DNA of 64,000 nucleotides from a phage. This document shows, piece by piece, positions 1 through 64,000 of this stretch. Made by a program: the position numbers and the translations under genes. The DNA lies in the NCBI GenBank assembly GCA_026188615.1, contig GCA_026188615.1_4525.1; one strand, given 5' to 3'. Positions within the stretch are counted from its first letter, which is position 1; each line of letters starts with the position of its first letter. The notes below the pieces were generated by a model. It was not told the origin of the DNA, ran no database searches, and was given only the letters and a program-made list of their open reading frames with translations.

Positions 1-858
1 CCGGCGTATGCCGGAACTTCATCTAATGGTATCATATCAGATTTAACTGATAATGTGAAAGATGCAGTGACTAAATTCTCTAATGGGTTGCTTCCTGCCG
101 GAGCTAATAAATCTACTATAAATAAAACTCCTGTTGCTAATATACTTTTGCCACGTTCCAAATCTGACGTTGATACAACTTCACATCGTTTTAATGATAT
201 CGGTGATAGCCTTATTACTAAAGGTGGAGGTACTGCTACAGGTGTTTTAAGTAACATTGCTTCTACTGCAGTCTTTGGTGCATTAGATTCTATTACTCAA
301 GGGCTTATGGCTGATAACAACGAACAGATTTATACGACTTCTCGTAGTATGTATGGCGGTGCTGAGAACCGTACTAAAGTATTTACATGGGATTTAACTC
401 CACGTTCAACTGAAGACCTTATGGCTATTATAAACATTTACCAGTATTTTAACTATTTCTCATATGGTGAGACCGGTAAATCACAGTACGCCCAAGAGAT
501 TAAAAGTTATTTAGACGAATGGTATCGTTCAACGTTTATTGAGCCTATGACGCCAGATGATGCAGTAAAAAATAAGACATTGTTTGAAAAGATTACTGCG
601 TCATTAACAAACGTATTAGTTGTAAGCAACCCTACAATTTGGATGGTTAAAAACTTTGGTTATACATCTAAATTTGATGGATTAACTGACGTATTTGGTC
701 CATGTCAAATTCAAAGCGTACGTTTTGATAAAACTCCAAATGGACAATTTAATGGTCTCGCTGTTGCTCCTAACTTACCATCAACATTTACGTTAGAGAT
801 AACAATGCGAGAAATTATTACATTAAACCGTTCTTCACTTTATGCGGGGACTTTCTAA
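1..858 (+). CDS. 48: baseplate tail tube cap gp48, C-terminal part (5' end lies outside window)
   Basis: Frame-1 ORF open from window edge to stop at 858; directly upstream of 320-aa gp54-sized ORF; T4 order 48-54-alt-30. Confidence 0.7.
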   Translation, partial: PAYAGTSSNGIISDLTDNVKDAVTKFSNGLLPAGANKSTINKTPVANILLPRSKSDVDTTSHRFNDIGDSLITKGGGTATGVLSNIASTAVFGALDSITQGLMADNNEQIYTTSRSMYGGAENRTKVFTWDLTPRSTEDLMAIINIYQYFNYFSYGETGKSQYAQEIKSYLDEWYRSTFIEPMTPDDAVKNKTLFEKITASLTNVLVVSNPTIWMVKNFGYTSKFDGLTDVFGPCQIQSVRFDKTPNGQFNGLAVAPNLPSTFTLEITMREIITLNRSSLYAGTF

Positions 859-1820
859 TGTACTCTTTAGAAGAATTTAATAACCAAGCTATAAATGCAG
901 ATTTCCAACGAAACAATATGTTTAGTTGTGTATTTGCTACTACCCCATCGACCAAATCATCTTCACTAATTTCGTCAATTGGTAGTTTTACTTATAATAA
1001 CTTAGGGTTGGATTCCGATTGGCTAGGATTGTCTCAAGGTGATATCAATCAGGGCATAACAACCCTGACTACAGCAGGAACACAGAAATTAATTCGAAAA
1101 TCAGGTACAAATAAATATCTGATTGGAGCAATGAGCCAACGTACGGTACAAAGCTTGTTAGGTGAGTTCACGGTAGGAACTTATCTGATAGATTTCTTCA
1201 ATATGGCATATAATAATACAGGTTTAATGATTTATTCTGTAAAAATGCCTGAGAACCGATTATCTTATGAAACGGATTTCAACTATAACTCCCCGAACAT
1301 CAGAATTACCGGCCGTGAAATGGACCCATTAGTAATAAGCTTTAGAATGGATTCCGAAGCATCTAACTTTAGAGCAATGCAAGACTGGGTAAACTCAGTC
1401 CAAGACCCTGTAACAGGTCTTCGTGCTTTACCACAAGACGTCGAAGCAGATATTCAGGTTAATTTACATGCACGAAATGGTTTACCACATACAGTTACCA
1501 TGTTCACTGGATGTATTCCTGTTAGTGTCTCTTCTCCTGAGTTAACATATGATGGTGATAATCAGATAACAGTTTTTGACGTAACATTTGCTTATCGCGT
1601 TATGCAATCAGGTGCTGTAAATAGACAGGCTGCTTTAGAATGGCTGGAATCAGGACTTATTAGTAGCGTTTCAGGAATGTTTGGGAATAATCAAAATGAT
1701 TCTGGGCTAGGAAGTGCAGTATCAAGACTTTCTAGATTAGGTGGGACCGCTGGAGGTGTGTCTAATATAAACACAATGACAGGTATGGTGAATTCTACAT
1801 CAAGAGTTTTAGGTCTATAA
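858..1820 (+). CDS. 54: baseplate tail tube initiator gp54
   Basis: 320 aa, same length as T4 gp54; position between gene 48 and alt; followed by hairpin terminator. Confidence 0.75.
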   Translation: MYSLEEFNNQAINADFQRNNMFSCVFATTPSTKSSSLISSIGSFTYNNLGLDSDWLGLSQGDINQGITTLTTAGTQKLIRKSGTNKYLIGAMSQRTVQSLLGEFTVGTYLIDFFNMAYNNTGLMIYSVKMPENRLSYETDFNYNSPNIRITGREMDPLVISFRMDSEASNFRAMQDWVNSVQDPVTGLRALPQDVEADIQVNLHARNGLPHTVTMFTGCIPVSVSSPELTYDGDNQITVFDVTFAYRVMQSGAVNRQAALEWLESGLISSVSGMFGNNQNDSGLGSAVSRLSRLGGTAGGVSNINTMTGMVNSTSRVLGL

Positions 1821-1821
1821 G

Positions 1822-1847
1822 AAAAAAGGGAGACAACGTCTCCCTTT
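1822..1847. terminator. bidirectional hairpin terminator (GGGAGAC-AAC-GTCTCCC flanked by A and T runs)
   Basis: Perfect 7-bp GC stem read directly; A-run upstream and T-run downstream; between convergent genes 54 (+) and 1854..2147 (-). Confidence 0.55.
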
Positions 1848-1853
1848 AGGGGT

Positions 1854-2147
1854 TTATTTACGGAATGAAAGGAATGCTGGTGCTCGGAATGGAGTATCAT
1901 CTTTAGAGTATTTAACTAATACGACCATTGGTACCTCTGTTTCTAAATGACCTGTCACTACACCGATAAAAATTTGATCAGTGTGCTCAGGGTCACGAAA
2001 GTTTTTAAGAGGTTCCATAGCAATATGGAATGCACCTGGGAATACTCGATTCAATTCGTCAATCACAGCTTCGTTAAAAACATCATCCGCTGGGATAGCA
2101 TCTTCAACTACTAGTTCTTGACCATTAAAGCGAAGCATAGATTTCAT
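1854..2147 (-). CDS. hypothetical small early protein (alt-proximal); start set at internal Met with GAGGA RBS
   Basis: ORF track 1854..2186; first 13 codons overlap promoter -10 region, so real start likely MKSML at 2147. Confidence 0.4.
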   Translation of the reverse strand: MKSMLRFNGQELVVEDAIPADDVFNEAVIDELNRVFPGAFHIAMEPLKNFRDPEHTDQIFIGVVTGHLETEVPMVVLVKYSKDDTPFRAPAFLSFRK

Positions 2148-2174
2148 AACGTTTTCCTCATGTTGTTGATAGGA

Positions 2175-2207
2175 TGATAGTATCACACATCCATGTGTTT
2201 GTAAACT
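2175..2207 (-). promoter_or_regulatory. T4 early-type sigma70 promoter (-35 TTTACA, 17-bp spacer, -10 TACTAT)
   Basis: Read on minus strand: TTTACA (2200..2205) and TACTAT (2177..2182). Confidence 0.5.
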
Positions 2208-4293
2208 ATCCTTGGATAAATTTAAACGGAACTGATTCTAAATCCATTAAAGATGCTAACAATTTCAAACCTTTAGGTGCACTAGTTTTTTCTACAAATG
2301 AGGCAAAAGATACCGGCTCATCTGATTCGATTTCACCCGTCATAGCAACTACCTCGCCTGTTTCCATGAGAACATCACCATCGTAAATGACAGCTTCGTC
2401 CAACTGGTCCGAGGACATGACTTCAGCTTGAATAAATTTAAGGTTGGATTCTAAACCTGCACCAGTGTCAGATGACGCATCTGTAATTTTATTTATCTGC
2501 AAGAGAATGCCTCTAGGCAAAATAATTTCTTGCTCATTAGGGTGATTACTCAACTGTCCGGGATAAATCACGTTAACTTTATGAGCGCCATCGATAGCCC
2601 ATCCAACGTTAACACGGATTTGTTCTGGTGCATGCATAGCTGTTCTTACTTGGCTAGGAGAAATAGTAACACCTTCGTCATTATTATCAATGTTAAGCTC
2701 TTTGCGAACTTCTTCAGGAGCAAGTCCAAGGGCAACGTTCTCTTTAAACCCGCCGAAAATAATAGGAGCTAGTGAAGTGGAAACATAGTTTCTGAAGTAG
2801 AATACCTTATTTTTAACCATTGCTTCGTAAATAGGCATTCTGATAGACTGGGCTCTATACAACGTTAGTCCTTCAGGTAAACGGTCTCCATTTAAAAACG
2901 CCGAATCAAGACCATCAATAGCGCGTTTAACTTCATCTTCATCTGCAACATCATAAAAATCCGGTTTATAACGGCCTAACAACATATTATTGATATCGGT
3001 ATACGCAGAAGAGGCATATTCGCGAATAGCTCGTTTTTCAGCAACAGAGTATTGTTTAGGGTCCCGATTCATTGTTATATTAAAGGTGCCTCTAGCCGAT
3101 TCTCGTGCATAGGTATACATCACATTAGACAAGAACGCTGATTTACGTTGTTTCCAAGTTTTTTCAGATACTTCAGCTAAAACATCGTCGGCCAGTTGGA
3201 AATTATCACGTCTAAAATCTTCAAACCATTCGTCTTTAATAGAGTCCGCAATTTCGTTTGCAGCTTCAACAAAAGCAGCTAATGCTTTAACAGATGTTGT
3301 TTTTTCAGTTTTAATTTTCTTAGCAAACTTTTCTAAAGTTGGCTTAATAACACTACCATAAGAAACTTCATCAGCAAATCTAAAGGATTCATCAATACGA
3401 TTATAAATCTTATTTTCGATATCAGCAACTAAAGTGCCTTTTGCTGTGGATGATGCTTGAGCTAGTACGATTTCATATGCTTCAGGAAGTAATTCGGCTG
3501 TAGCCGGGCCACTAACTTCTTTAGCAGAATTTTCGTATTTCTGGAATAACTCACCTTCTTGGCGGTCAGCTTCTAAAGATTGACTTGCTGCAATAGCACG
3601 ACGAGAAATTTTAGTACGAGCAATAACAGGCTTATCTTTACGTTTTTCTTCTACAGCAGCAATAGAACCAGCGATAGCCGTTTCTTTGGTGACCTTTTCG
3701 CCGGTCTTTTTACTCACATAAACTTCGCCAACATCAGAATCTACTTTCGCGTACAACTCTGTGTTAATGTTAGGGATGCCTTTAATATCTTCAATGTTGG
3801 CATTTTTACGAACCATCATCACATAGGTGTGTTTACCTGTGAATTGATACATTGCCGACAATACTTTAAAACGACCGCCGGTTTTAGTAGAAACTAAACG
3901 AGCAAGAAGAGTTTGAAGCTGCTGTCCACGTCCTTTCAATTTCTTGGTAGGGAACCGGAACAGAACTGCATCCATACGAAGAGCTTTAACCCGTTCATAT
4001 ACTGTATTGAAAATAGTGTTGATTGCATCAATAGGAGCAGGACCAAGGCCATTTTTCAATTCAGCGAGATTACCCTTTTCAGACAGACTCATAATAACAA
4101 CATGAGCGTATTTGTCGCCAAGTTTAACTTGTTTTACAGCGTCGCCTTCGGAAAGGTAAGAGAATAAACGAACTACGATGTTTGTATCGATATCACCAAT
4201 TTTCCAGACTTGTGGAACTTTAGCTTTAGGGTTCAAATTGACGACAGGAAGACTGCCTTCAGATTCAAACACTTCATTTAATTGTTCAGACAT
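2206..4293 (-). CDS. alt: Alt ADP-ribosyltransferase (packaged internal head protein)
   Basis: 695 aa vs T4 Alt 682 aa; position between gene 54 and gene 30. Confidence 0.75.
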   Translation of the reverse strand: MSEQLNEVFESEGSLPVVNLNPKAKVPQVWKIGDIDTNIVVRLFSYLSEGDAVKQVKLGDKYAHVVIMSLSEKGNLAELKNGLGPAPIDAINTIFNTVYERVKALRMDAVLFRFPTKKLKGRGQQLQTLLARLVSTKTGGRFKVLSAMYQFTGKHTYVMMVRKNANIEDIKGIPNINTELYAKVDSDVGEVYVSKKTGEKVTKETAIAGSIAAVEEKRKDKPVIARTKISRRAIAASQSLEADRQEGELFQKYENSAKEVSGPATAELLPEAYEIVLAQASSTAKGTLVADIENKIYNRIDESFRFADEVSYGSVIKPTLEKFAKKIKTEKTTSVKALAAFVEAANEIADSIKDEWFEDFRRDNFQLADDVLAEVSEKTWKQRKSAFLSNVMYTYARESARGTFNITMNRDPKQYSVAEKRAIREYASSAYTDINNMLLGRYKPDFYDVADEDEVKRAIDGLDSAFLNGDRLPEGLTLYRAQSIRMPIYEAMVKNKVFYFRNYVSTSLAPIIFGGFKENVALGLAPEEVRKELNIDNNDEGVTISPSQVRTAMHAPEQIRVNVGWAIDGAHKVNVIYPGQLSNHPNEQEIILPRGILLQINKITDASSDTGAGLESNLKFIQAEVMSSDQLDEAVIYDGDVLMETGEVVAMTGEIESDEPVSFASFVEKTSAPKGLKLLASLMDLESVPFKFIQG

Positions 4294-4333
4294 AGTGTTT
4301 TCCTTTTAGTAATAATTTATATTTATGCCAAAA

Positions 4334-4349
4334 AGAGCCCGAAGGCTCT
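4334..4349 (-). terminator. hairpin with UUCG tetraloop on minus-strand transcript (AGAGCC-CGAA-GGCTCT on plus)
   Basis: 6-bp stem read directly; U-run follows on minus strand. Confidence 0.45.
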
Positions 4350-4537
4350 TAATCCACAATAGGAAGCAAAGTACGATAAACTTCAAAATTAGAGCCTTTT
4401 TCGTACTTATCGAAATTGTCCATAAAAATATGATAGGAATCGTTATTAGGAAAATCTAATATAATCTGAGAGCAAGAGGTGGAAACATCTCCACCATCCT
4501 TCTTAGCTACAATAACTGTTTCTAAATAAGCTTTCAT
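4349..4537 (-). CDS. hypothetical small protein
   Basis: ORF track 4349..4558 trimmed to Met (MKAYLET) whose ATG overlaps ligase stop (TAATG). Confidence 0.35.
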   Translation of the reverse strand: MKAYLETVIVAKKDGGDVSTSCSQIILDFPNNDSYHIFMDNFDKYEKGSNFEVYRTLLPIVD

Positions 4538-6030
4538 TATAAACCTGTCTGGGACCACGGTCCAAATACGTCTTCAAATGAATCCGCTTCTGTTTTATCA
4601 AAACGGAACCCTTTAATAATTGGAAGGAAAATACCTACAGTACCTTCACGGCCTTTAGAATGAACCCAACCATTGCATTCACAATCAGCAATACGTCCAA
4701 TCAATTTACCTTCACGAGCTTCGGTCATTAATCGTTCACGGTCCAAATCATGACGCTCATCTAAAGGAATAAGAACCTTTACACCATCAACTGTTTTATG
4801 AGTTGTATCTTTAAACCCTGAACCACAATCAGTTGTAATACGACGACAACGTGATACGAGTTCGACACCACCTAATTTGTTAGGGTCTTTAGAGTGTTCA
4901 TAGTATCCTACAACTTCTAAAGCGATATCAATAACTTCTTTAAATTTAATTAGGTTCTTAGAGCGTTTGTTTTCCCAGTATGAATCACGGTTTTTAAGGA
5001 TAATACCTTCAAGACCTTGGTCAACATATTTTTTATAAACCACTTTAGCTTCGTCAAGATTACGAACTAACTGATTTTCAATTGGCTCAATTCGCTTAAA
5101 GCCTTCAGCCATATTTTCAAGAGCAGCAAAACGAACATCGTATTTCTGACCTTTAATTTTACCGTCAGAATAGACTTCATCTAAAGGAACATAGTCCCAG
5201 GCTTGAAGAACCATACCTTCAGCTTCTTTAGGAGAAATAGTCCCTTGAAGAGATTTATTTGCTAAACCGTTTGAAGTGCTACGGTCCGCAACTTGTACTT
5301 CTTCGGATTCTTCATTATCACCAAATAAGAACGACAGGTCATTTCCTGAGCTCACAGCCTTTTTAATATCAAATGAATGGTAAACTAATTCACCGTCGAT
5401 TAAAACCCCATTAGGGTGTCTTTCACGAGCTTCTTTAGTCATTTCCATTAGTTCATCCGCTAATAGAGTAAGACCATGATATTCGTTGCCGGCACGAGAA
5501 AAGAATTGAACACCATCATCGCGAACTTCAGCGAAACAACGAGCACCATCTGCTTTTAATTGGGCAAATGCAGGCCATTTAATATTTTTAGTAATCAATT
5601 TCTCGTCATATGCAGATGCTAACATCTGTGGTTGCAATTGAATAAGTCCAGGCCACACCTTATTCGCGATAGACACTGAAGCACCTACTTCAAGGTCGCG
5701 CATCATTACACGACGAAGGACTTCTACATCATCAGGTTTACCATCAGCGATATAACCCATGAGCTCTTTAATTGCAGCATTACCAGTGAGTTTACGAGTG
5801 GCTAATGTGAACTCAATAAAATCCAACATGTCATCTAATTCAAGAAGACCATACGCTTGAGACCTTTCACCTGGTCCTGGCCATTTCTTAATATAATACT
5901 GGATACCACGTGCATATGTTAAACGATACACACGTTCAAGTAATTTGTTGTCCTTATTTTTCTTAAGGATTTCCTGTTTTGTTTTAGTAGAACCGATCGC
6001 AGCTATTTGGTTTAAAATATCTAAAATCAT
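4537..6030 (-). CDS. 30: ATP-dependent DNA ligase gp30
   Basis: 497 aa; near-colinear with recalled T4 ligase (MIL.ILN..A.IGSTK, KADGARCFAEVR adenylation lysine motif, ECECNGW near C-term). Confidence 0.95.
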   Translation of the reverse strand: MILDILNQIAAIGSTKTKQEILKKNKDNKLLERVYRLTYARGIQYYIKKWPGPGERSQAYGLLELDDMLDFIEFTLATRKLTGNAAIKELMGYIADGKPDDVEVLRRVMMRDLEVGASVSIANKVWPGLIQLQPQMLASAYDEKLITKNIKWPAFAQLKADGARCFAEVRDDGVQFFSRAGNEYHGLTLLADELMEMTKEARERHPNGVLIDGELVYHSFDIKKAVSSGNDLSFLFGDNEESEEVQVADRSTSNGLANKSLQGTISPKEAEGMVLQAWDYVPLDEVYSDGKIKGQKYDVRFAALENMAEGFKRIEPIENQLVRNLDEAKVVYKKYVDQGLEGIILKNRDSYWENKRSKNLIKFKEVIDIALEVVGYYEHSKDPNKLGGVELVSRCRRITTDCGSGFKDTTHKTVDGVKVLIPLDERHDLDRERLMTEAREGKLIGRIADCECNGWVHSKGREGTVGIFLPIIKGFRFDKTEADSFEDVFGPWSQTGL

Positions 6031-6296
6031 TTGATGTCCTCGATTTTGGTTACGGTTCTATTATAAGCCACTTCATCTAGAAGCGATTTCAGCGTTTTCT
6101 GATAAGTTGTAATCCATTTACCGAGTCCTTCAACATAGTATTCTGAAATGTAGATGAACCCTTGTTCAACACACTCTTTAAATATTTCTGCGTCTTTTAC
6201 TGAACGAAACAATGGCCAGTCTCGAAAGAACATGTTAACGTGACCGTAGTCACGTGTGGTATTTTTGCCATCTGTAATATCATGAACTACAAACAT
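6027..6296 (-). CDS. hypothetical protein (30.1 position)
   Basis: 89-aa ORF overlapping ligase start by 4 nt; synteny. Confidence 0.5.
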   Translation of the reverse strand: MFVVHDITDGKNTTRDYGHVNMFFRDWPLFRSVKDAEIFKECVEQGFIYISEYYVEGLGKWITTYQKTLKSLLDEVAYNRTVTKIEDIK

Positions 6297-6305
6297 AATT
6301 AACCC

Positions 6306-7130
6306 TTAACAATTTATAGACCAAGTCCATTTAGACGAATCTAAAGGAAAGTTTTGAATCGTCCACCACGGCTGCATATCAGTTGGTCCTGGGGTTCGCC
6401 AGGTGTATGGAGTACGTGTTGTCGAGGGGCCACCAATTTGATTAGGCCATGCACCTGGACTTGTTGCACCAGATTCTTTAAGCAAATCCGCCAATCGTTT
6501 TAAAAGGTCTTCACGATCTGAATCTGAATTATTCTTAGGCAGAACCAAACGAGATTCAATATCATCCCACGTGTGTACACGTTGTGCAGTACGAGGAATG
6601 GCATCACGTTCACCACGAGCCAACCAATAAATCGGTACATTAAGAATTTCTGCCGCATGGTCACAATGATGAGCTAAATCGTCAACGTAACAAATTACGT
6701 TATATTTTGTTTTAGCTAGTTCGAATAATTGTTCCTTTGAAGAATCATGACCACACATCATTACTTCAGAGAAAGCGCCTGGGAACAAAGCATTCAAATT
6801 AAATTGTCTATTCAATCGAGCATCAATTGAATCACCTAGCGCCGTCACGGCTACAAAATTATAGTCTTCTTTTAGTTTATTGATAACTCGAAGAGCATCA
6901 GAATAAGGCGCTAAGTAACGAATAAAATCAGAGCTATTATATTTTTCTATTAATTGTTTACCAAGGTTATCGTCGGTATTGAACAGTTTACCAGGAGAAA
7001 TAAATTTTTCGTCCTGAATCATTTTTAAAATATGTTCTAATGGAAGGTTATATTTTTGGGCAAAATAAGGAAGTCCAGATTGCCAGCTTAAACATACACC
7101 ATCAATATCAGTCAAAATAGTAGGCTTCAT
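6306..7130 (-). CDS. HAD-superfamily hydrolase-like protein (30.2 position)
   Basis: N-terminal LTDIDGV (DxDG[TV] motif I) and CYVDD (motif IV-like) seen in translation; 274 aa. Confidence 0.55.
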   Translation of the reverse strand: MKPTILTDIDGVCLSWQSGLPYFAQKYNLPLEHILKMIQDEKFISPGKLFNTDDNLGKQLIEKYNSSDFIRYLAPYSDALRVINKLKEDYNFVAVTALGDSIDARLNRQFNLNALFPGAFSEVMMCGHDSSKEQLFELAKTKYNVICYVDDLAHHCDHAAEILNVPIYWLARGERDAIPRTAQRVHTWDDIESRLVLPKNNSDSDREDLLKRLADLLKESGATSPGAWPNQIGGPSTTRTPYTWRTPGPTDMQPWWTIQNFPLDSSKWTWSINC

Positions 7131-7594
7131 AAAGAGTCTCTTAATAGGTTTAACACGTCAATAAATTCATCTTCAGTTAGTATTGTATCATCTTTTGTTA
7201 GGTGGCTGGCCATGCTGTGCTTCAAAATTTTTCCTTTAGAGGCTTGTAAGGCATCACGAAACCCCTTGTTTTGGATCGCGGCTTCAAAATATGCATTTGT
7301 GTATAATTCTTTCCACGCTTCAGAGTATCTTGAAAATGGAACTCCTAACCAGAAGAGAGTCCCACGGTCCTGAGCTCTTGCATAAGACCTTCCAGCTTGC
7401 TGTGCAGCCAATCCAGACAACCCAAATATACGTCTTTGTTGTTCAACATTTTTCACCTTACATCCTTGGAGAAATCCTTCAAGACCTCCGAATTGAATAC
7501 CATCCATAACAAAAGGCCATTGAGCAAAGTTACTTAATGCACACGACGGCCATTTGAAATTACTTCTTATTTCTAATTCAGACATCTTTAACAC
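7127..7594 (-). CDS. NADAR/YbiA-like domain protein (30.3 position)
   Basis: LSNFAQWPFVMDGIQF matches recalled YbiA core FSNFAAWPIKVDGKTW; 155 aa. Confidence 0.6.
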   Translation of the reverse strand: MLKMSELEIRSNFKWPSCALSNFAQWPFVMDGIQFGGLEGFLQGCKVKNVEQQRRIFGLSGLAAQQAGRSYARAQDRGTLFWLGVPFSRYSEAWKELYTNAYFEAAIQNKGFRDALQASKGKILKHSMASHLTKDDTILTEDEFIDVLNLLRDSL

Positions 7595-7796
7595 TTATAA
7601 TTTCAACATCAGCCCAATGTCCGTATCCAGGTATACGGTCTTCGATAGATAAATTTCTGTCATTTTTAGGCATTTTAATTGACGTAACGTATGGTTCTAA
7701 ACGGTTTTCCGCGTAATATGGAAAAACGTCGGTTACACGATAAGTAACTTCAATCATTTCCGTACCAAACAATTTCTGGATTAATTTATTCAACAT
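7578..7796 (-). CDS. hypothetical small protein (30.x cluster)
   Basis: 72-aa ORF in tightly packed minus-strand cluster. Confidence 0.4.
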   Translation of the reverse strand: MLNKLIQKLFGTEMIEVTYRVTDVFPYYAENRLEPYVTSIKMPKNDRNLSIEDRIPGYGHWADVEIISVKDV

Positions 7797-7983
7797 GTTT
7801 CAACCCTTTAATAGGAGATAACTCTTTACCCATACGTATGTCAGAAGTCCCATCAACCCATTGAACAGCATACGCTTCATTGATAATTCCAGCGGCAGTT
7901 TTAAATTCGTTGAGAACTTTAAAAATCATCCCAGGGATTCCAACACCTTTTAATTGGACTGTTTGTGCTATTAAAAATTTCAT
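7786..7983 (-). CDS. hypothetical small protein (30.x cluster)
   Basis: 65-aa ORF, overlaps neighbours by a few nt as typical for T4 early clusters. Confidence 0.4.
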   Translation of the reverse strand: MKFLIAQTVQLKGVGIPGMIFKVLNEFKTAAGIINEAYAVQWVDGTSDIRMGKELSPIKGLKHVE

Positions 7984-8037
7984 ATTTTTCCACTTACTAA
8001 AGAAATCATTATACTCTAATCCGTCCTTGGATGTACA

Positions 8038-8682
8038 CTACTTAATGAAATTAATTTCTACCGGATGAACAACAGGTTGAGCAGTGATATATTGAGTAAT
8101 TGCTTTCATGACTAGAGCTTCAGAACCAGGATTTTTCTCAACGAATTCACGTGCTAGGTTATGAGCTTCGAGTTCACTCAATAAACCGGAACGCTGGCAT
8201 CCACGGTCTTGAGTACCCTGTTCAGATAAAAGGACTACTACATATTTTTCATCGTCGTAGGGCTTAGCCAGTTGAGCAAATGTTCCTTTACTTCCAAAAG
8301 GAGAGTTATGTCGCCACATCACGCCGTGAGGAGTTTCAACCTTCGTATATTCGTGCGGTCCATTTTTCTTAGTTTCTTGATGTGGAACTTCATAGACCTT
8401 AGGGTTAGGACATTCAATAAAATGCTCATCTAAATCGGTCGAGAATATTAAAGTAAAACAATTACTGAATTTACCAACACCGGCCTGATAAATTTTACCT
8501 TCAGAAGTTCTAATTTCACAAACCGAGCCGGCATCAGTAACTTCTAAAACTTCAAAAGGCTCGATAAGGTCATATGAGAACATGTTTTTAAGGCGTGGAG
8601 TAATATCCCCATTTTTAAAATTCATTTTATAAAAAGTATTAACTTTAAACATAATTTCCTCAATGAGAGCCGAAGCTCCCAA
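8038..8682 (-). CDS. hypothetical protein, 214 aa (30.x cluster)
   Basis: Long ORF in coding-dense minus-strand cluster; no recognisable motif. Confidence 0.5.
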   Translation of the reverse strand: MGASALIEEIMFKVNTFYKMNFKNGDITPRLKNMFSYDLIEPFEVLEVTDAGSVCEIRTSEGKIYQAGVGKFSNCFTLIFSTDLDEHFIECPNPKVYEVPHQETKKNGPHEYTKVETPHGVMWRHNSPFGSKGTFAQLAKPYDDEKYVVVLLSEQGTQDRGCQRSGLLSELEAHNLAREFVEKNPGSEALVMKAITQYITAQPVVHPVEINFIK

Positions 8683-8687
8683 TTAAT

Positions 8688-9053
8688 TTAGATATCAAAT
8701 TCGTTAAGAACTACATCAAAGATTGCTTCGAGATGTTCAGGTTTAGCTCGGTTGCTCAGGATATGACGAATCCAAGTTTTAACCAGAAGTTTACGATTAA
8801 CACCATTCCAGCAAGGATGAGTACCTAAATCACGCTGACGGAAATCATCATCTAATGCAATTTTAAAATTTGAACCTTCCATCGTGATTGAAACCGTGAT
8901 ACCATTTTCAAATCGCATATAAACGTAATTAGGAGTCATGCACTGTTCGATTTCACAAACTGTACCGTTTTCGTGTTTCCATAAGCAAATAACTTCAGAA
9001 GAACCAGCAATACCGTTAGAAACATATTTACGTTCGAAGTTGGTGTAGTTCAT
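8688..9053 (-). CDS. hypothetical protein, 121 aa (30.x cluster)
   Basis: ORF preceded by early promoter-like element near 9085..9122. Confidence 0.5.
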   Translation of the reverse strand: MNYTNFERKYVSNGIAGSSEVICLWKHENGTVCEIEQCMTPNYVYMRFENGITVSITMEGSNFKIALDDDFRQRDLGTHPCWNGVNRKLLVKTWIRHILSNRAKPEHLEAIFDVVLNEFDI

Positions 9054-9127
9054 TTTATTCTCCAGATGTTTAAGTTGTTTGTTGGTACAGGTCTATAATA
9101 ACATAACCTGTACCAAAGTAAACTGTT

Positions 9128-9496
9128 TTATGCAACTTTAATCCAATTGTCTAAATTTAAAACACCTTTGGCTTTCATTTTTTCGATCAGGTTATCTGCT
9201 GTAATGCGTCCATTTTGATACCATGTAACATCTTCAGAGTAACCAGTTTCTTCGTCAACATATGTTTCTGAACGAATTTTACCGGTAATAATAGTTTTTA
9301 ATTCATATGTGTCACCTGTGAAAAAGTTTGCTAACACAATTTTCCAAGAGAAATCATCTGAAGGACCTTCAGGGGTCATACAACCTACGAACTCAAATTG
9401 CTCTTTGTATAACATCCACTGGAATTCTTTAATTTCGATAGCTTTATAACCGTCGTGGTCTTTACATTTGATGTATGAGTTCAGATTGATTTTCAT
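9128..9496 (-). CDS. hypothetical protein, 122 aa (30.x cluster)
   Basis: ORF preceded by early promoter-like element near 9530..9575. Confidence 0.5.
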   Translation of the reverse strand: MKINLNSYIKCKDHDGYKAIEIKEFQWMLYKEQFEFVGCMTPEGPSDDFSWKIVLANFFTGDTYELKTIITGKIRSETYVDEETGYSEDVTWYQNGRITADNLIEKMKAKGVLNLDNWIKVA

Positions 9497-9604
9497 TTTG
9501 TTCTCCGGTTTGTTTTATCGATTAGGTGGTACAAGTCTATAGTAACACATCCTACAGGAGAGTAAACATCTTTTTTAAACTTTTTCTGCCCTAAACGCAC
9601 AAAA

Positions 9605-9622
9605 GGGAGACCGAAGTCTCCC
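9605..9622 (-). terminator. intrinsic terminator hairpin GGGAGAC-UUCG-GUCUCCC followed by U-run (minus-strand transcript)
   Basis: Perfect 7-bp stem with CGAA loop on plus strand; AAAA at 9601..9604. Confidence 0.6.
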
Positions 9623-9627
9623 TAAAA

Positions 9628-9807
9628 TTATGCAACAACCTTTCCAAAACGAGAAGCATCATCTCGAAGAACTGCACGTGCTCTGCGCATGATCTTCTCA
9701 ACTGTTTGATTAATACGAGAGTTCGACCCACGCTTGTATCCAGCGCGTTTAGAGGTACCATCAACTTTCTTTTCAACTGCTTTCTTTGCTTTAGCTTGTT
9801 TTGCCAT
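9628..9807 (-). CDS. small basic Lys/Arg-rich protein, 59 aa (30.9 position); not in supplied ORF track
   Basis: Hand-translated: MAKQAKAKKAVEKKVDGTSKRAGYKRGSNSRINQTVEKIMRRARAVLRDDASRFGKVVA, stop TAA at 9628..9630; ninth ORF between gene 30 and rIII. Confidence 0.45.
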   Translation of the reverse strand: MAKQAKAKKAVEKKVDGTSKRAGYKRGSNSRINQTVEKIMRRARAVLRDDASRFGKVVA

Positions 9808-10070
9808 TATAAATTCTCTTTAAATGAAAATGCAGGACTTATTGACATTGCCTGCGCAAGCCCTCAAGGGGAACATAGGTTTTGGATATTTAACGACAGG
9901 ATAACCATAAACCCGTCATCATACCAACCACGACTTAGACAGATAACCTTTTTCTGACGCGTGATAGTACAAAATACATTCAAGAGGTACACCGTAAAAC
10001 TGCCGGGGACTTAAAACTATAATGATTCGCAAATCATTAATCAGACAGTTCGACGGCTCCTCGATTTAAC

Positions 10071-10319
10071 TTACTTTAGGGTAATAACAAAATGACGTAC
10101 TGCTTTACGAGCTGCAGAAGCCAAAGGCTTAGCATATTTCAGTTCATCTTTTGCTTCCAGTTCAGAGGCCAAAGCTGCCTGGACCGGGTTCAGATGTTTG
10201 AAATATCGCAGGATTTCAAGAGCTTCGGCTTCAACATCGATAGATGCGCCATAGTTTTCGTGACCATTATTCCATGCGTTACGTTGCAGTTCAAGAGCGT
10301 GTTGTAATTGTTTAATCAT
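10071..10319 (-). CDS. rIII: rIII lysis-inhibition accessory protein
   Basis: 82 aa, same as T4 RIII; directly downstream of gene 31. Confidence 0.85.
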   Translation of the reverse strand: MIKQLQHALELQRNAWNNGHENYGASIDVEAEALEILRYFKHLNPVQAALASELEAKDELKYAKPLASAARKAVRHFVITLK

Positions 10320-10435
10320 TTTAAATTCTCAATTCGAGATAATATTTAGTAGCCACGTTCGTCTGAATTTCACCTTCTTTCGACAAGTCTCTCAGTTGTA
10401 GGCTACCGCTTAGAAGAGTGTTCTCTTCATATAGT

Positions 10436-10443
10436 TATTTATA
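10436..10443 (-). promoter_or_regulatory. T4 late promoter TATAAATA (minus strand) between gene 31 and rIII
   Basis: Exact TATTTATA on plus strand = TATAAATA on minus. Confidence 0.5.
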
Positions 10444-10776
10444 TCACTTATAAAGACACGGAATAGCTTTATAATGGCATGTTACGAATTTCTGTTTAAT
10501 TTCTTTAGGTTGTTTAAGTCCCAAAGCCACAAATGGATGTGGAACATTTCGAATTTGTCCAACTGGTAGTGGAGTCAAATCACCGACTTCAACAAAACCT
10601 TCAGGAACATCAGGACCTACAGAATGAACTACACATAGTTCAGGAACTTCACCTTGAACACGTTTACCAATCACAAGTCCTGATTCGGTAACTTCTTCAT
10701 CACCTGCTTGAGCGGGTTCAGAAACCAGAATGACATATTCACCAACAGCACGAATTGGGAGTTGTACTTCAGACAT
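10444..10776 (-). CDS. 31: gp31 co-chaperonin (GroES analogue)
   Basis: 110 aa; near-identical to recalled T4 gp31 ([34 protein letters not shown]...[15 protein letters not shown]). Confidence 0.95.
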
Positions 10777-10833
10777 CTTATTTCCTTGTTGTTTGACGAT
10801 AGATTAATAATACCATACTATTCGTAAAGCATA

Positions 10834-11142
10834 TTACATAAGAAGCAAACGTTCTACCGGAGTACCATCAACCGAAATTACTTTATCAAGGCGGAAAGAA
10901 CGCCACTGACCTAACTTGGTATCGAATGCTCGAACTGATTCACGAGGTTCAGAACGAACTTCTGTTGCCGGATTGTTATTTTCATATTTGACTTCAAGTT
11001 CATCGCGAGAAGCAAACATAGTGCGTACCTCACCGTTAGCCTTTTCAAATACAACACAATGAACGCCTACAGACAGAATAGTTTTAATACGTTCACGAAG
11101 AACCATAGTCTCTTGTTCAGTTAAAATCATATTATTCACCAC
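10834..11142 (-). CDS. hypothetical protein (31.1 position)
   Basis: 102-aa ORF between cd and gene 31. Confidence 0.5.
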   Translation of the reverse strand: MVNNMILTEQETMVLRERIKTILSVGVHCVVFEKANGEVRTMFASRDELEVKYENNNPATEVRSEPRESVRAFDTKLGQWRSFRLDKVISVDGTPVERLLLM

Positions 11143-11713
11143 AAAAGTTTCGGATTTGTTCCCAATTCAGAGAACGAAGATTATTACGAGAGTACTGAAT
11201 TACTTCAATACCGGCTTGTTTTAGAATGTCTGCCCAATTTTCAGGAGATCTGTCATATAATTCTGCGTATACAACCTTTTTAATACCTGACTGTGTAATA
11301 GCTTTAGTGCAATCAGGACACGGAGAAAGCGTCGTATATAACGTAGCACCTTCAATAGAATTACCTTTACGAGCTGCAAACAAAATTGCATTCAATTCAG
11401 CATGGATTTCGTTATTAGCAGACCATGCACTATGAGCGGCCCGATGTTCTTTAGCCAAAACAAAATTATCCACCCGTCCAAATGCTGTAGTGCCTTCTTT
11501 ATGCCCAGCAACGATGACCGGGCTTGGTTTATTCTTCAACCAACCGTTTTCGGATGCATGTTCGCAACAGTTTGTACCACCTGAAGGAGAGCCATTATAA
11601 CCTGTAGAAATAATGCGTCCATCTTTTTCAATGACGGCGCCAACTTTCCATGAACAACATTTTGATTCTTGAGAAATCAGATATGCAATCTGAAGGTATG
11701 TGCTAGCTTTCAT
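11132..11713 (-). CDS. cd: dCMP deaminase
   Basis: 193 aa = T4 Cd length; zinc-binding deaminase motifs HAELNAI and SPCPDCTKAI. Confidence 0.9.
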   Translation of the reverse strand: MKASTYLQIAYLISQESKCCSWKVGAVIEKDGRIISTGYNGSPSGGTNCCEHASENGWLKNKPSPVIVAGHKEGTTAFGRVDNFVLAKEHRAAHSAWSANNEIHAELNAILFAARKGNSIEGATLYTTLSPCPDCTKAITQSGIKKVVYAELYDRSPENWADILKQAGIEVIQYSRNNLRSLNWEQIRNFCGE

Positions 11714-12705
11714 TATTGAACCTTATTAATATAAGTTAACAGCTCTTTAGTTTGTTCCCAACTGATGCACGCATCGGTAACGGAAACGCCATAGGACATA
11801 TTATCAGAAATTTTTTGATTTCCTTCATGTAGGAACGATTCTATCATAATTCCTTTGACCAAATCATTAGCTGCTAAATTTTTACCAATACCAATTTGAT
11901 TGCTATAATGCCCATCAGCGTTTGCATGGCTACAGTCAACCATTACATAATGATTCAGACCTACTGCCCTTGCTTTGTTAGAAGCTTCTTGAATATCAGA
12001 AGAATGATAGTTCGGGCCGTTGGTCCCGCCACGCAATACGATATGCGTATTCTGATTACCTTCAGCTTCAACAATGCCTACAGTACCATCGACGTCCATA
12101 CCCATATACCGATGAGGCCAGGCGGCACTATACATCGCGTCTGTAGCTACTTTAATAGAACCATTGGTTGCGTTCTTGAAGCCTACGCACATCGGTAGAC
12201 CTGAAGCAATTTCACGATGTGTCTGACTTTCAGTCGTACGGGCGCCAATAGCAACCCATGAGAAAATACCAGAAAGATACTTAATCGTGAATGGGTCTAA
12301 TACTTCAGTTGCTAATGGAAGTCCCATACGTAGAAGTTTACGACACAATGTTCGTGCAACTATAAGACCGTGGTTCATATCAAAACTTCCGTCAAGATAT
12401 GGATCATTTACAAGACCTTTCCAACCTACGGTAGTTCGAGGCTTTTCAAAATAAACGCGCATCACTAACAGAACATTAGGAAGACGAGTTTGAAGTTCAG
12501 CCAGGCGTTTGCCGTATTCAACAGCAGCAATAGGGTCATGAATTGAACAAGGACCTACAACGATAAGTTTGCGTGGGTCTTCACCATTCATAATCGAATT
12601 AACTTGTTCGCGATGAGAAGCCACTTGTGATGCGTAAGCTTCCGACAAAGGAATAATCTCAGCCAGTTCTTTTGGAGAAATAAGTTTTCCGACGACAGGT
12701 AACAT
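11713..12705 (-). CDS. 3-deoxy-D-arabino-heptulosonate-7-phosphate (DAHP) synthase, class I (AroG/AroF/AroH-like)
   Basis: 330 aa; long colinear matches to recalled E. coli AroG: GPCSIHD, MRVYFEKPRTTVGWKGL, GARTTESQ.HRE.ASGL, VGFKN, LRGG, ESFLHEGNQ, TDACI. Confidence 0.85.
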   Translation of the reverse strand: MLPVVGKLISPKELAEIIPLSEAYASQVASHREQVNSIMNGEDPRKLIVVGPCSIHDPIAAVEYGKRLAELQTRLPNVLLVMRVYFEKPRTTVGWKGLVNDPYLDGSFDMNHGLIVARTLCRKLLRMGLPLATEVLDPFTIKYLSGIFSWVAIGARTTESQTHREIASGLPMCVGFKNATNGSIKVATDAMYSAAWPHRYMGMDVDGTVGIVEAEGNQNTHIVLRGGTNGPNYHSSDIQEASNKARAVGLNHYVMVDCSHANADGHYSNQIGIGKNLAANDLVKGIMIESFLHEGNQKISDNMSYGVSVTDACISWEQTKELLTYINKVQ

Positions 12706-12713
12706 AACAATCC

Positions 12714-12902
12714 TTAGGAGATATAAACAGATTCTGATTCAACAATACCTTTAACCGGATTAGACAGGCTAAGTTGGTAGTGCTCAGATTTATGACCATT
12801 CTCGATAGTAATGAGAGCTATCTCATTATAGTGTTCCATATACTCGAGTTGCTTCAACAAGACCATCACTGCATAATTTAAGATTAGTAATTTGGTCACC
12901 AT
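12714..12902 (-). CDS. hypothetical small protein (cd.x cluster); true start probably internal Met
   Basis: 62-aa ORF; overlaps next ORF. Confidence 0.3.
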   Translation of the reverse strand: MVTKLLILNYAVMVLLKQLEYMEHYNEIALITIENGHKSEHYQLSLSNPVKGIVESESVYIS

Positions 12903-13062
12903 CTTTAGGATTAACGATTATGAGAAAAGAACGTGGAGATTCTTGAATAACTCGTAATGTTGCATCTTGGAAACGTTCAGACACTTTATTGATGAGTGCT
13001 TGAGCAAATTCTTTTACTTTAATCTGAAATTCGTGTACTGTAATTGGGTTTTCACTTAGCAT
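12826..13062 (-). CDS. hypothetical small protein (cd.x cluster)
   Basis: 78-aa ORF preceded by early promoter-like element near 13080..13125. Confidence 0.4.
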   Translation of the reverse strand: MLSENPITVHEFQIKVKEFAQALINKVSERFQDATLRVIQESPRSFLIIVNPKDGDQITNLKLCSDGLVEATRVYGTL

Positions 13063-13122
13063 TTCTATTTCCTCATTTGTTGGTAGAGTTATAGTATCAC
13101 AACTCCACCATGTTGTAAACCA

Positions 13123-13398
13123 TTAAATTGCTTTGCATTCAATTTTTTGTGTACCGAAATTGATATCACATTGGATAACTAAATCGCCGTCAAGATCAAA
13201 TACCACGATGACGTGTGCAGACCCAGGGAGAAGAGTAATAGCAATAGAATCTACTTGGTCTGGGAGCAAAGCATTGAGTACATGAGTTACTTGAGCATGA
13301 ACTCTGAGTTCGGCTGCGTTATCAAGCACTTCAAACATATTATTAGCAATAATCTGACTGAAGACTACCTTTACAATTTCAGAATAAGTTGGGAACAT
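13123..13398 (-). CDS. hypothetical small protein (cd.x cluster)
   Basis: 91-aa ORF. Confidence 0.4.
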   Translation of the reverse strand: MFPTYSEIVKVVFSQIIANNMFEVLDNAAELRVHAQVTHVLNALLPDQVDSIAITLLPGSAHVIVVFDLDGDLVIQCDINFGTQKIECKAI

Positions 13399-13405
13399 AA
13401 TTACC

Positions 13406-13630
13406 TCAGTGCACAGTATTTACTTTAACTCGAACAACAAATCGCTCGGTTGGTTCACCTACAGGAACAAACTCTACATGATATTCACCTTTGTAACGAG
13501 TATTCAGATCATTACGAATTCCTGCGAGTTTGTTGATTAATGTAGGACTCATATTAAGTCCCACTAGTTTACGAAGCATTTTGTATGCTTCATCTTCGAT
13601 TTCATGATGTTTATCGTACATAGTTTTCAT
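13406..13630 (-). CDS. hypothetical small protein (cd.x cluster)
   Basis: 74-aa ORF. Confidence 0.4.
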   Translation of the reverse strand: MKTMYDKHHEIEDEAYKMLRKLVGLNMSPTLINKLAGIRNDLNTRYKGEYHVEFVPVGEPTERFVVRVKVNTVH

Positions 13631-13802
13631 TTAACCATTCAATTGCCTGGTCGACGTTATCAAATATACCGCCGTCCAAACGTTCTTCATGCTCATAGTC
13701 CAGCACATCAATACCGAACTGTCCATTTACTAAAGGCCAGGCAACAAACAAATATTCTTTATGCTGTTCGATGGCCTCAATCACTTCATATAATCGTTTC
13801 AT
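13611..13802 (-). CDS. hypothetical small protein directly downstream of pseT
   Basis: 63-aa ORF, start overlaps pseT stop. Confidence 0.4.
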   Translation of the reverse strand: MKRLYEVIEAIEQHKEYLFVAWPLVNGQFGIDVLDYEHEERLDGGIFDNVDQAIEWLNENYVR

Positions 13803-14889
<1,087 letters not shown>

Positions 14890-14890
<1 letters not shown>

Positions 14891-15189
14891 TATTTGATTC
14901 CTAAGAAAGCTTCAAGAATACGAATGTTGAGTTCGCGCCGGTCTTTATTAATTTCAGCAACGTTTTTATTAATTGACGTACTTCTAACGTTTGAAGAAAT
15001 AAATTTAATCATATGACTTTTGAGTTGTTGCAAATCCAACCCTTTTTCTTTAGCAGCTTTACGAAGAGCTTTACCTGCTTCATCTAGTGCCTTTGCTGCA
15101 TCTTTGTCATAATCTACAAGTGTCATTCCACGGCAGATATCAATATACTCATCAGACCGTTTGATGTAATTCTCTAGTAATGTTTTCAT
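14890..15189 (-). CDS. hypothetical small protein
   Basis: 99-aa ORF preceded by early promoter 15216..15248. Confidence 0.45.
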
Positions 15190-15215
15190 TTAGATTTCCT
15201 CAATTATCCATAGGA

Positions 15216-15248
15216 GCATTATACTCTGCTCCCGAGAGTTTGTAAACT
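15216..15248 (-). promoter_or_regulatory. T4 early-type promoter (-35 TTTACA, 17-bp spacer, -10 TATAAT) with dyad GGAGCA/TGCTCC flanking the -10
   Basis: Minus strand: TTTACA at 15241..15246, TATAAT at 15218..15223. Confidence 0.55.
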
Positions 15249-15471
15249 ATTTTACTAAAGATTCAATATACTCATGAAGAGCTTTAGTCGCTACTGCCCA
15301 CTTATTCTGATATTCATTTTTCAGATTAGCACGAGACTGAACTAACAAGCGGTCATTAGTCGGAGGCAAAGATTCTAATCGTTGAATCTGGCGTCCATAA
15401 ATCATAGCCGCCATTTCAGATTCATAGATAAGCCCTTTAATGTATTCATGCTGTTCTTTAGTCATTGGCAT
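15247..15471 (-). CDS. hypothetical small protein (pseT.1-like position)
   Basis: 74-aa ORF. Confidence 0.4.
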   Translation of the reverse strand: MPMTKEQHEYIKGLIYESEMAAMIYGRQIQRLESLPPTNDRLLVQSRANLKNEYQNKWAVATKALHEYIESLVK

Positions 15472-15752
15472 TTTTCCTCTTTTAAACCACTACGATAATA
15501 ACATAACATAGTCTTCTGGTCATGTATATATCTTTTTACGTCGTTTAACCAGATACGAAATTCTTGAGAGTCTTCAAATGGCATTCCAACCCACGGATTA
15601 CCATCAATAACCTTTACTTGCCATTTCTGGTTGTATTCGGAAATAGGCGTAGGCCATGAAGGATGTAAAGTTTCTTTAGGGCTTACTGGCACATCCTGAG
15701 TACATCCAACTAGGAGACCAATAGATAATACAGCCACAGTTAATTTAATCAT
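15462..15752 (-). CDS. outer-membrane spanin lipoprotein (o-spanin, pseT.2-like)
   Basis: Signal peptide plus lipobox (LLVGC) at N-terminus; adjacent to and overlapping i-spanin; T4 spanins lie between alc and pseT. Confidence 0.65.
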   Translation of the reverse strand: MIKLTVAVLSIGLLVGCTQDVPVSPKETLHPSWPTPISEYNQKWQVKVIDGNPWVGMPFEDSQEFRIWLNDVKRYIHDQKTMLCYYRSGLKEEKCQ

Positions 15753-16105
15753 TCTGAGAGCTTCCTGAGGTCTTCTGCAAAGGAATCGAAGGACCTGTTG
15801 ATTTGTTTTTCGACCAATCCTGGCTTACTTGCCACCACGTTCTTCTTCTTCGAATCCTTACGGAGCTTTTCATTTTCAGCCTTAAGTTGGTCAACTAAAA
15901 CACGGTTCTTATAAGTCATTTCTTCGATTGACTGATATTGAATCTTGAAGTCGTCTAATACTTTAGCATTGTTTTTAGCAGTCTCTTTAACAGAAGCCAA
16001 TTCAGTATTCAGCGAATCGACTTTATGGTTCAGAAATGCTATTGTTACAGTAGCAACAACTGCAAAAGCTGCCACTACAATATATGATGCATTTACTTTA
16101 AGCAT
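15749..16105 (-). CDS. inner-membrane spanin (i-spanin, pseT.3-like)
   Basis: N-terminal TM helix (YIVVAAFAVVATVTIAFL) followed by coiled-coil-like charged region; paired with lipoprotein. Confidence 0.6.
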   Translation of the reverse strand: MLKVNASYIVVAAFAVVATVTIAFLNHKVDSLNTELASVKETAKNNAKVLDDFKIQYQSIEEMTYKNRVLVDQLKAENEKLRKDSKKKNVVASKPGLVEKQINRSFDSFAEDLRKLSE

Positions 16106-16593
16106 GTTTGAATAATCTCAATGATTTCGTCTCGGGATAATCCATTGATAAGAACTGTTTTAGGCCCGTCAGTTTGGATTTTGTATGATTCAAACAATAC
16201 ACACAACTCTTCTGCTGTATGATATGGGCTTGAGATTCCGAGACGGTTGAATTTGTCGGTAAGAGGGTCGCAAATAATATAGAATTTGATACCTGCGATA
16301 TGTACGTTTGGTTGACTAATATTAATGAACACATTAGCGTCATATTTAGTCAAATTGTTTTGAAGAAATTCTACCATAGAATTAACTGCTTCTGGCATCG
16401 CTTCGCGTTTCTCTTCAGCGTATCGGGTTGAATACTCTTTTTGTTTTACTTTCTTTTTAAGATTTTTGGCCAGTGTAACACGTAGGTCAGTAAGATAACC
16501 AACTGGACGTCCTTTCTTAAAGACCCGGATTCCGTCAGTTGTGTCTCCAAAAGCGTTTACGACCATATCGTTAGTAATCAATTGCATATTCAT
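16093..16593 (-). CDS. alc: putative Alc (host transcription unfolder/elongation inhibitor)
   Basis: 167 aa from internal Met (same as T4 Alc length); position between rnlA and spanins; assignment by synteny and length only. Confidence 0.5.
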   Translation of the reverse strand: MNMQLITNDMVVNAFGDTTDGIRVFKKGRPVGYLTDLRVTLAKNLKKKVKQKEYSTRYAEEKREAMPEAVNSMVEFLQNNLTKYDANVFINISQPNVHIAGIKFYIICDPLTDKFNRLGISSPYHTAEELCVLFESYKIQTDGPKTVLINGLSRDEIIEIIQTCLK

Positions 16594-16621
16594 AATTTTC
16601 TCCTCGTGTTGTTGATAAACC

Positions 16622-16654
16622 CATAGTATCACCATCCTTGGTGTTTGTAAACCG
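16622..16654 (-). promoter_or_regulatory. T4 early-type promoter (-35 TTTACA, -10 TACTAT)
   Basis: Minus strand: TTTACA 16647..16652, TACTAT 16624..16629, 17-bp spacer. Confidence 0.5.
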
Positions 16655-17788
<1,134 letters not shown>

Positions 17789-17834
17789 TCAGTTAGTTTT
17801 TTTAAATTGTACCACAATCCTTGTGGTATGTAAA

Positions 17835-18245
17835 CTACTTTTTCTTATGTTGGATATTCCAAGGCGGGTTGAACTTTTTGATAAAAAGTGGTTCTTCAAG
17901 GTCCATTGTTGCGATGGTCATTGAACCAAGTTCGTTGGTGACTGAAAGGTCAAAACATTGGCGGGCCCAGAATTCAACCTTTTTGCCTTGCATTAAGGCA
18001 TCCAAAATCATAAGTGATTTTCTTGAATCTGAAGTCTGGTCTTTTCGATTTATGGCTGTTCGATAATAGTTAATGCGTTTCTTTAAATTCTTGGTTTTAC
18101 CAATATACACAAGTTCGTCATCTATAGCAATAGCGTATATGACATTTTTCTTATTAGGGACATCAACTGTTTTAATTGTTGCATCTTCTAATAGCTCCAA
18201 TTCTGTATATTTAATAAAGGAATATTCGGCGGCAATATCTTTCAT
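17835..18245 (-). CDS. denA: endonuclease II (GIY-YIG family)
   Basis: 136 aa = T4 EndoII; GIY-YIG-like YAIAIDDELVYIGKT motif; position between rnlA and nrdB. Confidence 0.8.
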   Translation of the reverse strand: MKDIAAEYSFIKYTELELLEDATIKTVDVPNKKNVIYAIAIDDELVYIGKTKNLKKRINYYRTAINRKDQTSDSRKSLMILDALMQGKKVEFWARQCFDLSVTNELGSMTIATMDLEEPLFIKKFNPPWNIQHKKK

Positions 18246-18253
18246 AATAAAGT

Positions 18254-18267
18254 GGGACCGAAGTCCC
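18254..18267 (-). terminator. hairpin GGGAC-UUCG-GUCCC on minus-strand transcript between nrdB and denA
   Basis: 5-bp GC stem with CGAA loop on plus strand. Confidence 0.4.
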
Positions 18268-18271
18268 GTCC

Positions 18272-18772
18272 TTAGAAATATTTTTTGTATGAATTGATTA
18301 CATTTTGGTCTACATCATTATCAATTTGTGCGACAAGATAAGAACTGATTTCAACTTCCTGAGGAGCTGCTTGAACTAAATCAGAGTTCAGATATTCACG
18401 AATCCATGGAATAGGATGACGAGTTGATACGTCTTTAAGAGGACATGGCAGACCACAACTACGCATACGAGACACGGTAAGATAATCCACAAATTCACTT
18501 AGGATTTTAACATTTAGACCTGGAAGAGCACCATCTTTAAACAAGTGTTCAGCCCATTCTTTTTCTTGAGCGTTAACTTCCATGAAAATATCAACTGCTT
18601 CTTGTTCACACTCTTGAGCAATTTTGACCCATTCATCACCGTCTTCGCCATCTTGTAAAGCACGAATAATATATTGAGTGCCCTTAAGGTGGAGCTGTTC
18701 ATCACGAGCAATGAACTTCATAATCTTGGCATTACCTTCCATGATTTCCATGTTCTTATGGAAGTTAAAGGT
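18272..18772 (-). CDS. nrdB: ribonucleotide reductase small subunit NrdB, exon 2 (5' boundary approximate)
   Basis: Translation matches recalled E. coli NrdB region MEGNAKI..IARDE.LHL.GTQ...PIPWI...SYLV.QID; interrupted from exon 1 by ~1.1 kb intron. Confidence 0.8.
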   Translation of the reverse strand, partial: TFNFHKNMEIMEGNAKIMKFIARDEQLHLKGTQYIIRALQDGEDGDEWVKIAQECEQEAVDIFMEVNAQEKEWAEHLFKDGALPGLNVKILSEFVDYLTVSRMRSCGLPCPLKDVSTRHPIPWIREYLNSDLVQAAPQEVEISSYLVAQIDNDVDQNVINSYKKYF

Positions 18773-19865
18773 ACCGTATGTTCGATTGAGCTCGCTAATT
18801 CTCAACCCGTTCTCTTATGAACTGCTGCATGTTACCATGCAGTCCAGACTATATCACAATCCCGGAGGGATTCTCCCCATTTCGAGTCGCTTGACCCTAC
18901 GTCCGAAGACTAGTCGTTGAACCTTGCTTTGCAATTGTCGCCGTGCCATCGTTTATATGTTGATGGTGATAAATCTTTCTTATCACAATATGGACAATTC
19001 AATTGAATTCTATTTGGATTTAATTTACATCTGTCATTATGTTTTAGATAAAATCCAGGACCTTTACCAATGTGACCACAGAAATCACATGTGATTTCTT
19101 TTTGTGCAGGATGGGTCCCGTTCTTAACCATTTCTAATGTTTTTGCTGATGTTCTTTTCTTATGGTCTTCTGATAAGAAATGATGTGAACCGTCATTTAC
19201 CCGTTTTGATTGAGTTTCTGACTGCATTTTACCACCGCAAAATACATGAGTACCTTCTTTTATAGCTGCAATATTGCGTTCTTTAACTTTTGCAATATGC
19301 TCAGCTTGTTGAAAATTATGTATACCTAATGCAACTCTATTTAAATTAGATTTACGCTGTATTTCACCGTCTAAAAGATGAAATGTACCATTTTCTATCT
19401 TAGATTTAATAGAGGCAATATTTTTAGCTCGTACTTCAGGGATATTAAAAATCTGGATTTCTCTAGATTTTGCGGCTTTAGAAGCTAATTCAGAAATTTC
19501 TTCAGGAGAATATTTCATTCTAAGCTTTATAGCATGACAAGCCTGGTAATCTTTTTGAGCTAAATGTATATCATAATGTTCCTGTATAGAAAGGCACATC
19601 AAATTATCTAAATCATTATTTTCACGGTTACCGTCTTTATGATGGATTTCGTATGTTCTTCCATCAGAATCTTTAGGTATAGGTCCGTTAGCATCTATCC
19701 AAATTTTTCTATAGTTCAATTGTGCATCCTCTTAAAAGTATAATCATATTTATATTATACTAATTAAAGGTGCAAGCAAAACCTTGGCTGCTAGTTTTCC
19801 TATAAAGGACTTTCCAGCAATTAAAGGAGTTTTCGATAAACGTTACCGTTTAAAGGCGCATTTTA
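18773..19865 (-). mobile_element. group I self-splicing intron in nrdB carrying HNH homing endonuclease ORF (boundaries approximate)
   Basis: NrdB reading frame split into two ORFs; in-frame stop immediately after exon 1 (YVSFA-stop); intervening 269-aa HNH ORF; matches known T-even nrdB intron architecture. Confidence 0.75.
18910..19719 (-). CDS. I-TevIII: intron-encoded HNH homing endonuclease, I-TevIII-like (full length)
   Basis: 269 aa; HNH motif YEIHHKDGNRENNDLDNL near N-terminus, C-terminal Cys/His zinc-finger-like repeats. Confidence 0.8.
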   Translation of the reverse strand: MNYRKIWIDANGPIPKDSDGRTYEIHHKDGNRENNDLDNLMCLSIQEHYDIHLAQKDYQACHAIKLRMKYSPEEISELASKAAKSREIQIFNIPEVRAKNIASIKSKIENGTFHLLDGEIQRKSNLNRVALGIHNFQQAEHIAKVKERNIAAIKEGTHVFCGGKMQSETQSKRVNDGSHHFLSEDHKKRTSAKTLEMVKNGTHPAQKEITCDFCGHIGKGPGFYLKHNDRCKLNPNRIQLNCPYCDKKDLSPSTYKRWHGDNCKARFND

Positions 19866-20540
19866 CGCAAAAGATACATAAAAACGAATAGCTTCTAAGG
19901 CATTAATAACGTGCAAACAGAGGTAAAGAGACTTCATTAAAGCACGTTTAGCTTCGGCTTCTTGTTTAATAGCTCGGTTTAAACGAAAGTCGGCATCAGG
20001 AGATTCTTTAGCTAGTTCTACAAATTCCTTAGCGTTTTCCCAATAACGAGCTTTAACCAGAACATCATCATAATATCGTCCGATAGATTCGGCACGCTTC
20101 ATAATAGCTTCATCTAATACAATCTCATCAAACACCTTCGATGGATCTGTATAAAGATTTCGCATAATATGAGTATATGAACGAGAGTGAATAGTTTCAC
20201 TGAAAGTCCATGTAGCAACCCATGTATCTAATGAAGGGTCTGAAAGCAATGACATAAGTACCGCAGATGGTGCTCTACCTTGGATAGAATCTAATAATGA
20301 TTGATACTTAAGGTTGTTGGTAAAGATGTCCTGTTGGAACTGTGGAAGCTTATTAAACTGGGCCGAATCCAACATCAAGTTTACTTCCTCGGGACGCCAG
20401 AAAAAACTTAGCTGCCGCTCAATGAGTTCTTCAAAAACTTTATGACGCTGAATATCATAACGTGCGAGACCAAGACCAGAACCAAAGAACATTGGTTCGT
20501 TCAAAACATCGACTTGTTGTGTATTAAAAACTGTACTCAT
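19866..20540 (-). CDS. nrdB: ribonucleotide reductase small subunit NrdB, exon 1
   Basis: 225 aa N-terminal part ending ...EAIRFYVSFA as in recalled NrdB just before the intron. Confidence 0.8.
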
Positions 20541-21235
20541 TTAGAATCCTTAAATTTACATTTATCATAATGCCATCTTAGAGCATTGCCTTTATTAACT
20601 TTCTTGCCACAATGCGGACAAGGTGGATATTCAGTACTTTGCTTAGTTCTCAAAGAAATCAAATCACGAGTTTCTTTAGTATGAGGAACATCTCTTGTTG
20701 GAGATATTGTACCATACATAGGATTAAGCACACCTAGTTTAGCTTTTGCTATATTCTTTTTGGCTTCATCTGATTTAGGTTTTCTCATCTTTTTCTTAGT
20801 TTCTTCACTTTTAGCCCTTCCTTTGGTTGCCGCCGATATTTTGTGCTTGGTTTCTTCTGTTAAATGTAGGCCTGTTTTCGCTTTTGAAATTTTCAGTCTT
20901 GTTTCTTCAGAAATGACCATACCTTTGCGAAATTGTGAATTTAACTTCTTTGCATGGGCATATATTTTAGAATGAACTTTATAATGTCGTTTCTTGGTTC
21001 CTTTCATATTGCACATCATGAAAAATGCGAATATAACAGATTTTATCGGATAAATCTTTGATAAAATAGCATGTGCTATAAAATGCTCTCTAGCTGTTAA
21101 TTCAACTAAATTTTCTTTATCATCAGAACCTCCTAAACATCTAGGAACTATATGATGAGTCTCTTTATATTCGGATAAAGGTTCCCGAGCCTTAGCCCGG
21201 GAAATTAGGTCGTTATAGATTTTTTGATAATTCAT
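20537..21235 (-). CDS. mobE: free-standing HNH homing endonuclease, MobE-like
   Basis: 232 aa; HNH motif ETHHIVPRCLGGSDDKENLVELTAREH; repeated basic NUMOD-like K.SEETK..IS.A units; sits between nrdA and nrdB as mobE does in T4. Confidence 0.7.
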   Translation of the reverse strand: MNYQKIYNDLISRAKAREPLSEYKETHHIVPRCLGGSDDKENLVELTAREHFIAHAILSKIYPIKSVIFAFFMMCNMKGTKKRHYKVHSKIYAHAKKLNSQFRKGMVISEETRLKISKAKTGLHLTEETKHKISAATKGRAKSEETKKKMRKPKSDEAKKNIAKAKLGVLNPMYGTISPTRDVPHTKETRDLISLRTKQSTEYPPCPHCGKKVNKGNALRWHYDKCKFKDSK

Positions 21236-23490
21236 TACAATTTACAAGCAGAACAATCTTCAGCTTTAGGTGTTTCTAATTCATAGTCGTCTGTACCAGA
21301 CCCATCACGAGTGTTATGATAGTAGAGGTTTTTTCCGCCAAAGTACCAGAAGTAAAGCAGATCGTCAAGCATTACAGACATTGGCACTTTACCTTTCTCA
21401 AATACTGCAGGGTCATAGTAAGTATTAGCAGAAGCAGATTGGCACACCCATTTCAACATGATAGCAACTTGGGTCAAATAAGGTTTATTACCTTTCTTAG
21501 CAAGTTTCCACGCGTAGTCGTAAAGACTCATGTTATGTTCTATATTAGGAACAACCTGTCGGAAGTTGCCTTCTTTAGATTCTTTAATACTTACTGGACC
21601 GCGTGGGGGCTCAATCCCGTTTGTAGAGTTCGATACTTGACTGCTTGACTCACAAGGCATGAGTGCAGACAACGTTGAGTTACGAATTCCATGTTCTTTG
21701 AGTTCAGCTCGAAGTTCTTCCCAGTCACAGACGTAGTTCGGGGCCGCGATTTGGTCAATCTTTTTATTGTACCAGTCGATAGGTAATTCGCCTCTAGACC
21801 ATTTAGTGTCTGAATAATACTCGCAAGGTCCTTTTTCTTTGGCGAGTTTGATTGAAGCTTTGATAAGGCCATATTGCAATCTCTCAAACAATTCATGAGT
21901 CAAATCGTTAGCATCTTCATATGAAGCAAAGTTAGAAGCTAACCATGCAGCATAGTTCGTCACACCAACGCCGAGGTTTCGACGCTTTTTAGCTTTTAAA
22001 GCTTCTGGAACAGGATAATCTTGATAGTCTAACAGGTTATCAAGTGCACGTACTTGTACTTCAGCAAGTTCATTAATTTTATCTTGGTCTTGCCAATCAA
22101 ATTTATCTAATACAAAAGCAGATAATGTGCATAAACCAATTTCAGCGTCAGGACCATTCACATCATTAGTTGGAATAGCGATTTCACAACATAAGTTACT
22201 CTGACGAATTGGAGCTTTTTCACGAATAAACGGAGTGTAGTTATTCGTGTTATCAACAAACTGTGGATAAATTCGAGCAGTACCAGAACGTTCAGTCATG
22301 AACAATTCAAAGAGTTCTAGTGCTTTGATTCTTTTCTTTCTGATTGTTGGGTCTTTTTCAGCTTTCTCATAAAGCTCACGGAATTTATCTTGATCTTCAA
22401 AGAACGAGTAGTATAGTTCGCCTGACATTTCGTGAGGGCTAAATAAAGTAATATAATCATTTTTACCAAGGCGTTCCATCATAAGGTCATTAATCTGAAT
22501 TCCGTAGTCCATATGTCGAATACGGTTTTCATCCACGCCTTTGTTATTTTTCAGAACTAATAGGTTCTCTACTTCTAAGTGCCACATCGGATAATACGCT
22601 GTAGCAGCACCACCACGAATACCACCTTGAGAACAAGATTTTACTGCAGTTTGGAAATGTTTCCAGAATGGAATAACACCTGTATGTCGAACTTCACCCA
22701 TACCGATCTTAGAACCTTCTGCACGAAGCATGCCAACGTTGATACCGATACCAGCTCGTTTAGAAATATATTCAATAATTGATGCTGAAGTTTTGTTAAT
22801 AGATTTTAACGAATCACCGGCTTCAATAACTACACAACTAGAGAACTGGCGAGTCGGAGTACGAGCACCTGCCATAATTGGGGTTGGCAATGAAACTTGA
22901 TGAGTAGAAACAGCATCATAAAAACGAATAATATGTTTCAAACGGTCATGAGTTTCGTCTTGATGTAAGGCCATACCAATAGCCATGATAGCAAACTGGG
23001 GAGTTTCATAAATCTTACCAGTTGTTTTATCTTTAACTAGGTATTTTTCTTTAAGCTGCATAGCACCAGCATAAGTCAGGTCAAAGTCTCGTTCATGTTT
23101 AATCTGTGAATCGAGATAAATGATTTCTTCTGCTGAATATTGAGACAACAGCTCAGGGTCATATTTGCCTTCATTAACACAGTAAGAAATATGGTCGATA
23201 AAAGCAGGCGGTTCAAACTGCCCATATACATCTTTACGAAGTGCAAACATTAGCCCTTTGGCGGCGACATACTGATAATCGGGTTCTTCGACAGAAATCA
23301 AGTTAGCTGCAACTTTAATACAAATCTTCTGGATATCTTTGGTGCTCATCCCATCGTCAAGATGGGTCTTAATTTCTTCGTACAATTCATATGGGTCGAT
23401 TTGTGTTCCTTCACATTGCCAAGTTAATACTTGAATAATTTTCTGTGCATCAAAATTTTGGGATACCCCACTGCTCTTAGTTACTTGCAT
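21235..23490 (-). CDS. nrdA: ribonucleotide reductase large subunit
   Basis: 751 aa (T4 NrdA 754); class I RNR large-subunit size and position next to nrdB. Confidence 0.9.
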   Translation of the reverse strand: MQVTKSSGVSQNFDAQKIIQVLTWQCEGTQIDPYELYEEIKTHLDDGMSTKDIQKICIKVAANLISVEEPDYQYVAAKGLMFALRKDVYGQFEPPAFIDHISYCVNEGKYDPELLSQYSAEEIIYLDSQIKHERDFDLTYAGAMQLKEKYLVKDKTTGKIYETPQFAIMAIGMALHQDETHDRLKHIIRFYDAVSTHQVSLPTPIMAGARTPTRQFSSCVVIEAGDSLKSINKTSASIIEYISKRAGIGINVGMLRAEGSKIGMGEVRHTGVIPFWKHFQTAVKSCSQGGIRGGAATAYYPMWHLEVENLLVLKNNKGVDENRIRHMDYGIQINDLMMERLGKNDYITLFSPHEMSGELYYSFFEDQDKFRELYEKAEKDPTIRKKRIKALELFELFMTERSGTARIYPQFVDNTNNYTPFIREKAPIRQSNLCCEIAIPTNDVNGPDAEIGLCTLSAFVLDKFDWQDQDKINELAEVQVRALDNLLDYQDYPVPEALKAKKRRNLGVGVTNYAAWLASNFASYEDANDLTHELFERLQYGLIKASIKLAKEKGPCEYYSDTKWSRGELPIDWYNKKIDQIAAPNYVCDWEELRAELKEHGIRNSTLSALMPCESSSQVSNSTNGIEPPRGPVSIKESKEGNFRQVVPNIEHNMSLYDYAWKLAKKGNKPYLTQVAIMLKWVCQSASANTYYDPAVFEKGKVPMSVMLDDLLYFWYFGGKNLYYHNTRDGSGTDDYELETPKAEDCSACKL

Positions 23491-23577
23491 ATATTCCTCA
23501 GTATAGGTTGATAGACATTACTCCAAACGGGATAGTATTTATCCCGTTAATTTATTATACACTTTTAAACTGAAGCG

Positions 23578-23832
23578 TTAATTATTCTTAGCAATAATTT
23601 CTTTGTATTCTTTAGGAGTCAAGACCGTAATATCGAAATAAACCAATGGTTCTTTTTCCGTACCGTAACCACCACAAAATTCACGATATTCATAAATTCG
23701 TTCATGTGAATAACAAACGAATCGTTCACCTTTAACTGTGATTTCACTATTTGGTGAAGGGATATCTAGTTCGGTAGGATTTTTCATTTCAAAAATTGTG
23801 GTGCCATATGAATTAATAAAACGTAAAATCAT
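23578..23832 (-). CDS. hypothetical small protein (nrdA.1 position)
   Basis: 84-aa ORF between td and nrdA. Confidence 0.45.
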   Translation of the reverse strand: MILRFINSYGTTIFEMKNPTELDIPSPNSEITVKGERFVCYSHERIYEYREFCGGYGTEKEPLVYFDITVLTPKEYKEIIAKNN

Positions 23833-23833
23833 T

Positions 23834-24694
23834 TTATACCGCCATTTTAGCTTTGATAGCTGGATGTGATTCGTAATTTTTAAGAACGAAATCAGAATGT
23901 GTCATCGTTCCAGTAACCCAGTCCATTTGGATTTTTGTAGGCCAATTCTCAAAATTACTAGGCCAATTAATTTCAAGAGAACACAACTCTTTAGGTTCAC
24001 GACGAAGAACTTCTTTGCATTGTTCTACATGATTGCTGTAGATATGCGTGTTGCCGCCTGAGAACACTAAATCACCCGGGATAAGGTTACACATCTTCGC
24101 TACAATATGCGTCAAGGCGGCGTACGAGGCGATGTTGAACGGCAAGCCCAAGAAAACATCTACACTGCGTTGATACCATTGTAAATCAAGATGTCCATTA
24201 CGCACATTAAATTGATAGAACATATGACAAGGAGGAAGAGCCATTTGGTCAATTTCGGCAGGGTTCCATGCAGAAACTATTTGACGACGGTCAGTTGGTA
24301 ATTTTTTAATACGGTTGATTGTTTCAACCAATTGGTCCACACCACCAAAATCTCGCCATTGCTTACCATAAATAGGACCAAGTTCGCCACTATGATAACC
24401 AAGGTCTTTTGCCTGATTTTCATAGTTGTCGTCCCAAATAGTTTTGCCTTCAATTAGACTACCATGAGTACGAATACGCAAATCATTAACATTGGTAGAA
24501 CCAGACATGAACCACAGTAGTTCGGCAATACAAGCTTTCCATGCTAATTTCTTAGTTGTTACTGCAGGGAATCCTTTAGTCAGGTCCCAACGTAATTTAG
24601 TTCCGAACAGGGCAATTGTTCCTGTGCCTGTACGGTCGTCTGTTTCATAGCCGTTTTCAAGGATATTTTTAATTAAATCTTGATATTGTTTCAT
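23834..24694 (-). CDS. td: thymidylate synthase, intronless
   Basis: 286 aa contiguous ORF = T4 Td mature length; conserved TS motifs (LPPCH, DLQWYQRS); no intron present. Confidence 0.95.
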   Translation of the reverse strand: MKQYQDLIKNILENGYETDDRTGTGTIALFGTKLRWDLTKGFPAVTTKKLAWKACIAELLWFMSGSTNVNDLRIRTHGSLIEGKTIWDDNYENQAKDLGYHSGELGPIYGKQWRDFGGVDQLVETINRIKKLPTDRRQIVSAWNPAEIDQMALPPCHMFYQFNVRNGHLDLQWYQRSVDVFLGLPFNIASYAALTHIVAKMCNLIPGDLVFSGGNTHIYSNHVEQCKEVLRREPKELCSLEINWPSNFENWPTKIQMDWVTGTMTHSDFVLKNYESHPAIKAKMAV

Positions 24695-24707
24695 TTAGCA
24701 CCTATAA

Positions 24708-25665
<958 letters not shown>

Positions 25666-25947
25666 TCAAAACCCCTTTTCAATAAACCATTCAGTGGCTT
25701 TATTAGCGTCAAAGAATAACTCTTCATATGTCTTTTCTTTGTTTTCAAAAACTGTCACACAAACACGTTGACATTCTCCACAGTATTCTTCTGACATACT
25801 CAAAGCGTCAGAAAACATTTCATTAAATTCACTTAAATCGGGATTATGCAATGCGTTAAAAATTGCATAATCGAATTCGTCATTCATAAATTCAAATACA
25901 AAAATCATATTATTTTTCCTCAAACAGACTTTTTCACAATTTTCCAA
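25666..25947 (-). CDS. hypothetical small protein (frd.1 position)
   Basis: 93-aa ORF. Confidence 0.4.
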   Translation of the reverse strand: MENCEKVCLRKNNMIFVFEFMNDEFDYAIFNALHNPDLSEFNEMFSDALSMSEEYCGECQRVCVTVFENKEKTYEELFFDANKATEWFIEKGF

Positions 25948-26162
25948 TCAGCTTTAAACGATTCAACATCAGAGTGGTGAATCCAGAACCCTGCACTTTC
26001 ACCATCTTCATAGAGTGGACATCCATCGCATTCATCTTCCCAACCCATATCGCGTAAAAGATGTTCAGCTTTTTCAACAAGTTCAGCGTCTTTACCGACG
26101 ATGTTGAAGTACCATTTACCTCTAACTTCAGAATCTTTGATGCTCTGGCGTTGCAATCTCAT
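25920..26162 (-). CDS. hypothetical small protein (frd.2 position)
   Basis: 80-aa ORF. Confidence 0.4.
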   Translation of the reverse strand: MRLQRQSIKDSEVRGKWYFNIVGKDAELVEKAEHLLRDMGWEDECDGCPLYEDGESAGFWIHHSDVESFKADWKIVKKSV

Positions 26163-26226
26163 TTTATTCTCCGCTTCACTTTTGATTTGATAGGGCTACT
26201 ATAACATAGCCCTATCTTGTTATAAA

Positions 26227-26613
26227 CTACTTTTTAAAAGTTTTTTGCAAAAGTTCGATTATTTCGTCGACGTTGGTTTCATCTACGATACAATGGATTT
26301 TTGTTACACCTAAAGTTATACCTTCGTTAGTAGGTTGAGGCTTTACTAAATCTACCTCAGTAAAGTATTTGAATTCTTCAGAGTAAATCTCAAAATACGT
26401 CTCAAGTGGGCCACCAGCCGTGTATTCAGTGCCATCTTCCATAGTTACACGTACCACACATTCACCAGCGCAATCATCACTTTCCATTTCATCTACAACA
26501 AAACTAGGTCCGTGCTTCTCTATTAAATTTAGCATCATTACATTGCAACGGCACTCGTTAGCAAAGTCATTTTTAAATAAAGGGTTAATGATATAAGTTT
26601 TTCCGATTTCCAT
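26227..26613 (-). CDS. hypothetical protein (frd.3 position)
   Basis: 128-aa ORF preceded by early promoter ~26638..26672. Confidence 0.45.
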   Translation of the reverse strand: MEIGKTYIINPLFKNDFANECRCNVMMLNLIEKHGPSFVVDEMESDDCAGECVVRVTMEDGTEYTAGGPLETYFEIYSEEFKYFTEVDLVKPQPTNEGITLGVTKIHCIVDETNVDEIIELLQKTFKK

Positions 26614-26637
26614 TTTGATTTCCTCATGTTGTTGATA

Positions 26638-26672
26638 TGTCTATACTAACACATCCAGGGAAGAAGTAAACA
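26638..26672 (-). promoter_or_regulatory. T4 early-type promoter (GTTTAC -35, TAGTAT/TATAGA -10)
   Basis: Minus-strand GTTTAC at 26666..26671 and TATAGA region 26640..26648. Confidence 0.45.
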
Positions 26673-26702
26673 ACTTTTTCGGCAATTTACAGATACTCAA
26701 AA

Positions 26703-26720
26703 GGGAGACCGAAGTCTCCC
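26703..26720 (-). terminator. gene 32 intrinsic terminator hairpin GGGAGAC-UUCG-GUCUCCC plus U-run
   Basis: Perfect 7-bp stem, CGAA loop on plus strand, A-run at 26696..26700; immediately downstream of gene 32 stop. Confidence 0.6.
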
Positions 26721-26726
26721 AATTTA

Positions 26727-27629
26727 TTATAGACCGGCTAACAGGTCATCGAGGTCACCATCATCAGAGGACGAGGTAGAACTCATGAAGTCATCTTCAG
26801 TTTTTGCAGAACTAAAGGCTTCCATGTCTTTATCGAAATCGTCAAGGTCAGAAGCAACTTTATCTGCAACAGAAGCTGCTGCGGCTGCTGCACCACCAAG
26901 AGCGGCAGTACCAAGAACCTTAGCGAAAGATTCATTTAATTTTTCAAAGGATTTGAACTGGTCTTTAGCCGTCAAAGTAGTAAGGTCTACCATCTGGTCA
27001 TATAGTTCTTTCTGGAATGCTTCGTCATTAATACGAGGAATTTCAGATTGACCCAAGAATTTAGATTCGTCATAGTTGCTAAAACCTGAAACCTGCTTAG
27101 CTTTCAGAACAAAGTTAGCACCTTCAAACGGACAAGTAACATCAACTGGAGTTTCACCCATTTCGGTATCAACAGCAATCATTGCATTGATTTTGTCCCA
27201 AATCTTTTTACCGAAACGATATTTAAATACTTTACCTTCGTTATCTGGAGCTTGAGGGTCTTTAACAACCAGAATATTAGCCCAATAAGAAGTTTTACGT
27301 TTCAGTTGAGAATATTCAGCTTTGTTGGTATTGTACAGGTCATTTTTACTAATGTACTGACATACAGGACAAGAGTCGTAATCACCATGTGTAGAAGAGC
27401 AATTTTCAATATACCATTTACCATTTTTCTTGAAACCGTGGTTAACAAGAATTGCAAATGGTAGTGCATCATCAGTTTTTGCTGGCAAGAAACGAATTAC
27501 CGCTTGACCATTACCAGATGCATCTAGCTTCAGCTTCCATTCGCCTTTATCTTCTGAAGAGAAACCTTTGTTACCATTCAGTTTAGCCATTTGAGCAGCG
27601 AGGTCTGCGGTACTTTTACGTTTAAACAT
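26727..27629 (-). CDS. 32: single-stranded DNA-binding protein gp32
   Basis: 300 aa; near-identical N-terminus to recalled T4 gp32 ([34 protein letters not shown]); acidic C-terminal tail. Confidence 0.95.
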
Positions 27630-27700
27630 TTTATTTGCCTTTATTTAGATTATTAATTAAATTTTACAGTTGGTTGCTACGACACTTATACCTCGTAGCT
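27630..27700 (-). promoter_or_regulatory. gene 32 5' leader, candidate autogenous translational operator (A/U-rich UUAA-type repeats)
   Basis: mRNA-sense leader reads ...UUAAUUAAUAAUCUAAAUAAAGGCAAAUAAA-AUG, resembling the T4 gene 32 operator; structure not verified. Confidence 0.35.
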
Positions 27701-27709
27701 GGTATGTTT

Positions 27710-27717
27710 TATTTATA
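27710..27717 (-). promoter_or_regulatory. T4 late promoter TATAAATA upstream of gene 32
   Basis: Exact TATTTATA on plus strand. Confidence 0.45.
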
Positions 27718-27746
27718 CGGTAATTCTAACACAGATAAAATAAAGC

Positions 27747-28400
27747 TTAATACTTACATGATTTGATTGTTTCTATGAACAATTTCTTAGCAGCATTTAC
27801 ATCGATTTGAAGTATTTTTCGATATGCCTTTAATTTGGTAGAATAATTTTGCCAGACTAAGTTATCGGTGAGTTCGTCGTGCTTATCTATAATATTCAAA
27901 AACGAGTCCAACAATAAGAAAGTCTCAAATGAAATTATATTGCTTTGTAGCAATTTAAATATGTAGCTCGACTGAACTTTATTATTATAATCAAATATCT
28001 CTTGAAGCGCACTAACTTCCACTTTCTTACTGAAATAGTAGATGTTACGTACATCTTCAGCAAACGTCTCCTTGGCTTGTTTGAGACGTCCAATATATTC
28101 CCTATAGAAAACTAATGCATCAGCGTCTGATATCTCACCAATCCATGCATCTTGGTTAGCAACTAAGTTGCTTATGAATATCAAGGTGAGTTCCTTTAAT
28201 TTATATTTCTCTGCTAGTTTTTCAAAGAAATATTTATCTCGGCGTTTTTGATACGCATTATCCGAAACACGCATGCACCAGTTATATTTGATTACGTCAT
28301 ACCGACCATTAAAATGTTGTTTGCACATCAAGTATAGTTTGTATACCGATTTTCCGTTAATATAACGTTCTCCATCAGGAGGCATGCGTATTTTAATCAT
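27747..28400 (-). CDS. 59: gp59 helicase loader
   Basis: 217 aa; near-colinear with recalled T4 gp59 (MIK.RMP..GERYI.GKSVYKLYLM.KQH.NG.YDVIKYNWCMRVSD). Confidence 0.95.
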   Translation of the reverse strand: MIKIRMPPDGERYINGKSVYKLYLMCKQHFNGRYDVIKYNWCMRVSDNAYQKRRDKYFFEKLAEKYKLKELTLIFISNLVANQDAWIGEISDADALVFYREYIGRLKQAKETFAEDVRNIYYFSKKVEVSALQEIFDYNNKVQSSYIFKLLQSNIISFETFLLLDSFLNIIDKHDELTDNLVWQNYSTKLKAYRKILQIDVNAAKKLFIETIKSCKY

Positions 28401-28735
28401 AATAAGAAATCTAACGTATTAGTTTTTTCACCACGAGCAACTGATGGGCGAAGCATGTTTTCGTCAATTGCTTCGCTTGTAATTTTTTCAACAATTCCTG
28501 TAGGAATAAATTTAGCAAATTGTGTTTCTGGAATAGAATTTTCTTCCAAGAAAGCAGTTGTTGCTTCTAAATAAGACATACCAAATTGTTCAACCATGGA
28601 TTCGATAATGAATCCGTTTTCTTGTCGGTCAAGCAATTTAGCGATATCATCTTTATCGTGTTTTACTGCTAATTCTTGTTCAGATAAACCGGCCTCATCA
28701 ACCGGTTTAATATCACTTAGTGAAAACTGTGTCAT
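28397..28735 (-). CDS. 33: gp33 late transcription co-activator
   Basis: 112 aa = T4 gp33; position between 59 and dsbA. Confidence 0.85.
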   Translation of the reverse strand: MTQFSLSDIKPVDEAGLSEQELAVKHDKDDIAKLLDRQENGFIIESMVEQFGMSYLEATTAFLEENSIPETQFAKFIPTGIVEKITSEAIDENMLRPSVARGEKTNTLDFLL

Positions 28736-28982
28736 AAAGCTCGACTACCTCTTCGTTTTCAGCTTCAAATTGATCACGAGCGTCTTTATGATAAAGAGCT
28801 AACAAACGATTAAACATTTTTCCATCGACACCAAGCTCTTCTTTAGCACGAGTACGAATGTCTTTAATCAGTTCATTATAACCAGAAATTTTAAGTTTGT
28901 TATCGGAAGCTTCCTTGACTAGTTTAGCCAGTTCTTCACCGTGCACATCTTGATTAAATTCAACTGCTTCTTTCTTAGCCAT
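28713..28982 (-). CDS. dsbA: DsbA double-stranded DNA-binding protein
   Basis: 89 aa from internal Met (T4 DsbA 89 aa); position between rnh and 33. Confidence 0.7.
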   Translation of the reverse strand: MAKKEAVEFNQDVHGEELAKLVKEASDNKLKISGYNELIKDIRTRAKEELGVDGKMFNRLLALYHKDARDQFEAENEEVVELYDTVFTK

Positions 28983-28989
28983 GTTTACC

Positions 28990-29907
28990 TCAGAATTCAT
29001 TAATTACACTTGTTAATTTAGAAAGACCAGATTTTACAAAGTATGAATAAATCTTGCCTTTAGGTTGTGGTTTATATGAATTATAATACTCTATAATGGT
29101 TGAAGCAATATTATCAGGGATATAATTAAAATCAATGAGAACCAAATTTTCTTGATACCGTTTATATTCTTCTGCACTTAATAATACTTCAGCTTGAGAA
29201 CGGTCATTGGCAATTGCTTCAATAATCGATGTTTTCATACTCGGAGTTCGTTCACCATCAACTCTGGTAAACCAGAAGTCGCCACGAACTCGAACAGATG
29301 CAACACCATCCTTACGGTCACCTTTAAGAATTTTAGTCATGCAATCAATTTCAGCAGAACCGTTCTTAATTTTAACCCATTTTTTCTGTGGTGGCGACCA
29401 CTGTTTAACGTTAGGATATTTGTGTAATTGTGTAAAGTCACCATCTGATGCAACAATACATACTTTATGTCCAGCTAATGACAAATATTTAGTTAATACA
29501 CCGATATGGTCATCCGCTTCATACTTGTCAATATCCATTACAACGTATGGCATGTATTTCTTAATCTCATCAACAACTTGATGGAGTGCAGTAAAATATC
29601 CTTCCCAATCCCACTTTGAAGCTTCACGATCGGTTTTACGATTTTTCTTGTAATAGTAAGCAAAGTCACGACGCCAATAACCCGAAGTAGCATTATCCAT
29701 ACACAATACAAATTTTGTATAGCCTTGCTTACGGAACATCACTACGTTTTTACGAATTGAATTCAAGATTACATGACGAACCATCGGAACGGTAATTTTA
29801 TCGCCGTCTTCAAAGTTGTTTAATGCGGCTGCCAATGCAATGTTACTAAAGTCGGCAAGTGCAATACCTTCTTTGTAATCTTCATCCAACATCATTTCTA
29901 AATCCAT
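28990..29907 (-). CDS. rnh: RNase H (5'-3' exonuclease/flap endonuclease)
   Basis: 305 aa; near-colinear with recalled T4 RNase H (MDLEMMLDEDYKEGI...). Confidence 0.95.
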   Translation of the reverse strand: MDLEMMLDEDYKEGIALADFSNIALAAALNNFEDGDKITVPMVRHVILNSIRKNVVMFRKQGYTKFVLCMDNATSGYWRRDFAYYYKKNRKTDREASKWDWEGYFTALHQVVDEIKKYMPYVVMDIDKYEADDHIGVLTKYLSLAGHKVCIVASDGDFTQLHKYPNVKQWSPPQKKWVKIKNGSAEIDCMTKILKGDRKDGVASVRVRGDFWFTRVDGERTPSMKTSIIEAIANDRSQAEVLLSAEEYKRYQENLVLIDFNYIPDNIASTIIEYYNSYKPQPKGKIYSYFVKSGLSKLTSVINEF

Positions 29908-29984
29908 ATGAACCTCTTGTTCAGTTAGTCAACTTGTCTATAGTAACACACTCATTTGAAAGCGTAAATAGTCTTTTACTCATT

Positions 29985-29992
29985 TATAAATA
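29985..29992 (+). promoter_or_regulatory. T4 late promoter TATAAATA upstream of gene 34
   Basis: Exact TATAAATA ~35 nt upstream of gene 34 ATG. Confidence 0.6.
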
Positions 29993-30026
29993 GTAAAATA
30001 GAACACATAATGATAAGAGGACTACC

Positions 30027-33000
30027 ATGGTTGACATCAAACGTAAGTTCAGGGCCGAAGATGGTCTTGATGCAGGCGGTGATAAGATAGTTAACGTTGC
30101 GCTTGCCGACCGCACAGTTGGCACCGATGGCGTGAACGTTGACTTTTTGGTGCAAGAAAACACCGTACAGAATTATGATGATACGCGCGCGTATACAAAA
30201 GATTTTATTGTTCTTTATAATAATCGTTTTTATCAAGCTTTAAGCGATATTCCAGCTCCGGCAGGCCCTTTCTCTTTGGGTAAATGGAAGGCAACTCGTA
30301 CAGATGCAGATTGGATTACAGTTCAAGGCGGAGATTTCCAATTATCAGTAGGTAACTCTATTGCGGTTGATACTTCAGCTGGCACTGATATTAATTTCAC
30401 TTTGCCTCAAAATCCTTTAGATGGCGATACAGTTATTTTGTCTGATATTGGCGGTAGAGTAGGCTATGTAAAAGTTCAAATTACTGCAGCGGCTCAAAGT
30501 ATTGTAAACTTTAGAGGACAACAGGTTCGTTCAGTTTTAATGACGCACCCAAAATCTAAAATGGTCTTCATTTTTAGCAACCGCCTATGGCAAATGTATA
30601 TTTCTGATTATGAACGTAATGCAGTCACAGTAACTCCTGCTAAGCCGTATCAGGCGCAACCTAACGATTTTATCATTCGTCGTTTTACATCAGCCGCTCC
30701 TATTAATATTACATTGCCTCGCAATGCTAATAATGGCGATATTATTAATTTAGTTGATTTAGACAAATTAAACCCGTTATATCACACAATTGTCAAAACT
30801 TACGATGATACAACTTCTATACGAGAAGCTGGTGTTCATGTAGCAGAAGGACGTAATACTGCGGAAGCGTTCTTTGTTTATGATTCTGCTAATAGCTTAT
30901 GGCGTGTTTGGGAAGGTGACCAGAAATCTCGTTTACGTATAGTTCGTAATGATACTGATTTACGCCCTAATGAAGAAGTTCTTGTTTTTGGAACTGATAA
31001 TAATACAATCTCGACGGTAAATCTTACTTTGCCTACAGATATTTTGTCTGGCGATACTGTTAAAATATCGTTGAATTATATGCGTAAAGGGCAAACTGTA
31101 AAAATTAAAGCTGCTGAAGGCGATACAATTGCTAGCAGTATTTCTTTATTACAGTTCCCAAAACGTTCGGAGTATCCACCTGATGCACAATGGGTTTCTG
31201 TTAGTGAGCTGGAATTTAATGGTGATACTTCGTATGTACCTGTACTTGAGTTAGCTTATATAGAAGATTATTCATCTGAAACAAAATATTGGGTAGTTCA
31301 ACAAAACACCGTAACCGTCGAACGAGTCGATGCATCGAGCAATAACACTCGAGCTCGTTTAGGTGTTATTGCTCTTGCTTCTCAAGCGCAAGCAAATGTT
31401 GATTTAGAAAATGCTCCTGGTAAAGAACTGGCTATTACTCCGGAAACATTAGCAAATCGTACAGCAACTGAAACTCGTCGTGGTATTGCTCGTATTGCAA
31501 CAACTGCACAAGTTAACCAGAATACCGATTTTGCATTCCAGGATGATTTGATTATTTCTCCTAAGAAATTGAATGAACGTACAGCAACTGAAACCCGTAG
31601 AGGTGTTGCTGAAGTTGCAACTCAGACTGAAACTAATGCTGGCACAGATGATACCACTATTATTACTCCTAAGAAATTGGATGCCCGTCAAGGTTCTGAA
31701 GTTTTATCTGGTATTGTAAAATACACATCTACGACTGGTACTACAGCTGCTACTATTCGTGGTAATGCTGGGACTAACGTTTATAACAAAGCCGTAGATA
31801 ATTTAACTATTTCTCCAAAGGCTCTTGACCAGTATAAAGCTACCCCTACTCAACAGGGCTCAGTAATTCTTGCTATTGAAAGCGAAGTTATCGCTGGCGA
31901 ATCACAAGCTGGTTGGGCTAATGCTGTAGTGACCCCTGAAACTCTGCATAAGAAAACTTCTACTGATGGACGTATTGGTTTAATTGAAATTGCTACGCAA
32001 GCAGAAACTAACACTGGAACTGATTATACTAGAGCAGTAACGCCTAAGACGTTAAATGATAGGAAAGCTACGGAAGGATTATCTGGCATAGCCGAACTTG
32101 CTACGCAAGTTGAATTTGATACTGGAACTGATGATACTCGTATCTCGACTCCACTGAAAATTAAAACTCATTTTGATTCTTCTGACCGTACCAGTGTTAA
32201 TTCTGATTCCGGACTTATTGAAGAAGGAACCTTGTGGAACCATTATACTCTTGATATTTCTAAAGCAAATGAAACACAACGCGGTACACTTCGCGTAGCG
32301 ACCCAGGCAGAATCTAATGCAGGAACTTTAGATGATGTTCTTATTACTCCTAAAAAGCTTTTAGGGACTAAGTCCACTGAAACATCTGAAGGTGTAATTA
32401 AGGTTGCTACTCAGGCTGAAACTGTAACAGGAACTTCTGCTAATACTGCTGTATCACCTAAGAATTTAAAATGGATTGTTCAATCAGAACCATCATGGAC
32501 TGCTACTACGGCAATTCGTGGATTCGTTAAAACTTCATCTGGTTCTATTACATTTGTCGGTGACGATACTCAAGGTAATACCCAGGATTTGAATCTTTAT
32601 GAGAAAAATAGTTATGCTATTTCTCCATATGAATTAAACCGTGTACTTGCTAACTACTTACCGTTGAAAGCTAAAGCAGCTGATAGTAATTTGTTAGATG
32701 GTCTAGATTCTCTTCAGTTCATCCGTAGAGACATCGACCAGACGGTTAATGGTTCTTTAAGTCTTACTAAACAGACCAACCTGAGTGCTCCTTTAGTATC
32801 TACAAGCACTGCTTCTTTTGGTTCCGAAGCATCTGTTACTCGTAGATTAACTCTTAATGACTCTAGCGGTTCCGAAATAATTTTCACTAAAGGAACCCAA
32901 TCTCTTAGTAATAAAGAGAATTTCGTTGTTAGAGCATGGGGTAATAGCGCTACAGATGGTGCCCGTGATACAGTATTTGAAGCGGGTGACGAAACCGGAT

Positions 33001-33860
33001 ACCATTTCTATTCTCAGCGCGCTGCTGATAATAAAGTATCATTTAATATTAATGGAACACTTTATTCAACAGGTATTGTTTCTACAAATGGATTAAATGT
33101 TACGGGTGTTTCTACCTTTACCGGGCCTATTAGTGCTACAGGCGAAATTGTTTCTAGTTCTCCTATTGCATTCAGAGCTATTAACGGTAACTATGGTGTT
33201 ATGCTTTATAATGCTGGTAACAGTTCTTATATTGCATTAACTAACTCAGGTGACCAGACCGGGACGTTTAATAACTTACGCCCGATCACGATTAACAACG
33301 CCACAGGCTTAGTTCGTCTTGACAATGGTGTTCAAATCACAAGTGGTGCAACAATAACTACCGGCGGGTTAACTGTAAATAACAGAATTATTTCTAACGG
33401 CGTTAAAACTGCCACGGTTTATACCGATAAACCAACAGCTTCTACTGTAGGTTTTTGGTCTATTGACATTAACGATTCTGCTGTATATAGCCAATTCCCT
33501 GGATACTGGACGCGTGATAACAAAGGTAACCGTGACCAAGAAATTAAATATCCTGGTACTTTGACTCAATTCGGCAATAGCTTAGATTCGCTTTATCAGG
33601 ATTGGATTTGTTATCCTACGGGTGCAAATGGTGGTAGTATTCGTTATACTCGTACCTGGCAGAAAAATAAAGATGCTTGGACTTCATTTGCAATGGTATT
33701 TGATAGTGGCAACCCACCTTCACCTAGCGATGTCGGTGCTATCCCATCTGATAATGCTGTTATTGGAAACCTTACTGTTCGAGACTTCTTACAATTAGGA
33801 AATGTGAGAATTGTTCCAGACCCGGTTAACAAAACAGTTAAATTTATATGGGTTGAATAA
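30027..33860 (+). CDS. 34: long tail fibre proximal subunit gp34
   Basis: 1277 aa; colinear with recalled T4 gp34 over most of its length (e.g. RTATETRRGIARIATTAQVNQNT, PGTLTQFGN.LDSLYQDWI.YPT). Confidence 0.95.
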   Translation: MVDIKRKFRAEDGLDAGGDKIVNVALADRTVGTDGVNVDFLVQENTVQNYDDTRAYTKDFIVLYNNRFYQALSDIPAPAGPFSLGKWKATRTDADWITVQGGDFQLSVGNSIAVDTSAGTDINFTLPQNPLDGDTVILSDIGGRVGYVKVQITAAAQSIVNFRGQQVRSVLMTHPKSKMVFIFSNRLWQMYISDYERNAVTVTPAKPYQAQPNDFIIRRFTSAAPINITLPRNANNGDIINLVDLDKLNPLYHTIVKTYDDTTSIREAGVHVAEGRNTAEAFFVYDSANSLWRVWEGDQKSRLRIVRNDTDLRPNEEVLVFGTDNNTISTVNLTLPTDILSGDTVKISLNYMRKGQTVKIKAAEGDTIASSISLLQFPKRSEYPPDAQWVSVSELEFNGDTSYVPVLELAYIEDYSSETKYWVVQQNTVTVERVDASSNNTRARLGVIALASQAQANVDLENAPGKELAITPETLANRTATETRRGIARIATTAQVNQNTDFAFQDDLIISPKKLNERTATETRRGVAEVATQTETNAGTDDTTIITPKKLDARQGSEVLSGIVKYTSTTGTTAATIRGNAGTNVYNKAVDNLTISPKALDQYKATPTQQGSVILAIESEVIAGESQAGWANAVVTPETLHKKTSTDGRIGLIEIATQAETNTGTDYTRAVTPKTLNDRKATEGLSGIAELATQVEFDTGTDDTRISTPLKIKTHFDSSDRTSVNSDSGLIEEGTLWNHYTLDISKANETQRGTLRVATQAESNAGTLDDVLITPKKLLGTKSTETSEGVIKVATQAETVTGTSANTAVSPKNLKWIVQSEPSWTATTAIRGFVKTSSGSITFVGDDTQGNTQDLNLYEKNSYAISPYELNRVLANYLPLKAKAADSNLLDGLDSLQFIRRDIDQTVNGSLSLTKQTNLSAPLVSTSTASFGSEASVTRRLTLNDSSGSEIIFTKGTQSLSNKENFVVRAWGNSATDGARDTVFEAGDETGYHFYSQRAADNKVSFNINGTLYSTGIVSTNGLNVTGVSTFTGPISATGEIVSSSPIAFRAINGNYGVMLYNAGNSSYIALTNSGDQTGTFNNLRPITINNATGLVRLDNGVQITSGATITTGGLTVNNRIISNGVKTATVYTDKPTASTVGFWSIDINDSAVYSQFPGYWTRDNKGNRDQEIKYPGTLTQFGNSLDSLYQDWICYPTGANGGSIRYTRTWQKNKDAWTSFAMVFDSGNPPSPSDVGAIPSDNAVIGNLTVRDFLQLGNVRIVPDPVNKTVKFIWVE

Positions 33861-33868
33861 GAGGTTAT

Positions 33869-34993
33869 ATGGAAAAATTTATGGCAAGGTTTGGACAGGG
33901 ATACGTCCAAACGCCGTTTTTATCGGAAAGCAATTCAGTTAGATTTAAGCTAAGTATAGCGGGTTCATGCCCGCTTTCAACAACTAATCCGTATATTTTG
34001 TTCCAAAACGAGCCTTTAGGGTTGCAGTCTTTTGGTATTGGACTAAATGTTAGGGTGATAAATCCGGAAAATGGAACTATAGTTGATAGTAAATTATACA
34101 ATTTTGCGCCTACAAATAATGCAACTTCAGCTGCATTTATTTCGTTTGTTAATACATACGCAGATAATTTCATTTTCGCATTTATTTCTAATAACAAATT
34201 TAATTTGCCACCGGAAATAATTGAATGGTTTAAAGCTGCTGGGAGTTCAGTTATACCGTCAATTGAAGTTGCTAGTCTTGTTGATATTTCATATTCAGCG
34301 TTTTATGTTTCAGGTAAAAATACTATTGCATTAGAACACATAAAATACAGTAATAAGAAAACAATTTCTGATTACGCAACTCCATTAGATATTGTATATG
34401 ACTCTATTGCTGATATAGGTGCTACCGGCTATCCTAGACGTACATATGAAGCTCTAGAAACGTTTTTATCTCCTGTTGGAGGAACTAACAATGAAATAAA
34501 AAGGATGCCTACGTCATCCCTTGTTACTCCTATCGCAAACTATGGATTAAAGCCTACAGATTTTCTTTATTTGAAATTTCAATTAATGGCTGATGAAGAA
34601 TTATTAGAGGAAGGAACCACAAGACTTTCAATTCGTTTCTTTAAGTCTCCATCTAGCTCTCCTATATCATCTAAAGATATAAACTTTGATGGAACTGCCC
34701 GGGAGTGGAAGCTATATGAAGAATACGTTGAAATACCGGCTGAAGCTGATGGCTTTACAGTATATTGTTACCGTACAGCCTCAGTCGGTCAAGGTGGACT
34801 AAGAAATGTTATTTTCACTGAAGTATCATGTAACGGAAGTATAGCAAAACCCGCCGAGTTTGGTATAAACGGTATTCGTGTTAATTACATTGATGAATCA
34901 TTAACCGGTAATGATATAATGGACTTGCCTACTCAGTTATCTAACGACACAGGTAAGGTATTTGGGCAGGAATTTAAAGAGTACACAGAATAA
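33869..34993 (+). CDS. 35: long tail fibre hinge connector gp35
   Basis: 374 aa (T4 gp35 372); position between 34 and 36. Confidence 0.85.
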   Translation: MEKFMARFGQGYVQTPFLSESNSVRFKLSIAGSCPLSTTNPYILFQNEPLGLQSFGIGLNVRVINPENGTIVDSKLYNFAPTNNATSAAFISFVNTYADNFIFAFISNNKFNLPPEIIEWFKAAGSSVIPSIEVASLVDISYSAFYVSGKNTIALEHIKYSNKKTISDYATPLDIVYDSIADIGATGYPRRTYEALETFLSPVGGTNNEIKRMPTSSLVTPIANYGLKPTDFLYLKFQLMADEELLEEGTTRLSIRFFKSPSSSPISSKDINFDGTAREWKLYEEYVEIPAEADGFTVYCYRTASVGQGGLRNVIFTEVSCNGSIAKPAEFGINGIRVNYIDESLTGNDIMDLPTQLSNDTGKVFGQEFKEYTE

Positions 34994-34994
34994 A

Positions 34995-35010
34995 GGAGAC
35001 TTCGGTCTCC
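34995..35010 (+). terminator. intrinsic terminator hairpin GGAGAC-UUCG-GUCUCC plus UUUU after gene 35
   Basis: Perfect 6-bp stem, TTCG loop, TTTT tail on plus strand. Confidence 0.6.
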
Positions 35011-35018
35011 TTTTCGCG

Positions 35019-35026
35019 TATAAATA
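35019..35026 (+). promoter_or_regulatory. T4 late promoter TATAAATA upstream of gene 36
   Basis: Exact TATAAATA ~27 nt upstream of gene 36 ATG. Confidence 0.6.
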
Positions 35027-35052
35027 CTTTAATATTAATAAGGAGACACGAA

Positions 35053-35709
35053 ATGGCCGATTTAAAAGCCGGAAGTACAGTTGGTGGTTCCGTCATATGG
35101 CATCAAGGCAATTTTCCTTTAATGCCAGCTGGCGATGACATCCTATATAAAACATTTAAATTATACACCGAATATAACAAGCCAAAAGCGGCTGATAACG
35201 ATTTCGTATCTAAAGCAAATGGTGGGACATATCTCAAAAAGGTAATCTTTAACGAAGGTGTTGCAGTCAAAACAGCAGATGACCAAACGAATGGCATTTT
35301 TTCTGGTGGTGGTGACGCCGCGACATTCGACCAAACAAACATGGATATTGTTTCGTGGTATGGTATTGGGTTTAAATCATCTCAAGGTACAGGTGAAAGA
35401 ACTGTTGTAATTGATACTCGCACCGGTAATATAAGTTCTAAAGGCGTTATTGAAGCATCTCAATTCAGAGCCACAACGTTAGCACCTTTAAATAATTACG
35501 ACCTTACTCGCAAAGATTATGTTGATAGTCAAATAAATACAGTTAATGCTAATGCAAACAGTCGTGTACTCCGTTCAGGAGATACGATGACCGGCGCGCT
35601 AACCGCCCCAAACTTTTTCTCACAGAATCCTGCATCTCAACCCTCGCATGTTCCACGATTTGACCAAATTGTTATTAAGGATTCTGTTCAAGATTTCGGC
35701 TATTATTAA
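35053..35709 (+). CDS. 36: long tail fibre distal connector gp36
   Basis: 218 aa (T4 gp36 221); position between 35 and 37. Confidence 0.85.
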   Translation: MADLKAGSTVGGSVIWHQGNFPLMPAGDDILYKTFKLYTEYNKPKAADNDFVSKANGGTYLKKVIFNEGVAVKTADDQTNGIFSGGGDAATFDQTNMDIVSWYGIGFKSSQGTGERTVVIDTRTGNISSKGVIEASQFRATTLAPLNNYDLTRKDYVDSQINTVNANANSRVLRSGDTMTGALTAPNFFSQNPASQPSHVPRFDQIVIKDSVQDFGYY

Positions 35710-35717
35710 GAGGACTT

Positions 35718-38700
35718 ATGGCTACTTTAAAACAAATACAATTTAAAAGAAGCAAAACTGCAGGAGCACGTCCTGCCGCTTCAGTATTAGCCGAAGGTGA
35801 ATTGGCTATAAACTTAAAAGACCGTGTACTTTTTACTAAAGATGACCAAGGAAATATTATTGATCTGGGTTTTGCTAAAGGTGGTAGTATTGACGGGAAT
35901 GTTATTCATACTGGCAATTATAACCAAACTGGCGATTATACTTTAAATGGCACCTTCACTCAGACAGGTGATTTTAATTTAACCGGTATTGCTCGAGTAA
36001 CTCGTGATATTATTGCCGCTGGGCAGATTACGACTGAAGGCGGAGAACTTATTACAAAAAGTTCAGGTACAGCACATGTTCGTTTTCATGATTCGGCTGA
36101 TCGTGAACGTGGCATTATTTATTCACCGGCTAATGATGGATTAACTACGCAAGTAGTTAATATCCGCGTTAAAGACTACGCCGCTGGTGATGAAAGCACC
36201 TATGCATTTTCGGGCAGTGGACTATTTACTTCACCTGAAGTATCAGCATGGAAATCTATGTCAACTCCTCAGATTTTGACAAATAGAGTTATTACTAATA
36301 ATAAATCTACGAGTGATTATGACATTTATTCTATGGCAGACAACGTTCCATTGTCTGAAAGCACTACTGCTATTAATCATCTCCGTGTTATGCGCAATGC
36401 TGTAGGCGCTGGTGTATTCCATGAAGTTAAAGATAATGATGGAATAACTTGGTATACTGGAGATGGCTTAGACACTTATCTTTGGTCGTTTACCTGGTCC
36501 GGTGGATTGAAAGCTGGTCATTCTATTTCTGTTGGTACTCCTGGTGGCAATAAAGGATACTCTGAATTAGGGACTGCTTCAATTTCTCTTGGCGATAATT
36601 ATACCGGGCTAAAATGGCATCAGGATGGATATTTTTTTACGGTAAACAACGGTACAAAAACTTTCCTTTCTGGTCCGGCGGAAACCACTAGCCTTAGAAA
36701 AATGGTTATGGGTTATTCTGTAAATGGTACTGATTTGACTACTCCTCCAACTGAAAACTATGCTCTTGCTACTGTTGTGACATATCACGATAATAACGCG
36801 TTTGGAGATGGTCAGACTCTTTTGGGATATTATCAAGGCGGTAATTATCATCACTATTTCCGTGGTAAGGGTACCACAAACATTAATACTCATGGTGGTT
36901 TGTTGGTTACTCCAGGTAATATTGATGTTATTGGCGGTTCTGTTAATATAGATGGTAGAAATAATTCTTCTACACTAATGTTTAGAGGCAACACAACAGG
37001 ATACAGCTCGGTTGATAATATGGATATTAAAGTTTGGGGTAATACGTTTGTTGATCCAAGCGGAGGTATCCGTAAAAACATTATGGAAATTTCTGATGCA
37101 ACTAGCTGGATGAGCTATATTCAAAGACTTACTACTGGCGAAGTAGAAATGAACGTTAATGGTTCATTTGAATCATCTGGTGTTACTGCTGGAGATAGAG
37201 GAGTTCACACAACAGGTGAAATTTCATCCGGAGCAGTGAATGCTCTTCGTATTTGGAACGCAGATTATGGAGCCATTTTTAGACGTTCAGAAGGAAGTCT
37301 TCATATTATTCCAACTGCTTATGGCGAAGGCAAAGATGGCGATATCGGTCCACTTCGCCCGTTTAGTATGGCTTTAGATACCGGTAAAGTTACTATTCCA
37401 GATTTACAATCGAGCTACAATACGTTCGCTGCTAACGGTTATATTAAATTTGTTGGTCATGGCGCTGCCGCAGGTGGATATGATATTCAATATGCCCAAG
37501 CGGCTCCTATTTTCCAGGAAATTGATGATGATGCTGTAAGCAAATATTATCCTATTGTTAAACAGAAGTTTTTAAATGGTAAAGCCGTTTGGTCTTTAGG
37601 TACTGAAATTAATTCGGGTACATTTGTTTTACACCATATCAAAGAAGATGGATCACAAGGACATACATCTCGTTTTAATCAAGACGGCACAGTTAATTTC
37701 CCTGATAATGTTCAGGTTGGTGGTGGTGAAGCTACTATTGCTCGCAACGGTAACATCTGGTCTGATATCTGGAAAACGTTTACTTCAGCAGGAGACACCA
37801 CAAATATTCGCGATGCAATAGCTACCCGTGTTTCTAAAGAAGGCGACACGATGACCGGCCGCTTAACCCTTAAAACCAACTCAGATGCTGTTGTTATCGA
37901 TTATCCGGCAGATGAAGCGGGTTATGTTAAGGGTAAAAAAGGTGGTGTTGATAACTGGTATGTAGGTAATGGTGGTGCTGATAACGGTTTAGCTTTCTGG
38001 AGCTTCCAATCCCAAGGTGGTATTAATATCAACCCGAACGGTGAAGTTATTCTGGCGCCGCAAGGTGTTGCAATAGTCAATATAAACCGCGACCGTATTC
38101 ATATGAATGGTTCCAACTGGATTGCACATAAATCTGGCGCATGGGGCGACCAATGGGGCTTAGAAGCACCTTATTTCCTTGATTTTGGTAGCGTTGGCGA
38201 AGACAGTTATTATCCTATCATTAAAGGCAGATCTGTAATTAGTGGTCAAGGATATACTACTTCTGTTGACCTTGGTATTAGACGTACACCTCAAGCATGG
38301 GGACAAGCGATAATTCGAGTTGGTAATGCCGGAGGCGCTGACGGTCCTGTGGGTATTTTTGAATTCCATTCGTCTGGACTATTCTATAGCCCTAATATGG
38401 TTCAAACTCCGGCAATTGGTGTTGGTACTGCTAATGGACTTGGTGCTCCAAGTATTGCAATCGGTGATAATGACACGGGCTTATCACATGGTGGTGATGG
38501 TCGAATTAACATGGTTGCCAATGGTATACATATTGCAAACTGGGGAGCAGGCTATCAATCTCATCCTGGGCTTTGGGATTCAACTGGTGCTTTTTGGACA
38601 GAAACCGGAAGAGCTATCGTTTCTCATGGCCATTTAGTTCAGGCGAATGACAGCTATTCAACGTTTGTCCGTGATGTTTATGTCCGCTCTGATATTCGTG

Positions 38701-39023
38701 TTAAAAAGAACCTCGTTAAATTTGAAAATGCTTCTCAGAAGCTTTCTAAAATTAACGGTTACACTTATATGCAGAAACGTGGAACAGATGAAGAAGGTAA
38801 TCAGAAATGGGAACCTAACGCTGGTTTGATAGCTCAAGAAGTTCAAGCTATTTTACCAGAATTAGTTGAAGGCGACCCGGATGGTGAATCTTTACTTCGT
38901 TTAAACTATAACGGTGTAATTGGTTTAAATACAGCTGCAATCAATGAGCATACCGCAGAAATTGCAGAACTTAAGTCAGAGATTGAAGAGCTTAAAAAAT
39001 TAGTTAAATCATTGTTAAAATAA
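35718..39023 (+). CDS. 37: long tail fibre distal subunit gp37, T2-type with C-terminal intramolecular chaperone (peptidase S74-like) domain
   Basis: 1101 aa; C-terminal ~110 aa show S74 hallmarks SDIRVKKN...GYTYMQK...[13 protein letters not shown]...LNYNGVIGL; followed by gp38 adhesin. Confidence 0.9.
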
Positions 39024-39026
39024 TAA

Positions 39027-39044
39027 GAGGGGCTTCGGCCTCTT
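39027..39044 (+). other. RNA hairpin with UUCG loop between genes 37 and 38 (no U-run; likely not a full terminator)
   Basis: GAGGGGC-TTCG-GCCTCTT stem-loop immediately before gene 38 RBS. Confidence 0.35.
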
Positions 39045-39054
39045 GGAGGTTTAT

Positions 39055-39828
39055 ATGGCAGTTGAAGGACCGTGGGTAGGATGGTCTGCAAGGGTACAGA
39101 CTGGAGATCCTTGGATGGGTGGTGCCGCACAGAGATTGAGAATGGGAATTCCGTTTTGGATGAGTAATATGATAGGACGATCTGTTGAAGTAATTCACAC
39201 ACTTGGAGCAGACCATAACTTCAATGGTCAATGGTTCCGAGATAGATGTTTTGAAGCCGGCGGTGCTCCTATAGTGTTTAATATCACAGGCAACTTAGTA
39301 TCATATAGTAAAGATGTTCCATTATTCTTTATGTATGGCGATACGCCAAACGAATATGTTACTTTGAATATTCATGGTGGAGTTCATATGTGGGGACGAG
39401 GTGGTAACGGTACTGTAAACGGAAACCCAGGCACAAATGGCGGCGATGTAATCCAAAATGATATCGGCGGAAGACTTCGTATTTGGAACTATGGCGTTAT
39501 TGCATCAGGCGGTGGTGGTGGTGGTGCAGTGTCATTACAGAATAGCTGGGCGCCAAATGCTACAGCAGGTGGCGGTGGTGGTAGACCATTTGGCCTCGGC
39601 GGCGGTGGCGTTAATTGGCCGGGTGGTAATGCTAGTTATGACGCCCCGGGCGGTGCCGGTTACACTTCCCAATTCGGCGGAGGCAATGGTGGTGATGCTG
39701 GAGGTCGGGGCGGAGATGGATGGGGTAATCACTTATCTAGATCTGGCGGTGGTGCTCCTGGCAGAGCAGTATTCGGAAGTTCACCGTCATGGGGTGCTAC
39801 AGGCACAATCTACGGCTCCTGGATTTAA
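39055..39828 (+). CDS. 38: gp38 receptor-binding adhesin, T2-type with glycine-rich motifs
   Basis: ~257 aa from Met with GGAGG RBS; conserved N-terminal blocks [54 protein letters not shown]; multiple poly-Gly runs. Confidence 0.85.
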
Positions 39829-39846
39829 ACGATAATACCTCTCAAT

Positions 39847-39854
39847 TATAAATA
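39847..39854 (+). promoter_or_regulatory. T4 late promoter TATAAATA upstream of holin gene t
   Basis: Exact TATAAATA ~20 nt upstream of t ATG. Confidence 0.6.
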
Positions 39855-39873
39855 TTGATAAATGGGAGGTAAT

Positions 39874-40533
39874 ATGGCAGCACCAAAAGTATCATTTTCG
39901 CCTAGTGATATTTTATTTGGGTTGCTAGACCGCATTTTCAAAGATAACGCCTCTGGAAATATTCTTATTTCCAGAGTTGCTGTTGTAGTTCTTTTGTTCC
40001 TAATGGCACTAATATGGTACAAAGGGAATATTTTTATGGATTATTACGTGAGGTCGAAATATGATACTTACACAGAAGTAATTCAAAAAGAAAGAAATAC
40101 ACGATTTGAATCTGCGGCTTTAGAACAACTACAAATAGTCCACGTCACATCAAGGGCGGATTTTAGTTCGGTGTATTCTTTCAGACCTAAAAATCTAAAT
40201 TATTTCGTCGACCTTATTGCGTATGAAGGTAAGTTACCTAGCACAGTAACTGAAAAATCTATGGGAGGATTTCCTGTCGATAAAACGACAGCAGAATATT
40301 CGGTCCATTTAAGTGGACTTCACTTTACTTCTAAAACAGATTTTGCTTTCTTACCTACCAAATCAAAAACTCCGGAACTGGCATATATGTATAGTTGTCC
40401 TTACTTCAATTTGGATAACATATATGCTGGAACTGTTTCTATGTATTGGTATAAGGGGTCAGATGTGTTAAATGAAGAACGCTTGGCCGCAATATGCAAC
40501 CAAGCTGCAAGGATATTAGGGCGGGCTAAATAA
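39874..40533 (+). CDS. t: holin T (class III holin, RI target)
   Basis: ~219 aa from MAAPK start; near-colinear with recalled T4 T (SFSPSDILFG.LDR.FKDNA, YSFRPKNLNYFVD.IAYEGKLPST, YMYSCPYFNLDNIYAGT, AARILGRAK). Confidence 0.95.
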   Translation: MAAPKVSFSPSDILFGLLDRIFKDNASGNILISRVAVVVLLFLMALIWYKGNIFMDYYVRSKYDTYTEVIQKERNTRFESAALEQLQIVHVTSRADFSSVYSFRPKNLNYFVDLIAYEGKLPSTVTEKSMGGFPVDKTTAEYSVHLSGLHFTSKTDFAFLPTKSKTPELAYMYSCPYFNLDNIYAGTVSMYWYKGSDVLNEERLAAICNQAARILGRAK

Positions 40534-40806
40534 TTAGTTGTTAGAATACATCGTCAAATGGCGATAAATATTTTCAAAACCTTCATTGAATTCACTAATC
40601 AGTGTTTTCTTTTCTTCGGCAGTTAAATTTGTAATTAGTTTTCTGAACGAATTCTGATTTAGCTGCCGACCATCTTTTTTAATTCCAATCTCATTCAAGA
40701 ATCCGATGAAATTTGCTCGGTCTTCAACAATATCTTCCCTCGAGAATTTAATCAAAATAGAAGCAACCGTAATAATTTCACGTACAATTTCAATATCTTT
40801 ATTCAT
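40534..40806 (-). CDS. asiA: anti-sigma70 factor AsiA
   Basis: 90 aa; near-colinear with recalled T4 AsiA (MNK.I..VREIITVASILIKFSREDIVE.RANFI.FLNEIG). Confidence 0.95.
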   Translation of the reverse strand: MNKDIEIVREIITVASILIKFSREDIVEDRANFIGFLNEIGIKKDGRQLNQNSFRKLITNLTAEEKKTLISEFNEGFENIYRHLTMYSNN

Positions 40807-40852
40807 AACGTTTTATTCATTCCATTTGGTTGATATGAGTATAGTACCATTA

Positions 40853-41014
40853 TCAGTGTTGATTGTAAACAGCTTTTTCTACACTTTTAACGTAATCAGT
40901 GTAGTCTTCCTGTTCATACGAGTGTAAGGCCAAGAATGCGGCTAATAGTTCATTATAGACTAAAGCCTCACGCTCACGTTCTGCCTCTACTACGTTCTGA
41001 AGATTATGGCTCAT
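40853..41014 (-). CDS. hypothetical small protein
   Basis: ORF track 40853..41068 trimmed to internal Met overlapping upstream stop. Confidence 0.35.
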   Translation of the reverse strand: MSHNLQNVVEAEREREALVYNELLAAFLALHSYEQEDYTDYVKSVEKAVYNQH

Positions 41015-41015
41015 A

Positions 41016-41303
41016 TCATTCCTTATAACTATCAATGTAGTCCTGTATGTCAAAGAATGACATTTCATATTCTAGGGCATTAAGAGCCCGTTCTTCAGTA
41101 TAGTCAGAACCAAAGACGATAGTGATTTCACCAGGCTTCATGTGATTGAAATCCACACTAAAAGGAATACGAGAACATACTTCGTCTGCCATATCTGCAA
41201 CAACACTACAATACACTTCTCGGTTAACCTGATAAAGCTCTGCAAGTTCTTCGCATCGAATAACAAGTTCAGTGGCAGGATTTTCTTTGATTTTAGTAAG
41301 CAT
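41016..41303 (-). CDS. arn: putative Arn (anti-restriction nuclease) - acidic small protein
   Basis: 95 aa (T4 Arn 92 aa), acidic composition, position next to asiA; assignment by synteny only. Confidence 0.4.
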   Translation of the reverse strand: MLTKIKENPATELVIRCEELAELYQVNREVYCSVVADMADEVCSRIPFSVDFNHMKPGEITIVFGSDYTEERALNALEYEMSFFDIQDYIDSYKE

Positions 41304-41377
41304 AGTCTTTACCCTTATGTTTTTGTTTGCGTTTAGATTGAAGTTCTGATTTCTTCTTGTCCTTATGGACAGAAGCC

Positions 41378-41605
41378 TTATTGAAATCGTGTTTTGCTAC
41401 AAGATTGTTCATAATGATTTATAACCTCATTTAAACATTTATCGGTAAAAGAAAACTTTTTAGCCACAGAACATTCGATAATGTGTTCTTTCAAATCTTT
41501 AGAGTCAGTATAACCCATCTCAGTAATAAAGTGGCGAATTAAAGCTTTATTCTTATCATTAACAGAATTAAAATAATCTGCTTTAGAATCAATTATTCTC
41601 ATCAT
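41378..41605 (-). CDS. hypothetical small protein (arn-motA interval)
   Basis: 75-aa ORF. Confidence 0.4.
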   Translation of the reverse strand: MMRIIDSKADYFNSVNDKNKALIRHFITEMGYTDSKDLKEHIIECSVAKKFSFTDKCLNEVINHYEQSCSKTRFQ

Positions 41606-41870
41606 CTAATTTCCTTAACTGATATTGCAATGAGCTAATAATTTCTTCGTTCATTTTAATATACATGTCACGCAAGAAAGGTTTTAACCCTTCACGAATA
41701 ATTGCTAATGTATCACCTTTACATAAATTAACCAAATAAGGATGATCTAAAGCGTCCCAACCAGGCTGATTAGCATACATGCCATAGTTTTCTTCCATCA
41801 TATGATTAAGACGTTTGATATCTTGGATGCGTGATTCAATAGCGTCTTTCTGGAGTTGTTTAATATTCAT
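41589..41870 (-). CDS. hypothetical small protein (arn-motA interval)
   Basis: 93-aa ORF. Confidence 0.4.
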   Translation of the reverse strand: MNIKQLQKDAIESRIQDIKRLNHMMEENYGMYANQPGWDALDHPYLVNLCKGDTLAIIREGLKPFLRDMYIKMNEEIISSLQYQLRKLDDENN

Positions 41871-42331
41871 TAGTAAAGGTCCTCTGAATAAAGTTCTTTC
41901 TCACTTCCACCACGTTCAATACGTACCTGTCCAGCATACGTTGCAATAATCATTGCTTCTTCACGAGTCCAGTAATTAGAGTATTGGTCAATAAAGCCTT
42001 GGTCGTCGCCACAAACTTGTTGAGAGACTAATTGAGGACCAACTATATCAAGTACTTCAGCCATATCTTTAGAGTAATGACGAACTCCAGGAATAACCAG
42101 AGTTCCACCACTCTTCAATTTAAATCTATTAGCTGCACATACTATAACACGTTGAACTTTTTGGTCATTATTCCAATAACACGTTTGCCAACAGATTTCA
42201 GGAACTTCATTCATTACATCATCAGCAGAATAATTATAACCGTAGGACTGGAATTTTTCTGCTAGACTTTCAGGAGTCTCACGAGACAAGGCCAAATCTA
42301 ATAGCTCTAAACGTTCTTTAAATGATTTCAT
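41870..42331 (-). CDS. hypothetical protein (arn-motA interval)
   Basis: 153-aa ORF. Confidence 0.45.
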
Positions 42332-42657
42332 TTAAACCATTCCTTAATACGTTGCCAAATAGATTTTTGTGCTTGTTTATTTACACCAATCGAACGAATA
42401 ACTGGTTGTGACTGCTGGTATTCTTTATAATCTTCTTTATAGATTTCGTAAGCTGCATCAACAAATGAACTGATCGCTGCCATGTAGTTTTTACGAAGGC
42501 CAAACGGCGCGTCATTATTTTCACGAATAACCGTATATTGGCCTGCTTTAATCTTTACAATTGTCCCTAAATAAGCCCCGTGGTACCAAATATCCCATCC
42601 TTCCTGAGTAGGTTCTGCACATTTACGAAGTTCGTTAATAATATTCAGCTTATTCAT
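42328..42657 (-). CDS. hypothetical protein (motA.1 position)
   Basis: 109-aa ORF directly downstream of motA. Confidence 0.45.
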
Positions 42658-42667
42658 TATGTATTCC

Positions 42668-43300
42668 TCACAGTACGTTAGTTACAAGGGTAATGATTTC
42701 TTTGGACACATTAGGGAAGTCAATGTAAGTATATTTACCACCGATCTTAATCTTAACATCATTTTCAAGAGAAGTAAACAGCTTTGATTCAGTTTCTGAC
42801 ATGTTGTATGCAAAGATTCTAAGAGCGCCATCTCGACGAATTTCGATCTGACGAATACCTAGAACTCGTTTTGCAAATCGAACTTCTAAGTTACTACGGT
42901 TTTCACCAATTTCTTTAACTTCAACTTTATCTTTAATATTTTCAAAAACAAAGTTTGCTAATTCATGCATTTCAGGAGTAACTCCACGTGCTTTTCTAGT
43001 GTTACGTTTCTGAAGAAGTTCTGGAGCATTTTCTTGGGCAAAGAGGTCTGCAGCTTTTTGGATAATATCCATTGCTTCACCTGTTGCTATAAGTCCATCA
43101 CCGGATTTTTCGACTAAACCTTTCTTAATCAATACACCGATGTTAGAGTTAACAACTGATGCATTGTATTCCGCTTCCAGAGCTTCACGGACATTGGCAG
43201 CAGTGGTGAAGTTGTTCTTAATGATATAAACCATTATTGCAGCAGTTTTTTCATTCAGAGCGTTTTCAGAAGCTTTGATGATGTAAGTAACTTTAGACAT
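42668..43300 (-). CDS. motA: MotA middle-transcription activator
   Basis: 210 aa (T4 MotA 211); N-terminus MSKVTYIIKAS...NSNIGVLIKKGLVEKSGDGL matches recalled MotA. Confidence 0.9.
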   Translation of the reverse strand: MSKVTYIIKASENALNEKTAAIMVYIIKNNFTTAANVREALEAEYNASVVNSNIGVLIKKGLVEKSGDGLIATGEAMDIIQKAADLFAQENAPELLQKRNTRKARGVTPEMHELANFVFENIKDKVEVKEIGENRSNLEVRFAKRVLGIRQIEIRRDGALRIFAYNMSETESKLFTSLENDVKIKIGGKYTYIDFPNVSKEIITLVTNVL

Positions 43301-43336
43301 TTTATTTCTCCAATTTGGTTGTTTTGTTTTGATAGG

Positions 43337-43370
43337 TCTATAATATCACGTTTGAAGCACATGTAAACTG
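43337..43370 (-). promoter_or_regulatory. T4 early-type promoter upstream of motA (-35 TTTACA, -10 TATTAT)
   Basis: Minus strand TTTACA 43362..43367, TATTAT 43340..43345. Confidence 0.5.
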
Positions 43371-43394
43371 TTTTGTGAGAAAAAATGCGCAAAA

Positions 43395-43410
43395 GGGAGC
43401 CGAAGCTCCC
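43395..43410 (-). terminator. intrinsic terminator hairpin GGGAGC-UUCG-GCUCCC plus U-run downstream of gene 52
   Basis: Perfect 6-bp stem, CGAA loop on plus, A-run 43391..43394. Confidence 0.55.
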
Positions 43411-43486
43411 TAATCGTGATTGTCCAGCCAATACAGCCAAATCACTAGTGCAGCTATTGCACCGAGAAATCCTAAGGCTAGGGCAC

Positions 43487-44812
43487 TCAAAGTGCCTCCA
43501 AGTCTTTAGTGTACTCTGTCACAACATCAGTAGACTTCCAATACTCATTTTCTTCTTTCTTAGCTTTAGCTTCTTCTGCTAGTTTACGTGCTTCGTCAGA
43601 AGTGATATGGAAGATGTTAAGACCGACTAGTTTATCGACGTGTTCTTTATACATTTCGATTTGTGCTAGCTCTTCAGTCAAAGCTTTACGAGTCTTGCCT
43701 TGAATCACAATTTCGCCACTGATAACTTTTTTGATGAAGTGTGCCTTAGCAAAAGCAAGTTTAAATGCTTTTTCAGATTCAAGGATTTTGTTGTCAATAC
43801 GTTTCTGAACGTAAGTCTTACGGACTTCAACAAAATCTTTGATTAAATCCACTACGTTATCGTAGACAGCTAATTTACCCTTTTCATTAATCACTGTGAT
43901 GTTTTGTGAACGACGTTCGATGAGACTAAAATCTTTCATGATTTTTTCATGACGTAGCTCTTCATCATCAGGAAGCGAGTACTCTTTACGGAACTTCACC
44001 TTAAACCCAAAGCCGTGTTCACCACAATCATCTTCCCACGAGATTAGACCTTTATCTTCTAATGGGTCAAGAACCTTACTCACATACGTTTCACGGTCAA
44101 ATTTATATGGGATTTCAGTTATCTGCATTTGAGTACGAGATGTGAACTTATATGTTCCGTGAATCTCATAACGCCCATCAACTTCATGCACTTCACCACG
44201 GAATTCCGGGAATTCAACTTTTGGCTTAGTGACATTTTTACCTTGAAGAGCTTGTAATACAGCCTTTTTGACTGATTTAAAACTATGAGGCAGAATATTT
44301 GTTGCGTAACCGGTTGCAATACCAGAGACACCATTCAAAAGAACTGTCGGAATAATAGGAAGATAGAATTTTGGTGGAATGTGTTCTTTATCTTCATGAG
44401 CTGGAGCATATTCAGTATCTTTATATACGTTATAGAAATTTTTACTTACACGAGCAAAAATATAACGAGATGCTGCAGCTTTTTGGACTGTTCGAGAACC
44501 AAAGTTACCTTGACCATCTAATAGTGGATAGTTGTTATTCCACGTGTTAGCCATCAATGCTCCTGCATCTTGTGCAGAAGATTCGCCGTGATGATAACCT
44601 AAATCTGCAACACCGCCTGCAATTGATGCAAGTTTATGAAATTTTTCTTTATTACCACGAGCCAAATCTAACGCACGATGAACCACAAAACGTTGAACCG
44701 GCTTAAATCCATCAATCATGTTCGGGATTGCACGGTTTTCAACGGTGTACATCGCATATGCTAAGGCTTCGTTATCAATAATACTTTTTAGATTACGAGA
44801 ATTCAATTGCAT
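43487..44812 (-). CDS. 52: DNA topoisomerase II medium subunit gp52 (GyrA-like)
   Basis: 441 aa (T4 gp52 442); position between ndd cluster and motA. Confidence 0.85.
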   Translation of the reverse strand: MQLNSRNLKSIIDNEALAYAMYTVENRAIPNMIDGFKPVQRFVVHRALDLARGNKEKFHKLASIAGGVADLGYHHGESSAQDAGALMANTWNNNYPLLDGQGNFGSRTVQKAAASRYIFARVSKNFYNVYKDTEYAPAHEDKEHIPPKFYLPIIPTVLLNGVSGIATGYATNILPHSFKSVKKAVLQALQGKNVTKPKVEFPEFRGEVHEVDGRYEIHGTYKFTSRTQMQITEIPYKFDRETYVSKVLDPLEDKGLISWEDDCGEHGFGFKVKFRKEYSLPDDEELRHEKIMKDFSLIERRSQNITVINEKGKLAVYDNVVDLIKDFVEVRKTYVQKRIDNKILESEKAFKLAFAKAHFIKKVISGEIVIQGKTRKALTEELAQIEMYKEHVDKLVGLNIFHITSDEARKLAEEAKAKKEENEYWKSTDVVTEYTKDLEAL

Positions 44813-44816
44813 ATTT

Positions 44817-44957
44817 TCACCATATTAATGAACGAATAACCATTATAACATCTGAAATGAAAAGCACTACTTGGATTAGTCCAAACATCACACCGTAGTA
44901 CAGAACCGTAAGCAACAACAAGAGCCCGAAGGCTCCTGCTAAGATTTTCTTAATCAT
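44817..44957 (-). CDS. small hydrophobic membrane peptide, 46 aa (not in ORF track)
   Basis: Hand-translated MIKKILAGAFGLLLLLTVLYYGVMFGLIQVVLFISDVIMVIRSLIW; stop 5 nt before gene 52 ATG. Confidence 0.4.
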   Translation of the reverse strand: MIKKILAGAFGLLLLLTVLYYGVMFGLIQVVLFISDVIMVIRSLIW

Positions 44958-45103
44958 TACTCGCCTTTTAATACGTTAAGAAGAGCTAAGACCGCTAAGG
45001 TACCTTGTGATACAGCCTGTTGAAATACTGTTGTTTCACCTGTAACTAAAGTGCTAACGAATAAAAACGACCAACACAACAATGCAATAATCCATGCTAC
45101 CAT
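44957..45103 (-). CDS. small hydrophobic membrane peptide, 48 aa (ac-like position; not in ORF track)
   Basis: Hand-translated MVAWIIALLCWSFLFVSTLVTGETTVFQQAVSQGTLAVLALLNVLKGE; stop overlaps next ATG (TAATG). Confidence 0.4.
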   Translation of the reverse strand: MVAWIIALLCWSFLFVSTLVTGETTVFQQAVSQGTLAVLALLNVLKGE

Positions 45104-45155
45104 TTTAATTACCTCACAAATAAATTAAAGGCCTAACTTAATAGGCCTGTATAAA

Positions 45156-45602
45156 TTAGTAACTCTGCAGAATTAATTTGAAATTATCAGCCAGAAGACG
45201 GTTCATTTCAGTGAGTGTTTGATATTCTGATGTATGGTTGCGAGTGAATGCCAGAGCCAATTGACCTTTACCATAACCAGTGGTCAGTGGTTTCATGTTC
45301 TTAGCTGCAACAAAGATTACATCATATTCAATATTGTTAGTGCCCATGGTACGGGCTAGTTGCGAACGGCCTTGACGAATGTGAGAAAGAATTGCATCCA
45401 ACCCTTGTTTAGAACGTTGACGTCCTACAAAGAATCGTGCTGCTACTTGTCGCCAATCAGATGAACCTTTAACGAAGAAGTAAAAACCTTCACGAGAACG
45501 AAACTCTTTAGAAACTTCAGAACCGTATTCGCCATTACGAACTACTGCAACAACTTCACCGCCAACTGCCAGAAGGTCTTTACGAGTTAAATATTTGGAC
45601 AT
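45156..45602 (-). CDS. ndd: nucleoid disruption protein Ndd
   Basis: 148 aa; C-terminal half near-identical to recalled T4 Ndd ([56 protein letters not shown]). Confidence 0.9.
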
Positions 45603-45644
45603 GCTAATTTCCTCAATTGATTAATGTTTTTGTAATCCATGAGA

Positions 45645-45678
45645 GCATTATACTCTGCTCTCAAGAGTTTGTACAATT
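45645..45678 (-). promoter_or_regulatory. T4 early-type promoter upstream of ndd (-35 TTGTAC, 18-bp spacer, -10 TATAAT) with dyad GAGAGCA/TGCTCTC flanking the -10
   Basis: Minus strand TATAAT at 45647..45652; near-duplicate of promoter at 15216..15248. Confidence 0.55.
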
Positions 45679-45879
45679 TTATTCGGCTATATCAGAACGT
45701 TCAAAAAGCTCTTCAACAGTTAAACATTCAGTGTCATCTTCAATAAAGAATCGAGTCCAACACGTTGGGGCGATACAGTTATGAGTTTGTCCGGCGATAG
45801 AAGCTACACGAATAAGCTGCTGACCATTATTCAGAACAAATTTTTCACCAATTTCAACATCTTTAAAAAGCTTAGCCAT
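45679..45879 (-). CDS. hypothetical small protein (ndd.x cluster)
   Basis: 66-aa ORF, Cys-containing (CIAPTCW). Confidence 0.4.
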   Translation of the reverse strand: MAKLFKDVEIGEKFVLNNGQQLIRVASIAGQTHNCIAPTCWTRFFIEDDTECLTVEELFERSDIAE

Positions 45880-46129
45880 TTTGTGTTCCTCATGTTTCAG
45901 TAGGACTACTATACCATAATCCTACTGTGTTGTAAACAATTAAATTACATTAAAATATGTTAAAGCCAACCATGTTCCAGTGAACGAACATGCAATGTAA
46001 AAAACCGTATCACAAAATGTTCTTAGTACAATAAGAAGTGCATTTTTCATAAGTACCTCAACACAATTGAAAATATTATACAAATCATTGGGATACTAAG
46101 CAACCATATTCCTATCCACATTTTAGAGC

Positions 46130-46393
46130 TCATATCTCAACTTCCGTGAGTTCCATATATCCTTTGTTGATAACCTCTTTAAGGTCTTTAGAAAGAATAA
46201 CGTTAAAATGGTCGTTCATATGTCCGTTAACTAAACGAGTTATTTCGGCTTCAGATGACATATAAGGCACGTCTGAGTCCCAATGAGATAGACCCAAATG
46301 GGTGTAAATCATCCCTTCGTCATCTGCAGTGTTGTACATTGAAACAAATTCGCCTGTTACTTTATGTTTTGCGTAGAAAAATTTAAATTTCAT
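46130..46393 (-). CDS. hypothetical small protein (ndd.x cluster)
   Basis: 87-aa ORF preceded by early promoter-like element ~46395..46450. Confidence 0.45.
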   Translation of the reverse strand: MKFKFFYAKHKVTGEFVSMYNTADDEGMIYTHLGLSHWDSDVPYMSSEAEITRLVNGHMNDHFNVILSKDLKEVINKGYMELTEVEI

Positions 46394-46461
46394 GATGTTA
46401 TCCTCTTTTAGATAGGACTACTATATCATAGTCCTACTTAGTTGTAAACACTTTTATGAAA

Positions 46462-47019
46462 TTAAAGATGAAGATACCACCCGTTGTAGTTGCTCTTGCG
46501 GACGATTTTCTTTAGGTCTTCATGGTCTCCCACGAACTTTATAGAATAAGAGAAGACGTCAGGTGAGGTTTCTTTGACATCTAATATAATAATGCAATCT
46601 GCGACTCGATGATTCAAGAAGGGCCCTATATTGATTCCATTACCACCCGGATAATCACCACTGTATCCTGTGGTAACCGAAATCCATTTCGAATCCATCT
46701 GATGGGTCTTTACTTCTACGCGTAGACCACAGTACTTAGGATGAGCTAAAACGTCCCATGCATACGTGTACGGGTCTTCTACGTCTTCATTACCTTTATT
46801 AACATATCCGTCTAGCCAATTTGCTACTACATACTCTGCAAAGACTGCAACCTTACAACGTCGAACAACGTCTTCTTTTATTTGACCTGGTTCTTGTTTC
46901 AACGAGTACCGAGCAGTATCAGCGATCTTAACCTTCATTTCGCTAGTCAAAAACTCATTCGACAGGATAAATGTCGGAAGACTCTTCAGCCTCAACAGTC
47001 CCAAGTTCGTCTTTACCAT
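46462..47019 (-). CDS. denB: putative endonuclease IV (DenB) by position and length
   Basis: 185 aa from internal Met (= T4 EndoIV length); lies between ndd cluster and rIIB; no motif-level confirmation. Confidence 0.4.
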   Translation of the reverse strand: MVKTNLGLLRLKSLPTFILSNEFLTSEMKVKIADTARYSLKQEPGQIKEDVVRRCKVAVFAEYVVANWLDGYVNKGNEDVEDPYTYAWDVLAHPKYCGLRVEVKTHQMDSKWISVTTGYSGDYPGGNGINIGPFLNHRVADCIIILDVKETSPDVFSYSIKFVGDHEDLKKIVRKSNYNGWYLHL

Positions 47020-47242
47020 AGATACCTCTAATGTGTAGTTCGCCAAAATAAATGCGGTCACCTTCTTCAAGATATTCTGCATCTACCGGCGGAATTTCAA
47101 TAACAACTTCGTCGCATTCTAACCAGCCGTAGTGTGCATCACCAGGATGTTTTACCAATTTAGCGCAATACACTGATTTACATTTATGATGGCCACGAAG
47201 ATTAGCGATTTTGGATTCTGATACGTCAAATGGATGAATCAT
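46955..47242 (-). CDS. hypothetical small protein (denB.1 position)
   Basis: 95-aa ORF. Confidence 0.35.
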   Translation of the reverse strand: MIHPFDVSESKIANLRGHHKCKSVYCAKLVKHPGDAHYGWLECDEVVIEIPPVDAEYLEEGDRIYFGELHIRGIYGKDELGTVEAEESSDIYPVE

Positions 47243-47262
47243 AATTACCCCTAAAGAAAAAA

Positions 47263-47278
47263 GGGGACCGAAGTCCCC
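47263..47278 (-). terminator. intrinsic terminator hairpin GGGGAC-UUCG-GUCCCC plus U-run downstream of rIIB
   Basis: Perfect 6-bp stem, CGAA loop on plus, A-run 47253..47262. Confidence 0.55.
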
Positions 47279-47283
47279 AATTA

Positions 47284-48219
47284 TTATTCTGCAAATAATT
47301 CAGTAACGTCTGAAATTACTTCATAACGACATGTACGCATCTTAGCATCACCATAGTCAACTGGGATGGATACAACATCACGTGGATGAACTTTAACTTT
47401 CACAACTTTATCTGAGCTTGAACCAAAGTGGCGAATATAAGATTTAGCACAAACATGTAGACCGCGAGAACAGGTTTGTGTATCATCATCGTTAACACGA
47501 GTACGAGGCATTGAAACAACTTTACCTGGGGAGTTATCAAATGTACCACTATAGCAGTCTAAATAGTCCTTACGAACTACTTTCCACGCATAGAAATGAC
47601 CATCTTCAGTGATTTCAATATCGTTTGCAACCAAGAAGTCGAATAAACGTTGTACAGCTTTTTCGCTTGGGTTTTCTAACAGGTTTTCAAGGAATGGCAG
47701 ATAGAATTTAAAGTCTTCACCTTTTTCCATAGAATCAATAATACGGTTAACCAGCCCTGAACGAATCTCTATACCTTGATAAAATAAACTACCACCTTCA
47801 ATAACAACATTACCGTCAACAAACTTACTAATAGCTTTCTTGATGTTAATAAGTTCGACAGCTTTACTAAGGTTTCCTGCGACCAGATTAGCTTTAATTT
47901 CTTCAAAATTTGCATGACTTGATGGGGTCGCATTGTATGCTACGCGTCCTTCAATTATTGAAATAAATTTAGATGACGCGTTCCATACGATTTCAGGACG
48001 GTGTCCGCCGATAATAGGTTCATCATTTTCTGGGACCTGTTCTTCGTCTTCAAATTCAGCTGCTTTCTCTTCAGCTTTAAAATTCTTAACAATCTTACGA
48101 AGAGTATCTGTTGAAATGTCAAAGTAATCGGCAATTTCTTTACGGGTCCATTTGCCTGATTCAACCAGGCCGTAAGCTTCTAACTGTTCTTCTTTGGACA
48201 AGCATTTGATATTGTACAT
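47284..48219 (-). CDS. rIIB: rIIB (rapid-lysis / RexAB-exclusion protector)
   Basis: 311 aa (T4 rIIB 312); directly downstream of rIIA. Confidence 0.85.
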   Translation of the reverse strand: MYNIKCLSKEEQLEAYGLVESGKWTRKEIADYFDISTDTLRKIVKNFKAEEKAAEFEDEEQVPENDEPIIGGHRPEIVWNASSKFISIIEGRVAYNATPSSHANFEEIKANLVAGNLSKAVELINIKKAISKFVDGNVVIEGGSLFYQGIEIRSGLVNRIIDSMEKGEDFKFYLPFLENLLENPSEKAVQRLFDFLVANDIEITEDGHFYAWKVVRKDYLDCYSGTFDNSPGKVVSMPRTRVNDDDTQTCSRGLHVCAKSYIRHFGSSSDKVVKVKVHPRDVVSIPVDYGDAKMRTCRYEVISDVTELFAE

Positions 48220-48228
48220 AATGTTTCC

Positions 48229-50442
48229 TTATTTGGCCGCTTCCACGGCCTTCATGAATTTAACGATTTGAGCGACCTGTTCTTTTGAAAGAGTACCACG
48301 TCGTCCCATGTATTCTGACACAATATGATAATTGATTTCGAATTCAATAACCATTTTATCATCATTATCGTAAGCATTATCTTTAAGCTTATCGAAAATT
48401 TTAGCACATAATTCTAACTTCTTATTCAGGTCTCTGTTATCAGCACCTGCGAATCGATTCCATCCCCAGCGATTATTTACTGTTGAGAGTTTTGCAAAGT
48501 CTTTACTGATTTCTTTGTTCTTAGAGCTAAAATACTTACTAAGGAAGTTAAGCTCTTCATTACGAGTAATATGGTTTAGATAGGGTTGTGCTCTACGACT
48601 TGGTGATACATACTCATCATAATCTACTTTATCGATTAGCGTAATATAGTCATTAATTGATTTTTCGAACAAGCATTCTACTTCACCAAGTTTACGAACT
48701 TTCTTAGCAATCTGTGGGCGAACTACAGTGAACTCTTTAATACCTGATAAATCGGCAATACGGGTCAAGAAATTGGAGTCGTAGTTCAACCAACCTTTAT
48801 CTGCGTCAAGACATTCAGCATTAGAACGATTACGAACTATAACATAACCTTGGATTTCATCTGCTTCACTTGCCGGAATAAAGAGATCTTCTGATACCCA
48901 AACATCGTTTTCATTCTTAAAGAACCGATGAGCACTTGGGGATTTAGGACGAGGCTGCGATGAACGTTCTTTAACTTCAATCCATGGTTTAACCAATGCA
49001 AGAATTTCAGAGGTCTTATAAAATTTAAGGCTATCACCAGCGAAAATAACCTTTAATCGTTCCAGAAGTTTCATTGCAACTTCATCTTCCGGGTTAATGA
49101 ATAATACGCTACTACCCCATCCAGAAGGAACCTTATCAACGAGTGTTGATGCATCAGTGGAAGTCAAAGCATCGTTCAGAGCACGCATCATTGGTACGCG
49201 GCCTTTCACATCGTCAATAACGATATCAATATGCTTACGACTAATACCTAGCAGGCTATTAATTGAAATAGTTGCAGACGAGCTTCCGCTTTCACGAATA
49301 CGACGAAGTCGTGGGTTTGAAACGATATCATATACAACGCCAAGGTTGCACCATTCAGGTCCCATTTTAAAACGTTTGTACAACTCAGAATAAGTTAGTT
49401 GTTCTTTAGAGTATTTCAGTGATTCAATATTAGAACCGGCTTTTTCCATATATTTACGAGCAGAGTAACCAAGAGAATCGATTTCACGGAATACATGACG
49501 TGGATATTCACAATCAATCCATTTCTTAGAATCTTCAGCAAATAATTTTGCATCGATTTCTGCAACGCGTTTATGGATATTTGCTACTGTACGTTTATCA
49601 AATGACAATGCTTCACGAGACGGGGCTACATCTAGTTCACCCATAGGGAATTTAATATAAGCTGTAGTGCATCGTGTCATCATCCAGGTTTGTTCTTTAA
49701 TAACACTTCCGATTGGATATACAATACCACCATAAACAGCCATGATATTACCACGTTCACCCCATGGAGCTTCCTTGGCTAAATAAACATCATCGAATTC
49801 CGGGAAGTATTTGATATCTTTAACACCGCGAACTTCTGCAATATCACCTAGAGGACGCATAACATATGCAATTTCAGATGCGAACTTTTCAAAATCTTCT
49901 GGGTTAACCGGTACAACTACTTCAACGCCGGTCCGGTCATCAGGACCCATCTTATCTACGAAGGTTGGCTTAATCTGTGGACCAGTGTCATCTTGGTAGA
50001 TTACGTAACCACGAACTTCGCCATTATGATAAGAAGTAATGTTAAACGTATCGGTATATGCTAGTGGAGCTTTAGAGCCGAGTCCGAATCCACCAATGAA
50101 ATCGTTACTCGATGTTTTAGTTGAAGCAAAATATGAGTTATAGATTCCTGGCTCTTCATCATTACCTCGAATGGTGAAATCACTCATACCAGGACCAAAG
50201 TCTCGAACTACAAAACGTGGGTCTAAACGACCTGGTGCCTGAACAATAAACTTATCAGTGCAACCATTAAGAATTTGTCCATCGATACAGTTGGTGATTA
50301 ATTCACGTACACAAGCCAATTCTTTGTTTGTATAAAGGTCATTAGACAAAATCTTATAAACTTTGCTATTGCCTTGAATAGTGAATGCTGTGCTCTTACC
50401 GCCTGAACCAATAATCGTTTCTTTAGCCGTTTCAATAATCAT
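48229..50442 (-). CDS. rIIA: rIIA (rapid-lysis / RexAB-exclusion protector)
   Basis: 737 aa (T4 rIIA 725); adjacent to rIIB. Confidence 0.85.
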   Translation of the reverse strand: MIIETAKETIIGSGGKSTAFTIQGNSKVYKILSNDLYTNKELACVRELITNCIDGQILNGCTDKFIVQAPGRLDPRFVVRDFGPGMSDFTIRGNDEEPGIYNSYFASTKTSSNDFIGGFGLGSKAPLAYTDTFNITSYHNGEVRGYVIYQDDTGPQIKPTFVDKMGPDDRTGVEVVVPVNPEDFEKFASEIAYVMRPLGDIAEVRGVKDIKYFPEFDDVYLAKEAPWGERGNIMAVYGGIVYPIGSVIKEQTWMMTRCTTAYIKFPMGELDVAPSREALSFDKRTVANIHKRVAEIDAKLFAEDSKKWIDCEYPRHVFREIDSLGYSARKYMEKAGSNIESLKYSKEQLTYSELYKRFKMGPEWCNLGVVYDIVSNPRLRRIRESGSSSATISINSLLGISRKHIDIVIDDVKGRVPMMRALNDALTSTDASTLVDKVPSGWGSSVLFINPEDEVAMKLLERLKVIFAGDSLKFYKTSEILALVKPWIEVKERSSQPRPKSPSAHRFFKNENDVWVSEDLFIPASEADEIQGYVIVRNRSNAECLDADKGWLNYDSNFLTRIADLSGIKEFTVVRPQIAKKVRKLGEVECLFEKSINDYITLIDKVDYDEYVSPSRRAQPYLNHITRNEELNFLSKYFSSKNKEISKDFAKLSTVNNRWGWNRFAGADNRDLNKKLELCAKIFDKLKDNAYDNDDKMVIEFEINYHIVSEYMGRRGTLSKEQVAQIVKFMKAVEAAK

Positions 50443-50454
50443 ATTTTTCTCTCA

Positions 50455-50655
50455 TCACAAGTTACGTTTAAAAATTTCTGCCACTTCGAGAAGTTCTTCT
50501 TTAGTAGCTGTATCGGTTTGTATTTTATATCGAATTTCTTTAAAGCGTTCTTTAAAGGACTCTGCTGACTCGATATCAAAAAATCTTTGGATAAGCCGGA
50601 ATTCCCGGAGCACCGCTTTATCAAAAAGTTCCAAGTCCACGTTATATGTTCTCAT
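50455..50655 (-). CDS. hypothetical small protein (rIIA.1 position)
   Basis: 66-aa ORF just upstream of rIIA. Confidence 0.45.
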   Translation of the reverse strand: MRTYNVDLELFDKAVLREFRLIQRFFDIESAESFKERFKEIRYKIQTDTATKEELLEVAEIFKRNL

Positions 50656-50747
50656 AATATTCTCTTCAGTAGATTCCTAGGGCACTATTACTAAAGACCA
50701 TATAATCTATCATCTTATGTGTAATAGTGCCTCAGGCTATTCAGGAT

Positions 50748-51848
50748 TTACGCTGTGAAGATTTTATCCCACATCGCAACAACTGCATCTCGGTTATACT
50801 TCTTCCATACTGCTTCAGCACGTTTAACTCGAGCTTCGTATGTGTCAGTGAATTCTAATACAGCTTTTGTGTAAAGCGCAACTACTTCTTTCTTAGGAGT
50901 AGAGGAATCAATTTCTACACGCACAGTATCTGGGTCGTATTCAAATGTCGCATGAGGATAATCCTTAAAAACTAACTGAATTACAGGGACACCTTTAGAG
51001 ATGGCTTCAATAGAACTATTCTCTACCGTACCTGTGTCAGGACACGTATTAATAAGTGCTTTAGCTGTTTTAAGGCGTTCCATGATTTCACTGTGTGGAG
51101 CATCAATAATAACAGGATATTTAGCCGGTGGCACCCATTTGCTTGGACAGTATCCTGCACCATTTTCGCCTAGTGCTTTAATCGCTTCAAGAGCAACATC
51201 AGTACGACGCATTTTAGTGTCATAACGTTGTGCACTAATAATCAGATCCGTCGCCGGAAGAACTTCAGGTTTCTCATTCAAACAAATAACCGGATAATCT
51301 TCGGCTTCAAACAACGGATTTGCTCGCCAATAATCATAATCAATTTTGTCAGTCAGACCTGAAGTCATATAACAATATTTGCGTTCAAATTCACGGAAGG
51401 CTTTAGTAGGAGCATAACTCTTACCACCATTCTTATGAATTTGAATAGTCTGGTCCCAAATTTGAACAATGCCACGAGATACCGGTTCAAATGGTGTTGC
51501 CATAAAATTCTTATGAACTTTAGAGAGACCCGCGTCTTTAATTGCCTGAACGGTTAGTTTGGTCGGTTCCATTGTAACAACGAAATCGTACTCATTAATG
51601 CCGGCTAGTTCAACAATCTTACGAGCCATAGTATAACTCATACCTAGACTGAATTTAGTCAGATGACCAACAGGATGATGATTAACCTTCCAATCACCAA
51701 ATGTGTCATTATCAAAGCCGATATAATCAATATCAGCGCCGGTGGACACAAGATATTTCAACACATTTAAATGTACTGCTTCAAGACCACCTTGTACACG
51801 GTCAGGATTAAATGGGACTGCACGAGACGGGATAAACATAACTTTCAT
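50748..51848 (-). CDS. putative glycosyltransferase (GT-B-like), candidate DNA hydroxymethylcytosine-sugar transferase
   Basis: 366 aa; N-terminal MKVMFIPSRA..GGLEAVHLNVLKYL and C-terminal ENSSIEAISKGVPVIQL resemble GT-B/GT4 motifs; occupies the gene 60 position of T4. Confidence 0.55.
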   Translation of the reverse strand: MKVMFIPSRAVPFNPDRVQGGLEAVHLNVLKYLVSTGADIDYIGFDNDTFGDWKVNHHPVGHLTKFSLGMSYTMARKIVELAGINEYDFVVTMEPTKLTVQAIKDAGLSKVHKNFMATPFEPVSRGIVQIWDQTIQIHKNGGKSYAPTKAFREFERKYCYMTSGLTDKIDYDYWRANPLFEAEDYPVICLNEKPEVLPATDLIISAQRYDTKMRRTDVALEAIKALGENGAGYCPSKWVPPAKYPVIIDAPHSEIMERLKTAKALINTCPDTGTVENSSIEAISKGVPVIQLVFKDYPHATFEYDPDTVRVEIDSSTPKKEVVALYTKAVLEFTDTYEARVKRAEAVWKKYNRDAVVAMWDKIFTA

Positions 51849-51874
51849 AATTAAGCCTTATTAAAATTAAAATG

Positions 51875-51892
51875 AAGCTCCCGAAGGAGCTT
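51875..51892 (-). terminator. hairpin AAGCUCC-UUCG-GGAGCUU between HNH ORF and glycosyltransferase
   Basis: 7-bp stem with CGAA loop on plus strand; A-rich upstream. Confidence 0.45.
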
Positions 51893-52688
51893 AGGACATC
51901 CAACACATTTTATAACCTTTGCAGGTTCTGTTAGGATTATTTAATGCTTTCAATATATTAGAAGACCCTATATCTAAATACTCCCTTAATTCATAAAGAT
52001 AGTTAAAATCAATAGTTTCACCTGTTTTTACACTTGTGATTCTTATAGGCCTTCTTTCATATTTAGATTTATACAACTCTCTAGTCTTAGCTTTAGTTTC
52101 TTCCGACCTAGGAGTGTATGGTTTAAATCCTTTTGTTTTAAATGTTTCCATTCTTGATTTAGTTATTTTATCCTGGTGTTCTTTTGTTTTTACAGGTGCT
52201 TTTCGCCCATTCTCCCAAGATAACTTGTTGGCCTGTATTATTTTATCTATTGCTTCTTGCGTATGAGTTTTACCATAAAATGGATTTAATTCGCCTATAC
52301 GTTGTGAAGCAATATGTGACATTAATTCTCTTGTTGCTTTAGTATGTTTTTTACCTTTAAATGGATTGCCATTTTTAGCAATCCATTCTTTCATAAATCT
52401 AGAGTGCTCTTTAGAGAATTCTTGTTTAAGCCAATCATAATCTCTAGAATTTCTAGCTCCCATGTAAAAAGCTCTAATAGCCATAAGCATAGAACGGTTC
52501 TTATGAATTTTATAAAGCAATAAATGGGCGATAAAATGCTCTCTAGGGGTCAATTTAACTAGATTTGATTTAGCATTACTCCCGCCCATAGATTTTGGCA
52601 ATATATGATGCGTCTCAGTATAATTAGGAATAATGCTGCGGTTTTTAGCCGCAGCGATAAGTTTATCATAAATTTTACGATAATTCAT
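51891..52688 (-). CDS. free-standing HNH homing endonuclease (MobA-like, intact)
   Basis: ~265 aa from MNYRKIYDKL start overlapping gene 39 stop; HNH motif ETHHILPKSMGGSNAKSNLVKLTPREH; basic repeat-rich C-terminus. Confidence 0.7.
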   Translation of the reverse strand: MNYRKIYDKLIAAAKNRSIIPNYTETHHILPKSMGGSNAKSNLVKLTPREHFIAHLLLYKIHKNRSMLMAIRAFYMGARNSRDYDWLKQEFSKEHSRFMKEWIAKNGNPFKGKKHTKATRELMSHIASQRIGELNPFYGKTHTQEAIDKIIQANKLSWENGRKAPVKTKEHQDKITKSRMETFKTKGFKPYTPRSEETKAKTRELYKSKYERRPIRITSVKTGETIDFNYLYELREYLDIGSSNILKALNNPNRTCKGYKMCWMS

Positions 52689-54508
52689 TATCCTAGCATC
52701 CAATCTTTACGGAGTTCAGGGTCGTTACCCATGAGCATTTCAAATAGTTCTTTCCAATTTTCAGGAAGTTTAACTACGTCGTACACAGGGTTTTGAATCA
52801 TTTCTTTATATTCATCTCGCTGAAGTGAGCCTAATCCCTTGATGTATCGAATACTATGCTTAGGAAGTGTATCTTTAGCTTCTTCATACTCAGCTACAGT
52901 ATAAAACCATTTTTGAGTTTTGCCAATTTGTGCAATAATTACAGGCGTTTTAACAAAGCGAATACGTCCTTGTTCAAACAATTCAGGCCAATTACTAAAG
53001 AAAGCAAGCAAAGCCGGATAGATACTTCCAAGACCGTCATGATCGGCATCGGTCATAATTGCAATATTACGATAGTTCGTATTCTCTGCCTTTTCACCAA
53101 GAATAAGACCTGTGATAGCACAGATATCAAAGAGCTCTTTGTTCTTCATCATATCAGCATATGACATACCCCAGCTATTCATCACCTTACCACGTAATGG
53201 GAATCCGCCGTGTAGTTCACGGTCACGAACATCAATGAGATAACCAATTGCCGAATCACCTTCTGTTAAAAACAATGTCGTATCTGCATCTTTACCACAT
53301 TGGTTAGCTTTAATATGCTTATGAACCTTAGCTTTAGTTGCCTTTTTAGCTGCTTTAGTTTCTGCAGCCTTTTCTGCTGCCAATTTACGAGCTAATGCTG
53401 CTTCAACAATAGGCATAATCAAGGCTTCGTTTTTAAGAAGTGCCTGAGCAATTTTCTTAGCATCTAATTGGATATGATTACGAATATCACCATACGTTGA
53501 CGTTAAACGTTCTTTAGTCTGAGAATCAAAACGCATGTTGCTCATGTCTCTAATAAACATCAACATTGTGAGGCATTCTTTAACACGAGCTTTAGTGACT
53601 TCAATACCCTTATATTTCTTTTTAATACCCGGTAAAAGATGTTCGCAGATATCATCCATTACACATTCAACATGATGACCACCATTTTTAGTATGGATGT
53701 TATTCACATAAGTTAAATGACGGAAGCCATCTGGTGATGTTGTGAATGCTATAGAGACTTTATCATTTTCTTGAATGATGTTATCTTCACCAAATTGTTT
53801 AGCAAATCGTTTAAAATTACCATCAACCTTTTTACCATTAAATGTGAACTTGATATCAGGATAAACGACTGCCAATGTTTGAAGTCGGTCTAAAGTAATA
53901 TCTAAATAAATTTGAGATAAATTATGCTCTTCAAATGAAGAGAAATCAGGAGTGAAGATTACTTTAGTGCCTTTACCTTTAGATTTCTTAGAAGACCATG
54001 ATTTGTTTTCCATTCCGTTTGAACAGTTAACAGTGATTTCATTTTCGCCATCTGACGTGATGCCTGTAAACAAAGTAGAGAAGATATTAGTTAAACTACT
54101 CCCGACGCCGTTCATACCGCCAGTCTTGCGTTCAGAATCATCACCAAAGTTACCACCAGCCTTTGGAATAGTCCAGGCTGCTACAGGCCCAGGAATTTGT
54201 TCACCTGTTTGGTCAGTAACTAAACCTTGAGGAATACCACGTCCGTTATCTTCCACCGAAACTTGATTATTTTTAATTTGCACATCAATTTTATTTGCAA
54301 ACTTAAATGATGTACGAATAGCTTCATCAACCGAGTTGTCAATAATCTCATCGATTAATTTAACCAGACCAGGAACATATTCAACTTGTTGATATTTACC
54401 AAACAAAAAACGCTCATGGGCTTCTTTAGCAGAAGAACCAATATACATGCCACTACGTTTCTTAATATGTTCTACATCTGACAGTACCTTAATTTCATTT
54501 TTAATCAT
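52688..54508 (-). CDS. 39: DNA topoisomerase II large subunit gp39 (GyrB-like), unsplit form
   Basis: 606 aa single ORF; GHKL ATPase-like N-terminus (..DNGRGIP..); no separate gene 60. Confidence 0.85.
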   Translation of the reverse strand: MIKNEIKVLSDVEHIKKRSGMYIGSSAKEAHERFLFGKYQQVEYVPGLVKLIDEIIDNSVDEAIRTSFKFANKIDVQIKNNQVSVEDNGRGIPQGLVTDQTGEQIPGPVAAWTIPKAGGNFGDDSERKTGGMNGVGSSLTNIFSTLFTGITSDGENEITVNCSNGMENKSWSSKKSKGKGTKVIFTPDFSSFEEHNLSQIYLDITLDRLQTLAVVYPDIKFTFNGKKVDGNFKRFAKQFGEDNIIQENDKVSIAFTTSPDGFRHLTYVNNIHTKNGGHHVECVMDDICEHLLPGIKKKYKGIEVTKARVKECLTMLMFIRDMSNMRFDSQTKERLTSTYGDIRNHIQLDAKKIAQALLKNEALIMPIVEAALARKLAAEKAAETKAAKKATKAKVHKHIKANQCGKDADTTLFLTEGDSAIGYLIDVRDRELHGGFPLRGKVMNSWGMSYADMMKNKELFDICAITGLILGEKAENTNYRNIAIMTDADHDGLGSIYPALLAFFSNWPELFEQGRIRFVKTPVIIAQIGKTQKWFYTVAEYEEAKDTLPKHSIRYIKGLGSLQRDEYKEMIQNPVYDVVKLPENWKELFEMLMGNDPELRKDWMLG

Positions 54509-54558
54509 GTTGTCTCCTCGTTATGAAGGTATTCTATCATCCTAAATCTAAAGCAAAA

Positions 54559-54572
54559 AGGGCCGAAGCCCT
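54559..54572 (-). terminator. hairpin AGGGC-UUCG-GCCCU plus U-run upstream of gene 39
   Basis: 5-bp stem with CGAA loop, A-run 54555..54559. Confidence 0.4.
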
Positions 54573-54997
54573 TATTTAAATTTAATTTTCTGAAGTGCAT
54601 CAATTGCAGCCAGGCGCCCTTGTTCACTTTTAACTGTAATGACCACATCGCCTGATACGATCACCGAACCATCAACAAATTCTATAGAGCCTTTTTTGAA
54701 ATCAACAGATGTATCTGGTTCCGGAACTTCTTCAAAGAATTTAAATTCTGCACCATAAAGCAGAATATCACCTTGCATACTATGAATAGTTCGGCCATAA
54801 TCGCCTACGGCTTCTACAGCAATAACCGAAACACCGTAACCAATCATCTCTTCCACAATAAAATCTTTAGACAATAAAGTAGTATGCAGATTAGTATTAA
54901 GACGTTTACCAGTCGTATTAAGAATTCTCAAGAAATTATCTTCCTGTCCTTTGATAATACGATATTTCTTACCAACTTCAAAACCTTTAAAAGCCAT
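54572..54997 (-). CDS. hypothetical protein (39.1 position)
   Basis: 141-aa ORF. Confidence 0.45.
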   Translation of the reverse strand: MAFKGFEVGKKYRIIKGQEDNFLRILNTTGKRLNTNLHTTLLSKDFIVEEMIGYGVSVIAVEAVGDYGRTIHSMQGDILLYGAEFKFFEEVPEPDTSVDFKKGSIEFVDGSVIVSGDVVITVKSEQGRLAAIDALQKIKFK

Positions 54998-54999
54998 AA

Positions 55000-55179
55000 T
55001 TAACCCTTCTTAAGTAAGTCGTAAAAACCACCGTTCACATGTTTAGGAGCAGAAACCCGACGAGTAGACAGACGATGACATTCAGGGCAAACATCGTTTT
55101 CTCGTTCAGAAATTCTTTTAATTTTTTCATATTCATGACCACAATCTTCGGATTGACATTTATAGTCGTATAACGGCAT
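55000..55179 (-). CDS. small CxxC...CxxC zinc-ribbon protein, 59 aa (not in ORF track)
   Basis: Hand-translated [59 protein letters not shown]; two Cys pairs. Confidence 0.5.
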   Translation of the reverse strand: MPLYDYKCQSEDCGHEYEKIKRISERENDVCPECHRLSTRRVSAPKHVNGGFYDLLKKG

Positions 55180-55592
55180 TATTGTTCCTTAAAGTGAGCT
55201 TTCAACATTTGATACAAAGACCATGCCTGGTCGTTATTTTCGATAGTAATTGTCATCACTGGAAATTCAGACAATTCGTCAAGTTCATCAGAATCTTGCT
55301 CTTCGGACGCTTGATATGGATTTCCAACTTCGTCAAAGAACTCTGCTTCATTCGTGGAGAGCCAGATAAAGTTTTCATCAAGGATATCACCGCCCGTGGC
55401 GTATCCAACCGTGCCAGTAGATGTCACAATTTTAGTAGGACGACCAAGATGGTCAACATCTAATACTTTAAATGGTTCCATGCCAAGACGTCGTGCATAA
55501 ATCCCATTATCAGTGTGGTCTTTAATAAACTCTTCTTGGGCACGTTTATCTTTAAATTGGTACCATGAGTTAACGCGGAATTTATTAGCCAT
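55179..55592 (-). CDS. hypothetical protein with acidic C-terminus
   Basis: ORF track 55179..55610 trimmed to MANKF start. Confidence 0.4.
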
Positions 55593-55819
55593 TAGTAAGT
55601 TTCCTTCCAATAAGTTGTACCGTTTTCAGTGATTTCACGGAAGATACCGTAGATAGGCATTTCATCACCGAGTTTTTCGTAAACGTAAACCACTTCGGTG
55701 TAGCATAAAAATCCGGTCCAGTTTTTCTGTACAACAACTAAATCAGGATTAAACAGAACATCTTCAAACTCATCGATGTTTGAATCAGTAGTTACGTTTT
55801 TAATGATTTGACGTTTCAT
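55592..55819 (-). CDS. hypothetical small protein
   Basis: ORF track 55592..55864 trimmed to internal Met after promoter region. Confidence 0.35.
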
Positions 55820-55876
55820 AATATTCTCCTCTTGTTTTGATAGGTCTATAGTATCATAGACCATAGTTGTTGTACA

Positions 55877-56401
55877 TCATTTTAGCAAAATAAAATCAAC
55901 TTGTTCTGCCAATGAACGTCTAAACATTAATTGACAACTTCCGAGGATGAAATCAGGTGCTTCATAGACCGCGATGTAGTATCCTTTAGCTTTCAAGAGT
56001 TCAACATCCACCTGGTCATCAAACCATGCATAAACCGCGTCAACGCTTTCAAATCCAAAATAGAACCCTTGAGCCCAATCTTCACTCAATTCAAATGTGT
56101 ACTCAATTCTATGGTATCTTAAGATATTTTGTTCAAGAAGTTTGTCTTCATTTACTGTAGGACGATTAGGGACATTATAGTTGTCGCCGTGATGGTAGAA
56201 GTTACCTGAGAGTATTCCATGCTTATCAAGGAACTCCCATGTTTCTTCAGAGTTGTCGGTGCCCGACCAACCGTATGGCGAGCGAGGTTCTTTATTCCAA
56301 GAGGTTTCCCAAATTCTGACGGCTTTACCGTCTTCGATAGCAATTCCTGGTAATGATTCACGTTGAGTGCAAAAACTACGTTCTACGCGGTAAACTAACA
56401 T
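55877..56401 (-). CDS. hypothetical protein, 174 aa
   Basis: ORF with GGAGG RBS; preceded by early promoter-like element 56410..56450. Confidence 0.5.
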   Translation of the reverse strand: MLVYRVERSFCTQRESLPGIAIEDGKAVRIWETSWNKEPRSPYGWSGTDNSEETWEFLDKHGILSGNFYHHGDNYNVPNRPTVNEDKLLEQNILRYHRIEYTFELSEDWAQGFYFGFESVDAVYAWFDDQVDVELLKAKGYYIAVYEAPDFILGSCQLMFRRSLAEQVDFILLK

Positions 56402-56460
56402 ATTATTCTCCTCCGGTTGATATGGTTATAATATCAAAACCAGAGGAGAAGTAAACAACT

Positions 56461-56880
56461 TTATGCGAAAGCAGCTGGGCTATATTTTTTAATTTGGAAT
56501 TCAGGAACTACCATGAACTGACCAGCGAAAACGATGTTATAAAGCTTAACACCATCTTCTACCCAACGGTCGCTAATAAATCCGGCGATTTGCTTAGTTT
56601 TCCATGGCGTTCCATCAGTTGCCGCAGCAATAGTGAATTCATGGTCTTTTTCAACAGAAACTGATCTGCATAGTCCCCATTTGAACGCTTTTTCTTCTGG
56701 CTCAATGAACTGGCTTGAGACGTAGCCAATATTACCATTAGCATCACGAACTTTAACTTGGTTACGACCAAAAACCGGATCACTCACAGAAAGAACTTCA
56801 ACCAACTTCCCGGCAACTTTAGAGCGAGAAGCAACAGATACATATACGTAATCACCTGTAGAGAGATTTACAATATTCAT
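56461..56880 (-). CDS. paralog 1 of tandem small-protein family (dexA-proximal)
   Basis: 139 aa; shares N-terminal SRSK.AGKLVEV and C-terminal FISD.WVEDG.KLYNIVF.G.F.VV blocks with neighbours. Confidence 0.55.
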   Translation of the reverse strand: MNIVNLSTGDYVYVSVASRSKVAGKLVEVLSVSDPVFGRNQVKVRDANGNIGYVSSQFIEPEEKAFKWGLCRSVSVEKDHEFTIAAATDGTPWKTKQIAGFISDRWVEDGVKLYNIVFAGQFMVVPEFQIKKYSPAAFA

Positions 56881-56889
56881 AATAATTCC

Positions 56890-57375
56890 TTAAGCTTTAC
56901 GAGGAGACACATAGCGAGTGATTTCGGATTCTTTAACAACTCGGAAGTCACCTAAGAATACGATATTGTATAACTTTTCACCATCTTCTACCCATTGGTC
57001 ACTAATGAAGCCACACATGGTATCAGTTTTGCTTGGATAACCGTATTCATCGATGAAGTCAAATTCTTTATCAGTCTGGAATTCAACACCTTTACACAAG
57101 GCCCATTTGAACTGTACATTAGGCTCTGTGGATTCAACTTTTTCTCTTGAAGCAAAAGCACTACTCGCAGGAGTTTCCAAGAACTTTGCACGAACATAAG
57201 CGAACTGAGTTTCCCTCGACCCAAGACTAGGAATAATACGAACTTTTACCTCAGAATCTTCATCTTTAACGCCTTCTTTAAGTTGAATACTTACAACTTC
57301 GACCAATTTTCCTGCTGCTTTAGAACGAGATTTGTTAGATACGCGAACGATTTCACCAATAATACCAAGATTCAT
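56890..57375 (-). CDS. paralog 2 of tandem small-protein family
   Basis: 161 aa; same conserved blocks. Confidence 0.55.
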   Translation of the reverse strand: MNLGIIGEIVRVSNKSRSKAAGKLVEVVSIQLKEGVKDEDSEVKVRIIPSLGSRETQFAYVRAKFLETPASSAFASREKVESTEPNVQFKWALCKGVEFQTDKEFDFIDEYGYPSKTDTMCGFISDQWVEDGEKLYNIVFLGDFRVVKESEITRYVSPRKA

Positions 57376-57436
57376 AATTTTCTCTCTTTGTTTAAGTTGA
57401 ATTCATTATACTCCACCCGTCCTTGGATGTACAACA

Positions 57437-57931
57437 TTAATTAAGGATATTAACCACAGCACTACGTGGAACTACACTAAAATCACCTGCATGAACAACG
57501 TTCAGAAGTTCAACACCGTCTTCAATCCACTGATCAGTCACCCATCCATTTACTGGACCAGCGAATGGGCGTCGAATTGAAACGTATTTACACAACAAAT
57601 CAGTAGGCTCAATAGGCTTAATCAGAGTACCGTACATACAAGCGATATCCATATCAATACAGATATCTTTAACGGGTTCTACTTCTTCAATCAACAGTTC
57701 AAAGTCGGTGCTTGGAAGGGCGGTGGTAGAAATTGTACCATATGAATTTTTAATTTCTAAGAATAACCAAGGGCCTTCAACTTGTTTGATGAAGTTAACA
57801 ATAGTGAAACTATTACCTTGAGTGGCACCTAAAATTTCACAAAACTTTTCATAAGCTCGCACTGAAGCACCGTACCAGTTGATTTGTTTTTCATCTTTCA
57901 GGATGTAAGTAGCCGTAGTATTGATATTCAT
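57437..57931 (-). CDS. paralog 3 of tandem small-protein family (more divergent)
   Basis: ~164 aa from MNINTT start; C-terminal WVTDQWIEDGVELLNVVHAGDFSVVP block. Confidence 0.5.
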   Translation of the reverse strand: MNINTTATYILKDEKQINWYGASVRAYEKFCEILGATQGNSFTIVNFIKQVEGPWLFLEIKNSYGTISTTALPSTDFELLIEEVEPVKDICIDMDIACMYGTLIKPIEPTDLLCKYVSIRRPFAGPVNGWVTDQWIEDGVELLNVVHAGDFSVVPRSAVVNILN

Positions 57932-57996
57932 AATGTTTTCCTGTTTGGTTAAGATAGAAAGATTATACTCCAACCATCCTTGGTTGTAAACTGGTT

Positions 57997-58674
57997 TTAT
58001 CGCTGTTTTACACTTAACGGGTCAGGATTCTCAGGTACATCTTCAAGACCAAGCGCATAACGCTGAGCATATTTTAACATCAAAATATCTTTAGCACAAT
58101 CGTGAATACTATCATGGGCAACGAATCCTTTTAGAGTACCCATCGGTAATGGACACATACTTAATCCTCGTGTCAACGAGTAAGCTTCGATTGCCGTACG
58201 AATATCGCGTTGAGCCCAGAATTTAACAGGTTCTAATTTATCGGTATCAATATCCGGTTCAAGAACACCTTCATCACGATAGAGGTCACGAATCAAATCG
58301 ACCAAGATCGGGAAGTCAAAGCTCATACCACGGCACCACATCTGTGATTTCCATTGGTCAACTTTATTAGCTCGACAATAATCTAAAAAGATTTTAATGC
58401 CTTCAAGCGTAGTGACATCGTCTTCAGACGGGGCCAGGTTTTTACGTGCTTCTGCTGATTGTTCTTTCCACCATTTCATAGTGGATTTAGCGAAAACTCG
58501 CTTCCCTTTTTGAGAAGCTAAATTAAATTTAATTCGCTTACCTCGTTGAACAAGTTCTTCAAATGTTTCAACAACTTCAGGGTCCGAATTATATGCAATA
58601 ACCGCAAGGTCAATAACAGCAGCTTTTGACGTATTGCCGAATGTTTCAAAATCTATAATAACATCAGTGCTCAT
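57997..58674 (-). CDS. dexA: exonuclease A (DnaQ-like 3'-5' exonuclease)
   Basis: 225 aa (T4 DexA 227); N-terminal IIDFETFG exonuclease motif; adjacent to dda. Confidence 0.8.
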   Translation of the reverse strand: MSTDVIIDFETFGNTSKAAVIDLAVIAYNSDPEVVETFEELVQRGKRIKFNLASQKGKRVFAKSTMKWWKEQSAEARKNLAPSEDDVTTLEGIKIFLDYCRANKVDQWKSQMWCRGMSFDFPILVDLIRDLYRDEGVLEPDIDTDKLEPVKFWAQRDIRTAIEAYSLTRGLSMCPLPMGTLKGFVAHDSIHDCAKDILMLKYAQRYALGLEDVPENPDPLSVKQR

Positions 58675-58683
58675 AATTTTCTC

Positions 58684-59997
58684 TCAAATAAAATGGACGT
58701 CAAAACGACCGCGAGTTGTGCCGACATACAATAACTGTTTAGCTAATTCTGAATCGGCATAATGGATACACGGTGTATAAACAAAGGCCGTGTCAACAGA
58801 CATACCCTGGGCCTTATGGAAGGTTGATACTGGTAGTGCCTTCACCTTAGTGAACATACGTTTAGCATCCCAGAATTCACTCCATGGAGCTTTACCACCT
58901 TTATTCCAGAATTTGTATGTTTCTGCGGTCTTAGCCAAAAACAAATTGAATTTATAAAGCTCTTCTTCAGAAGAAATAACCTTTATATCTTCGCGGATGT
59001 ATTCTTCATCATCCCCATATGTTTCTACTGTAAGATTCCAGTATCGTATCATATATTCGCCCGAAACACCACGTGCTTTAACGAATGTAGACGTTTCTAC
59101 AGCATCTCGAATACGAACGAATTGCCCGTTATTGAAAAGCATTTCAGTCATATTTTTGCCATCTAGCTTATATGTCTTAGTAAACGGCTCTTGTAGAACA
59201 ATGACTTCATCTTTAATAAATGGCTTTTCTGTTTCAAGAAGTTTTCGGCGAATAATTGAATTTAACTTGTCTACCGACTTATTTGTGAATGCCATCATTC
59301 GATTTTCGAAAAGGTCTTCAGGAGTTTTAACGACATTAAAATAGTTCATCATATACGATTTAAGGTCTGTATATCCATGAACACCGTGCCCATCAACTAC
59401 TTTATCGTAAATCCATTTGCCATTACGAATATCAGTCGCAACATCAATAATTGGCGCATTGCTACGTTTAACTTCTGTAAGGTCGCATTGCACGAAGTCT
59501 TTGTGAGTGAAGAAAGGACTTAGATACGCAGTGGATTCGCCTGGGTCTACCGGACGAATCTGGCATCGGTCACCAATTCCAATTACTGTGCACCATTTAG
59601 GGATACTAGCTAACATTATTTTAAACAGAGAACGGTCGCACATTGATGCTTCATCAAATAACAGTACACGACACAAGGCTAAGTCGGGAACCTTTTTCTG
59701 TTCAAACAATACGTTTTCTTCGTATGTAGTTGGGTTGATTTTAAGAATGCTATGAATAGTCGATGCTTCTTGACCCGCAAGTTTGCTTAGAACCTTTTTA
59801 GCAGCATGTGTAGGGGCTGCTAAAATAATACCTGATTCTCCGGCAGAAATAAGAGCTTCAACGATGAATCTAGTAAGGGTTGTTTTACCTGTACCAGCAG
59901 GCCCATTAATAGTTACGTGATGTTTCTTTTCTTTAATAGCTTTCATAACAACGTTGAAGGCGTTTTTCTGGCCGTCAGTCAAATCATCAAATGTCAT
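58684..59997 (-). CDS. dda: Dda DNA helicase (SF1B)
   Basis: 437 aa (T4 Dda 439); Walker A GPAGTGKT, LLFDEASM Walker B-like. Confidence 0.9.
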   Translation of the reverse strand: MTFDDLTDGQKNAFNVVMKAIKEKKHHVTINGPAGTGKTTLTRFIVEALISAGESGIILAAPTHAAKKVLSKLAGQEASTIHSILKINPTTYEENVLFEQKKVPDLALCRVLLFDEASMCDRSLFKIMLASIPKWCTVIGIGDRCQIRPVDPGESTAYLSPFFTHKDFVQCDLTEVKRSNAPIIDVATDIRNGKWIYDKVVDGHGVHGYTDLKSYMMNYFNVVKTPEDLFENRMMAFTNKSVDKLNSIIRRKLLETEKPFIKDEVIVLQEPFTKTYKLDGKNMTEMLFNNGQFVRIRDAVETSTFVKARGVSGEYMIRYWNLTVETYGDDEEYIREDIKVISSEEELYKFNLFLAKTAETYKFWNKGGKAPWSEFWDAKRMFTKVKALPVSTFHKAQGMSVDTAFVYTPCIHYADSELAKQLLYVGTTRGRFDVHFI

Positions 59998-60305
59998 CGT
60001 AAAGTCCCTGCAATTGGAATACTAACAATACGGCCTGTGTCCAGGATTCGTTGATACAATCTTTGCGTCTCCGCATCTAGTTTAACGTGTTTCATTTCAA
60101 GCTTATTAAACCAGAACTTACGCGGAGTTTCGACCATTCTTAGAACTCCCATTTTTAAATCCGTTTTATACTGTGTTTTCAAAGTATCGAAAACTTTATC
60201 TGCAATATCCTTTCTAAAAAATACCGCAGGACGATGCTCATCAAGTGGAACCGGGACAGTAAATCCTTCCATATCTCGATAAACTATTGCATATACATAA
60301 ACCAT
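59994..60305 (-). CDS. hypothetical protein (dda.1 position)
   Basis: 103-aa ORF overlapping dda start by 4 nt. Confidence 0.45.
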   Translation of the reverse strand: MVYVYAIVYRDMEGFTVPVPLDEHRPAVFFRKDIADKVFDTLKTQYKTDLKMGVLRMVETPRKFWFNKLEMKHVKLDAETQRLYQRILDTGRIVSIPIAGTLR

Positions 60306-60307
60306 AA

Positions 60308-61054
60308 TTAACCTTTAATCAGTTGGAATAATGATGCGCTAAGTGGTAAGCCGCGTTTCAATTTTAATTTACCAATGAAACCAATCTTTTCAAAACGTTG
60401 CAGACCTTGGATAACTTTATCATATGTATCGAAAAGCGATTCAGCGTCAGTTAATTTAGTTTTAGTTTTCCAGTCGGAGCCTTTAAGAAGAACGTTGAGT
60501 TTAGTAAGTTCATGGCCTTCTGCTTGATGTGAGCCATTAATGCGTGCTTTCAAAGCAACAATTCTAAGTTTAGATTCGTTAGATAAAGGTTGATTTTTCA
60601 TCATGTTCGCCATATGCTTAACACGATTTTCACGTTTTGCTCGGATTTTTAAAATAGTATCATAAACCTTTTTAATTTGGGCCCATTTCTTCTCGTCGAG
60701 ATTAAGTTTCTCTACTTTACGGACAGAAGGATTAGCGATACGTCTTGCAATGGCATCACGTTTCTCAATAAGTTCTTCTAATGTTAAATCAGAACGAGCC
60801 GTGTTATATTTTTTCTTAACTGGGATAACATTACCTTTAATGTAGCCTATATCATTATTAAAACGTTCTAAGGATAATTTCTCACCTTCAACAGAGTTAT
60901 TAAAAGATTCACCTGAGTAAGCGCAGACCTTTTGATCAAGAATGTTTTTAAGGTAATTAAAGTCTAAGTTAAAATCCTTAGAGCGTCTCTTCGCAGAAGC
61001 TCTGGTGTGGTCAAGACGACGATTGATTTTGTTAATTTTATTATTTGATAACAT
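60308..61054 (-). CDS. srd: putative Srd (sigma-like decoy protein)
   Basis: 248-aa basic protein at the T4 srd position between modB and dda; synteny and size only. Confidence 0.45.
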   Translation of the reverse strand: MLSNNKINKINRRLDHTRASAKRRSKDFNLDFNYLKNILDQKVCAYSGESFNNSVEGEKLSLERFNNDIGYIKGNVIPVKKKYNTARSDLTLEELIEKRDAIARRIANPSVRKVEKLNLDEKKWAQIKKVYDTILKIRAKRENRVKHMANMMKNQPLSNESKLRIVALKARINGSHQAEGHELTKLNVLLKGSDWKTKTKLTDAESLFDTYDKVIQGLQRFEKIGFIGKLKLKRGLPLSASLFQLIKG

Positions 61055-61206
61055 AATATTTTCCTCTGTCTTACGGACGTTAGGTCATTTAGTTGATAAG
61101 CTTATAATATCATGCCCTCAGGTAGTGTACACTCTTTTTTCGTAAAATGCTTTAATTTTTTATGTGTTATAATGGTTCTGAGTTCCATCCGGTTATTCCA
61201 ATTCAG

Positions 61207-61815
61207 TCAGTAACTGACAATAGACAGATTCCAGATTGTATAACTTCCATCTTGAATAATAGAATCTACACGCAGTGTAGTCCCTATAGGGAGCATAAAT
61301 TCACATTCGTCAGATATAAGTCTAGCATTAGACCGTCTTGTCGCTTCAGGGAAAGCTCCATTGAACTCACAAGATGGCGCAGCCAGAATCATGTTAAGCA
61401 TATGTTCACGGAAGTTGAAAGCAAACGGTGCATCTTTGATGCAGAACATATTAAATGTTCCATAAAAATTATACGAAGCAAAGTTACGTGCTACACTGAA
61501 CACTGGGCTGAAGCTCATTACTCTGTCAAATTTAATAATACTACCAATGCCTTTATCATCGAGTGTGGCCATAGTTTTCTTAGAGATTCCACGATACATT
61601 GTCTCAGGAACAGAAGACGTCCAATTTCTACGAACGATTGAACTTAACTCCTGTTGAATACAGTCTGGCTTGTTTTCCATACATTGCCAAAGGATGCTTT
61701 GTTCATTATCGTTGAATTGACTATCAATTTCGTACTGCAATACATCTTGATATTCGGGGTTTTGAGCACGACGAACCATTTCTTCAATTTCACACTCGTT
61801 ATACGGCATAAACAT
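61207..61815 (-). CDS. modB: ADP-ribosyltransferase ModB
   Basis: 202 aa; paralog of upstream ORF; R (YRG), S-x-S (SFS) and E-x-E (ECEFM) ART motifs. Confidence 0.7.
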   Translation of the reverse strand: MFMPYNECEIEEMVRRAQNPEYQDVLQYEIDSQFNDNEQSILWQCMENKPDCIQQELSSIVRRNWTSSVPETMYRGISKKTMATLDDKGIGSIIKFDRVMSFSPVFSVARNFASYNFYGTFNMFCIKDAPFAFNFREHMLNMILAAPSCEFNGAFPEATRRSNARLISDECEFMLPIGTTLRVDSIIQDGSYTIWNLSIVSY

Positions 61816-61872
61816 TTAGGTTTCTCCTGTGGTTGATAAAAGTATAGTATCATCGTCTGTAGAGTTTGTACA

Positions 61873-62454
61873 CTAAAAATTCAACATTTTCAAATGAATG
61901 ATTTTGTATAATCGAGATAAAGGGTCATATTCTAAGTCTTCAATTTCCACAATCTCAAATCTAGAGATACCTGAGACCATGTACTCTTGTTCAGATTCAA
62001 TCATATCTAGGACGTCAACACGCTTTTCTTCCATAACATGCTTAGGGTTCTTTCCGGCGAGTACAATGTTAACCATGTTTTGGTAGTAATCAAAAATGAA
62101 TGGAGCATTCCTGAGACTAAGAATAGTATACGTCTGATATTCCCAACTCCCAGAGAATTGACGAGCTGTACTGAAATCAGTTGTGAACGATGTTACTCGT
62201 CCAGGAGACCAATGGCATCCAACAGAAAGAAGTGAAAGACGTTCTACTTCTTCTGGAGTTACACCACGGTAGAGTTCTACTGGTACTGTAGAAGTCATAT
62301 GCTTACGAACAAGATGGTCTAATTCATAGTGGAAATCCGGGTCTTCCTTAGAATCGGTGCAAGCCCAGAGAATGTTTTGTTCTTGGCGGGTGAATTTGCT
62401 ATCAATCAGATTTGTTAGGTATTCACGTTCTTGAAGTTCAGATTGACATGTCAT
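61873..62454 (-). CDS. modA: ADP-ribosyltransferase ModA
   Basis: 193 aa; ART motifs YRG, TTDFSTA, EQEYMVS; first of tandem pair. Confidence 0.7.
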   Translation of the reverse strand: MTCQSELQEREYLTNLIDSKFTRQEQNILWACTDSKEDPDFHYELDHLVRKHMTSTVPVELYRGVTPEEVERLSLLSVGCHWSPGRVTSFTTDFSTARQFSGSWEYQTYTILSLRNAPFIFDYYQNMVNIVLAGKNPKHVMEEKRVDVLDMIESEQEYMVSGISRFEIVEIEDLEYDPLSRLYKIIHLKMLNF

Positions 62455-62479
62455 GATAGACCTCCATTTAAAGATAAGC

Positions 62480-62511
62480 CTATCATAACACGAGAGGAGG
62501 GAATGTAAACT
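62480..62511 (-). promoter_or_regulatory. T4 early-type promoter upstream of modA (-35 TTTACA, -10 TATGAT)
   Basis: Minus strand TTTACA 62504..62509, TATGAT 62482..62487. Confidence 0.45.
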
Positions 62512-62670
62512 ACTTTTTAAGCTTTCCTACTAAAGGTCCATCAGGGCCAGGTTGTTCTAACATGAATAACGATGCTTTAAAAAGCAATGTCAACCCTTTC
62601 ACCATTCGATACCATGTCTCAAAGTCTTTTTCCTTGATTTCTAGTAAGAATTTCTCTTTCAATTTCTCTT

Positions 62671-62859
62671 TCATTTCCAAGGACTCCATGGCGGAGGGTC
62701 GTCATAATAAGAGGCAAGGTCTTTCAGGACATCTAATGGTAAACTAAAGCCGTGTCGTTGTATAATACTATCTAGTTCATCAACAAGTTCACTACGATGC
62801 ACTTTAGGAGCCTCAACTTCAGGCTCGTCAAACATACTCATAAGGTCCATATTATTCAC
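62671..62859 (-). CDS. hypothetical small protein
   Basis: 62-aa ORF. Confidence 0.35.
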   Translation of the reverse strand: MNNMDLMSMFDEPEVEAPKVHRSELVDELDSIIQRHGFSLPLDVLKDLASYYDDPPPWSPWK

Positions 62860-63316
62860 CTAAATAAAAACTAGCAGGTTCAGAGAATGTTTCTAGTGCT
62901 ACACCTTTTGTCTTAAAAAATTTCCAAATAGCACGTTGCAAATGGATTAAATCTGCTAATGATGTAATAAAGTATTTTTTGGCAAAATACGTATGGTCTC
63001 GCTTTTCAAACAGGTCTAAACGCTTTTCAGGATTCACATAAACAGCATTTTCTGTAGATTCATACCCTAAGTCCTTTATGCCTTCTTCAAGACTAAACGG
63101 AGAATTTTTAGAATGAGTAATAGCTCCAACTCGCTCTACACGAATTTTGTAACCTTTAGGAATCTGCAATTTGCAGAATTCTTCTACGATATATTGCGGA
63201 TTATTTAGACTTTTGTTAATGAGAATAGCTATTTCTAGTGGAGTCTTATCTTCTACTGGTATATGTTTAAATGACTTGGCTTCAAGCAAATACATTTTAA
63301 ATAACATAGCATCCAT
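62852..63316 (-). CDS. hypothetical protein, 154 aa
   Basis: ORF in minus-strand early cluster. Confidence 0.45.
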   Translation of the reverse strand: MDAMLFKMYLLEAKSFKHIPVEDKTPLEIAILINKSLNNPQYIVEEFCKLQIPKGYKIRVERVGAITHSKNSPFSLEEGIKDLGYESTENAVYVNPEKRLDLFEKRDHTYFAKKYFITSLADLIHLQRAIWKFFKTKGVALETFSEPASFYLGE

Positions 63317-63522
63317 TATAATTTCCTCGATGGTTCACCCATATAAAGTTTTACAATACGTTCGCCTTCATCTTCGACGAGTTTTTCTTCATGTTTCTGG
63401 AATTCTTTAGCCATATTCTCTTCAAGAACATCTAACCAATCTTCTGGACCGACACCATCGTCCCAGCTTTTAAACCATTTAACTATCTTGTTCATTCGCA
63501 GCTCCCTGAGCTTGAACCACAA
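63316..63522 (-). CDS. hypothetical small protein
   Basis: 68-aa ORF, start overlaps downstream gene. Confidence 0.4.
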   Translation of the reverse strand: MWFKLRELRMNKIVKWFKSWDDGVGPEDWLDVLEENMAKEFQKHEEKLVEDEGERIVKLYMGEPSRKL

Positions 63523-63815
63523 TCAGAATAACTTGACCCAGAATCACCAGGCCAAGACGATACGTATGAATGATTATAACTTGAAGAGCTTGAAGCATTA
63601 ACCTGTTTTGTTTTTGGACGAACAACTTCTTCCATCATTCCGTCACCGATATATTCCCAACTTTTTTTGTGTGTATCAGGAATAGGCATCATACCTTCGC
63701 CTGGTTTAACAGCAAACAACTTCTTCAGTATCGTAAGCATTAATTGTTCCTCGAACAAAACGAACACCACCTTCATCCCAGCGGATTTCGGCATTAAATT
63801 TGACGTCTTCACCAT
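63492..63815 (-). CDS. hypothetical protein with Ser-rich C-terminus
   Basis: 107-aa ORF. Confidence 0.35.
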   Translation of the reverse strand: MVKTSNLMPKSAGMKVVFVLFEEQLMLTILKKLFAVKPGEGMMPIPDTHKKSWEYIGDGMMEEVVRPKTKQVNASSSSSYNHSYVSSWPGDSGSSYSDCGSSSGSCE

Positions 63816-63933
63816 CCATCATGAATGAGTGTACGACTACATCATCGTAATATCCAAGACCGTATTTCAACGAAACTTCTTGAGCAATCAAAGCACCTAA
63901 TGTGTTATTAGGTTTAATCCAACGATTTAACAT
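63706..63933 (-). CDS. hypothetical small protein
   Basis: 75-aa ORF with promoter-like element 63940..64000 upstream; overlaps previous ORF so one of the two may be spurious. Confidence 0.35.
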   Translation of the reverse strand: MLNRWIKPNNTLGALIAQEVSLKYGLGYYDDVVVHSFMMDGEDVKFNAEIRWDEGGVRFVRGTINAYDTEEVVCC

Positions 63934-64000
63934 ATTGTTCTCCTCTTGAGTAAGTAAGAATATCTTAACACAGTTTTTAGTGGTTGTAAACTGTAGAAAC

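Follow-up and report, generated by a model that had tools for sequence, protein, structure and literature searches.

An intact adfN (T4 gene 30.3) orthologue in an RB69-like T-even phage, very probably encoding a phage-branch NADAR that counters DarT1

The stretch of phage DNA analysed here (the window, 64,000 nucleotides) contains a minus-strand open reading frame that extends maximally from a GTG codon at position 7594 to a stop codon at 7127 and would then encode 155 amino acids. An ATG at 7585 is the conserved start and gives a product of 152 amino acids beginning with MSELEIRSN. The annotations of T4 (NP_049816), RB69 and phage mogra begin the gene at this ATG, and the published expression construct (Johannesman et al., PMC11257639) uses it too. 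DNA alignment showed that the GTG codon corresponds to GCA in T4. Because it is not conserved there, GTG was ruled out as start codon. The ATG at 7585 is almost certainly the true start, and the three upstream codons are probably not translated. The frame originally proposed at 7127-7594 is thus real, with its start moved to 7585. The two sequence blocks quoted in the original prediction are present, LSNFAQWPFVMDG as residues 17-29 and GLEGFLQGCKV as residues 34-44 when counted from the ATG. The features of the locus, all on the minus strand, are as follows.

7127..7585, minus strand: adfN (gene 30.3) coding sequence, 152 codons plus TGA (open reading frame, PF08010, identity to T4 and mogra, AlphaFold2 model with NADAR fold)
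7586..7594, minus strand: three additional codons (GTG-L-K) of the maximal frame, inside the 3' end of gene 30.4, probably untranslated (GTG not conserved, ATG annotated in relatives)
7526..7546, minus strand: N-terminal block P13..A16-L17-S18-N19-F20 with the SNF motif common to YbiA (invariant in 60 members, aligned to FSNFA of 2b3w)
7457..7480, minus strand: catalytic segment E36-G-F-L-Q-G-C-K43 (invariant residues, YbiA alignment, T4 mutants)
7217..7219, minus strand: His123 in the last beta-strand, residues 120-123 (invariant, strand in model)
7130..7174, minus strand: C-terminal helix, residues 138-152 (lost in the RB69 allele, intact in the window; helix 138-151 in the model)
7127..7130, minus strand: ATGA overlap of the adfN TGA and the gene 30.2 ATG (frames 6306-7130 and 7127-7594, sequence)
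7578..7585, minus strand: 8-nt overlap of the gene 30.4 end and the adfN start (frames 7578-7796 and 7127-7585)

The protein matches the complete Pfam profile PF08010 (Phage_30_3, positions 1-138 of 138) with 232 bits, as compared to a gathering cut-off of 36, and an E-value of 2e-69. It is 100% identical to the phage mogra protein and 96% identical to T4 gp30.3 across all 152 residues, the six differences from the latter being K11R, E89P, I120V, M125I, H128G and D139A. A tblastn search found homologues of gp30.3 in 1511 phage records, nearly all of them full length, and together with the PF08010 score this spread means that the reading frame is not a chance occurrence. The homologues fall into two groups, one of T-even phages of E. 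coli, Shigella and Yersinia with at least 80% identity, and the other of phages of Klebsiella, Aeromonas, Acinetobacter, Vibrio, Rhizobium and Ralstonia with 30-46%. The dN/dS ratio relative to T4 is 0.05, and adfN is therefore under purifying selection. The reading frame is an intact orthologue of adfN, the name given in 2024-25 to the T4 gene for gp30.3 (AdfN, anti-DarT factor NADAR). Nearly all of the 1511 records carry the label 'hypothetical protein', and the sole match in PHROGs is phrog_652, of 'unknown function'; these homologues can be annotated as AdfN, DNA guanine ADP-ribosylglycohydrolase, anti-DarTG1 factor.

The 2.1 kb of DNA around adfN is 99.3-99.8% identical to the corresponding region of vB_EcoM_KAW3E185, JK36, APCEc01, mogra and other phages. 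The record of mogra, the sole relative whose taxonomy was examined, places this phage in Mosigvirus, the genus of RB69. Judged by its sequence, the window is from an RB69-like (Mosigvirus-like) T-even phage, T4 itself being a Tequatrovirus. The gene order is that of T4, with alt, alt.1, 30 (DNA ligase), 30.1, 30.2, 30.3, 30.4 and 30.5, followed further on by 30.7, 30.8, 30.9, rIII and 31. The predicted placement in the gene-30 cluster was confirmed by tblastn, in which T4 genes 30, 30.1, 30.2, 30.4 and 30.5 map colinearly around 7130-7585, and annotated relatives have the 30.2-30.3-30.4 order as well. The direct neighbours of adfN are thus 30.4 and the HAD-like 30.2, neither of which encodes an ADP-ribosyltransferase. 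The other known anti-DarT1 factor gene, adfA (T4 61.2), was not found within the 64-kb window and would lie outside it if the gene order follows that of T4.

The protein had been proposed to be NADAR/YbiA-like on the basis of motifs shared with E. coli YbiA. Direct searches with the window protein gave no match to PF08719 (NADAR) at E ≤ 1, the Pfam search returning PF08010 only, and no match to any NCBIfam family or, by phmmer, to PDB chains. Membership of the superfamily therefore rests on fold, a family profile and transitive matches. For the profile, 60 full-length members with 35-88% identity were aligned. PF08719 is matched by 23 of these (best E = 1.5e-7), so that the proposed HMM search against NADAR/DUF1768 is negative for the protein itself but positive for its family. 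Taking the lack of a NADAR-family hit as a refutation, as the original prediction did, is too strict and leads to rejection of a genuine NADAR. PF08010 and PF08719 occur together in one (P0064) of 82 database homologues, and three of the 82 bear the name 'YbiA (DUF1768 family)', given by JGI. The family profile matches E. coli YbiA (PDB 2b3w) with E = 0.009, aligning LSNFa..F..DG....s.EGFLQslKf with FSNFAAWPIKVDGKTWPTSEHYFQAQKF of YbiA, which is the same stretch that had been aligned by eye from the motifs. An AlphaFold2 model (pLDDT 92.8, pTM 0.88) has the YbiA fold, with a helical core between two small sheets. The three top matches found in the PDB by Foldseek are 2b3w (YbiA), 8bau (the Phytophthora nicotianae NADAR in complex with ADP-ribose) and 8bat (the Geobacter lovleyi NADAR), the last being a DarG1-type NADAR whose gene adjoins DarT1. 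The structure prediction that had been suggested as a check thus returned the NADAR fold, and gp30.3 is a member of the NADAR superfamily, in its phage branch, as is also borne out by the published data on T4 AdfN.

Several residues are invariant across the 60 aligned sequences, among others P13, A16-L17-S18-N19-F20, E36-G37-F38, Q40, K43 and H123, and the window copy retains E36, K43 and H123. With the family profile, E36 and K43 align to the Glu and Lys of the YbiA motif SEHYFQAQK. Their Glu-x6-Lys spacing is equal to that of E43/K50 in the P. nicotianae NADAR, where these residues contact ADP-ribose at the distal ribose and at the diphosphate, and to that of E88/K95 in the E. coli C7 NADAR. 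In T4 AdfN the mutations E36A and K43A each abolish rescue of RB69 (PMC11257639). The residue in the last strand divides the NADARs, with Glu in the YbiA type, Asp in the DarG1/BC4488 type and His in phage NADARs. According to the alignment and the model, His123 lies in strand 120-123 of AdfN, where the Glu of the YbiA subfamily is absent, and this residue type fits the phage NADAR subfamily. The DarG1/BC4488 type is not what was found either, since the protein has His for Asp and is a 152-residue core that has no N-terminal extension and no adjoining DarT1 gene.

Both the gene and its function are already known, and the guess made from the letters of the DNA was right. Johannesman et al. [quoted passage not shown] The gene is both necessary and sufficient: its deletion costs T4 and T2 about 4 logs on DarTG1, and ectopically expressed T4 AdfN rescues RB69. 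Purified AdfN strips ADP-ribose from DarT1-modified DNA and AdfN is ineffective against DarTG2 (PMC11257639). Independently, Schuller et al. (Toxins 2024, PMC11125620) found that T4 gp30.3 hydrolyses guanosine-ADPr and not thymidine-ADPr. A paper from 2026 includes the phage NADAR in its list of enzymes reversing G-ADPr but not in the one for C-ADPr. In a transposon screen, insertions in 30.3/adfN were lost on DarTG1 hosts only (bioRxiv 10.1101/2025.11.20.689424). The earlier proposal of an ADP-ribose-processing, counter-defence candidate, for which hosts with DarTG had been suggested as a test, agrees with these data on the T4 orthologue (PMC11257639, PMC11125620, 10.1101/2025.11.20.689424). 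In uninfected E. coli, T4 AdfN fails to protect against DarT1 (PMC11257639, PMC11125620), and in vivo the enzyme may prefer DNA with hydroxymethyl-cytosine, as has been proposed, or require a cofactor. The window gene adds no new knowledge of NADAR or DarTG biology, and its value lies in annotation and in the prediction of resistance.

We consider it very probable that adfN encodes a phage-branch NADAR countering DarT1 guanine ADP-ribosylation of phage DNA, and by analogy the window allele is expected to act like the 96%-identical T4 protein. It would be a single-domain enzyme of 152 amino acids expressed from the gene-30 early cluster. DarT1, the host toxin and ADP-ribosyltransferase of DarTG1, would add ADP-ribose to N2 of guanine in replicating phage DNA, and the adducts would block replication. 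AdfN would then cut the N-glycosidic bond to restore unmodified guanine, whichever transferase had added the adduct, so that phage replication could continue, and the phage would in effect bring its own orphan antitoxin. In the proposed active site, Glu36 would position the distal ribose and Lys43 would hold the diphosphate, with His123 where other NADARs have Glu or Asp in the last strand.

The original prediction had linked the gene to the ADP-ribosyltransferases of the phage itself. Such genes are indeed present in the window, with an Alt homologue at 2209-4287 (minus strand), 3 kb from adfN, and two ModA/ModB-like reading frames at about 61216-62397 (minus strand). On this co-occurrence AdfN could be thought to reverse or trim the products of Alt, ModA and ModB, for example protein ADP-ribosylation or the RNAylation by ModB, instead of acting against a host toxin. 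Genomic co-occurrence is the sole argument for this role, which we regard as very unlikely: all NADARs tested act on base-linked ADP-ribose of nucleic acids (guanine, in some cases also cytosine), the phenotype of the T4 adfN deletion is specific to DarTG1 with the gene being dispensable on K-12, and none of the literature retrieved shows activity on protein-linked ADP-ribose. The proposed link to the phage's own transferases is therefore unsupported, the demonstrated target being guanine ADP-ribosylation of DNA by DarT1. As to the transferases themselves, the Alt homologue is 43% identical to T4 Alt and the two ModA/ModB-like proteins, both of which are closer to ModB, are 30-38% identical to T4 ModA/ModB; their divergence from T4 thus greatly exceeds that of AdfN, which removes ADP-ribose.

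A second alternative, slightly less probable still, is that the window allele is catalytically dead or impaired, through one of the six differences from T4 or through the replacement of a His by Gly, the SEH of YbiA reading LEG in the window protein. The latter had been given as a reason to doubt activity. This concern fails because the Gly is present in all family members including T4: the segment GLEGFLQGCKV is identical in the active T4 enzyme, G37 is invariant, and the six substitutions are all located away from E36, K43 and H123. A natural null allele is known from RB69, and several truncated homologues of 86-126 residues exist in databases, but the window frame is full length and has the low dN/dS ratio given above.

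RB69 is the one T-even phage that is sensitive to DarTG1 (PMC11257639), and its gp30.3, a natural null from the same genus-level background, is 97% identical to the window protein over the common 137 residues. DNA alignment showed that RB69 adfN has one additional T following nucleotide 411, which creates the sequence ACT-TGA. The insertion removes the last 15 residues, which form the C-terminal helix, and the truncation correlates with sensitivity to DarTG1 (PMC11257639). In this alignment the insertion occurs in RB69 only; the window gene and T4 lack it, and the window allele is therefore intact, with 152 codons, no frameshift and the C-terminal helix kept. Presumably it is the functional form of the gene. 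On the strength of the full-length allele and the conserved residues, resistance to DarTG1, which RB69 lacks, is predicted for the source phage; this may be useful when phages are to be chosen for hosts that carry DarTG1. The truncated gp30.3 locus of RB69 is found at 8268-8681 of L003.

Among known proteins T4 AdfN is the closest counterpart, with the same 152 residues, the neighbours 30.2 and 30.4, the residues E36, K43 and H123 and the C-terminal helix in common; the window protein differs by the six substitutions, which are conservative or of a surface type, and by its Mosigvirus-like instead of Tequatrovirus background. DarG1 proteins (BC4488 type, including G. lovleyi 8bat and the E. coli C7 NADAR) are larger, with about 190-220 amino acids as compared to the 152 of AdfN, which lacks their N-terminal extension. 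They have Asp in the last strand where AdfN has His, AdfN is not encoded beside a DarT1 gene, and in uninfected cells T4 AdfN is no substitute for the DarG1 antitoxin (PMC11257639, PMC11125620). The NADAR from P. nicotianae (8bau) is a eukaryotic orphan with 18% identity and has Glu125 where the phage protein has His123. E. coli YbiA (2b3w; PF08719, NADAR/DUF1768) shares 20% identity and is a housekeeping enzyme tied to riboflavin intermediates, which gave no protection against DarT1 in vivo (PMC11125620). That AdfN would be a YbiA-like housekeeping N-glycosidase destroying reactive intermediates of the riboflavin pathway or nucleotide-like metabolites, an activity that YbiA-type NADARs possess, is the least likely of the alternatives and highly improbable, for although YbiA is the closest sequence-level match among solved structures, the last-strand Glu of its subfamily is replaced by His, the AdfN clade lies beside the DarG1-type NADARs and not beside YbiA in the published tree (PMC11257639), and the T4 phenotype is specific to DarTG1.

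Returning to adfN as an anti-DarT1 gene, its low divergence from T4 stands out in the window. Of the T4 genes, 49 were mapped to the window and each was compared with its counterpart. Synonymous divergence is saturated in 42 of the 49 (pS 0.56-0.95, most values being 0.6-0.8), including core genes such as nrdA (87% amino acid identity, pS 0.70), gp52 (89%, 0.71), gp32 (0.59) and gp48/gp54 (0.66/0.80). For adfN the nucleotide identity to T4 is 89% and pS is 0.42 (dS 0.62), as compared to a pS of 0.69 for each of the flanking genes 30.2 and 30.4. A sliding-window comparison showed an island of 82-95% nucleotide identity to T4 from about 7000 to about 7620. The island ends abruptly at the adfN start and on its other side reaches into gene 30.2 as a tail over the initial ca. 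130 nt (5' end). The other genes with a low pS are 30.9, frd, 31, frd.1, rIII and 30.7. The simplest reading of the island, as far as sequence comparison goes, would be mosaic exchange between the Tequatrovirus and Mosigvirus lineages after their divergence, which fits the easy recombination of this segment in laboratory crosses (PMC11257639). More broadly, adfN may be a recombination cassette that moves around among T-even genera, a tentative proposal that we hold to be somewhat short of an even chance. If it is true, an allele for counter-defence passed between Tequatrovirus and Mosigvirus, by exchange or a sweep, when the two genera had long been separate, which would be a natural counterpart of the laboratory crosses of RB69 with T2 and T4 that repair the broken RB69 copy. 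Exchange of adfN between genera is not mentioned in the AdfN preprint (PMC11257639) as far as a search for terms could show, and this apparent recent exchange is the only mildly new point of the analysis.

An overlapping T4 reading frame, 30.3', was considered as a cause of the low synonymous divergence and was ruled out, because in the window this frame stops at codon 35. In T4 it encodes 75 amino acids, internal to 30.3 and out of frame, and it corresponds to 7222-7449 (minus strand) of the window, where the stop leaves a frame of 34 amino acids at 7345-7449. Because of this stop, 30.3' is not conserved as a coding sequence, and it is probably not a real gene. Besides that of RB69, shortened gp30.3 products of 86-126 amino acids are found in several phage genomes and metagenome contigs (P0004-P0006, P0008, P0014, P0017 and P0049), and some of these are fused to domains of neighbouring genes (PF11097, PF06019, PF06919). 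The short products may reflect repeated natural disruption of adfN or be artefacts of sequencing or annotation.

Gene 30.2 (6306-7130, minus strand) encodes 274 amino acids and lies directly downstream of adfN, to which it is translationally linked by its overlapping start. Its N-terminus gives a weak signal for a HAD-like hydrolase (Pfam HAD_2, E = 0.014, below threshold), and the record of one relative names the product a HAD-like hydrolase. The C-terminal part of about 90 residues has diverged strongly from T4 (35-55% nucleotide identity).

T4 gene 30.6 has no match anywhere within the 64-kb window. Its position between 30.5 and 30.7 is taken by a reading frame of 204 amino acids (8041-8652, minus strand) that has no Pfam domain, matches phrog_17531 (unknown function) over its whole length and has weak matches to phrog_8920 and phrog_622. 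The position looks like a variable accessory slot of the early cluster. A scan of 6000-10500 for promoters and terminators gave counts no higher than those in shuffled sequence (17 vs 14.4 ± 3.6 and 2 vs 2.2), and the scan is therefore no reliable guide to transcription. A sigma-70-like site at 8008-8037 (minus strand), consisting of TGTACA, an 18-nt spacer and TATAAT with 10 of 12 positions matching, is located in the 55-nt gap between the 204-residue reading frame and 30.5, upstream of 30.5-30.4-adfN, and could be an early promoter of the cluster, although the scan that gave it did not exceed the shuffled background.

Follow-up and report, generated by a model that had tools for sequence, protein, structure and literature searches.

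Some auxiliary metabolic genes (AMGs) of phages act at flux-controlling host steps, as in cyanophages, where talC, CP12 and zwf redirect the pentose phosphate pathway. The DAHP synthase gene described here is similar in that one phage enzyme would act at a host control point while the host supplies the other steps, but it concerns another pathway and other hosts, and its role is read from sequence. The closest described enzymes are Escherichia coli AroF (the Tyr-sensitive enzyme), AroG and AroH, which belong to the same type Iα subfamily (51%, 47% and 44% full-length identity to the phage protein, respectively) and are controlled by TyrR/TrpR, whereas the phage gene is probably under an early phage promoter. 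Residues Q151/Q152 and S180/S181 touch the inhibitor, and the AroG substitutions P150L, S180F and F209A/S confer feedback resistance (PMC9529685), as does removal of Ile11 from AroF (PMC10729320). Shikimate pathway AMGs have been reported in viromes (PMC12180181), and two phage orthologues are mentioned in passing, the KLB31 copy as an AMG (PMC11845039) and the phiC120 copy in a list (PMC8022965). Full-text literature, with few subscription journals covered, yielded no enzyme assay or infection phenotype for any phage orthologue, and no description of the remodelled feedback site of the phage versions was found in the literature searched.

The analysed window, a 64,000-nt stretch of DNA, comes from a T4-like phage of the RB69 group. 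Its open reading frame listing contains a single long frame of 330 aa with an ATG start at the position of interest (Table 1), which an earlier note made from the sequence alone had called an AroG-like class I DAHP synthase. Profile searches, including the Pfam comparison which that note had proposed, bear this out: the translation matches PF00793 (DAHP_synth_1; E=5.2e-75, 252 bits against a cutoff of 25.5, profile positions 8–269 of 270), the NCBIfam aroFGH model TIGR00034 (427.7 bits, cutoff 173.2) and PRK12755 (455 bits, cutoff 343), and the best solved relative in a PDB sequence search is E. coli AroF (6agm, E=5e-105, residues 8–327). PHROG 5045, categorized as "moron, auxiliary metabolic gene and host takeover", covers the protein in full (E=3.2e-182, residues 1–330, profile positions 8–337 of 341). 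An AF2 model (pLDDT 93.2, pTM 0.92) predicts a (β/α)8 barrel with the Iα-specific β6a/β6b hairpin (strands 198–203 and 209–214), and a Foldseek search with this model returned DAH7PS structures from Neisseria meningitidis and E. coli (4hso, 1kfl and 1gg1) at a TM score of 0.96 and an rmsd of 1.4–1.5 Å. By these matches the open reading frame is a type Iα (class I) DAHP synthase. It resembles AroF in having glycine at the position of AroG S211 and proline at that of M147, and differs from AroF, AroG and AroH in an N-terminus shorter by 8–9 residues and in three short deletions within the last third of the protein.

Alignment with E. coli AroG places the metal ligands C61, H268, E302 and D326 at C53, H260, E289 and D311 of the phage protein, so that all four are kept. 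The motifs quoted in the earlier note are all present in the translation (GPCSIHD 51–57, THIVLRGG 220–227, ESFLHEGNQ 289–297 and TDACI 310–314), and its Cys, Glu and Asp ligands agree with the alignment, but its His does not: AroG H268 aligns to H260, and the ligand His therefore sits in DCSHANA rather than in THIVLRGG, which instead contributes R225, the counterpart of the PEP-binding Arg234. The other PEP site residues of AroG (R92, K97, G163-A164-R165 and K186) correspond to R83, K88, G154-A155-R156 and K177, and the E4P motif K97-P-R-T100 to K88-P89-R90-T91. The metal, PEP and E4P residues are the same in AroF (6agm/6agl), AroG (1kfl, 1gg1) and AroH, and are invariant among 25/25 phage-clade and 62/62 bacterial proteins, with the exception of T100, which is T or S in bacteria. 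We infer that the phage enzyme is catalytically competent and metal-dependent, converting PEP and erythrose-4-phosphate (E4P) to DAHP and Pi.

The PF00793 fold is common to DAHP synthase and KDO8P synthase, and E. coli DAHP synthase weakly accepts 5-carbon phosphates. The phage enzyme might thus condense PEP with another aldose phosphate (arabinose-5-phosphate, in the manner of KDO8P synthase, or ribose-5-phosphate) to give an unusual sugar acid, the more so as this phage group makes extra arabinose-5-phosphate (PMC13326640). We regard such a change of substrate as very improbable: K-P-R-T and all other active-site residues match those of AroF/G/H in 25/25 phage proteins, and the aroFGH equivalog score lies far over its cutoff. 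Identity as KDO8P synthase itself (KdsA) was rejected, the KPRT motif being kept and no KdsA/KDO8P synthase model being found among the NCBIfam matches at E<=0.01.

The phage and bacterial enzymes differ systematically elsewhere. An unbiased column scan of 25 phage against 62 bacterial proteins, the latter being the best-scoring matches to the phage protein used as query and thus biased to AroF-like sequences, identified 7 of 330 columns that are conserved within both groups yet different between them. The replacements (AroG numbering) are P150I, Q151K, D155G, L156I, S180P, F209Y and T223A; those in the pocket correspond to I141, K142, G146, P171, Y200 and A214 of the phage protein. All seven lie in or beside the inhibitor pocket (L156 and T223 being placed there by adjacency to D155 and V221), and none of them lies in the active site. 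Five of the seven are among 12 positions listed a priori as belonging to the inhibitor site or linked to feedback resistance (hypergeometric P=5e-7). The N-terminal segment is also altered. The residue equivalent to AroG P19 is preceded by 10 residues in this phage protein and by 8–12 in the phage clade, compared with at least 16 in 62/62 bacterial proteins, in line with the earlier remark that the N-terminus is shorter than that of AroG. AroG residues 2–9 are missing from the phage clade, among them D6 and D7, which we take to line the inhibitor site in the Phe-bound AroG structure.

The aromatic amino acid feedback site, comprising the N-terminal segment together with P150, Q151, S180, F209 and their neighbours, is thus not retained in the phage protein, which is compatible with its family membership because this is a regulatory rather than a catalytic feature. 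Given the loss of about 8 N-terminal residues and the fixed inhibitor-site replacements, the phage enzyme is most likely insensitive to feedback by Phe, Tyr and Trp; the earlier suggestion that it is possibly unregulated thereby gains support from the loss of AroG residues 2–9 and the changes at P150, Q151, D155, S180 and F209. Engineered feedback-resistant enzymes (AroG P150L, S180F, D146N and F209A, and AroF lacking Ile11) overlap with the phage protein, which is changed at 150, 180, 209 and the N-terminus, and the expected outcome, unrestrained carbon entry to the shikimate pathway, is shared. In contrast to the engineered mutants, the phage changes are natural, multiple and fixed clade-wide, and introduce I, P and Y rather than L, F and A.

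Conservation of the replaced pocket bears on what became of it. At 11 of the 12 a-priori positions, conservation among the phage proteins is >=96%, where the background is 41% (P=4e-4), and the seven clade-specific residues are fixed though the phage proteins are otherwise 57–77% identical. Such near-invariance fits continued constraint, structural or from another ligand, better than simple abandonment. The pocket could have been converted to bind a different effector that ties activity to the state of infection: the hairpin that forms it is kept in the AF2 model, and an anion, for instance a nucleotide or a sugar phosphate, would be a fitting ligand for the conserved Lys that stands in for Gln151. 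We consider this re-tuned regulation unlikely, as the phage enzyme lacks the N-terminal stretch by which AroG and AroF close the pocket. Conservation may also be purely structural, because the AroG inhibitor pocket sits at the tight-dimer interface.

The gene adjoins cd, lies transcriptionally upstream of it, and is surrounded by an early nucleotide-metabolism block (cd, pseT, denA, nrdAB, td and frd). Its TAA stop codon (11715–11713) overlaps the cd ATG (11713–11711), an arrangement consistent with translational coupling of DAHP synthase and dCMP deaminase. In line with the earlier note, the counterpart interval of the T4 record carries only small genes, cd.1–cd.5 (66–112 aa); cd.1 occupies the DAHP synthase slot. 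A promoter-like site in the cd.3–cd.2 gap aligns, in a comparison with T4 and RB69, with the T4 interval annotated as early promoter Pe133295, and is the probable promoter for cd.2, DAHP synthase and cd. The scan gave 14 promoter-like sites against a shuffled expectation of 15.2, and only this T4-aligned site was kept. Terminator-like sites were likewise not in excess (2 against 3.3 expected). Visual inspection of the 109-bp gap that precedes the DAHP synthase gene revealed neither a MotA box nor a late-promoter motif, and the window gave no matches when scanned for tRNAs and against Rfam.

Table 1. Features at and around the DAHP synthase gene (window positions)
Feature	Position	Strand	Basis
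cd, dCMP deaminase, 193 aa	11132..11713	-	PF00383, E=1.7e-26; directly downstream of DAHP synthase, same direction
ATAATGA direct repeat, downstream copy	11710..11716	-	Comparison with RB69
TAATG stop/start overlap, DAHP synthase/cd	11711..11715	-	Read from sequence
DAHP synthase CDS, type Iα, AroF-like	11713..12705	-	330 aa; profile, structure-model and PHROG matches
Shine-Dalgarno-like AAGGA	12711..12715	-	5 nt ahead of the ATG at 12705
Remnant (~109 bp), 3' end of a second, divergent cd.2-like gene	12714..12822	-	DUF7320 positions 46–76, E=5e-5
ATAATGA direct repeat, upstream copy	12823..12829	-	Comparison with RB69
cd.2, 78 aa, DUF7320, resident RB69-type copy	12826..13062	-	Profile match; comparison with RB69
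Promoter-like site, sigma-70/T4-early type	13091..13119	-	TTTACA, 17 nt, TACTAT, extended -10 TG

Taken with the altered feedback site, the locus is best explained by an early-expressed, feedback-insensitive DAHP synthase that sustains carbon entry into the shikimate pathway during infection, a reading to which we assign a probability of roughly 60%. Early transcription would start at the conserved promoter preceding cd.2, and the DAHP synthase would be translated along with dCMP deaminase. With host transcription off, aromatics plentiful and host AroF/G/H inhibited, the phage enzyme would still feed the shikimate/chorismate pathway, the later steps being carried out by host enzymes, and the phage would gain aromatic amino acids for building virion protein as well as folate and other cofactors derived from chorismate. 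Both early expression and the physiological benefit are points that we infer. In the regions examined the phage encodes only the first of the seven shikimate steps, and a benefit within a lytic cycle of ~25 min therefore needs spare host downstream capacity. A counterpoint is that the gene is dispensable, being absent from T4, RB69 and ~10 other Mosigvirus records. If insensitive to feedback, the enzyme would be a naturally occurring equivalent of the hand-built mutants of metabolic engineering, usable as it stands for producing aromatic compounds, as well as a clear, genetically tractable coliphage AMG acting on amino acid or cofactor supply.

The position of the gene inside the nucleotide-metabolism block, overlapping cd, would also suit a benefit that lies in the removal of E4P instead of in aromatic products, pulling the reversible transketolase and transaldolase reactions towards pentose phosphates for nucleotides and UDP-arabinose. 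The latter would be reached from Ru5P through arabinose-5-phosphate and serve to arabinosylate 5-hydroxycytosine DNA; RB69-group phages do send Ru5P into DNA arabinosylation (PMC13326640), in a paper that leaves the DAHP synthase gene unmentioned. We compared the distribution of the gene with that of RB69 gp55, the arabinose-5-phosphate isomerase, as a marker of arabinosylation. The isomerase occurs in most groups that bear DAHP synthase (Mosigvirus, EcS1, KLB31, Entb_45, Serratia CBH8, SdyM_006 and phiP4-3), an overlap that common ancestry of the genera would equally explain, but it is found without DAHP synthase in RB69, 57 Acinetobacter phages and one Tegunavirus record. Conversely, DAHP synthase is present in 25 Klebsiella phage records, whereas Klebsiella is not among the ten commonest organism names for the isomerase (last count 3), which points to Klebsiella Marfavirus phages with DAHP synthase but no isomerase. 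The RB69 gp45–55/Afh cluster lies beside gene 43 (~24–31 kb of the genome), ~100 kb from the cd locus. With its gene outside the modification cluster and co-occurrence broken, DAHP synthase does not qualify as a member of the arabinosyl-5-hydroxycytosine pathway; a strict link was rejected, since the overlap, large as it is, breaks in both directions, and the E4P sink is left as a rival of low probability. Doubtful, too, is a re-purposed enzyme uniting both ideas, in which a non-aromatic ligand specific to infection would occupy the strictly conserved, remodelled pocket (I141, K142, G146, P171, Y200 and A214) and the drain on E4P would feed nucleotide and UDP-arabinose synthesis.

The DAHP synthase gene has already been annotated in >200 phage genomes. 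Identical proteins, labelled DAHP synthase, aroF or AroG, occur in ~140 Mosigvirus genomes in GenBank and RefSeq, and annotated orthologues include those of Edwardsiella PEi20 (YP_009190391), Klebsiella EI and KLB31, Serratia X20, Proteus PM2 and Escherichia phiC120 (ORF64). The gene call itself is thus known, being correctly named in GenBank/RefSeq and filed among the AMGs in PHROGs; the novelty implied by the earlier note was overstated, and the window adds a further copy to PHROG 5045 that shows no substantive difference from the other phage orthologues. Identity to the window protein is 98–100% within Mosigvirus and 58–77% for the other annotated orthologues. Orthologues occupy the pseT-cd slot of Kanagawa-, Marfa-, Winkler- and Bragavirus, and the order pseT-DAHP synthase-cd is shared by PEi20, EI, X20, PM2 and one metagenomic T4-like contig; the gene abuts cd here and in PEi20, while 1–2 small genes intervene in EI, X20 and PM2. 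An NJ tree (without bootstrap) gathers the phage proteins, with their short N-terminus, into one clade, and of the long homologues examined the nearest (P0024) comes from a bacterium. This clade has apparently long been carried in the pseT-cd early block of T4-like phages of Enterobacterales, whose enzymes differ systematically from the bacterial ones only at the feedback-inhibition site.

Local features of the locus raise the alternative of a recent host capture or a functionless passenger (moron) hitch-hiking in a recombination hot spot. Homing-endonuclease genes flank the gene in Klebsiella EI and lie nearby in Proteus PM2, and the gene is accessory in Mosigvirus, where comparison with RB69 shows a clean 1,106-bp (1.1-kb) indel bounded by the 7-bp direct repeat ATAATGA. 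The earlier description of the gene as inserted therefore holds locally, but the gene is old, being syntenic in at least five T4-like genera. Against recent capture, bacterial identity reaches only 51–55% at best, host AroF included, and Enterobacterales are no more favoured among the best bacterial matches than Planctomycetota or Kiritimatiellota; the phage proteins group in a single clade, and GC content has shifted towards the phage value (gene 0.415, window 0.378, E. coli aroF 0.518). Against a pseudogene or passenger, 213/213 matching phage records are intact, with >=80% of the query covered in one piece, and divergence tracks that of neighbouring core genes (dN 0.19–0.41 for DAHP synthase, similar to 0.11–0.32 for cd and 0.28–0.68 for pseT). 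Between genera dN/dS is 0.13–0.25 with dS saturated, showing purifying selection at the level of codon comparison. Capture or passenger status is largely refuted by the present data, and we consider it highly unlikely.

As gene-plus and gene-minus natural isolates exist within one genus, testing should be straightforward. The segment missing from RB69 also contains the remnant of a second cd.2-like gene, located between the resident cd.2 and DAHP synthase and matched by phrog_15876 and phrog_1504. Its C-terminus resembles the PEi20/EI rather than the RB69/T4 type, and the remnant, as read from these matches, is a mark of past recombination.

Database searches bear out the earlier note's reading of the open reading frame as a class I DAHP synthase: the product matches Pfam DAHP_synth_1 (E = 5.2e-75), the NCBIfam aroFGH equivalog TIGR00034 (427.7 bits, cutoff 173.2) and PRK12755 (455 bits, cutoff 343), and scores under the cutoffs of the AroG-specific and AroH-specific NCBIfam models; no KDO8P-synthase model is among its NCBIfam matches. 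Among solved structures the closest match is E. coli AroF (6agm, E = 5e-105); N. meningitidis and E. coli AroG structures come next. An AlphaFold2 model (84 homologues; mean pLDDT 93.2, pTM 0.92) keeps the β6a/β6b hairpin typical of subtype Iα and superimposes on solved DAH7PS structures with a TM of 0.96 and an rmsd of 1.4–1.5 Å. Alignment with AroG, AroF and AroH of E. coli MG1655 retains all four metal ligands (AroG C61, H268, E302 and D326) as C53, H260, E289 and D311; the Cys, Glu and Asp had been named correctly beforehand, but the His ligand is H260 in DCSHANA, not that in THIVLRGG. The PEP site (AroG R92, K97, G163–R165, K186 and R234) and the E4P motif K-P-R-T are complete, and the metal, PEP and E4P residues are invariant in 25/25 short-N-terminus phage proteins (the phage clade) and 62/62 bacterial homologues. 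Since the active-site residues are exactly those of AroF/G/H, a changed specificity, with another aldose as substrate, is unlikely. The loop after K-P-R is flexible in substrate-free DAHP synthase crystals; T91-T92-V93, directly after K-P-R of the E4P-binding motif, is the sole low-confidence stretch of the model (pLDDT <50).

The gene call is not new. By tblastn, 213 of 50,697 phage records carry the protein, always as an unbroken match to 80% or more of the query, with at least 95% identity in 140. It is named in these records 'phospho-2-dehydro-3-deoxyheptonate aldolase', 'aroF', 'AroG', 'DAHP synthetase' or 'hypothetical', and is catalogued as PHROGs family phrog_5045 (E = 3e-182; category 'moron, auxiliary metabolic gene and host takeover'). 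Two papers refer to the gene briefly, one as an amino-acid AMG in Klebsiella phage KLB31 (PMC11845039) and one as a domain match in phiC120 (PMC8022965); a search of full-text literature directed at DAHP synthases of phages or viruses, most subscription journals being outside its scope, turned up no biochemical or genetic work on any of the phage enzymes. What remains of interest is a cheaply testable idea, that T4-like phages harbor a natural clade of feedback-resistant or re-regulated DAHP synthases.

A function-blind scan for columns at least 90% conserved within both groups and occupied by different residues between them returned 7 of 330 columns (AroG P150→I, Q151→K, D155→G, L156→I, S180→P, F209→Y and T223→A). 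Five are among 12 a priori feedback-resistance or inhibitor-contact positions taken from PMC9529685 (hypergeometric P = 5e-7), and the other two lie next to list positions 155 and 221. The changes that set the phage clade apart are thus concentrated at the inhibitor pocket, and the active site is unchanged. AroG P150L, S180F and F209A/S are feedback-resistant, Q151/Q152 and S180/S181 contact the inhibitor, and D155/D156 form a stabilizing salt bridge (PMC9529685). The N terminus is indeed shorter than that of AroG, as previously noted: 8–12 residues precede the equivalent of AroG P19 in the phage clade versus at least 16 in 62/62 bacterial proteins, and AroG residues 2–9, including D6 and D7 (AroF N8), are absent from the phage clade. 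AroF with Ile11 removed is a standard feedback-resistant allele (PMC10729320). The simplest reading is that the phage clade would no longer be inhibited by Phe, Tyr or Trp. The new pocket residues are fixed, with 11 of the 12 a priori positions at least 96% conserved in the phage clade, where the background is 41% (P = 4e-4); judged from sequence, the pocket is under continuing constraint, structural or for another ligand, and a rival explanation is that it has been re-tuned to a new effector. Single ancestral or alternative pocket residues persist in the most divergent members of the clade (Pro at AroG-150 in P0022; Arg at 151 and Asn at 155 in P0020), which makes these proteins possible intermediates for ordering the pocket changes. 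We found no description of this inhibitor-site remodeling elsewhere.

Features of the DAHP synthase locus in the window
Feature	Position	Strand	Details
DAHP synthase ORF	11713..12705	-	Single, 330 aa, ATG start; ORF listing
Shine-Dalgarno AAGGA		-	5 nt ahead of DAHP synthase ATG; read from sequence
TAATG overlap		-	DAHP synthase TAA shares its final base with ATG of following gene cd; read from sequence
cd, dCMP deaminase	11132-11713		Downstream of DAHP synthase; PF00383, E=1.7e-26
cd.2 (DUF7320), cd.3 (DUF7355), two small ORFs, polynucleotide kinase pseT			Upstream of DAHP synthase
Promoter-like TTTACA-17-TACTAT	13119-13091	-	Extended -10 TG; cd.3-cd.2 gap; scan
Direct repeat ATAATGA (7 bp)	12823-12829 and 11710-11716		Both ends of segment absent from RB69
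cd.2-like 3'-end remnant	12714-12822	-	Between intact cd.2 and DAHP synthase; DUF7320 positions 46-76

The wider setting is a T4-type early block (30 - rIII - 31 - cd - pseT - alc - rnlA - denA - nrdB - nrdA - td - frd - 32); window 1–64000 contains no tRNA genes and no Rfam families at gathering score. Promoter-like matches across the region are not commoner than in shuffled sequence, so weight is placed only on the conserved site in the cd.3-cd.2 gap, which aligns with the matching T4 and RB69 intervals; according to the T4 record, this gap holds early promoter Pe133295. We infer that cd.2, DAHP synthase and cd are transcribed together early, with translation coupled to cd. An early, feedback-insensitive DAHP synthase is the best explanation, to which we assign a probability of about 0.6; the original observation is confirmed, and its interpretation as a possibly unregulated enzyme essentially right. 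Once the host is shut off, such an enzyme would still feed PEP and E4P into the shikimate pathway, whatever the aromatic amino-acid levels, and host enzymes would perform the remaining steps that yield aromatic amino acids and cofactors derived from chorismate. As a rival, the enzyme might serve as an E4P sink, driving pentose-phosphate reactions towards the supply of nucleotides and UDP-arabinose: RB69-group phages arabinosylate 5-hydroxycytosine from Ru5P (PMC13326640), and an arabinose-5-P isomerase marker overlaps strongly with DAHP synthase-bearing genera. However, the overlap is not strict: RB69, 57 Acinetobacter phages and one Tegunavirus record have the isomerase without DAHP synthase, and the isomerase is, judged by the matches listed, missing from most of the 25 DAHP synthase-bearing Klebsiella records.

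The same pseT-cd slot is occupied in Kanagawavirus PEi20 (77% identity to the window protein), Winklervirus X20 (67%), Marfavirus Klebsiella phage EI (66%), Bragavirus PM2 (58%) and an uncultured T4-like contig (57%). In a neighbor-joining tree all short proteins (319–343 aa) form one clade, separate from bacterial AroF-like proteins (341–388 aa); its most basal members come from T4-like contigs; of the long proteins examined, the nearest is encoded on a chromosome. The best bacterial identity is at most 55%, host Enterobacterales being no nearer than Planctomycetota. Between genera, dN/dS is 0.13–0.25 and dN 0.19–0.41, a range like that of cd and pseT; GC is 0.415; the window as a whole has 0.378 and E. 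coli aroF/aroG 0.52. The clade, identities, dN/dS and GC therefore indicate an old acquisition, followed by vertical inheritance with the phage backbone under purifying selection, the gene being lost or exchanged from time to time. A functionless passenger is rejected on the dN/dS values and on the intactness of the gene in all 213 matching records.

T4 has no DAHP synthase at the pseT-cd position; a 112-aa cd.1 stands there instead, in line with the earlier note. In RB69, the type Mosigvirus, cd.2 directly abuts cd, and the window has a clean additional segment (11717–12822, 1,106 bp) between flanks 97% identical. The gene is in this sense 'inserted' next to the dCMP deaminase, but recent insertion from the host is ruled out by the tree, identities, dN/dS and GC. 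A junction probe found the uninterrupted cd.2-cd junction in about 11 Mosigvirus records, among them RB69 (8249–8255), JK36, JK42, moha, ECO111 5-P and five 'vB_Eco_mar005P1', and the gene in about 140; the two sets are natural near-isogenic comparators. Unlike those five, 'Mosigvirus mar005p1' record OZ035759 carries the gene. The segment consists of DAHP synthase and a ~109-bp leftover of the 3' end of a second cd.2-like gene, which looks like a recombination scar, not a gene. Because its encoded tail (..KGIVESESVYIS) is closer to the PEi20/EI type than to the RB69/T4 type, the Mosigvirus arrangement appears scarred by recombination with another T4-like lineage. Records of relatives list the remnant as a small hypothetical gene (gp197 in JK45), and PHROGs gives it a separate 41-aa family (15876). 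The direct repeat is made up of TAATG, a stop/start overlap in the T4 style, and the bases beside it, and repeated junctions of this kind may provide the microhomology by which gene cassettes are gained or lost. Homing-endonuclease genes lie on both sides of DAHP synthase in EI (1981–2575 and 4510–5048; annotated SegB-like and MobE-like, apparently split), and one lies upstream, between pseT and DAHP synthase, in PM2 (2106–2822); such endonucleases seem to have made the pseT-cd interval a hot spot of exchange.

The 4.4 kb surrounding DAHP synthase is 98–99.6% identical to many Mosigvirus-type (RB69-group) coliphages. The record taxonomy of Shigella phage JK45 (NC_054940) is Tequatrovirus, probably a misclassification; its region is 98.8% identical to the window's Mosigvirus-type DNA over 4.4 kb. 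RB69-type arabinose-5-P isomerase is also matched in its GenBank record MK962757, and its nrdB (27874–30143) is interrupted by an intron-like endonuclease gene. In RB69, cd is annotated as 510 bp (169 aa; 7743–8252), versus 582 bp (193 aa) in the window and T4, which may be a sequencing or annotation error of the old RB69 record; split ORFs 46/47 and 52/53 reported in that record (PMC13326640) offer a parallel.

Follow-up and report, generated by a model that had tools for sequence, protein, structure and literature searches.

Two near-duplicate promoters of a Mosigvirus are probably copies of a dispersed PeSL-type early-promoter cassette carrying a sense-strand hairpin

Two promoters on the minus strand of a 64,000-nt stretch of phage DNA (GenBank assembly GCA_026188615.1, contig GCA_026188615.1_4525.1; the whole stretch is called the window) are probably copies of one dispersed family of composite early-promoter cassettes of the PeSL type, in which a hairpin around the -10 hexamer would act in read-through RNA and the cassette as a whole would serve as a homology patch. 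The evidence comes from the anatomy of the two sites, from the distribution of the cassette among T-even phages, from compensatory changes and strand-specific wobbles in the stem, and from the folding of early promoters in general.

The window was assigned to Mosigvirus (T4-like, Tevenvirinae), with early genes carried on the minus strand. When the 3-kb surroundings of the two sites were compared with complete Mosigvirus genomes, identity reached 99.8% for site 1 (vB_EcoM_G53) and about 98% for site 2. Single-protein searches of IMG/VR returned three close relatives with Ndd and one with the 99-aa ORF product, and a scan of the whole 64-kb window with Rfam gave no family at threshold. Site 1 is in the pseT/alc region, between a pseT.1 homologue (15247-15471) and an ORF of 99 aa just upstream of pseT (14890-15189, minus strand; SD GAGG at 15201-15198, ATG at 15189-15187), for which a T4 homologue is absent. 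Site 2 is in the ndd/denB region, between an ndd.1 homologue (45679-45879) and ndd, the gene for the nucleoid disruption protein (45156-45602, minus strand; SD GAGGAA at 45614-45609, ATG at 45602). Judged from sequence and T4 biology, site 1 would drive the 99-aa ORF and site 2 would drive ndd, both being putative promoters. They are presumed to be early from their sequence class and their homology with a promoter-like cassette upstream of T4 motB.

The site 1 cassette (15190..15249, minus strand) occupies the whole intergenic gap: it opens with the TAG that ends the pseT.1 homologue (15249-15247) and closes immediately ahead of the 99-aa ORF's ATG. On the minus strand it reads TTTACA (15246-15241)-aactctcGGGAGCAgag-TATAAT (15223-15218)-GCTCCTatggat. 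The -35 hexamer TTTACA (15241..15246) is directly 3′ of the upstream stop codon, is directly preceded by TTAGTAAAATAG, which corresponds to the upstream stretch of PeSLs, and is separated by a 17-bp spacer from the -10 hexamer TATAAT (15218..15223). The dyad GGAGCA/TGCTCC is lengthened to a stem of 7 by an added G.T pair, giving a 5′ arm G-GGAGCA (15227..15233, promoter positions about -22 to -16), a loop GAGTATAA (15219-15226) and a 3′ arm TGCTCC-T in the discriminator (15212..15218, positions -7 to -1). Transcription is predicted to start at the A at 15211, 7 nt past the -10 hexamer. The sense RNA had a minimum free energy of -12.2 kcal/mol (z -1.9), the SD begins 11 nt downstream of the stem, and the 3′ arm contains neither an SD nor a start codon.

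Site 2 (45603..45681, minus strand) starts at the TAA that terminates the ndd.1 homologue (45681-45679) and stops right before the ndd ATG, with the minus-strand sequence TGTACA (45675-45670)-aactctTGAGAGCAgag-TATAAT (45652-45647)-GCTCTCAtggat. Here, too, a 17-bp spacer separates the -35 hexamer TGTACA (45670..45675), directly preceded by the PeSL-like upstream stretch GAATAAAAT, from the -10 hexamer TATAAT (45647..45652). An 8-bp stem is formed by TGAGAGCA (45656..45663) and TGCTCTCA (45640..45647) around the same loop as in site 1, GAGTATAA (45648-45655), and the sense RNA folded with a minimum free energy of -13.9 kcal/mol (z -3.9). The SD begins 26 nt downstream of the stem and, as in site 1, the 3′ arm is free of SD and start codon.

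The sequence-only reading had described near-duplicate promoters, about 90% identical, with an inverted repeat around the -10 hexamer of each. Coordinates and sequences proved correct, and both sites are near-consensus, sigma-70 early-type promoters with 17-bp spacers (hexamer match to consensus 12/12 for site 1 and 11/12 for site 2, when either TTTACA or TTGACA was accepted at -35). Identity was about 90% over a 40-nt core and 85% over 46 nt (15206-15251 against 45635-45680), and the dyads are real, with 7 and 8 bp. At both sites the 3′ arm starts with the final T of TATAAT. Where the two stems differ, the changes compensate each other: one pair is G-C in one stem and A-T in the other, and the next is G.T against G-C. 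A MotA box or extended -10 (TGn) was not seen in the cassette family by sequence inspection. The 14-mer GCAGAGTATAATGC, common to both sites, has no further exact copy in the window; when up to 2 mismatches were allowed, 3 matches were obtained against 0.45 expected, a number reached in 0 of 100 shuffles.

The two sites make up D3, one of the three largest families of dispersed direct repeats in the window, and all three of these are promoter cassettes. Another repeat, D4 (21071-21169 and 52524-52622), is the common 5′ coding region, 99 nt long and 75% identical, of two paralogous genes for free-standing HNH-type homing-endonuclease-like proteins with the motif ETHHI[VL]P (20537-21235 and 51891-52703, minus strand). 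The first is directly downstream of a large ribonucleotide-reductase-like ORF (21235-23490), and the second is downstream of a gyrase B/topoisomerase-like ORF (52688-54508).

The cassette is not restricted to these two sites, and the refuting condition set by the sequence-only reading, a pattern confined to two sites with a dyad not conserved in related phages, did not hold. A 48-nt cassette query was matched in 730 phage records at 1256 places, with 3-4 copies per Mosigvirus genome and one copy each in T4 and T6, both at about 90% identity and near 6.5-7.2 kb. The promoter catalogue of moskry, a complete Mosigvirus genome, contains about 45 early promoter cassettes, of which 4 are copies of this family; 2 of the 4 lie outside the window, and one of these has the arms GAGAGA/TCTCTC, a compensatory change from C-G to A-T. 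The T4 copy, upstream of motB (NC_000866, about 7164-7220, minus strand), resembles the window copies in sequence and geometry (TTTACAAACTCT-TGGGACCAG-AGTATAAT-GGTCCCG), and its stem of 6-8 bp (GGGACC/GGTCCC) is compensatory relative to theirs; it differs in preceding motB. The motB region of Mosigvirus carries promoters of other families. Across T-even genomes the cassette precedes at least seven unrelated genes (motB, ndd, and ORFs of 99, 109, 114, 160 and 197 aa), and the genes downstream of family copies are mostly small hypothetical ORFs.

For analysis of the stem, cassettes were retrieved by a scan of IMG/VR in which only the flanks were fixed (ACAAACTCT-N9-AGTATAAT) to avoid arm bias, and were combined with those of the window, moskry and T4 into a set of 24 distinct T-even cassettes. 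On the sense strand, 97.9% of the cells of the 8-bp helix were paired, with the two outer pairs accounting for most wobbles. Given this clustering and the relatedness of the copies, the independent events are fewer than the cell counts suggest. Both sides had changed at five of the eight pairs, one of them occupied by GC, CG and UA and others by GC and AU, and the stems of the family included GAGAGC, GGGAGC, GGGACC, GGGGTC and GAGAGA, each with a matching partner. The observed pairing and covariation score were reached in 0 of 500 shuffles, pairing was 35-54% in a control in which the partner was slid by 1-3 columns, and the same helix was recovered independently by RNAalifold. The suggestion that the dyad over the -10 is conserved thus holds for related phages, in which compensatory changes have kept it.

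Pairing was asymmetric between the strands. In the antisense alignment only 87.0% of cells were paired, because 23 G.U cells of the sense strand become A.C mismatches. Wobbles restricted to one strand are the signature of a folded single strand rather than of a sequence-specific duplex site. These patterns point to selection for pairing on a single-stranded sense hairpin, not to a protein operator, and the selected hairpin is most likely that of read-through RNA.

The same data bear on the earlier proposal of an operator for a dimeric regulator, whereby a phage or host protein would bind the palindrome over the -10 and repress the promoter, for example during early-promoter shut-off. The dyad overlaps the -10 and the discriminator, a classic repressor position, the two window copies have nearly equal arms, and the shut-off of T4 early promoters has been described as incompletely understood in mechanism (PMC3014915). 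Within the family, however, the arm sequence drifts, always with a matching partner, and no half-site is conserved; the genome's other early promoters carry arms unrelated to these; the 23 sense G.U cells break the palindrome in duplex DNA; the loop sequence is dictated by the -10; and no candidate regulator was identified. A palindromic operator was rejected on the grounds of covariation, arm diversity and strand asymmetry, and we consider it very unlikely. A RegB site (GGAG) was also rejected as the conserved feature: GGAG is present in an arm of site 1 and absent from site 2 and many family members.

An analogous hairpin, with other stem sequences, was found at about half of the early promoters of this phage and of T4. 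Segments of 47 nt, from the spacer to about +17 and starting just after the -35 hexamer, were folded for 43 early promoters of moskry and 35 of T4, giving mean z of -2.6 and -2.7. A z below -2 was obtained for 56% of these promoters in moskry and 43% in T4, against 13% and 11% of other gene-upstream windows and 19% and 20% of late-promoter-like sites, respectively. Sense segments folded better than antisense across the early promoters (Wilcoxon p 3e-4 for moskry, 7e-4 for T4). The 5′ edge of every structure in the moskry and T4 early promoters fell at -29 to -22.

Of 23 candidate early promoters in the window, 11 had z below -2, and in nine the -10 was within the hairpin. The stems are mutually unrelated (TAGGACTA, GATAGGGCTA, TTGGTACAGGT, TGGTGGAGTTGTG and others), and the arms around the -10 in one genome are fully different between promoter families (GAGAGCA, TAGGACTA, GGTACAGGT and others). 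The -10 lies in the loop of minus-strand promoters at 46420..46448 (stem TAGGACTA/TAGTCCTA, z -4.7), 45908..45936 (stem CAGTAGGATTA/TAGTCCTACTG with a U.G pair, z -5.2) and 26198..26226 (stem GATAGGGCTA/TAGCCCTATC, compensatory relative to that at 46448, z -7.0). It lies within the hairpin at 13091..13119 (minus strand; 13-bp stem TGGTGGAGTTGTG/TATAACTCTACCA, z -4.9) and at 9095..9122 (minus strand; 11-bp stem TTGGTACAGGT/ACCTGTACCAA), the latter resembling a promoter-like site with a similar stem ahead of T4 gene 30.7 (T4 129917). The position of the hairpin varies by promoter family: inside the spacer, around the -10, or from the spacer to the SD.

Two further arrangements were observed. In a sister class, the spacer right after the -35 (e.g., TCTCCTCTGGTT) pairs over 12-14 bp with the downstream SD region (AACCGGAGGAGA); members are at 56407-56449 in the window (minus strand, promoter 56455), at 71213, 29960, 16701 and 67583 in moskry, and at 62796 (regB), 136335 (alc), 123092, 65412, 53942 and 166806 in T4. 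By this pairing the SD would be sequestered in read-through transcripts only and not in those from the promoter itself, which would be the logic of e and soc at early promoters. In another family, a small hairpin lies wholly inside the spacer (e.g., ACCAaggaTGGT, CCACAaggatTGTGG) with a common CAAGGA loop motif (57962-57990, 57405-57433, 17806-17834, 16623-16651 and 8008-8037), corresponding to the PeSL subclass with the stem-loop between -35 and -10.

An intergenic hairpin directly after a stop codon could be a canonical intrinsic terminator of upstream transcription, the literal promoter-terminator reading of a PeSL. In RB49, the G/C-rich stem-loop of PeSL211/210 cut lacZ read-through as strongly as rrnB T1 (PMC2839356), and termination is not known to have been assayed for any other PeSL. 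The T-even hairpins, however, lack a U-tract: among the structured early promoters of moskry and T4, 38 in total, each has 0-3 T in the 8 nt that follow its structure, and the sequences after the stems of the two sites are ATGGATAA and TGGATTAC. A terminator scan of the window made no call at site 1 or site 2, the stems are only moderately stable (-12 to -14 kcal/mol), and canonical terminators with a GC stem and a T-run exist elsewhere in the same genome. Terminator-like hairpins of this kind, with a G/C stem and T-run (e.g., GGGAGACgttgTCTCCC-TTTTTT), were seen in the window at 1819-1848 and 47254-47283 (both read on the minus strand) and at 18267-18254, and contrast with the promoter hairpins in having the U-tract. 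The canonical intrinsic terminator was rejected for its missing U-tract and is judged quite improbable.

Templated mutation in quasi-palindromes is known in T4. Recent duplication combined with such correction could by itself maintain both the likeness of the copies and the pairing of a functionless hairpin, and the copies are clearly of common ancestry. Templated correction would yield perfect Watson-Crick arms, however, not strand-specific wobbles. Moreover, structure is about 4-fold commoner at early promoters than in other upstream regions and at late-promoter-like sites, and promoter families that are unrelated to one another have hairpins, in Mosigvirus as well as in T4. The structured region always starts upstream of the predicted start, although the segment chosen for folding began just after the -35. 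We regard a functionless hairpin as extremely improbable.

Selected pairing would also be expected of a hairpin or cruciform at the DNA level, in supercoiled or single-stranded DNA, that either modulates promoter opening or is recognised by a structure-specific recombination protein or nuclease (endonuclease VII, for example), its shape turning the cassette into a recombination hot spot. A sense hairpin in ssDNA would fit the strand asymmetry, as G.T is the least destabilising DNA mismatch, and the authors of the PeSL work placed one minicircle crossover in the loop and speculated on a stem-binding recombination protein (PMC2839356). A cruciform, on the other hand, needs both strands to fold, and its antisense arm would have A.C mismatches in 12% of cells; stems of only 7-8 bp with 8-nt loops are unfavourable for extrusion, which would destroy the geometry of the 17-bp spacer. 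The variation of hairpin position among promoter families is more readily expected of an RNA element than of a device for opening the promoter. A DNA-level structure is judged unlikely, and a hairpin acting in read-through RNA is the preferred reading.

Each cassette takes up all the space between two early genes of the same orientation, in the order stop codon, A-rich stretch, T[T/G]TACA, 17-bp spacer, TATAAT, short leader, SD and ATG. The spacer at about -22 to -15 pairs with the discriminator (-7 to -1/+1) in a hairpin of 7-8 bp, so that the -10 lies in the loop. Both arms are upstream of, or end at, the predicted start and, with 5′ edges at -29 to -22, the hairpin can never be complete in RNA from its own promoter; it would be carried only by RNA reading through from upstream promoters, or by sense-strand ssDNA. 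In read-through RNA it may be an attenuator or pause site, a 3′-end or processing barrier that insulates the cistrons, or an element that tunes how the downstream ORF is translated, and this molecular role is the weakest step of the mechanism. The conserved cassette of about 45 nt may in addition be a homology patch by which T4-type recombination moves modules of promoter and ORF, and this role would explain near-identical copies 30 kb apart.

A more tentative reading, which we hold as possible but doubtful, is that the hairpins are non-terminator RNA tags of read-through transcripts, by which early mRNA is treated according to transcript origin, with the cassettes also acting as recombination linkers. 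If true, such tags would form a genome-wide layer of control in which translation, RNase processing or decay depends on the promoter at which a transcript started. The idea would extend to early genes the few cases known from late promoters (e, soc, 49 and I-TevI), and the family studied here would be a variant with the hairpin off the SD, next to sister families in which the spacer pairs directly with the SD.

Comparison with T4 bears on the recombination-linker part of the preferred reading. In T4, pseT.1 abuts pseT with no gap; the window has a 553-bp insertion there (14702..15254, minus strand), a segment absent from T4 that comprises the cassette, the 99-aa ORF and a 63-aa ORF, neither ORF having a T4 homologue. 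Site 1 is thus at the head of a module of promoter and ORFans inserted relative to T4. At ndd, the cassette is present in Mosigvirus and absent in T4, where no sigma-70 promoter was found upstream of ndd. Indel boundaries, a feature of PeSLs, were accordingly seen in two comparisons with T4 (pseT.1/pseT and ndd). The gap between ndd.1 and ndd of T4 (NC_000866, about 166041-166100, minus strand) contains a GGCCG-N11-CGGCC hairpin at the position of the Mosigvirus cassette. Copies at different loci were 84.8% identical within a genome and 81.2% identical between genomes, a weak signal from a crude grouping. The sequence-only reading had offered a recombination-prone repeat as its second possibility; the insertion relative to T4 and the seven or more downstream genes are consistent with a recombination-linker role of the cassette and stop short of proof.

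These results place two look-alike promoters in a described class and account for the recurrence of blocks of about 45 nt tens of kb apart; neither a new regulator nor a new kind of element is revealed. In annotation, the cassettes mark early transcription units and likely the boundaries of modules in the hyperplastic regions of therapeutic and model coliphages. What is added is that stem pairing appears to be selected on the sense strand, outside the promoter's own transcript and without a U-tract. Taken together, the missing U-tract, the exclusion from the own transcript and the selection on the sense strand make the label "terminator" questionable for T-even phages. A search of the literature on T4 transcript 3′-end maps and on "dyad symmetry" at T4 early promoters yielded nothing usable, and an older description of these dyads in T4 may exist.

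Among known systems, operators of the LexA, lambda cI/Cro and LacI types likewise have a dyad centred at or close to a strong promoter's -10, but they keep the sequence of the half-site, whereas here only pairing is kept and the arms are unrelated within one genome. Rho-independent terminators likewise place a stem-loop between genes, close behind a stop codon; the sites studied here differ in their 8-nt loop, moderate stability and missing U-tract. The leader hairpins of T4 e, soc, 49 and I-TevI (PMC3014915) also have the promoter inside the hairpin, so that folding is seen in long read-through transcripts, while those begun at the internal promoter are without the 5′ arm. In those genes the internal promoter is late and the 3′ arm holds the SD or AUG. 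At the two sites the SD begins 11-26 nt past the stem and stays free. The e/soc feature, with the spacer paired with the SD, is seen at other early promoters in the window (e.g., 56407-56449), in moskry and in T4.

The closest likeness is to the PeSLs, known from RB49 and phi1 as sigma-70-like early promoters combined with an A/T-rich upstream region, a stem-loop, an SD and an ATG (Arbiol 2010, PMC2839356), and later described in PST/T4 and nt-1/KVP40 as well, one exchange lying in the ndd.4/ndd.5 region of T4 (Comeau 2014, PMC4122927). Minicircles arise by recombination between PeSLs, with one crossover placed in the loop, and a stem-binding recombination protein is a speculation of the authors (PMC2839356); a terminator or attenuator role is reported, and a recombination-linker role is proposed and partly demonstrated (PMC2839356, PMC4122927). 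There is also a subclass in which the stem-loop is between -35 and -10 or overlaps the -10, with G-T pairs noted (PMC2839356). Bracketing of the -10 is documented there for RB49/phi1 and not explicitly for T-evens, the stem-loops of T4 and PST being described as "just upstream" of the promoter (PMC4122927). Covariation, the sense-strand asymmetry and exclusion from the own transcript are reported here and were not found in the accessible parts of PMC2839356 and PMC4122927.

The stems of the present sites differ from those of the published PeSLs in being of mixed sequence and 7-8 bp rather than polyG/polyC, and the -35 is of the T4 type, TTTACA. The stems have no U-tract, which makes terminator activity doubtful, and the terminator half is not present in canonical form. 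The sites share the following with PeSLs: an early sigma-70-type promoter, an A/T-rich upstream stretch, a stem-loop, an SD and an ATG fill the intergenic gap, there are many repeats per genome, near small ORFans and at indels between related phages, and the stem-loop lies over the -10 with G-T pairs, as in the subclass. Every sequence-level feature by which PeSLs are recognized is found at both sites, which, at the level of sequence, match PeSL-type early promoter cassettes, including the subclass in which the stem-loop overlaps the -10.

Follow-up and report, generated by a model that had tools for sequence, protein, structure and literature searches.

A T-even-type nrdB group I intron with a full-length I-TevIII-like endonuclease gene in a Mosigvirus-like phage genome

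In the window that we analyzed, a 64,000-nucleotide (64-kb) stretch of phage DNA, the minus-strand gene nrdB is split by a 1090-nt insert at 18775-19864. We put the chances at about nine in ten that this insert is the intact form of the T-even nrdB group I intron, a self-splicing ribozyme that carries the gene for the homing endonuclease I-TevIII. From its near-identity to the introns of phages T4 and RB3, we infer that the intron splices, that its endonuclease gene is expressed late, and that the endonuclease cleaves its target and promotes homing.

Where exactly does the insert begin and end? A base-by-base alignment with the intronless phage JK1 located the insertion point exactly between GCGT and GTACC. 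Because this alignment allows no one-base move, the intron is 18775..19864; its boundary is fixed to the base, and any shift breaks the match to JK1. The sequence-only reading of this DNA had proposed 18773..19865, an interval that was right but whose ends lay 2 nt and 1 nt too wide. The gene is laid out as follows:

19865..20540, minus strand: nrdB exon 1, 676 nt, which matches intronless JK1 nrdB colinearly as far as GCGT
18775..19864, minus strand: predicted nrdB group I (IA2-type) intron, 1090 nt, with AAAAUGCGCC at its 5' end and ...CAUACG, whose last base is G, at its 3' end
18272..18774, minus strand: nrdB exon 2, 503 nt with the stop codon counted, which begins GUACC

The N-terminal part of NrdB is encoded by a 225-aa open reading frame (ORF) at 20540..19863 on the minus strand, and the C-terminal part by an ORF with its end at 18272 on the same strand. 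Both the split of nrdB into two ORFs about 1.1 kb apart, with a 269-aa HNH ORF between them (18910-19719), and the in-frame stop directly after exon 1 had been noticed earlier from the sequence, and both were confirmed. The stop, T19865-A-A, ends the first NrdB ORF and spans the 5' splice site. When 19865 was joined to 18774, the product was a 1179-nt coding sequence (CDS) for a 392-aa NrdB, in which a Cys codon (T + GT) spans the exon 1/exon 2 junction; this spliced protein matched Pfam Ribonuc_red_sm from end to end. The predicted ligated exons read ...UUUGCGU followed, across the junction, by GUACCUUU, and the 400-nt in-silico spliced junction gave a single ungapped alignment with the intronless nrdB of many related phages.

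Does the insert have the structure of a group I intron? A search of the whole 64-kb window at the Rfam gathering threshold returned no match. A permissive Rfam scan revealed the group I intron family RF00028 at 18825..19065 (36.3 bits, E 4.8e-7; threshold 50), which was the sole credible RNA match in the intron interval. The other permissive matches, to snoRNAs, the S15 leader, and HIV GSL3, had E values of 0.3-9 and were discarded as noise. The window scored below the threshold because its core is divided by a 785-nt ORF, which forced the model onto the 3' half alone. The T4 nrdB intron was likewise sub-threshold with RF00028, at 35.7 bits. The natural ORF-less copy from phage PD112, which is 304 nt long, scored 68.6 bits against the threshold of 50 and covered model positions 1-253. 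Its core differs from that of the window at a handful of positions, none of which breaks a helix.

We aligned eight sequences by structure (the window, RB3, T4, S16, HY03, PD112, SG1, and DCP80), with the ORF cut out at the ACAATTG repeat, the site used by the PD112 deletion. All of P1, P2, P3, P4, P5, P6, P6a, P6b, P7, P7.1, P7.2, P8, P9, P9.1, and P9.2 could be drawn, in the canonical P3-P9 order and with P3/P7 as a pseudoknot. Their placement in the window is as follows:

19776..19868, minus strand: 5' ribozyme segment, with P1, P2, the 5' strand of P3, P4, P5, and the 5' strands of P6 and P6a
19868-19865 / 19859-19856, minus strand: P1
18786..18932, minus strand: 3' ribozyme segment, with P6a', P6', J6/7, P7, P7.1, P7.2, P3', P8, P7', P9, P9.1, and P9.2

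In P1, the exon sequence GCGU pairs with the intron sequence GCGC; the last base of exon 1, T19865, is the U of the 5' splice site U.G pair and is matched with G19859. The 3' terminal G of the intron is G18775. The loops include a UUCG in P7.1 and a GUAA in P9. P10 amounted to at most 2 pairs, one of which is broken in DCP80, and it was left out of the drawn structure.

The 88 pairs of this structure are standard in 99.9% of the 703 pair cells of the eight sequences. Among these close relatives, compensatory changes were found in nine pairs (three in P2, two in P9.2, and one each in P5, P6b, P7.2, and P9), a number that neither any of the 500 shuffles nor any slid control reached. RNAalifold, run without a given structure, recovered P1, P2, P4, P5, P6, P6a, P6b, P7.1, P7.2, P9, P9.1, and P9.2; its output lacked the P3/P7 pseudoknot and P8, and the compensatory pairs were the same as in the drawn structure. 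P3, P4, P6, P7, and P8 showed no variation in the eight sequences and hence no covariation support. These five helices stand on the Rfam alignment, with which P3 and P8 are consistent, and on the group I consensus, and are thus compatible with the structure rather than proven. Taken together, the E value of the RF00028 match, the score of the PD112 copy, the placement of P1 to P9.2, and the nine compensatory pairs bear out the group I intron proposed in the sequence-only reading. The covariance-model fold suggested there left the window on its own under 50 bits; the helices were placed on the eight-sequence alignment, and the exact splice sites come from the comparison with JK1. We classify the nrdB insert as a group I (IA2-type) intron, which is predicted to be self-splicing given its near-identity to the T4 intron (597 of 598 positions shared).

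The ORF within the intron has the following features:

18910..19719, minus strand: I-TevIII ORF, 269 aa, with a TTG start and a TAG stop within P7/P7.1
19576..19710, minus strand: HNH motif, aa 4-48, with H26, H27, N39, and H48 (Pfam HNH_3, E 6e-13)
19027..19089, minus strand: zinc finger 1, CX2CX12HX3C, aa 211-231 (motif as defined in PMC1865063)
18931..18996, minus strand: zinc finger 2, CX2CX13HX3C, aa 242-263, whose final codons are shared with the 3' strand of P6a

The TTG at 19719 lies 8 nt past AAGAGG. At the other end of the ORF, roughly the final eight codons also encode P6a', P6', J6/7, and P7. The protein matches PHROG 12324, annotated as an "intron-like DNA endonuclease," over all of its residues (1-269/269, E 1.9e-193), and the family of the 97-aa T4 remnant matches its C-terminus only. 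It is identical to RB3 I-TevIII (CAA41802, AIT72961) at 268 of 269 residues, the sole difference being Y23 in place of the RB3 D23. With the HNH_3 match and the end-to-end PHROG match, this identity substantiates the full-length I-TevIII-like HNH endonuclease noticed earlier. Searches gave no meaningful NCBIfam match for I-TevIII, MobE, or the 115-aa ORF, and a PDB sequence search with I-TevIII found no chain at E <= 0.1.

In RB3 I-TevIII, alanine at any of eight residues abolished cleavage or binding (PMC1865063). All eight (H26, H27, N39, H48, C211, C214, C242, and C245) are kept in the window, as are both fingers. The dN/dS of the ORF was 0.08-0.12 relative to the HY03 and S16 copies, and the ORF is therefore under purifying selection. 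Near-identity to the RB3 enzyme makes it very probable that the endonuclease is active in the present phage. What of residue 23, which lies three residues ahead of the catalytic H26/H27? In our survey of six full-length copies, Y23 was also present in S16, HY03, JK45, and KAW3E185, and so, with the window included, in 5/5 non-RB3 copies; of the copies examined, only RB3 has D23. Two pattern scans of IMG/VR for Y or D at codon 23 matched no contig. One could suppose that the Y23 copy is the natural, fully active I-TevIII and that D23 of RB3 is an attenuated private variant, a proposal that we regard as unlikely. If true, D23 could explain why the RB3 enzyme was reported to be weak and labile and why homing was at first missed.

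Comparison with known elements places the window intron closest to that of RB3, which Eddy and Gold described in 1991 as a wild form of the intron in T4 (cited in PMC1865063, PMC2988022) and whose endonuclease was later characterized by Robbins et al. (2007, PMC1865063). The two introns are 99.1-99.2% identical (X59078 and KM606994, in which the ORF is annotated I-TevIII), differ by 1 nt in length (1090 nt in the window versus 1091 nt in RB3), and have in common the insertion site, the ORF in an extension of P6, and the TTG start. Unlike RB3, the window has the T4 version of the P8 loop, P9, and 3' tail. Both phages carry mobE upstream of nrdB; the window gene is of the T4 type, whereas RB3 mobE has a different C-terminal half. 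The backbones also differ, being Mosigvirus-like in the window and Tequatrovirus in RB3. The full-length intron was found in at least 85 public phage records, each of which covers at least 80% of the window intron.

The 598-nt T4 nrdB intron differs from the retained parts of the window intron by one substitution (18927) and one P5-loop base, and the splice sites, promoter, ribosome-binding-site hairpin, and mobE type are common to both. What T4 lacks is the following segment:

19165..19655, minus strand: 491-nt ORF segment missing from T4, between the near-repeats GAAGAACATA and GAAGACCATA

I-TevIII is thus truncated in T4, as stated in the sequence-only reading. The T4 endonuclease is dead because T4 is without these 491 nt of the ORF, and the T4 nrdB intron is mobile only with the help of MobE (PMC2790892). 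The other T4 introns, in td (I-TevI) and nrdD (I-TevII), are also phage IA2 group I introns with an endonuclease ORF looped from a peripheral helix, and they share the scheme of a late promoter and a sequestered ribosome-binding site (PMC2988022). I-TevI and I-TevII are GIY-YIG enzymes, whereas I-TevIII is an HNH enzyme. I-HmuI, from the DNA polymerase intron of phage SPO1, is likewise an HNH homing endonuclease that is encoded in an intron and binds DNA through a modular region, but it is a monomer that nicks one strand, whereas I-TevIII is a dimer that makes a double-strand break (PMC1865063).

These likenesses suggest how the element would work. In the pre-mRNA, the two ribozyme halves, which take up roughly the first 90 and the last 150 nt of the intron, would co-fold, with the I-TevIII ORF looped out from the P6 extension. 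With guanosine as the initiator, splicing after U19865 and G18775 would then join the exons to give the 392-aa NrdB; the T4 nrdB intron is a classic self-splicing intron (PMC1865063). Expression of the endonuclease is expected to depend on one hairpin:

19723..19774, minus strand: P6b hairpin, in which the Shine-Dalgarno sequence AAGAGG (19733-19728) is paired with CCUUU

In early/middle transcripts, the ribosome-binding site of I-TevIII would be paired within P6b and the gene would be silent. Late transcripts would begin at TATAAATA, a T4 late-promoter motif in the P6b loop (19754-19747), and, being without the 5' arm of the hairpin, would be translatable. Work on T4 established such a scheme, in which the ribosome-binding site is hidden in a hairpin early and a late promoter inside the hairpin permits translation (PMC2988022). 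In the window, P6b folded with -17.9 kcal/mol and a modest z of -2.3, and one pair in it shows a compensatory change in SG1. The promoter motif TATAAATA was not enriched in the 64-kb window (7 copies versus 7.5 expected by chance), and a sigma-70 scan of the DNA did not rise above shuffles. Because the motif occurs at chance frequency and the z of the hairpin is only -2.3, the regulatory reading hangs on T4 homology.

Once made, I-TevIII would act as a dimer, its HNH nuclease being N-terminal and its two zinc fingers C-terminal, and repair by recombination from an intron-bearing allele would copy the intron together with some flanking exon. The RB3 enzyme binds as a dimer via its zinc-finger domain, cleaves intronless nrdB, and drives homing at a level >40-fold above that of the T4 intron; it is also weak and labile, and the first attempt to demonstrate homing was unsuccessful (PMC1865063).

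If the intron spread by homing, a footprint might be visible in the genes around it. The minus-strand order is nrdA (23490..21235), a 232-aa HNH/NUMOD3 ORF, the 225-aa NrdB ORF, the 269-aa ORF, and the NrdB C-terminal ORF. Two features are needed here:

20537..21235, minus strand: mobE, T4-type free-standing HNH endonuclease gene, 232 aa, between nrdA and nrdB (function, PMC2790892)
18660..20100, minus strand: approximate RB3/T4-like tract, made up of the intron plus some 350 nt of exon on its two sides (60-nt identity profile)

The mobE product matches Pfam HNH and NUMOD3 as well as PHROG 655 and is colinear with T4 MobE, and the gene is 85-98% identical to the T4 copy at the nucleotide level. 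In 60-nt windows, as in the other comparisons of this profile, nrdA and denA are 98-100% identical to those of AlbertHofmann, an intronless and mobE-less Mosigvirus, but only about 65-90% identical to those of RB3 and T4. The intron itself shares 95-100% of its bases with RB3 and, over the parts that T4 retains, 98-100% with T4; together with the adjacent exon it is RB3/T4-like (97-100%). The likeness reaches into both exons, for about 240 nt in exon 1 (20100..19865; RB3-like or RB3/T4-like) and for about 110 nt in exon 2 (18774..18660; RB3/T4-like). The part of exon 1 at about 20340..20221, which lies between mobE and the intron, is still like the backbone; the intron tract thus has the look of a separate conversion centered on the I-TevIII site rather than of one long MobE tract. 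The identity mosaic resembles the textbook footprint of co-conversion, as a cut by I-TevIII predicts, and suggests separate acquisitions of mobE and the intron. The same nrdA-mobE-nrdB(intron + I-TevIII)-denA layout is found in the Mosigvirus KAW3E185 (vB_EcoM_KAW3E185, MK373782), which is 98.3% identical across 2.4 kb and about 5% divergent across the surrounding 20 kb. In its record, the nrdB exons are unannotated and the endonuclease is labelled a hypothetical protein.

Could the abrupt identity switch, from backbone-like to RB3/T4-like, instead reflect a chimeric assembly, in which reads from a T4/RB3-like phage were joined to a Mosigvirus backbone? At identities of 96-98% to the window, independent genomes cover the 2.4-kb region and its junctions, KAW3E185 along with mobE, and JK45, G2285, JM10, and others in the nrdB part; moreover, the transitions are graded, as co-conversion tracts predict. 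With independent genomes matching across the junctions, we rejected a chimera, which we consider hardly credible. We give equally little credence to a genuinely split nrdB that makes two polypeptides around an inserted free-standing HNH gene, with no splicing. Many GenBank records do annotate two NrdB CDSs, and the empty Rfam result at the gathering threshold would fit such an arrangement. However, exon 2 has neither a start codon nor a ribosome-binding site on its junction side, joining the exons re-creates a Cys codon and makes the gene exactly colinear with its intronless alleles, and the flanks of the HNH ORF fold as a covarying group I core that the self-splicing T4 intron shares bar one substitution (PMC1865063). 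The restored codon and colinearity, the covarying core, and the self-splicing T4 counterpart led us to reject a split gene without splicing.

A more serious alternative, although still an improbable one, is that the intron splices while its endonuclease is ineffective, so that the intron would spread only in trans via a MobE nick in nrdB. A T4-type mobE lies directly upstream, and the defunct T4 copy of the nrdB intron has been shown to home in trans with MobE (PMC2790892). The weakness and lability of RB3 I-TevIII and the failed first demonstration of homing (PMC1865063) point the same way, and residue 23 of the window enzyme is unlike that of the tested RB3 enzyme. Against this, the ORF is full length with every required residue present, a dN/dS of about 0.1 across lineages indicates that protein function is maintained, Y23 is found in all five of the other full-length lineages, which makes D23 of RB3 the odd one, and backbone-like sequence at 20340-20221 separates mobE from the intron tract. 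We thus retain an intron with its own working I-TevIII as the preferred reading.

Intron content is patchy among T-even-type phages, and T4 is an outlier in endonuclease load (PMC2988022). In the window, one further gene that is interrupted in T4 bears on this point:

23834..24694, minus strand: td, uninterrupted thymidylate synthase gene, 286 aa, with the whole Pfam model (1-266) covered

The gene is continuous where T4 has its td intron. The T4 td homing-site sequence had no match in the window within 3 mismatches; the best ungapped match to it was 33/42, at the expected place in td. The single 286-aa ORF with its complete thymidylate synthase model agrees with the intronless td described in the sequence-only reading. 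The conclusion drawn there, that intron content is mosaic relative to T4, also holds, with the nrdB intron present and the td intron absent.

What does the element add to our understanding of these phages? It is already known, being of the RB3-type configuration found in dozens of sequenced phages. The nrdB intron, its endonuclease, its regulation, and its patchy T-even distribution have been textbook material since 1986-2009. The discovery value is therefore small, and the element is of practical use for annotation: in many public records, and in the output of naive ORF callers, nrdB is split in two or omitted and I-TevIII is labelled hypothetical. Residual interest is limited to two points. 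The difference between Y23 and D23, the latter found in the sole enzyme studied, offers I-TevIII workers a cheap hypothesis. The mosaic profile is that of a clean natural homing co-conversion tract in the backbone of a different genus, and on a bolder reading, which we hold to be unlikely, it would document natural homing of the intron from Tequatrovirus to Mosigvirus, independent of mobE.

The backbone of the nrdB locus (window 17800-22500) is Mosigvirus-like, with nrdA and denA 98-100% identical to AlbertHofmann, an intronless Mosigvirus. Within this stretch, mobE, the nrdB group I intron and the exon sequence adjoining it are T4/RB3-like. Part of exon 1 (~20340-20221) resembles the backbone and stands between the mobE tract and the intron tract. 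Because these two tracts are separated by backbone-like sequence, our comparison suggests that mobE and the intron were gained in two separate events. In exon 2, a patch of ~240 nt (18421-18660, minus strand) reaches no more than 61-85% identity with any of RB3, T4 and AlbertHofmann, whereas its flanks are 90-100% identical to one of the three. This patch is common to phages of the KAW3E185/JK45 type and appears to derive from a third donor lineage.

The gene between nrdA and nrdB encodes a second endonuclease in addition to I-TevIII, the 269-aa protein encoded within the intron:

20537-21235, minus strand: mobE of the T4 type, a free-standing HNH/NUMOD3 endonuclease gene (232 aa) between nrdA and nrdB

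The ends of mobE overlap nrdA and nrdB by a few bases each. MobE carries a CX2CX12HX3C finger (CPHCGKKVNKGNALRWHYDKC) at its C terminus that resembles the fingers of I-TevIII. RB3 MobE has only the N-terminal ~55 aa in common with MobE of the window, and AlbertHofmann, the closest intronless backbone, lacks mobE. With mobE and I-TevIII at one locus, nrdB would thus be the target of each of two HNH elements.

Can differences be seen within I-TevIII itself? Codon 23 (19651-19653, minus strand), three residues ahead of the catalytic H26/H27, encodes Tyr in the window and in phages S16, HY03, JK45 and KAW3E185; the two RB3 records have Asp there. To our knowledge, the RB3 enzyme is the sole I-TevIII that has been characterized biochemically. 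A Pfam match to FlgM (anti-sigma-28) over aa 74-114 (19378-19500, minus strand) scored 26.2 bits against a cutoff of 25. The NCBIfam FlgM model scored far under its own cutoff. The Pfam match is most likely spurious and falls on a Lys/Ser/Ala-rich helical linker.

Downstream of exon 2, nrdB is followed by a terminator-like element:

18254-18267, minus strand: hairpin GGGACTTCGGTCCC with a T-rich tail after it, 5 nt past the nrdB stop codon

The hairpin agrees with the KAW3E185 annotation, which has a terminator at this position. Public records of the nrdB locus disagree: most give nrdB as two separate CDSs, the KAW3E185 record (MK373782) leaves nrdB wholly unannotated, the S16 record has an additional CDS nested inside I-TevIII, and I-TevIII is frequently labeled "hypothetical protein."

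The td gene is uninterrupted, with continuous sequence (…TTCTTGGGCTTGCCGTTC…; 24122-24175, minus strand) where T4 td has its intron; only 33 of 42 positions match the T4 exon junction. Another ORF lies upstream of td:

24708-25055, minus strand: 115-aa ORF that lies between frd and td and shares 11 nt with frd (25662..25045)

In T4, frd and td are direct neighbors. The ORF had no match in Pfam or NCBIfam and matched PHROG 1928 (function unknown; E value, 9e-36); its AlbertHofmann homologue is annotated "putative homing endonuclease."

Among the matches listed, the 3' core of the nrdB intron (P7.1-P9.2; 18786-18905, minus strand) shows 82-96% identity to sequences from unrelated phages across 50-110 nt. 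The examples examined fall within or next to a DNA polymerase gene of a Seunavirus, an ATPase gene of a Pseudoalteromonas phage and the nrdA gene of a Vibrio phage; further listed matches are in Pectobacterium, Klebsiella and Aeromonas phages. Most of these sites carry no annotation at the match. The matching sequences presumably belong to further IA2 introns sharing a very conserved core.

Intact copies of the nrdB intron measure 1090-1096 nt, and shortened copies measure 598 nt in T4, 420 nt in SG1, 309 nt in DCP80 (a Gaprivervirus) and 304 nt in PD112. The PD112 deletion runs exactly between the two ACAATTG repeats flanking the ORF, and that of T4 is bounded by GAAGAACATA and GAAGACCATA. 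The shortened copies form a natural series in which the ORF was lost independently, and this series illustrates the gain-decay cycle of a homing endonuclease.

Follow-up and report, generated by a model that had tools for sequence, protein, structure and literature searches.

The window analysed here is a phage DNA stretch of 64,000 nucleotides with the backbone of a T-even coliphage (~96-98% identical to JK45, KAW3E185, AlbertHofmann and others); positions given below are positions in it, and all the features described lie on its minus strand. Between nrdA (751 amino acids; 21235..23490) and the first exon of nrdB (19867..20540 by alignment with the intronless nrdB of T6), genes that a preliminary description made from the sequence had correctly placed on either side, is a reading frame at 20537..21235 that begins with ATG, encodes 232 amino acids and, with the stop codon counted, has exactly the limits proposed for it there. 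The flanking genes are conserved and important in T4, though not strictly essential on wild-type hosts. Downstream, nrdB is interrupted by a group I intron with approximate boundaries at 18775..19866, set from the alignment gap against intronless T6 nrdB. At Rfam gathering thresholds no match was obtained in the 64-kb window; a permissive local scan matched Intron_gpI at 18825-19065 with 36.3 bits (E 2.6e-7), the gathering score being 50. The intron ORF (18910-19719) encodes full-length I-TevIII, 269 amino acids with TTG rather than ATG as start, and matches phrog_12324 (PHROGs, E 2e-193); the nrdB/intron region is 94% identical to that of RB3.

The gene between nrdA and nrdB had been described as a free-standing, MobE-like HNH homing endonuclease, and it is orthologous to T4 mobE itself, at the same position. 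T4 MobE was characterized by Wilson & Edgell (2009, NAR 37:7110; PMC2790892; GenBank ADJ39953 in T4T). The window gene is 93% identical to that of T4 in nucleotides, with 219 of 232 amino acids the same as in T4T (94%) and 13 residues differing; it is closer still to the copy in ECO4, the closest (95.4% of nucleotides; 222/232 amino acids, 96%), and 92% identical to that of KAW3E185. The T4, ECO4 and KAW3E185 records all annotate the locus as ‘mobE: homing endonuclease’ between nrdA and nrdB. When GenBank phages were searched by megablast with this ORF, 121 records matched; in 20 of them the match spans 80% or more of it, while about 100 align as two pieces that amount to 60-63% of it, the pattern of T6. 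Comparison of the entire ORF with three orthologues gives dN/dS of 0.11-0.14 (0.11 for T4), and with orthologues in 121 phage records this rules out a chance ORF. The old T4 reference sequence, AF158101, has 701 rather than 699 bases here, and the gene is for this reason broken up there into mobE (141 amino acids) and nrdB.1; in later T4 records it is intact, at 232 amino acids. The gene is, then, a selfish element already known and well studied, and ordinary for a T4-type phage.

Domains of MobE and signals embedded in its gene

The canonical HNH motif that had been noticed in the protein is matched by Pfam PF01844 over residues 21-44, with 23.9 bits, the cut-off being 21.4. It is made up of H27/H28, N42, H51 and H55, and the catalytic core from H27 to H55, HHIVPRCLGGSDDKENLVELTAREHFIAH, is encoded at 21071..21157. 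Deletion of amino acids 33-62 of T4 MobE, with loss of both nicking and high-frequency inheritance (PMC2790892), is pertinent here; over these 30 residues the window protein is identical to T4 at 29, the sole difference being M34L. The repeats noted as basic units correspond to NUMOD3 (PF07460, matched in 3 stretches with 45.1 bits, where the cut-off is 20.4). Amino acids 108-168 contain four clear NUMOD3-like units, ISEETRLKISKAKTG, LTEETKHKISAATKG, KSEETKKKMRKPKSD and KSDEAKKNIAKAKLG, and counting overall gives four to five. The repeat region as a whole, amino acids 105-200 (20636..20923), is presumed to be the DNA-binding module; the repeat segment has 25% lysine plus arginine and a pI of 10.2. 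It is followed at amino acids 206-226 (20558..20620) by a single C-terminal CxxC..H..C zinc-finger-like motif, CPHCGKKVNKGNALRWHYDKC, that a motif scan did not find in orf265, the Mob-like ORF next to gene 39 (see below), or in T4 MobB, MobC and MobD.

Family assignment is straightforward at the level of PHROGs, where MobE belongs to phrog_655, ‘homing endonuclease’ (E 4e-65); an NCBIfam search returned no meaningful family. Searched alone against PDB sequences, MobE gave at best a marginal HNH match (E 0.17). A Mob profile reached the HNH domains of the group II intron maturase 6me0 (E 1.6e-4) and of McrA, 6ghc (E 1.2e-3), these matches being restricted to the ~30-amino-acid HNH core, and I-HmuI was matched by sequence neither with MobE nor with the profile. 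The analogy to a two-domain, I-HmuI-like organization is a proposal of the T4 authors (PMC2790892), and the AlphaFold2 model obtained here from a two-sequence alignment (window MobE and orf265), with mean pLDDT 49 and pTM 0.29, is too poor to support such an architecture.

The signals by which mobE is expressed, and those by which it may accommodate expression of its neighbor, overlap with coding sequence at both ends. At the nrdA/mobE junction, TTG TAA TGA ATT, one base is common to the nrdA TAA and the mobE ATG (TAATG, 21233..21237), so that the mRNA reads UAAUGA. The same overlap in T4 has been interpreted as translational coupling (Edgell 2010 review, PMC2988022), and its presence suggests coupling in the window also, translation of mobE probably being by re-initiation at UAAUGA. 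T4 mobE is without a promoter of its own and is co-transcribed with nrdA (PMC2790892); by analogy, the nrdA promoters presumably drive the window gene.

About 30 nt into the ORF is an internal hairpin (21182..21203) with a 9-bp stem and a 4-nt loop, UUCCCGGGC-UAAG-GCUCGGGAA, followed by CCUUUAU. Its folding energy is -18.3 kcal/mol, and z is -2.3 for a segment of 81 nt and -3.7 for one of 60 nt. Two bases differ from T4, one making an A-U pair G-U with pairing kept, and the other being in the loop. In T4 the hairpin, 27 nt past the AUG and likewise with a 9-bp stem, a 4-nt loop and a short U tract, terminates 30-50% of transcripts (PMC2790892). The window hairpin is the apparent counterpart of this weak intrinsic terminator, experimentally shown inside T4 mobE, and would limit the amount of full-length mobE mRNA.

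At the other end, the mobE TGA overlaps the nrdB ATG (ATGA, 20537-20540; AAATGAGT), and the nrdB Shine-Dalgarno sequence, AAGGA, is at 20547-20551, the two elements together spanning 20537..20551. Upstream of these, still within the 3′ end of mobE, is a promoter-like site for nrdB (20564..20587) consisting of a MotA-box-like element, AATGCTCTA, 9 nt of spacing and a -10 element, TATGAT. The T4 record X04140 annotates an nrdB promoter and ribosome-binding site, and the window elements are at the same positions; in T4 the nrdB middle promoter sits within the mobE 3′ region (PMC2790892). The MotA-box-like element differs from the T4 sequence, AATGCTTTA, by one T-to-C change (TGCTCT vs TGCTTT) that is common to ECO4. 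With the putative promoter and the Shine-Dalgarno sequence both inside mobE, nrdB expression would survive the insertion and deletion of mobE would be costly. A generic promoter and terminator scan of 20300-21500 called no minus-strand promoter, since T4 middle promoters are not of sigma-70 consensus, and no terminator, since the U tract of the mobE hairpin is too short for its rule.

Mob relatives at two other loci

From the N-termini it had been suggested that a single diversifying HNH family was seeded at three loci, and the sequences in question are all present: MNYQKIYNDL at 21235 for MobE, MNYRKIWIDA at 19719 for the intron ORF and MNYRKIYDKL at 52688 for an ORF next to gene 39. Common family membership stands for mobE and the gene 39-adjacent ORF, orf265, and falls for the intron ORF, which is a distant domain-level relative.

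orf265 (265 amino acids; 51891..52688) begins where gene 39, which is unsplit (606 amino acids), has its stop codon, and is outside the mobE element. It has HNH and NUMOD3 motifs, the NUMOD3 scan having covered it and MobE, and matches phrog_655 with E 1e-56. BLASTP against MobE gives 6e-26 over 205 amino acids, with ~60% identity in the first 60, and by these comparisons the two are clear paralogues. Identification of orf265 as an orthologue of a particular T4 Mob was rejected, its best match being MobB with 46% over 116 amino acids, as was identification as MobA, from which its C-terminus differs; the names MobZ and MobY are not defined in the main text of bioRxiv 10.1101/2022.08.31.505936. 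More broadly, T4 MobA, MobB, MobC, MobD and orf265 have the same N-terminal HNH domain as MobE, MNYxx(I/V)Y...HH...N...H, and membership of phrog_655, with 37-48% identity over 100-170 amino acids and pairwise E values from 1e-13 to 1e-27, but differ from MobE in their C-terminal DNA-binding regions, insertion sites and targets. Because T4 MobB, MobC and MobD start alike with MNYxx(I/V)Y, and mobA with VNYEKIY, the shared N-terminal motif is a signature of the Mob family.

With I-TevIII, here of the RB3 type, what is held in common with MobE is an N-terminal HNH domain, the MNYxKI start and nrdB as target. Similarity is not confined to a handful of N-terminal residues in proteins of otherwise unrelated architecture, as there is a domain match of 54 amino acids together with a zinc-finger-like motif. 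Pairwise BLAST gives 29% over 55 amino acids at the N-terminus (E 0.016) and 46% over 28 amino acids between the last I-TevIII finger and that of MobE (E 4e-4), and a profile of seven Mob proteins matches the first 54 residues of I-TevIII only (hhalign probability 84%, E 7.8e-6). There are also differences: I-TevIII has the Pfam HNH_3 domain (PF13392) rather than HNH, belongs to phrog_12324, lacks NUMOD3, has two fingers and is intron-encoded. In the Pfam and PHROGs searches, MobE had no HNH_3 or phrog_12324 match and I-TevIII no match to PF01844, NUMOD3 or phrog_655. On this footing I-TevIII is a distant domain-level relative of MobE and not its sibling. Copying among the three ORFs at the nucleotide level was considered and rejected, their 5′ sequences differing at many synonymous positions.

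A feature shared by some of these genes is the hairpin. A GC-rich hairpin is found at the same codon positions (~aa 11-19) in all mobE alleles examined (T4-, T6- and RB3-type), in orf265 (at about 52636-52656) and in T4 mobA, and its sequence is unlike among mobE, orf265 and mobA; it is absent at these positions from mobB, mobC, mobD and I-TevIII. The recurrence in mobE, orf265 and mobA is a mildly new point. Because of it, selection could have repeatedly favored a 5′-proximal intragenic attenuator in Mob genes that immediately follow an important gene, a suggestion to be viewed as tentative and rather doubtful.

A probable conversion tract at the nick site and the proposed mode of action

The locus is a mosaic. 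While the window nrdA and nrdB are 97-100% identical to those of JK45, a phage without mobE, and only 63-85% to those of T4, the mobE region is 90-98% identical to T4 and ECO4. Base by base, nrdB is ECO4-like at nt 1-64, JK45-like at nt 65-105, T4-like at nt 106-129 and JK45-like from nt 141 onward. The T4-like patch covers the position of the nick sites mapped for T4 MobE, nrdB nt 122-126 (window 20415-20419), and ends no more than ~15 nt from them; in KAW3E185 the corresponding boundary is at ~nt 135-147. In comparison with T4, mobE has a dS of 0.26, whereas the 900 nt of nrdA next to it reach a saturated value of ~2. Given the backbone/mobE mosaic, a mobE dS far below that of nrdA, and dN/dS of the order noted above, the pattern indicates that mobE is probably functional and recently passed from one divergent backbone to another.

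The polymorphic stretch around the nick sites, nrdB nt 114-131, is at 20410..20427. Codons 41-43 are GAG CGG CAG (GAGCGGCAG) in the window, as in T4, ECO4 and KAW3E185, and GAA AAG CA(G/A) (GAAAAGCA) in RB3 and in T2 and JK45, both of them mobE-less. Among phages surveyed earlier, codon 42 is AAG in those without mobE and AAG, AAA, CGG or CGA in those with it (PMC2790892). The T4-like stretch with CGG at codon 42 is presumed to be a self-immunity patch, and the conversion tract would then have kept exactly the site thought to confer self-immunity, which fits the published model. The phage may be regarded as preserving the natural trace of one homing event by mobE, and a natural conversion-tract mosaic around the nick site is, again, a mildly new point. 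Its JK45-like backbone with T4-like mobE and nrdB patch also agrees, independently, with where the nick site was mapped in the published work and with the notion of self-immunity.

The mechanism envisaged takes its sequence features from the window and each of its functional steps, by orthology, from T4. In mixed infection with a phage lacking mobE, where nrdB is the target gene, the NUMOD3/zinc-finger half of MobE would bind conserved nrdB sequence (the FFWRPEE codons) and the HNH domain would nick the non-coding strand at nt 122-126. Recombinational repair off the mobE-containing genome would then copy mobE and its flanks, including the nrdB intron. The insertion site of the latter is ~550 nt from the MobE nick site and co-conversion in T4 extends up to 2 kb (PMC2790892), placing the intron, by distance, within what would be the MobE co-conversion range. 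The phage's own nrdB would be spared, its site having undergone synonymous and conservative changes (CGG, not AAG, at codon 42). HNH-dependent nicking and super-Mendelian inheritance in crosses have been shown for T4 x T2 only, and the nicking in vivo only, never with purified protein (PMC2790892); that the window protein has the same target specificity as T4 MobE despite the 13 differing residues is assumed.

How MobE cuts admits of an alternative that, though unlikely, survives better than the others, namely that it makes a double-strand break, whether through dimerization, as with I-TevIII, or through two nicks, with the single nick being an intermediate or the more stable product. MobE and I-TevIII have a C-terminal zinc-finger-like motif in common, and I-TevIII, in work by Robbins et al. 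(2007), reportedly cuts both strands as a dimer, but there is a single finger in MobE and there are two in I-TevIII. Polymorphisms in T4 progeny fit double-strand-break repair, and the T4 authors exclude neither such a break nor an indirect role for MobE (PMC2790892). However, the in vivo mapping, with T4 x T2 infections and plasmid targets, showed a strand-specific nick only (PMC2790892), and MobA is reported to nick one strand, with the HNH endonucleases of Bacillus-phage introns, I-HmuI and I-HmuII, behaving similarly (PMC2988022). Nicking is accordingly preferred.

Far less probable is that MobE is not itself a nuclease and acts instead by guiding or controlling some other endonuclease of the phage, by which nrdB is cut. 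Wilson and Edgell raised this as a formal possibility, in vitro activity never having been obtained, yet removing the HNH motif eliminates nicking in T4 (PMC2790892). In the window protein the motif scores above the Pfam cut-off, and purifying selection has kept it conserved in alleles with differences in other regions. Equally hard to credit is that mobE is a decaying or domesticated remnant, immobile and kept only for the nrdB promoter and ribosome-binding site in its 3′ end, for although the promoter-like site and Shine-Dalgarno sequence do lie inside the ORF, selection against mobE deletion has been argued (PMC2790892) and T4 has other homing genes in pseudogene form, such as mobA and I-TevIII, the window ORF is open over its full length without a frameshift, the low dN/dS extends across all of it and beyond the 3′ end, the catalytic region is conserved and the mosaic indicates relatively recent transfer into a JK45-like backbone.

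The preferred reading, with a probability of roughly 90%, is that the gene is mobE of the T4-type allele, apparently intact and with a mechanism that likely follows that of T4, the identity by itself being at least as secure. Beyond correct annotation this matters little, the window providing one more natural mobE allele, and the studies of T4 having already worked out the regulation of mobE, its target and the trans-mobilization of the nrdB intron. A side aspect is that the phage has an intact MobE and an intact I-TevIII, both aimed at nrdB and 550 nt apart; with its partner endonuclease intact, the phage could be used for asking if two active endonucleases on one gene cooperate or are redundant.

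Comparison with known mobE loci

The counterpart in T4 has the same nrdA / mobE / nrdB arrangement, the same protein length and high identity, and also the UAAUGA and ATGA overlaps, the 5′ hairpin, the 3′ nrdB promoter-like site and Shine-Dalgarno sequence, and CGG at codon 42. It differs in that the intron ORF, full length (269 amino acids) in the window, is truncated in T4, and in that the window genome backbone is JK45/KAW3E185-like. ECO4 (MobE ASZ77353), despite having the closest mobE, has an intronless nrdB, unlike the window.

A different type of comparison is with the other alleles at this locus. The T6- and RB3-type mobE genes have the same insertion site, the same N-terminal HNH module of ~60 amino acids and the 5′ hairpin. 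T6 MobE (213 amino acids) differs from the window protein in amino acids ~55-150 only, whereas in RB3 MobE (243 amino acids) the C-terminal 180 amino acids are unrelated to those of the window MobE and are without the zinc finger, a difference on which RB3 itself was rejected as the phage of the window. At the T4-MobE nick site RB3 nrdB is T2-like (AAG), and because of this and the unrelated C-terminal region RB3 MobE likely has a different target specificity.

The pairing of mobE with an intact I-TevIII is not new, being found in RB3 with that phage's own mobE allele and in KAW3E185 with the T4-type allele. The latter phage, vB_EcoM_KAW3E185 (MobE QBQ78791), has the same overall arrangement as the window over 5.3 kb, with 97.3% identity, including a T4-type mobE and an intron-containing nrdB with the 269-amino-acid ORF; it differs in that the junction inside nrdB is slightly shifted.

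Modular alleles of mobE

The site between nrdA and nrdB, occupied in the window by the 232-aa HNH homing endonuclease gene mobE (20537-21235, minus strand), harbors at least three modular alleles that go under that name, all of them having in common a module of about 60 aa with the HNH motif and a 5′ hairpin. Beyond these shared elements the T6 allele (positions 3001-3642 of the T6 comparison record) has a divergent middle part, and in that of RB3 (AY262130.2, 266-997) the C-terminal 180 aa are unrelated. At the position of the T4 MobE nick site the nrdB of RB3 has T2-like sequence, which implies that the specificity of RB3 MobE would be other than that of its T4 namesake.

In the classic T4 reference, AF158101.6 (positions 3501-4201 of the comparison record), mobE is given as 141 aa and nrdB.1 as a separate gene, the split arising because 701 bases are present there and not 699. 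In T4T and later T4 records there is a single 232-aa mobE ORF, which makes nrdB.1 a probable artefact of AF158101.6.

The mosaic first exon of nrdB and its intron

Nucleotides 1-145 of nrdB exon 1 (window 20396-20540, minus strand) form a patchwork in which nt 1-64 are like those of the related phage ECO4, nt 65-105 like those of JK45, a relative without mobE, nt 106-129, spanning the nick site mapped in T4 (nt 122-126), T4-like, and nt 141 onward again JK45-like. Judged from these affinities, the mosaic looks like a homing conversion tract with an immunity patch retained. In another relative, KAW3E185, the mosaic boundary is similar, though not identical, to that of the window.

The ORF of the nrdB intron (18910-19719, minus strand) encodes full-length I-TevIII of 269 aa, in contrast to the 97-aa remnant to which the T4 copy is reduced; its start codon is TTG, with AAGAGGA upstream. 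MobE and I-TevIII are thus both intact in this phage, with nrdB as the presumed target of each. A standard Rfam scan of the whole window reported zero RNA families; it took a permissive local scan for the group I intron model to match the intron (18825-19065, minus strand; 36.3 bits, the gathering score being 50). In td, for thymidylate synthase, the 286-aa ORF (23834-24694, minus strand) runs without interruption, lacking the td intron and I-TevI carried by its T4 counterpart.

Hairpins within Mob genes

Gene 39, for the topoisomerase II large subunit, is unsplit (606 aa; 52688-54508, minus strand), with neither mobA nor the gene 60 bypass cassette. Between rIIA and orf265, the Mob-family paralogue directly after gene 39 (51891-52688, minus strand), is a 366-aa ORF (50748-51848, minus strand), for which the annotation is 'hypothetical protein' in the majority of close relatives but 'glycosyltransferase' in one.

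Within orf265 is a GC-rich hairpin, GCUGCGG-CUAAAAA-CCGCAGC followed by AUUAUUCC (approximately 52636-52656, minus strand), whose codon position, aa ~11-18, is that of the mobE internal terminator (21182-21203, minus strand), although the sequence is different. No such hairpin is present at that position in T4 mobB, mobC, mobD or I-TevIII. There may be an attenuator common to Mob genes immediately after gene 39 or nrdA; mobE and segF are the sole genes named for 5′ internal terminators in a review (PMC2988022). In T4 mobA the corresponding hairpin is GCGGG-GUAAAA-CCCGC, then GUUUCUAAAUUU (approximately 3745-3775 of the mobA region record).
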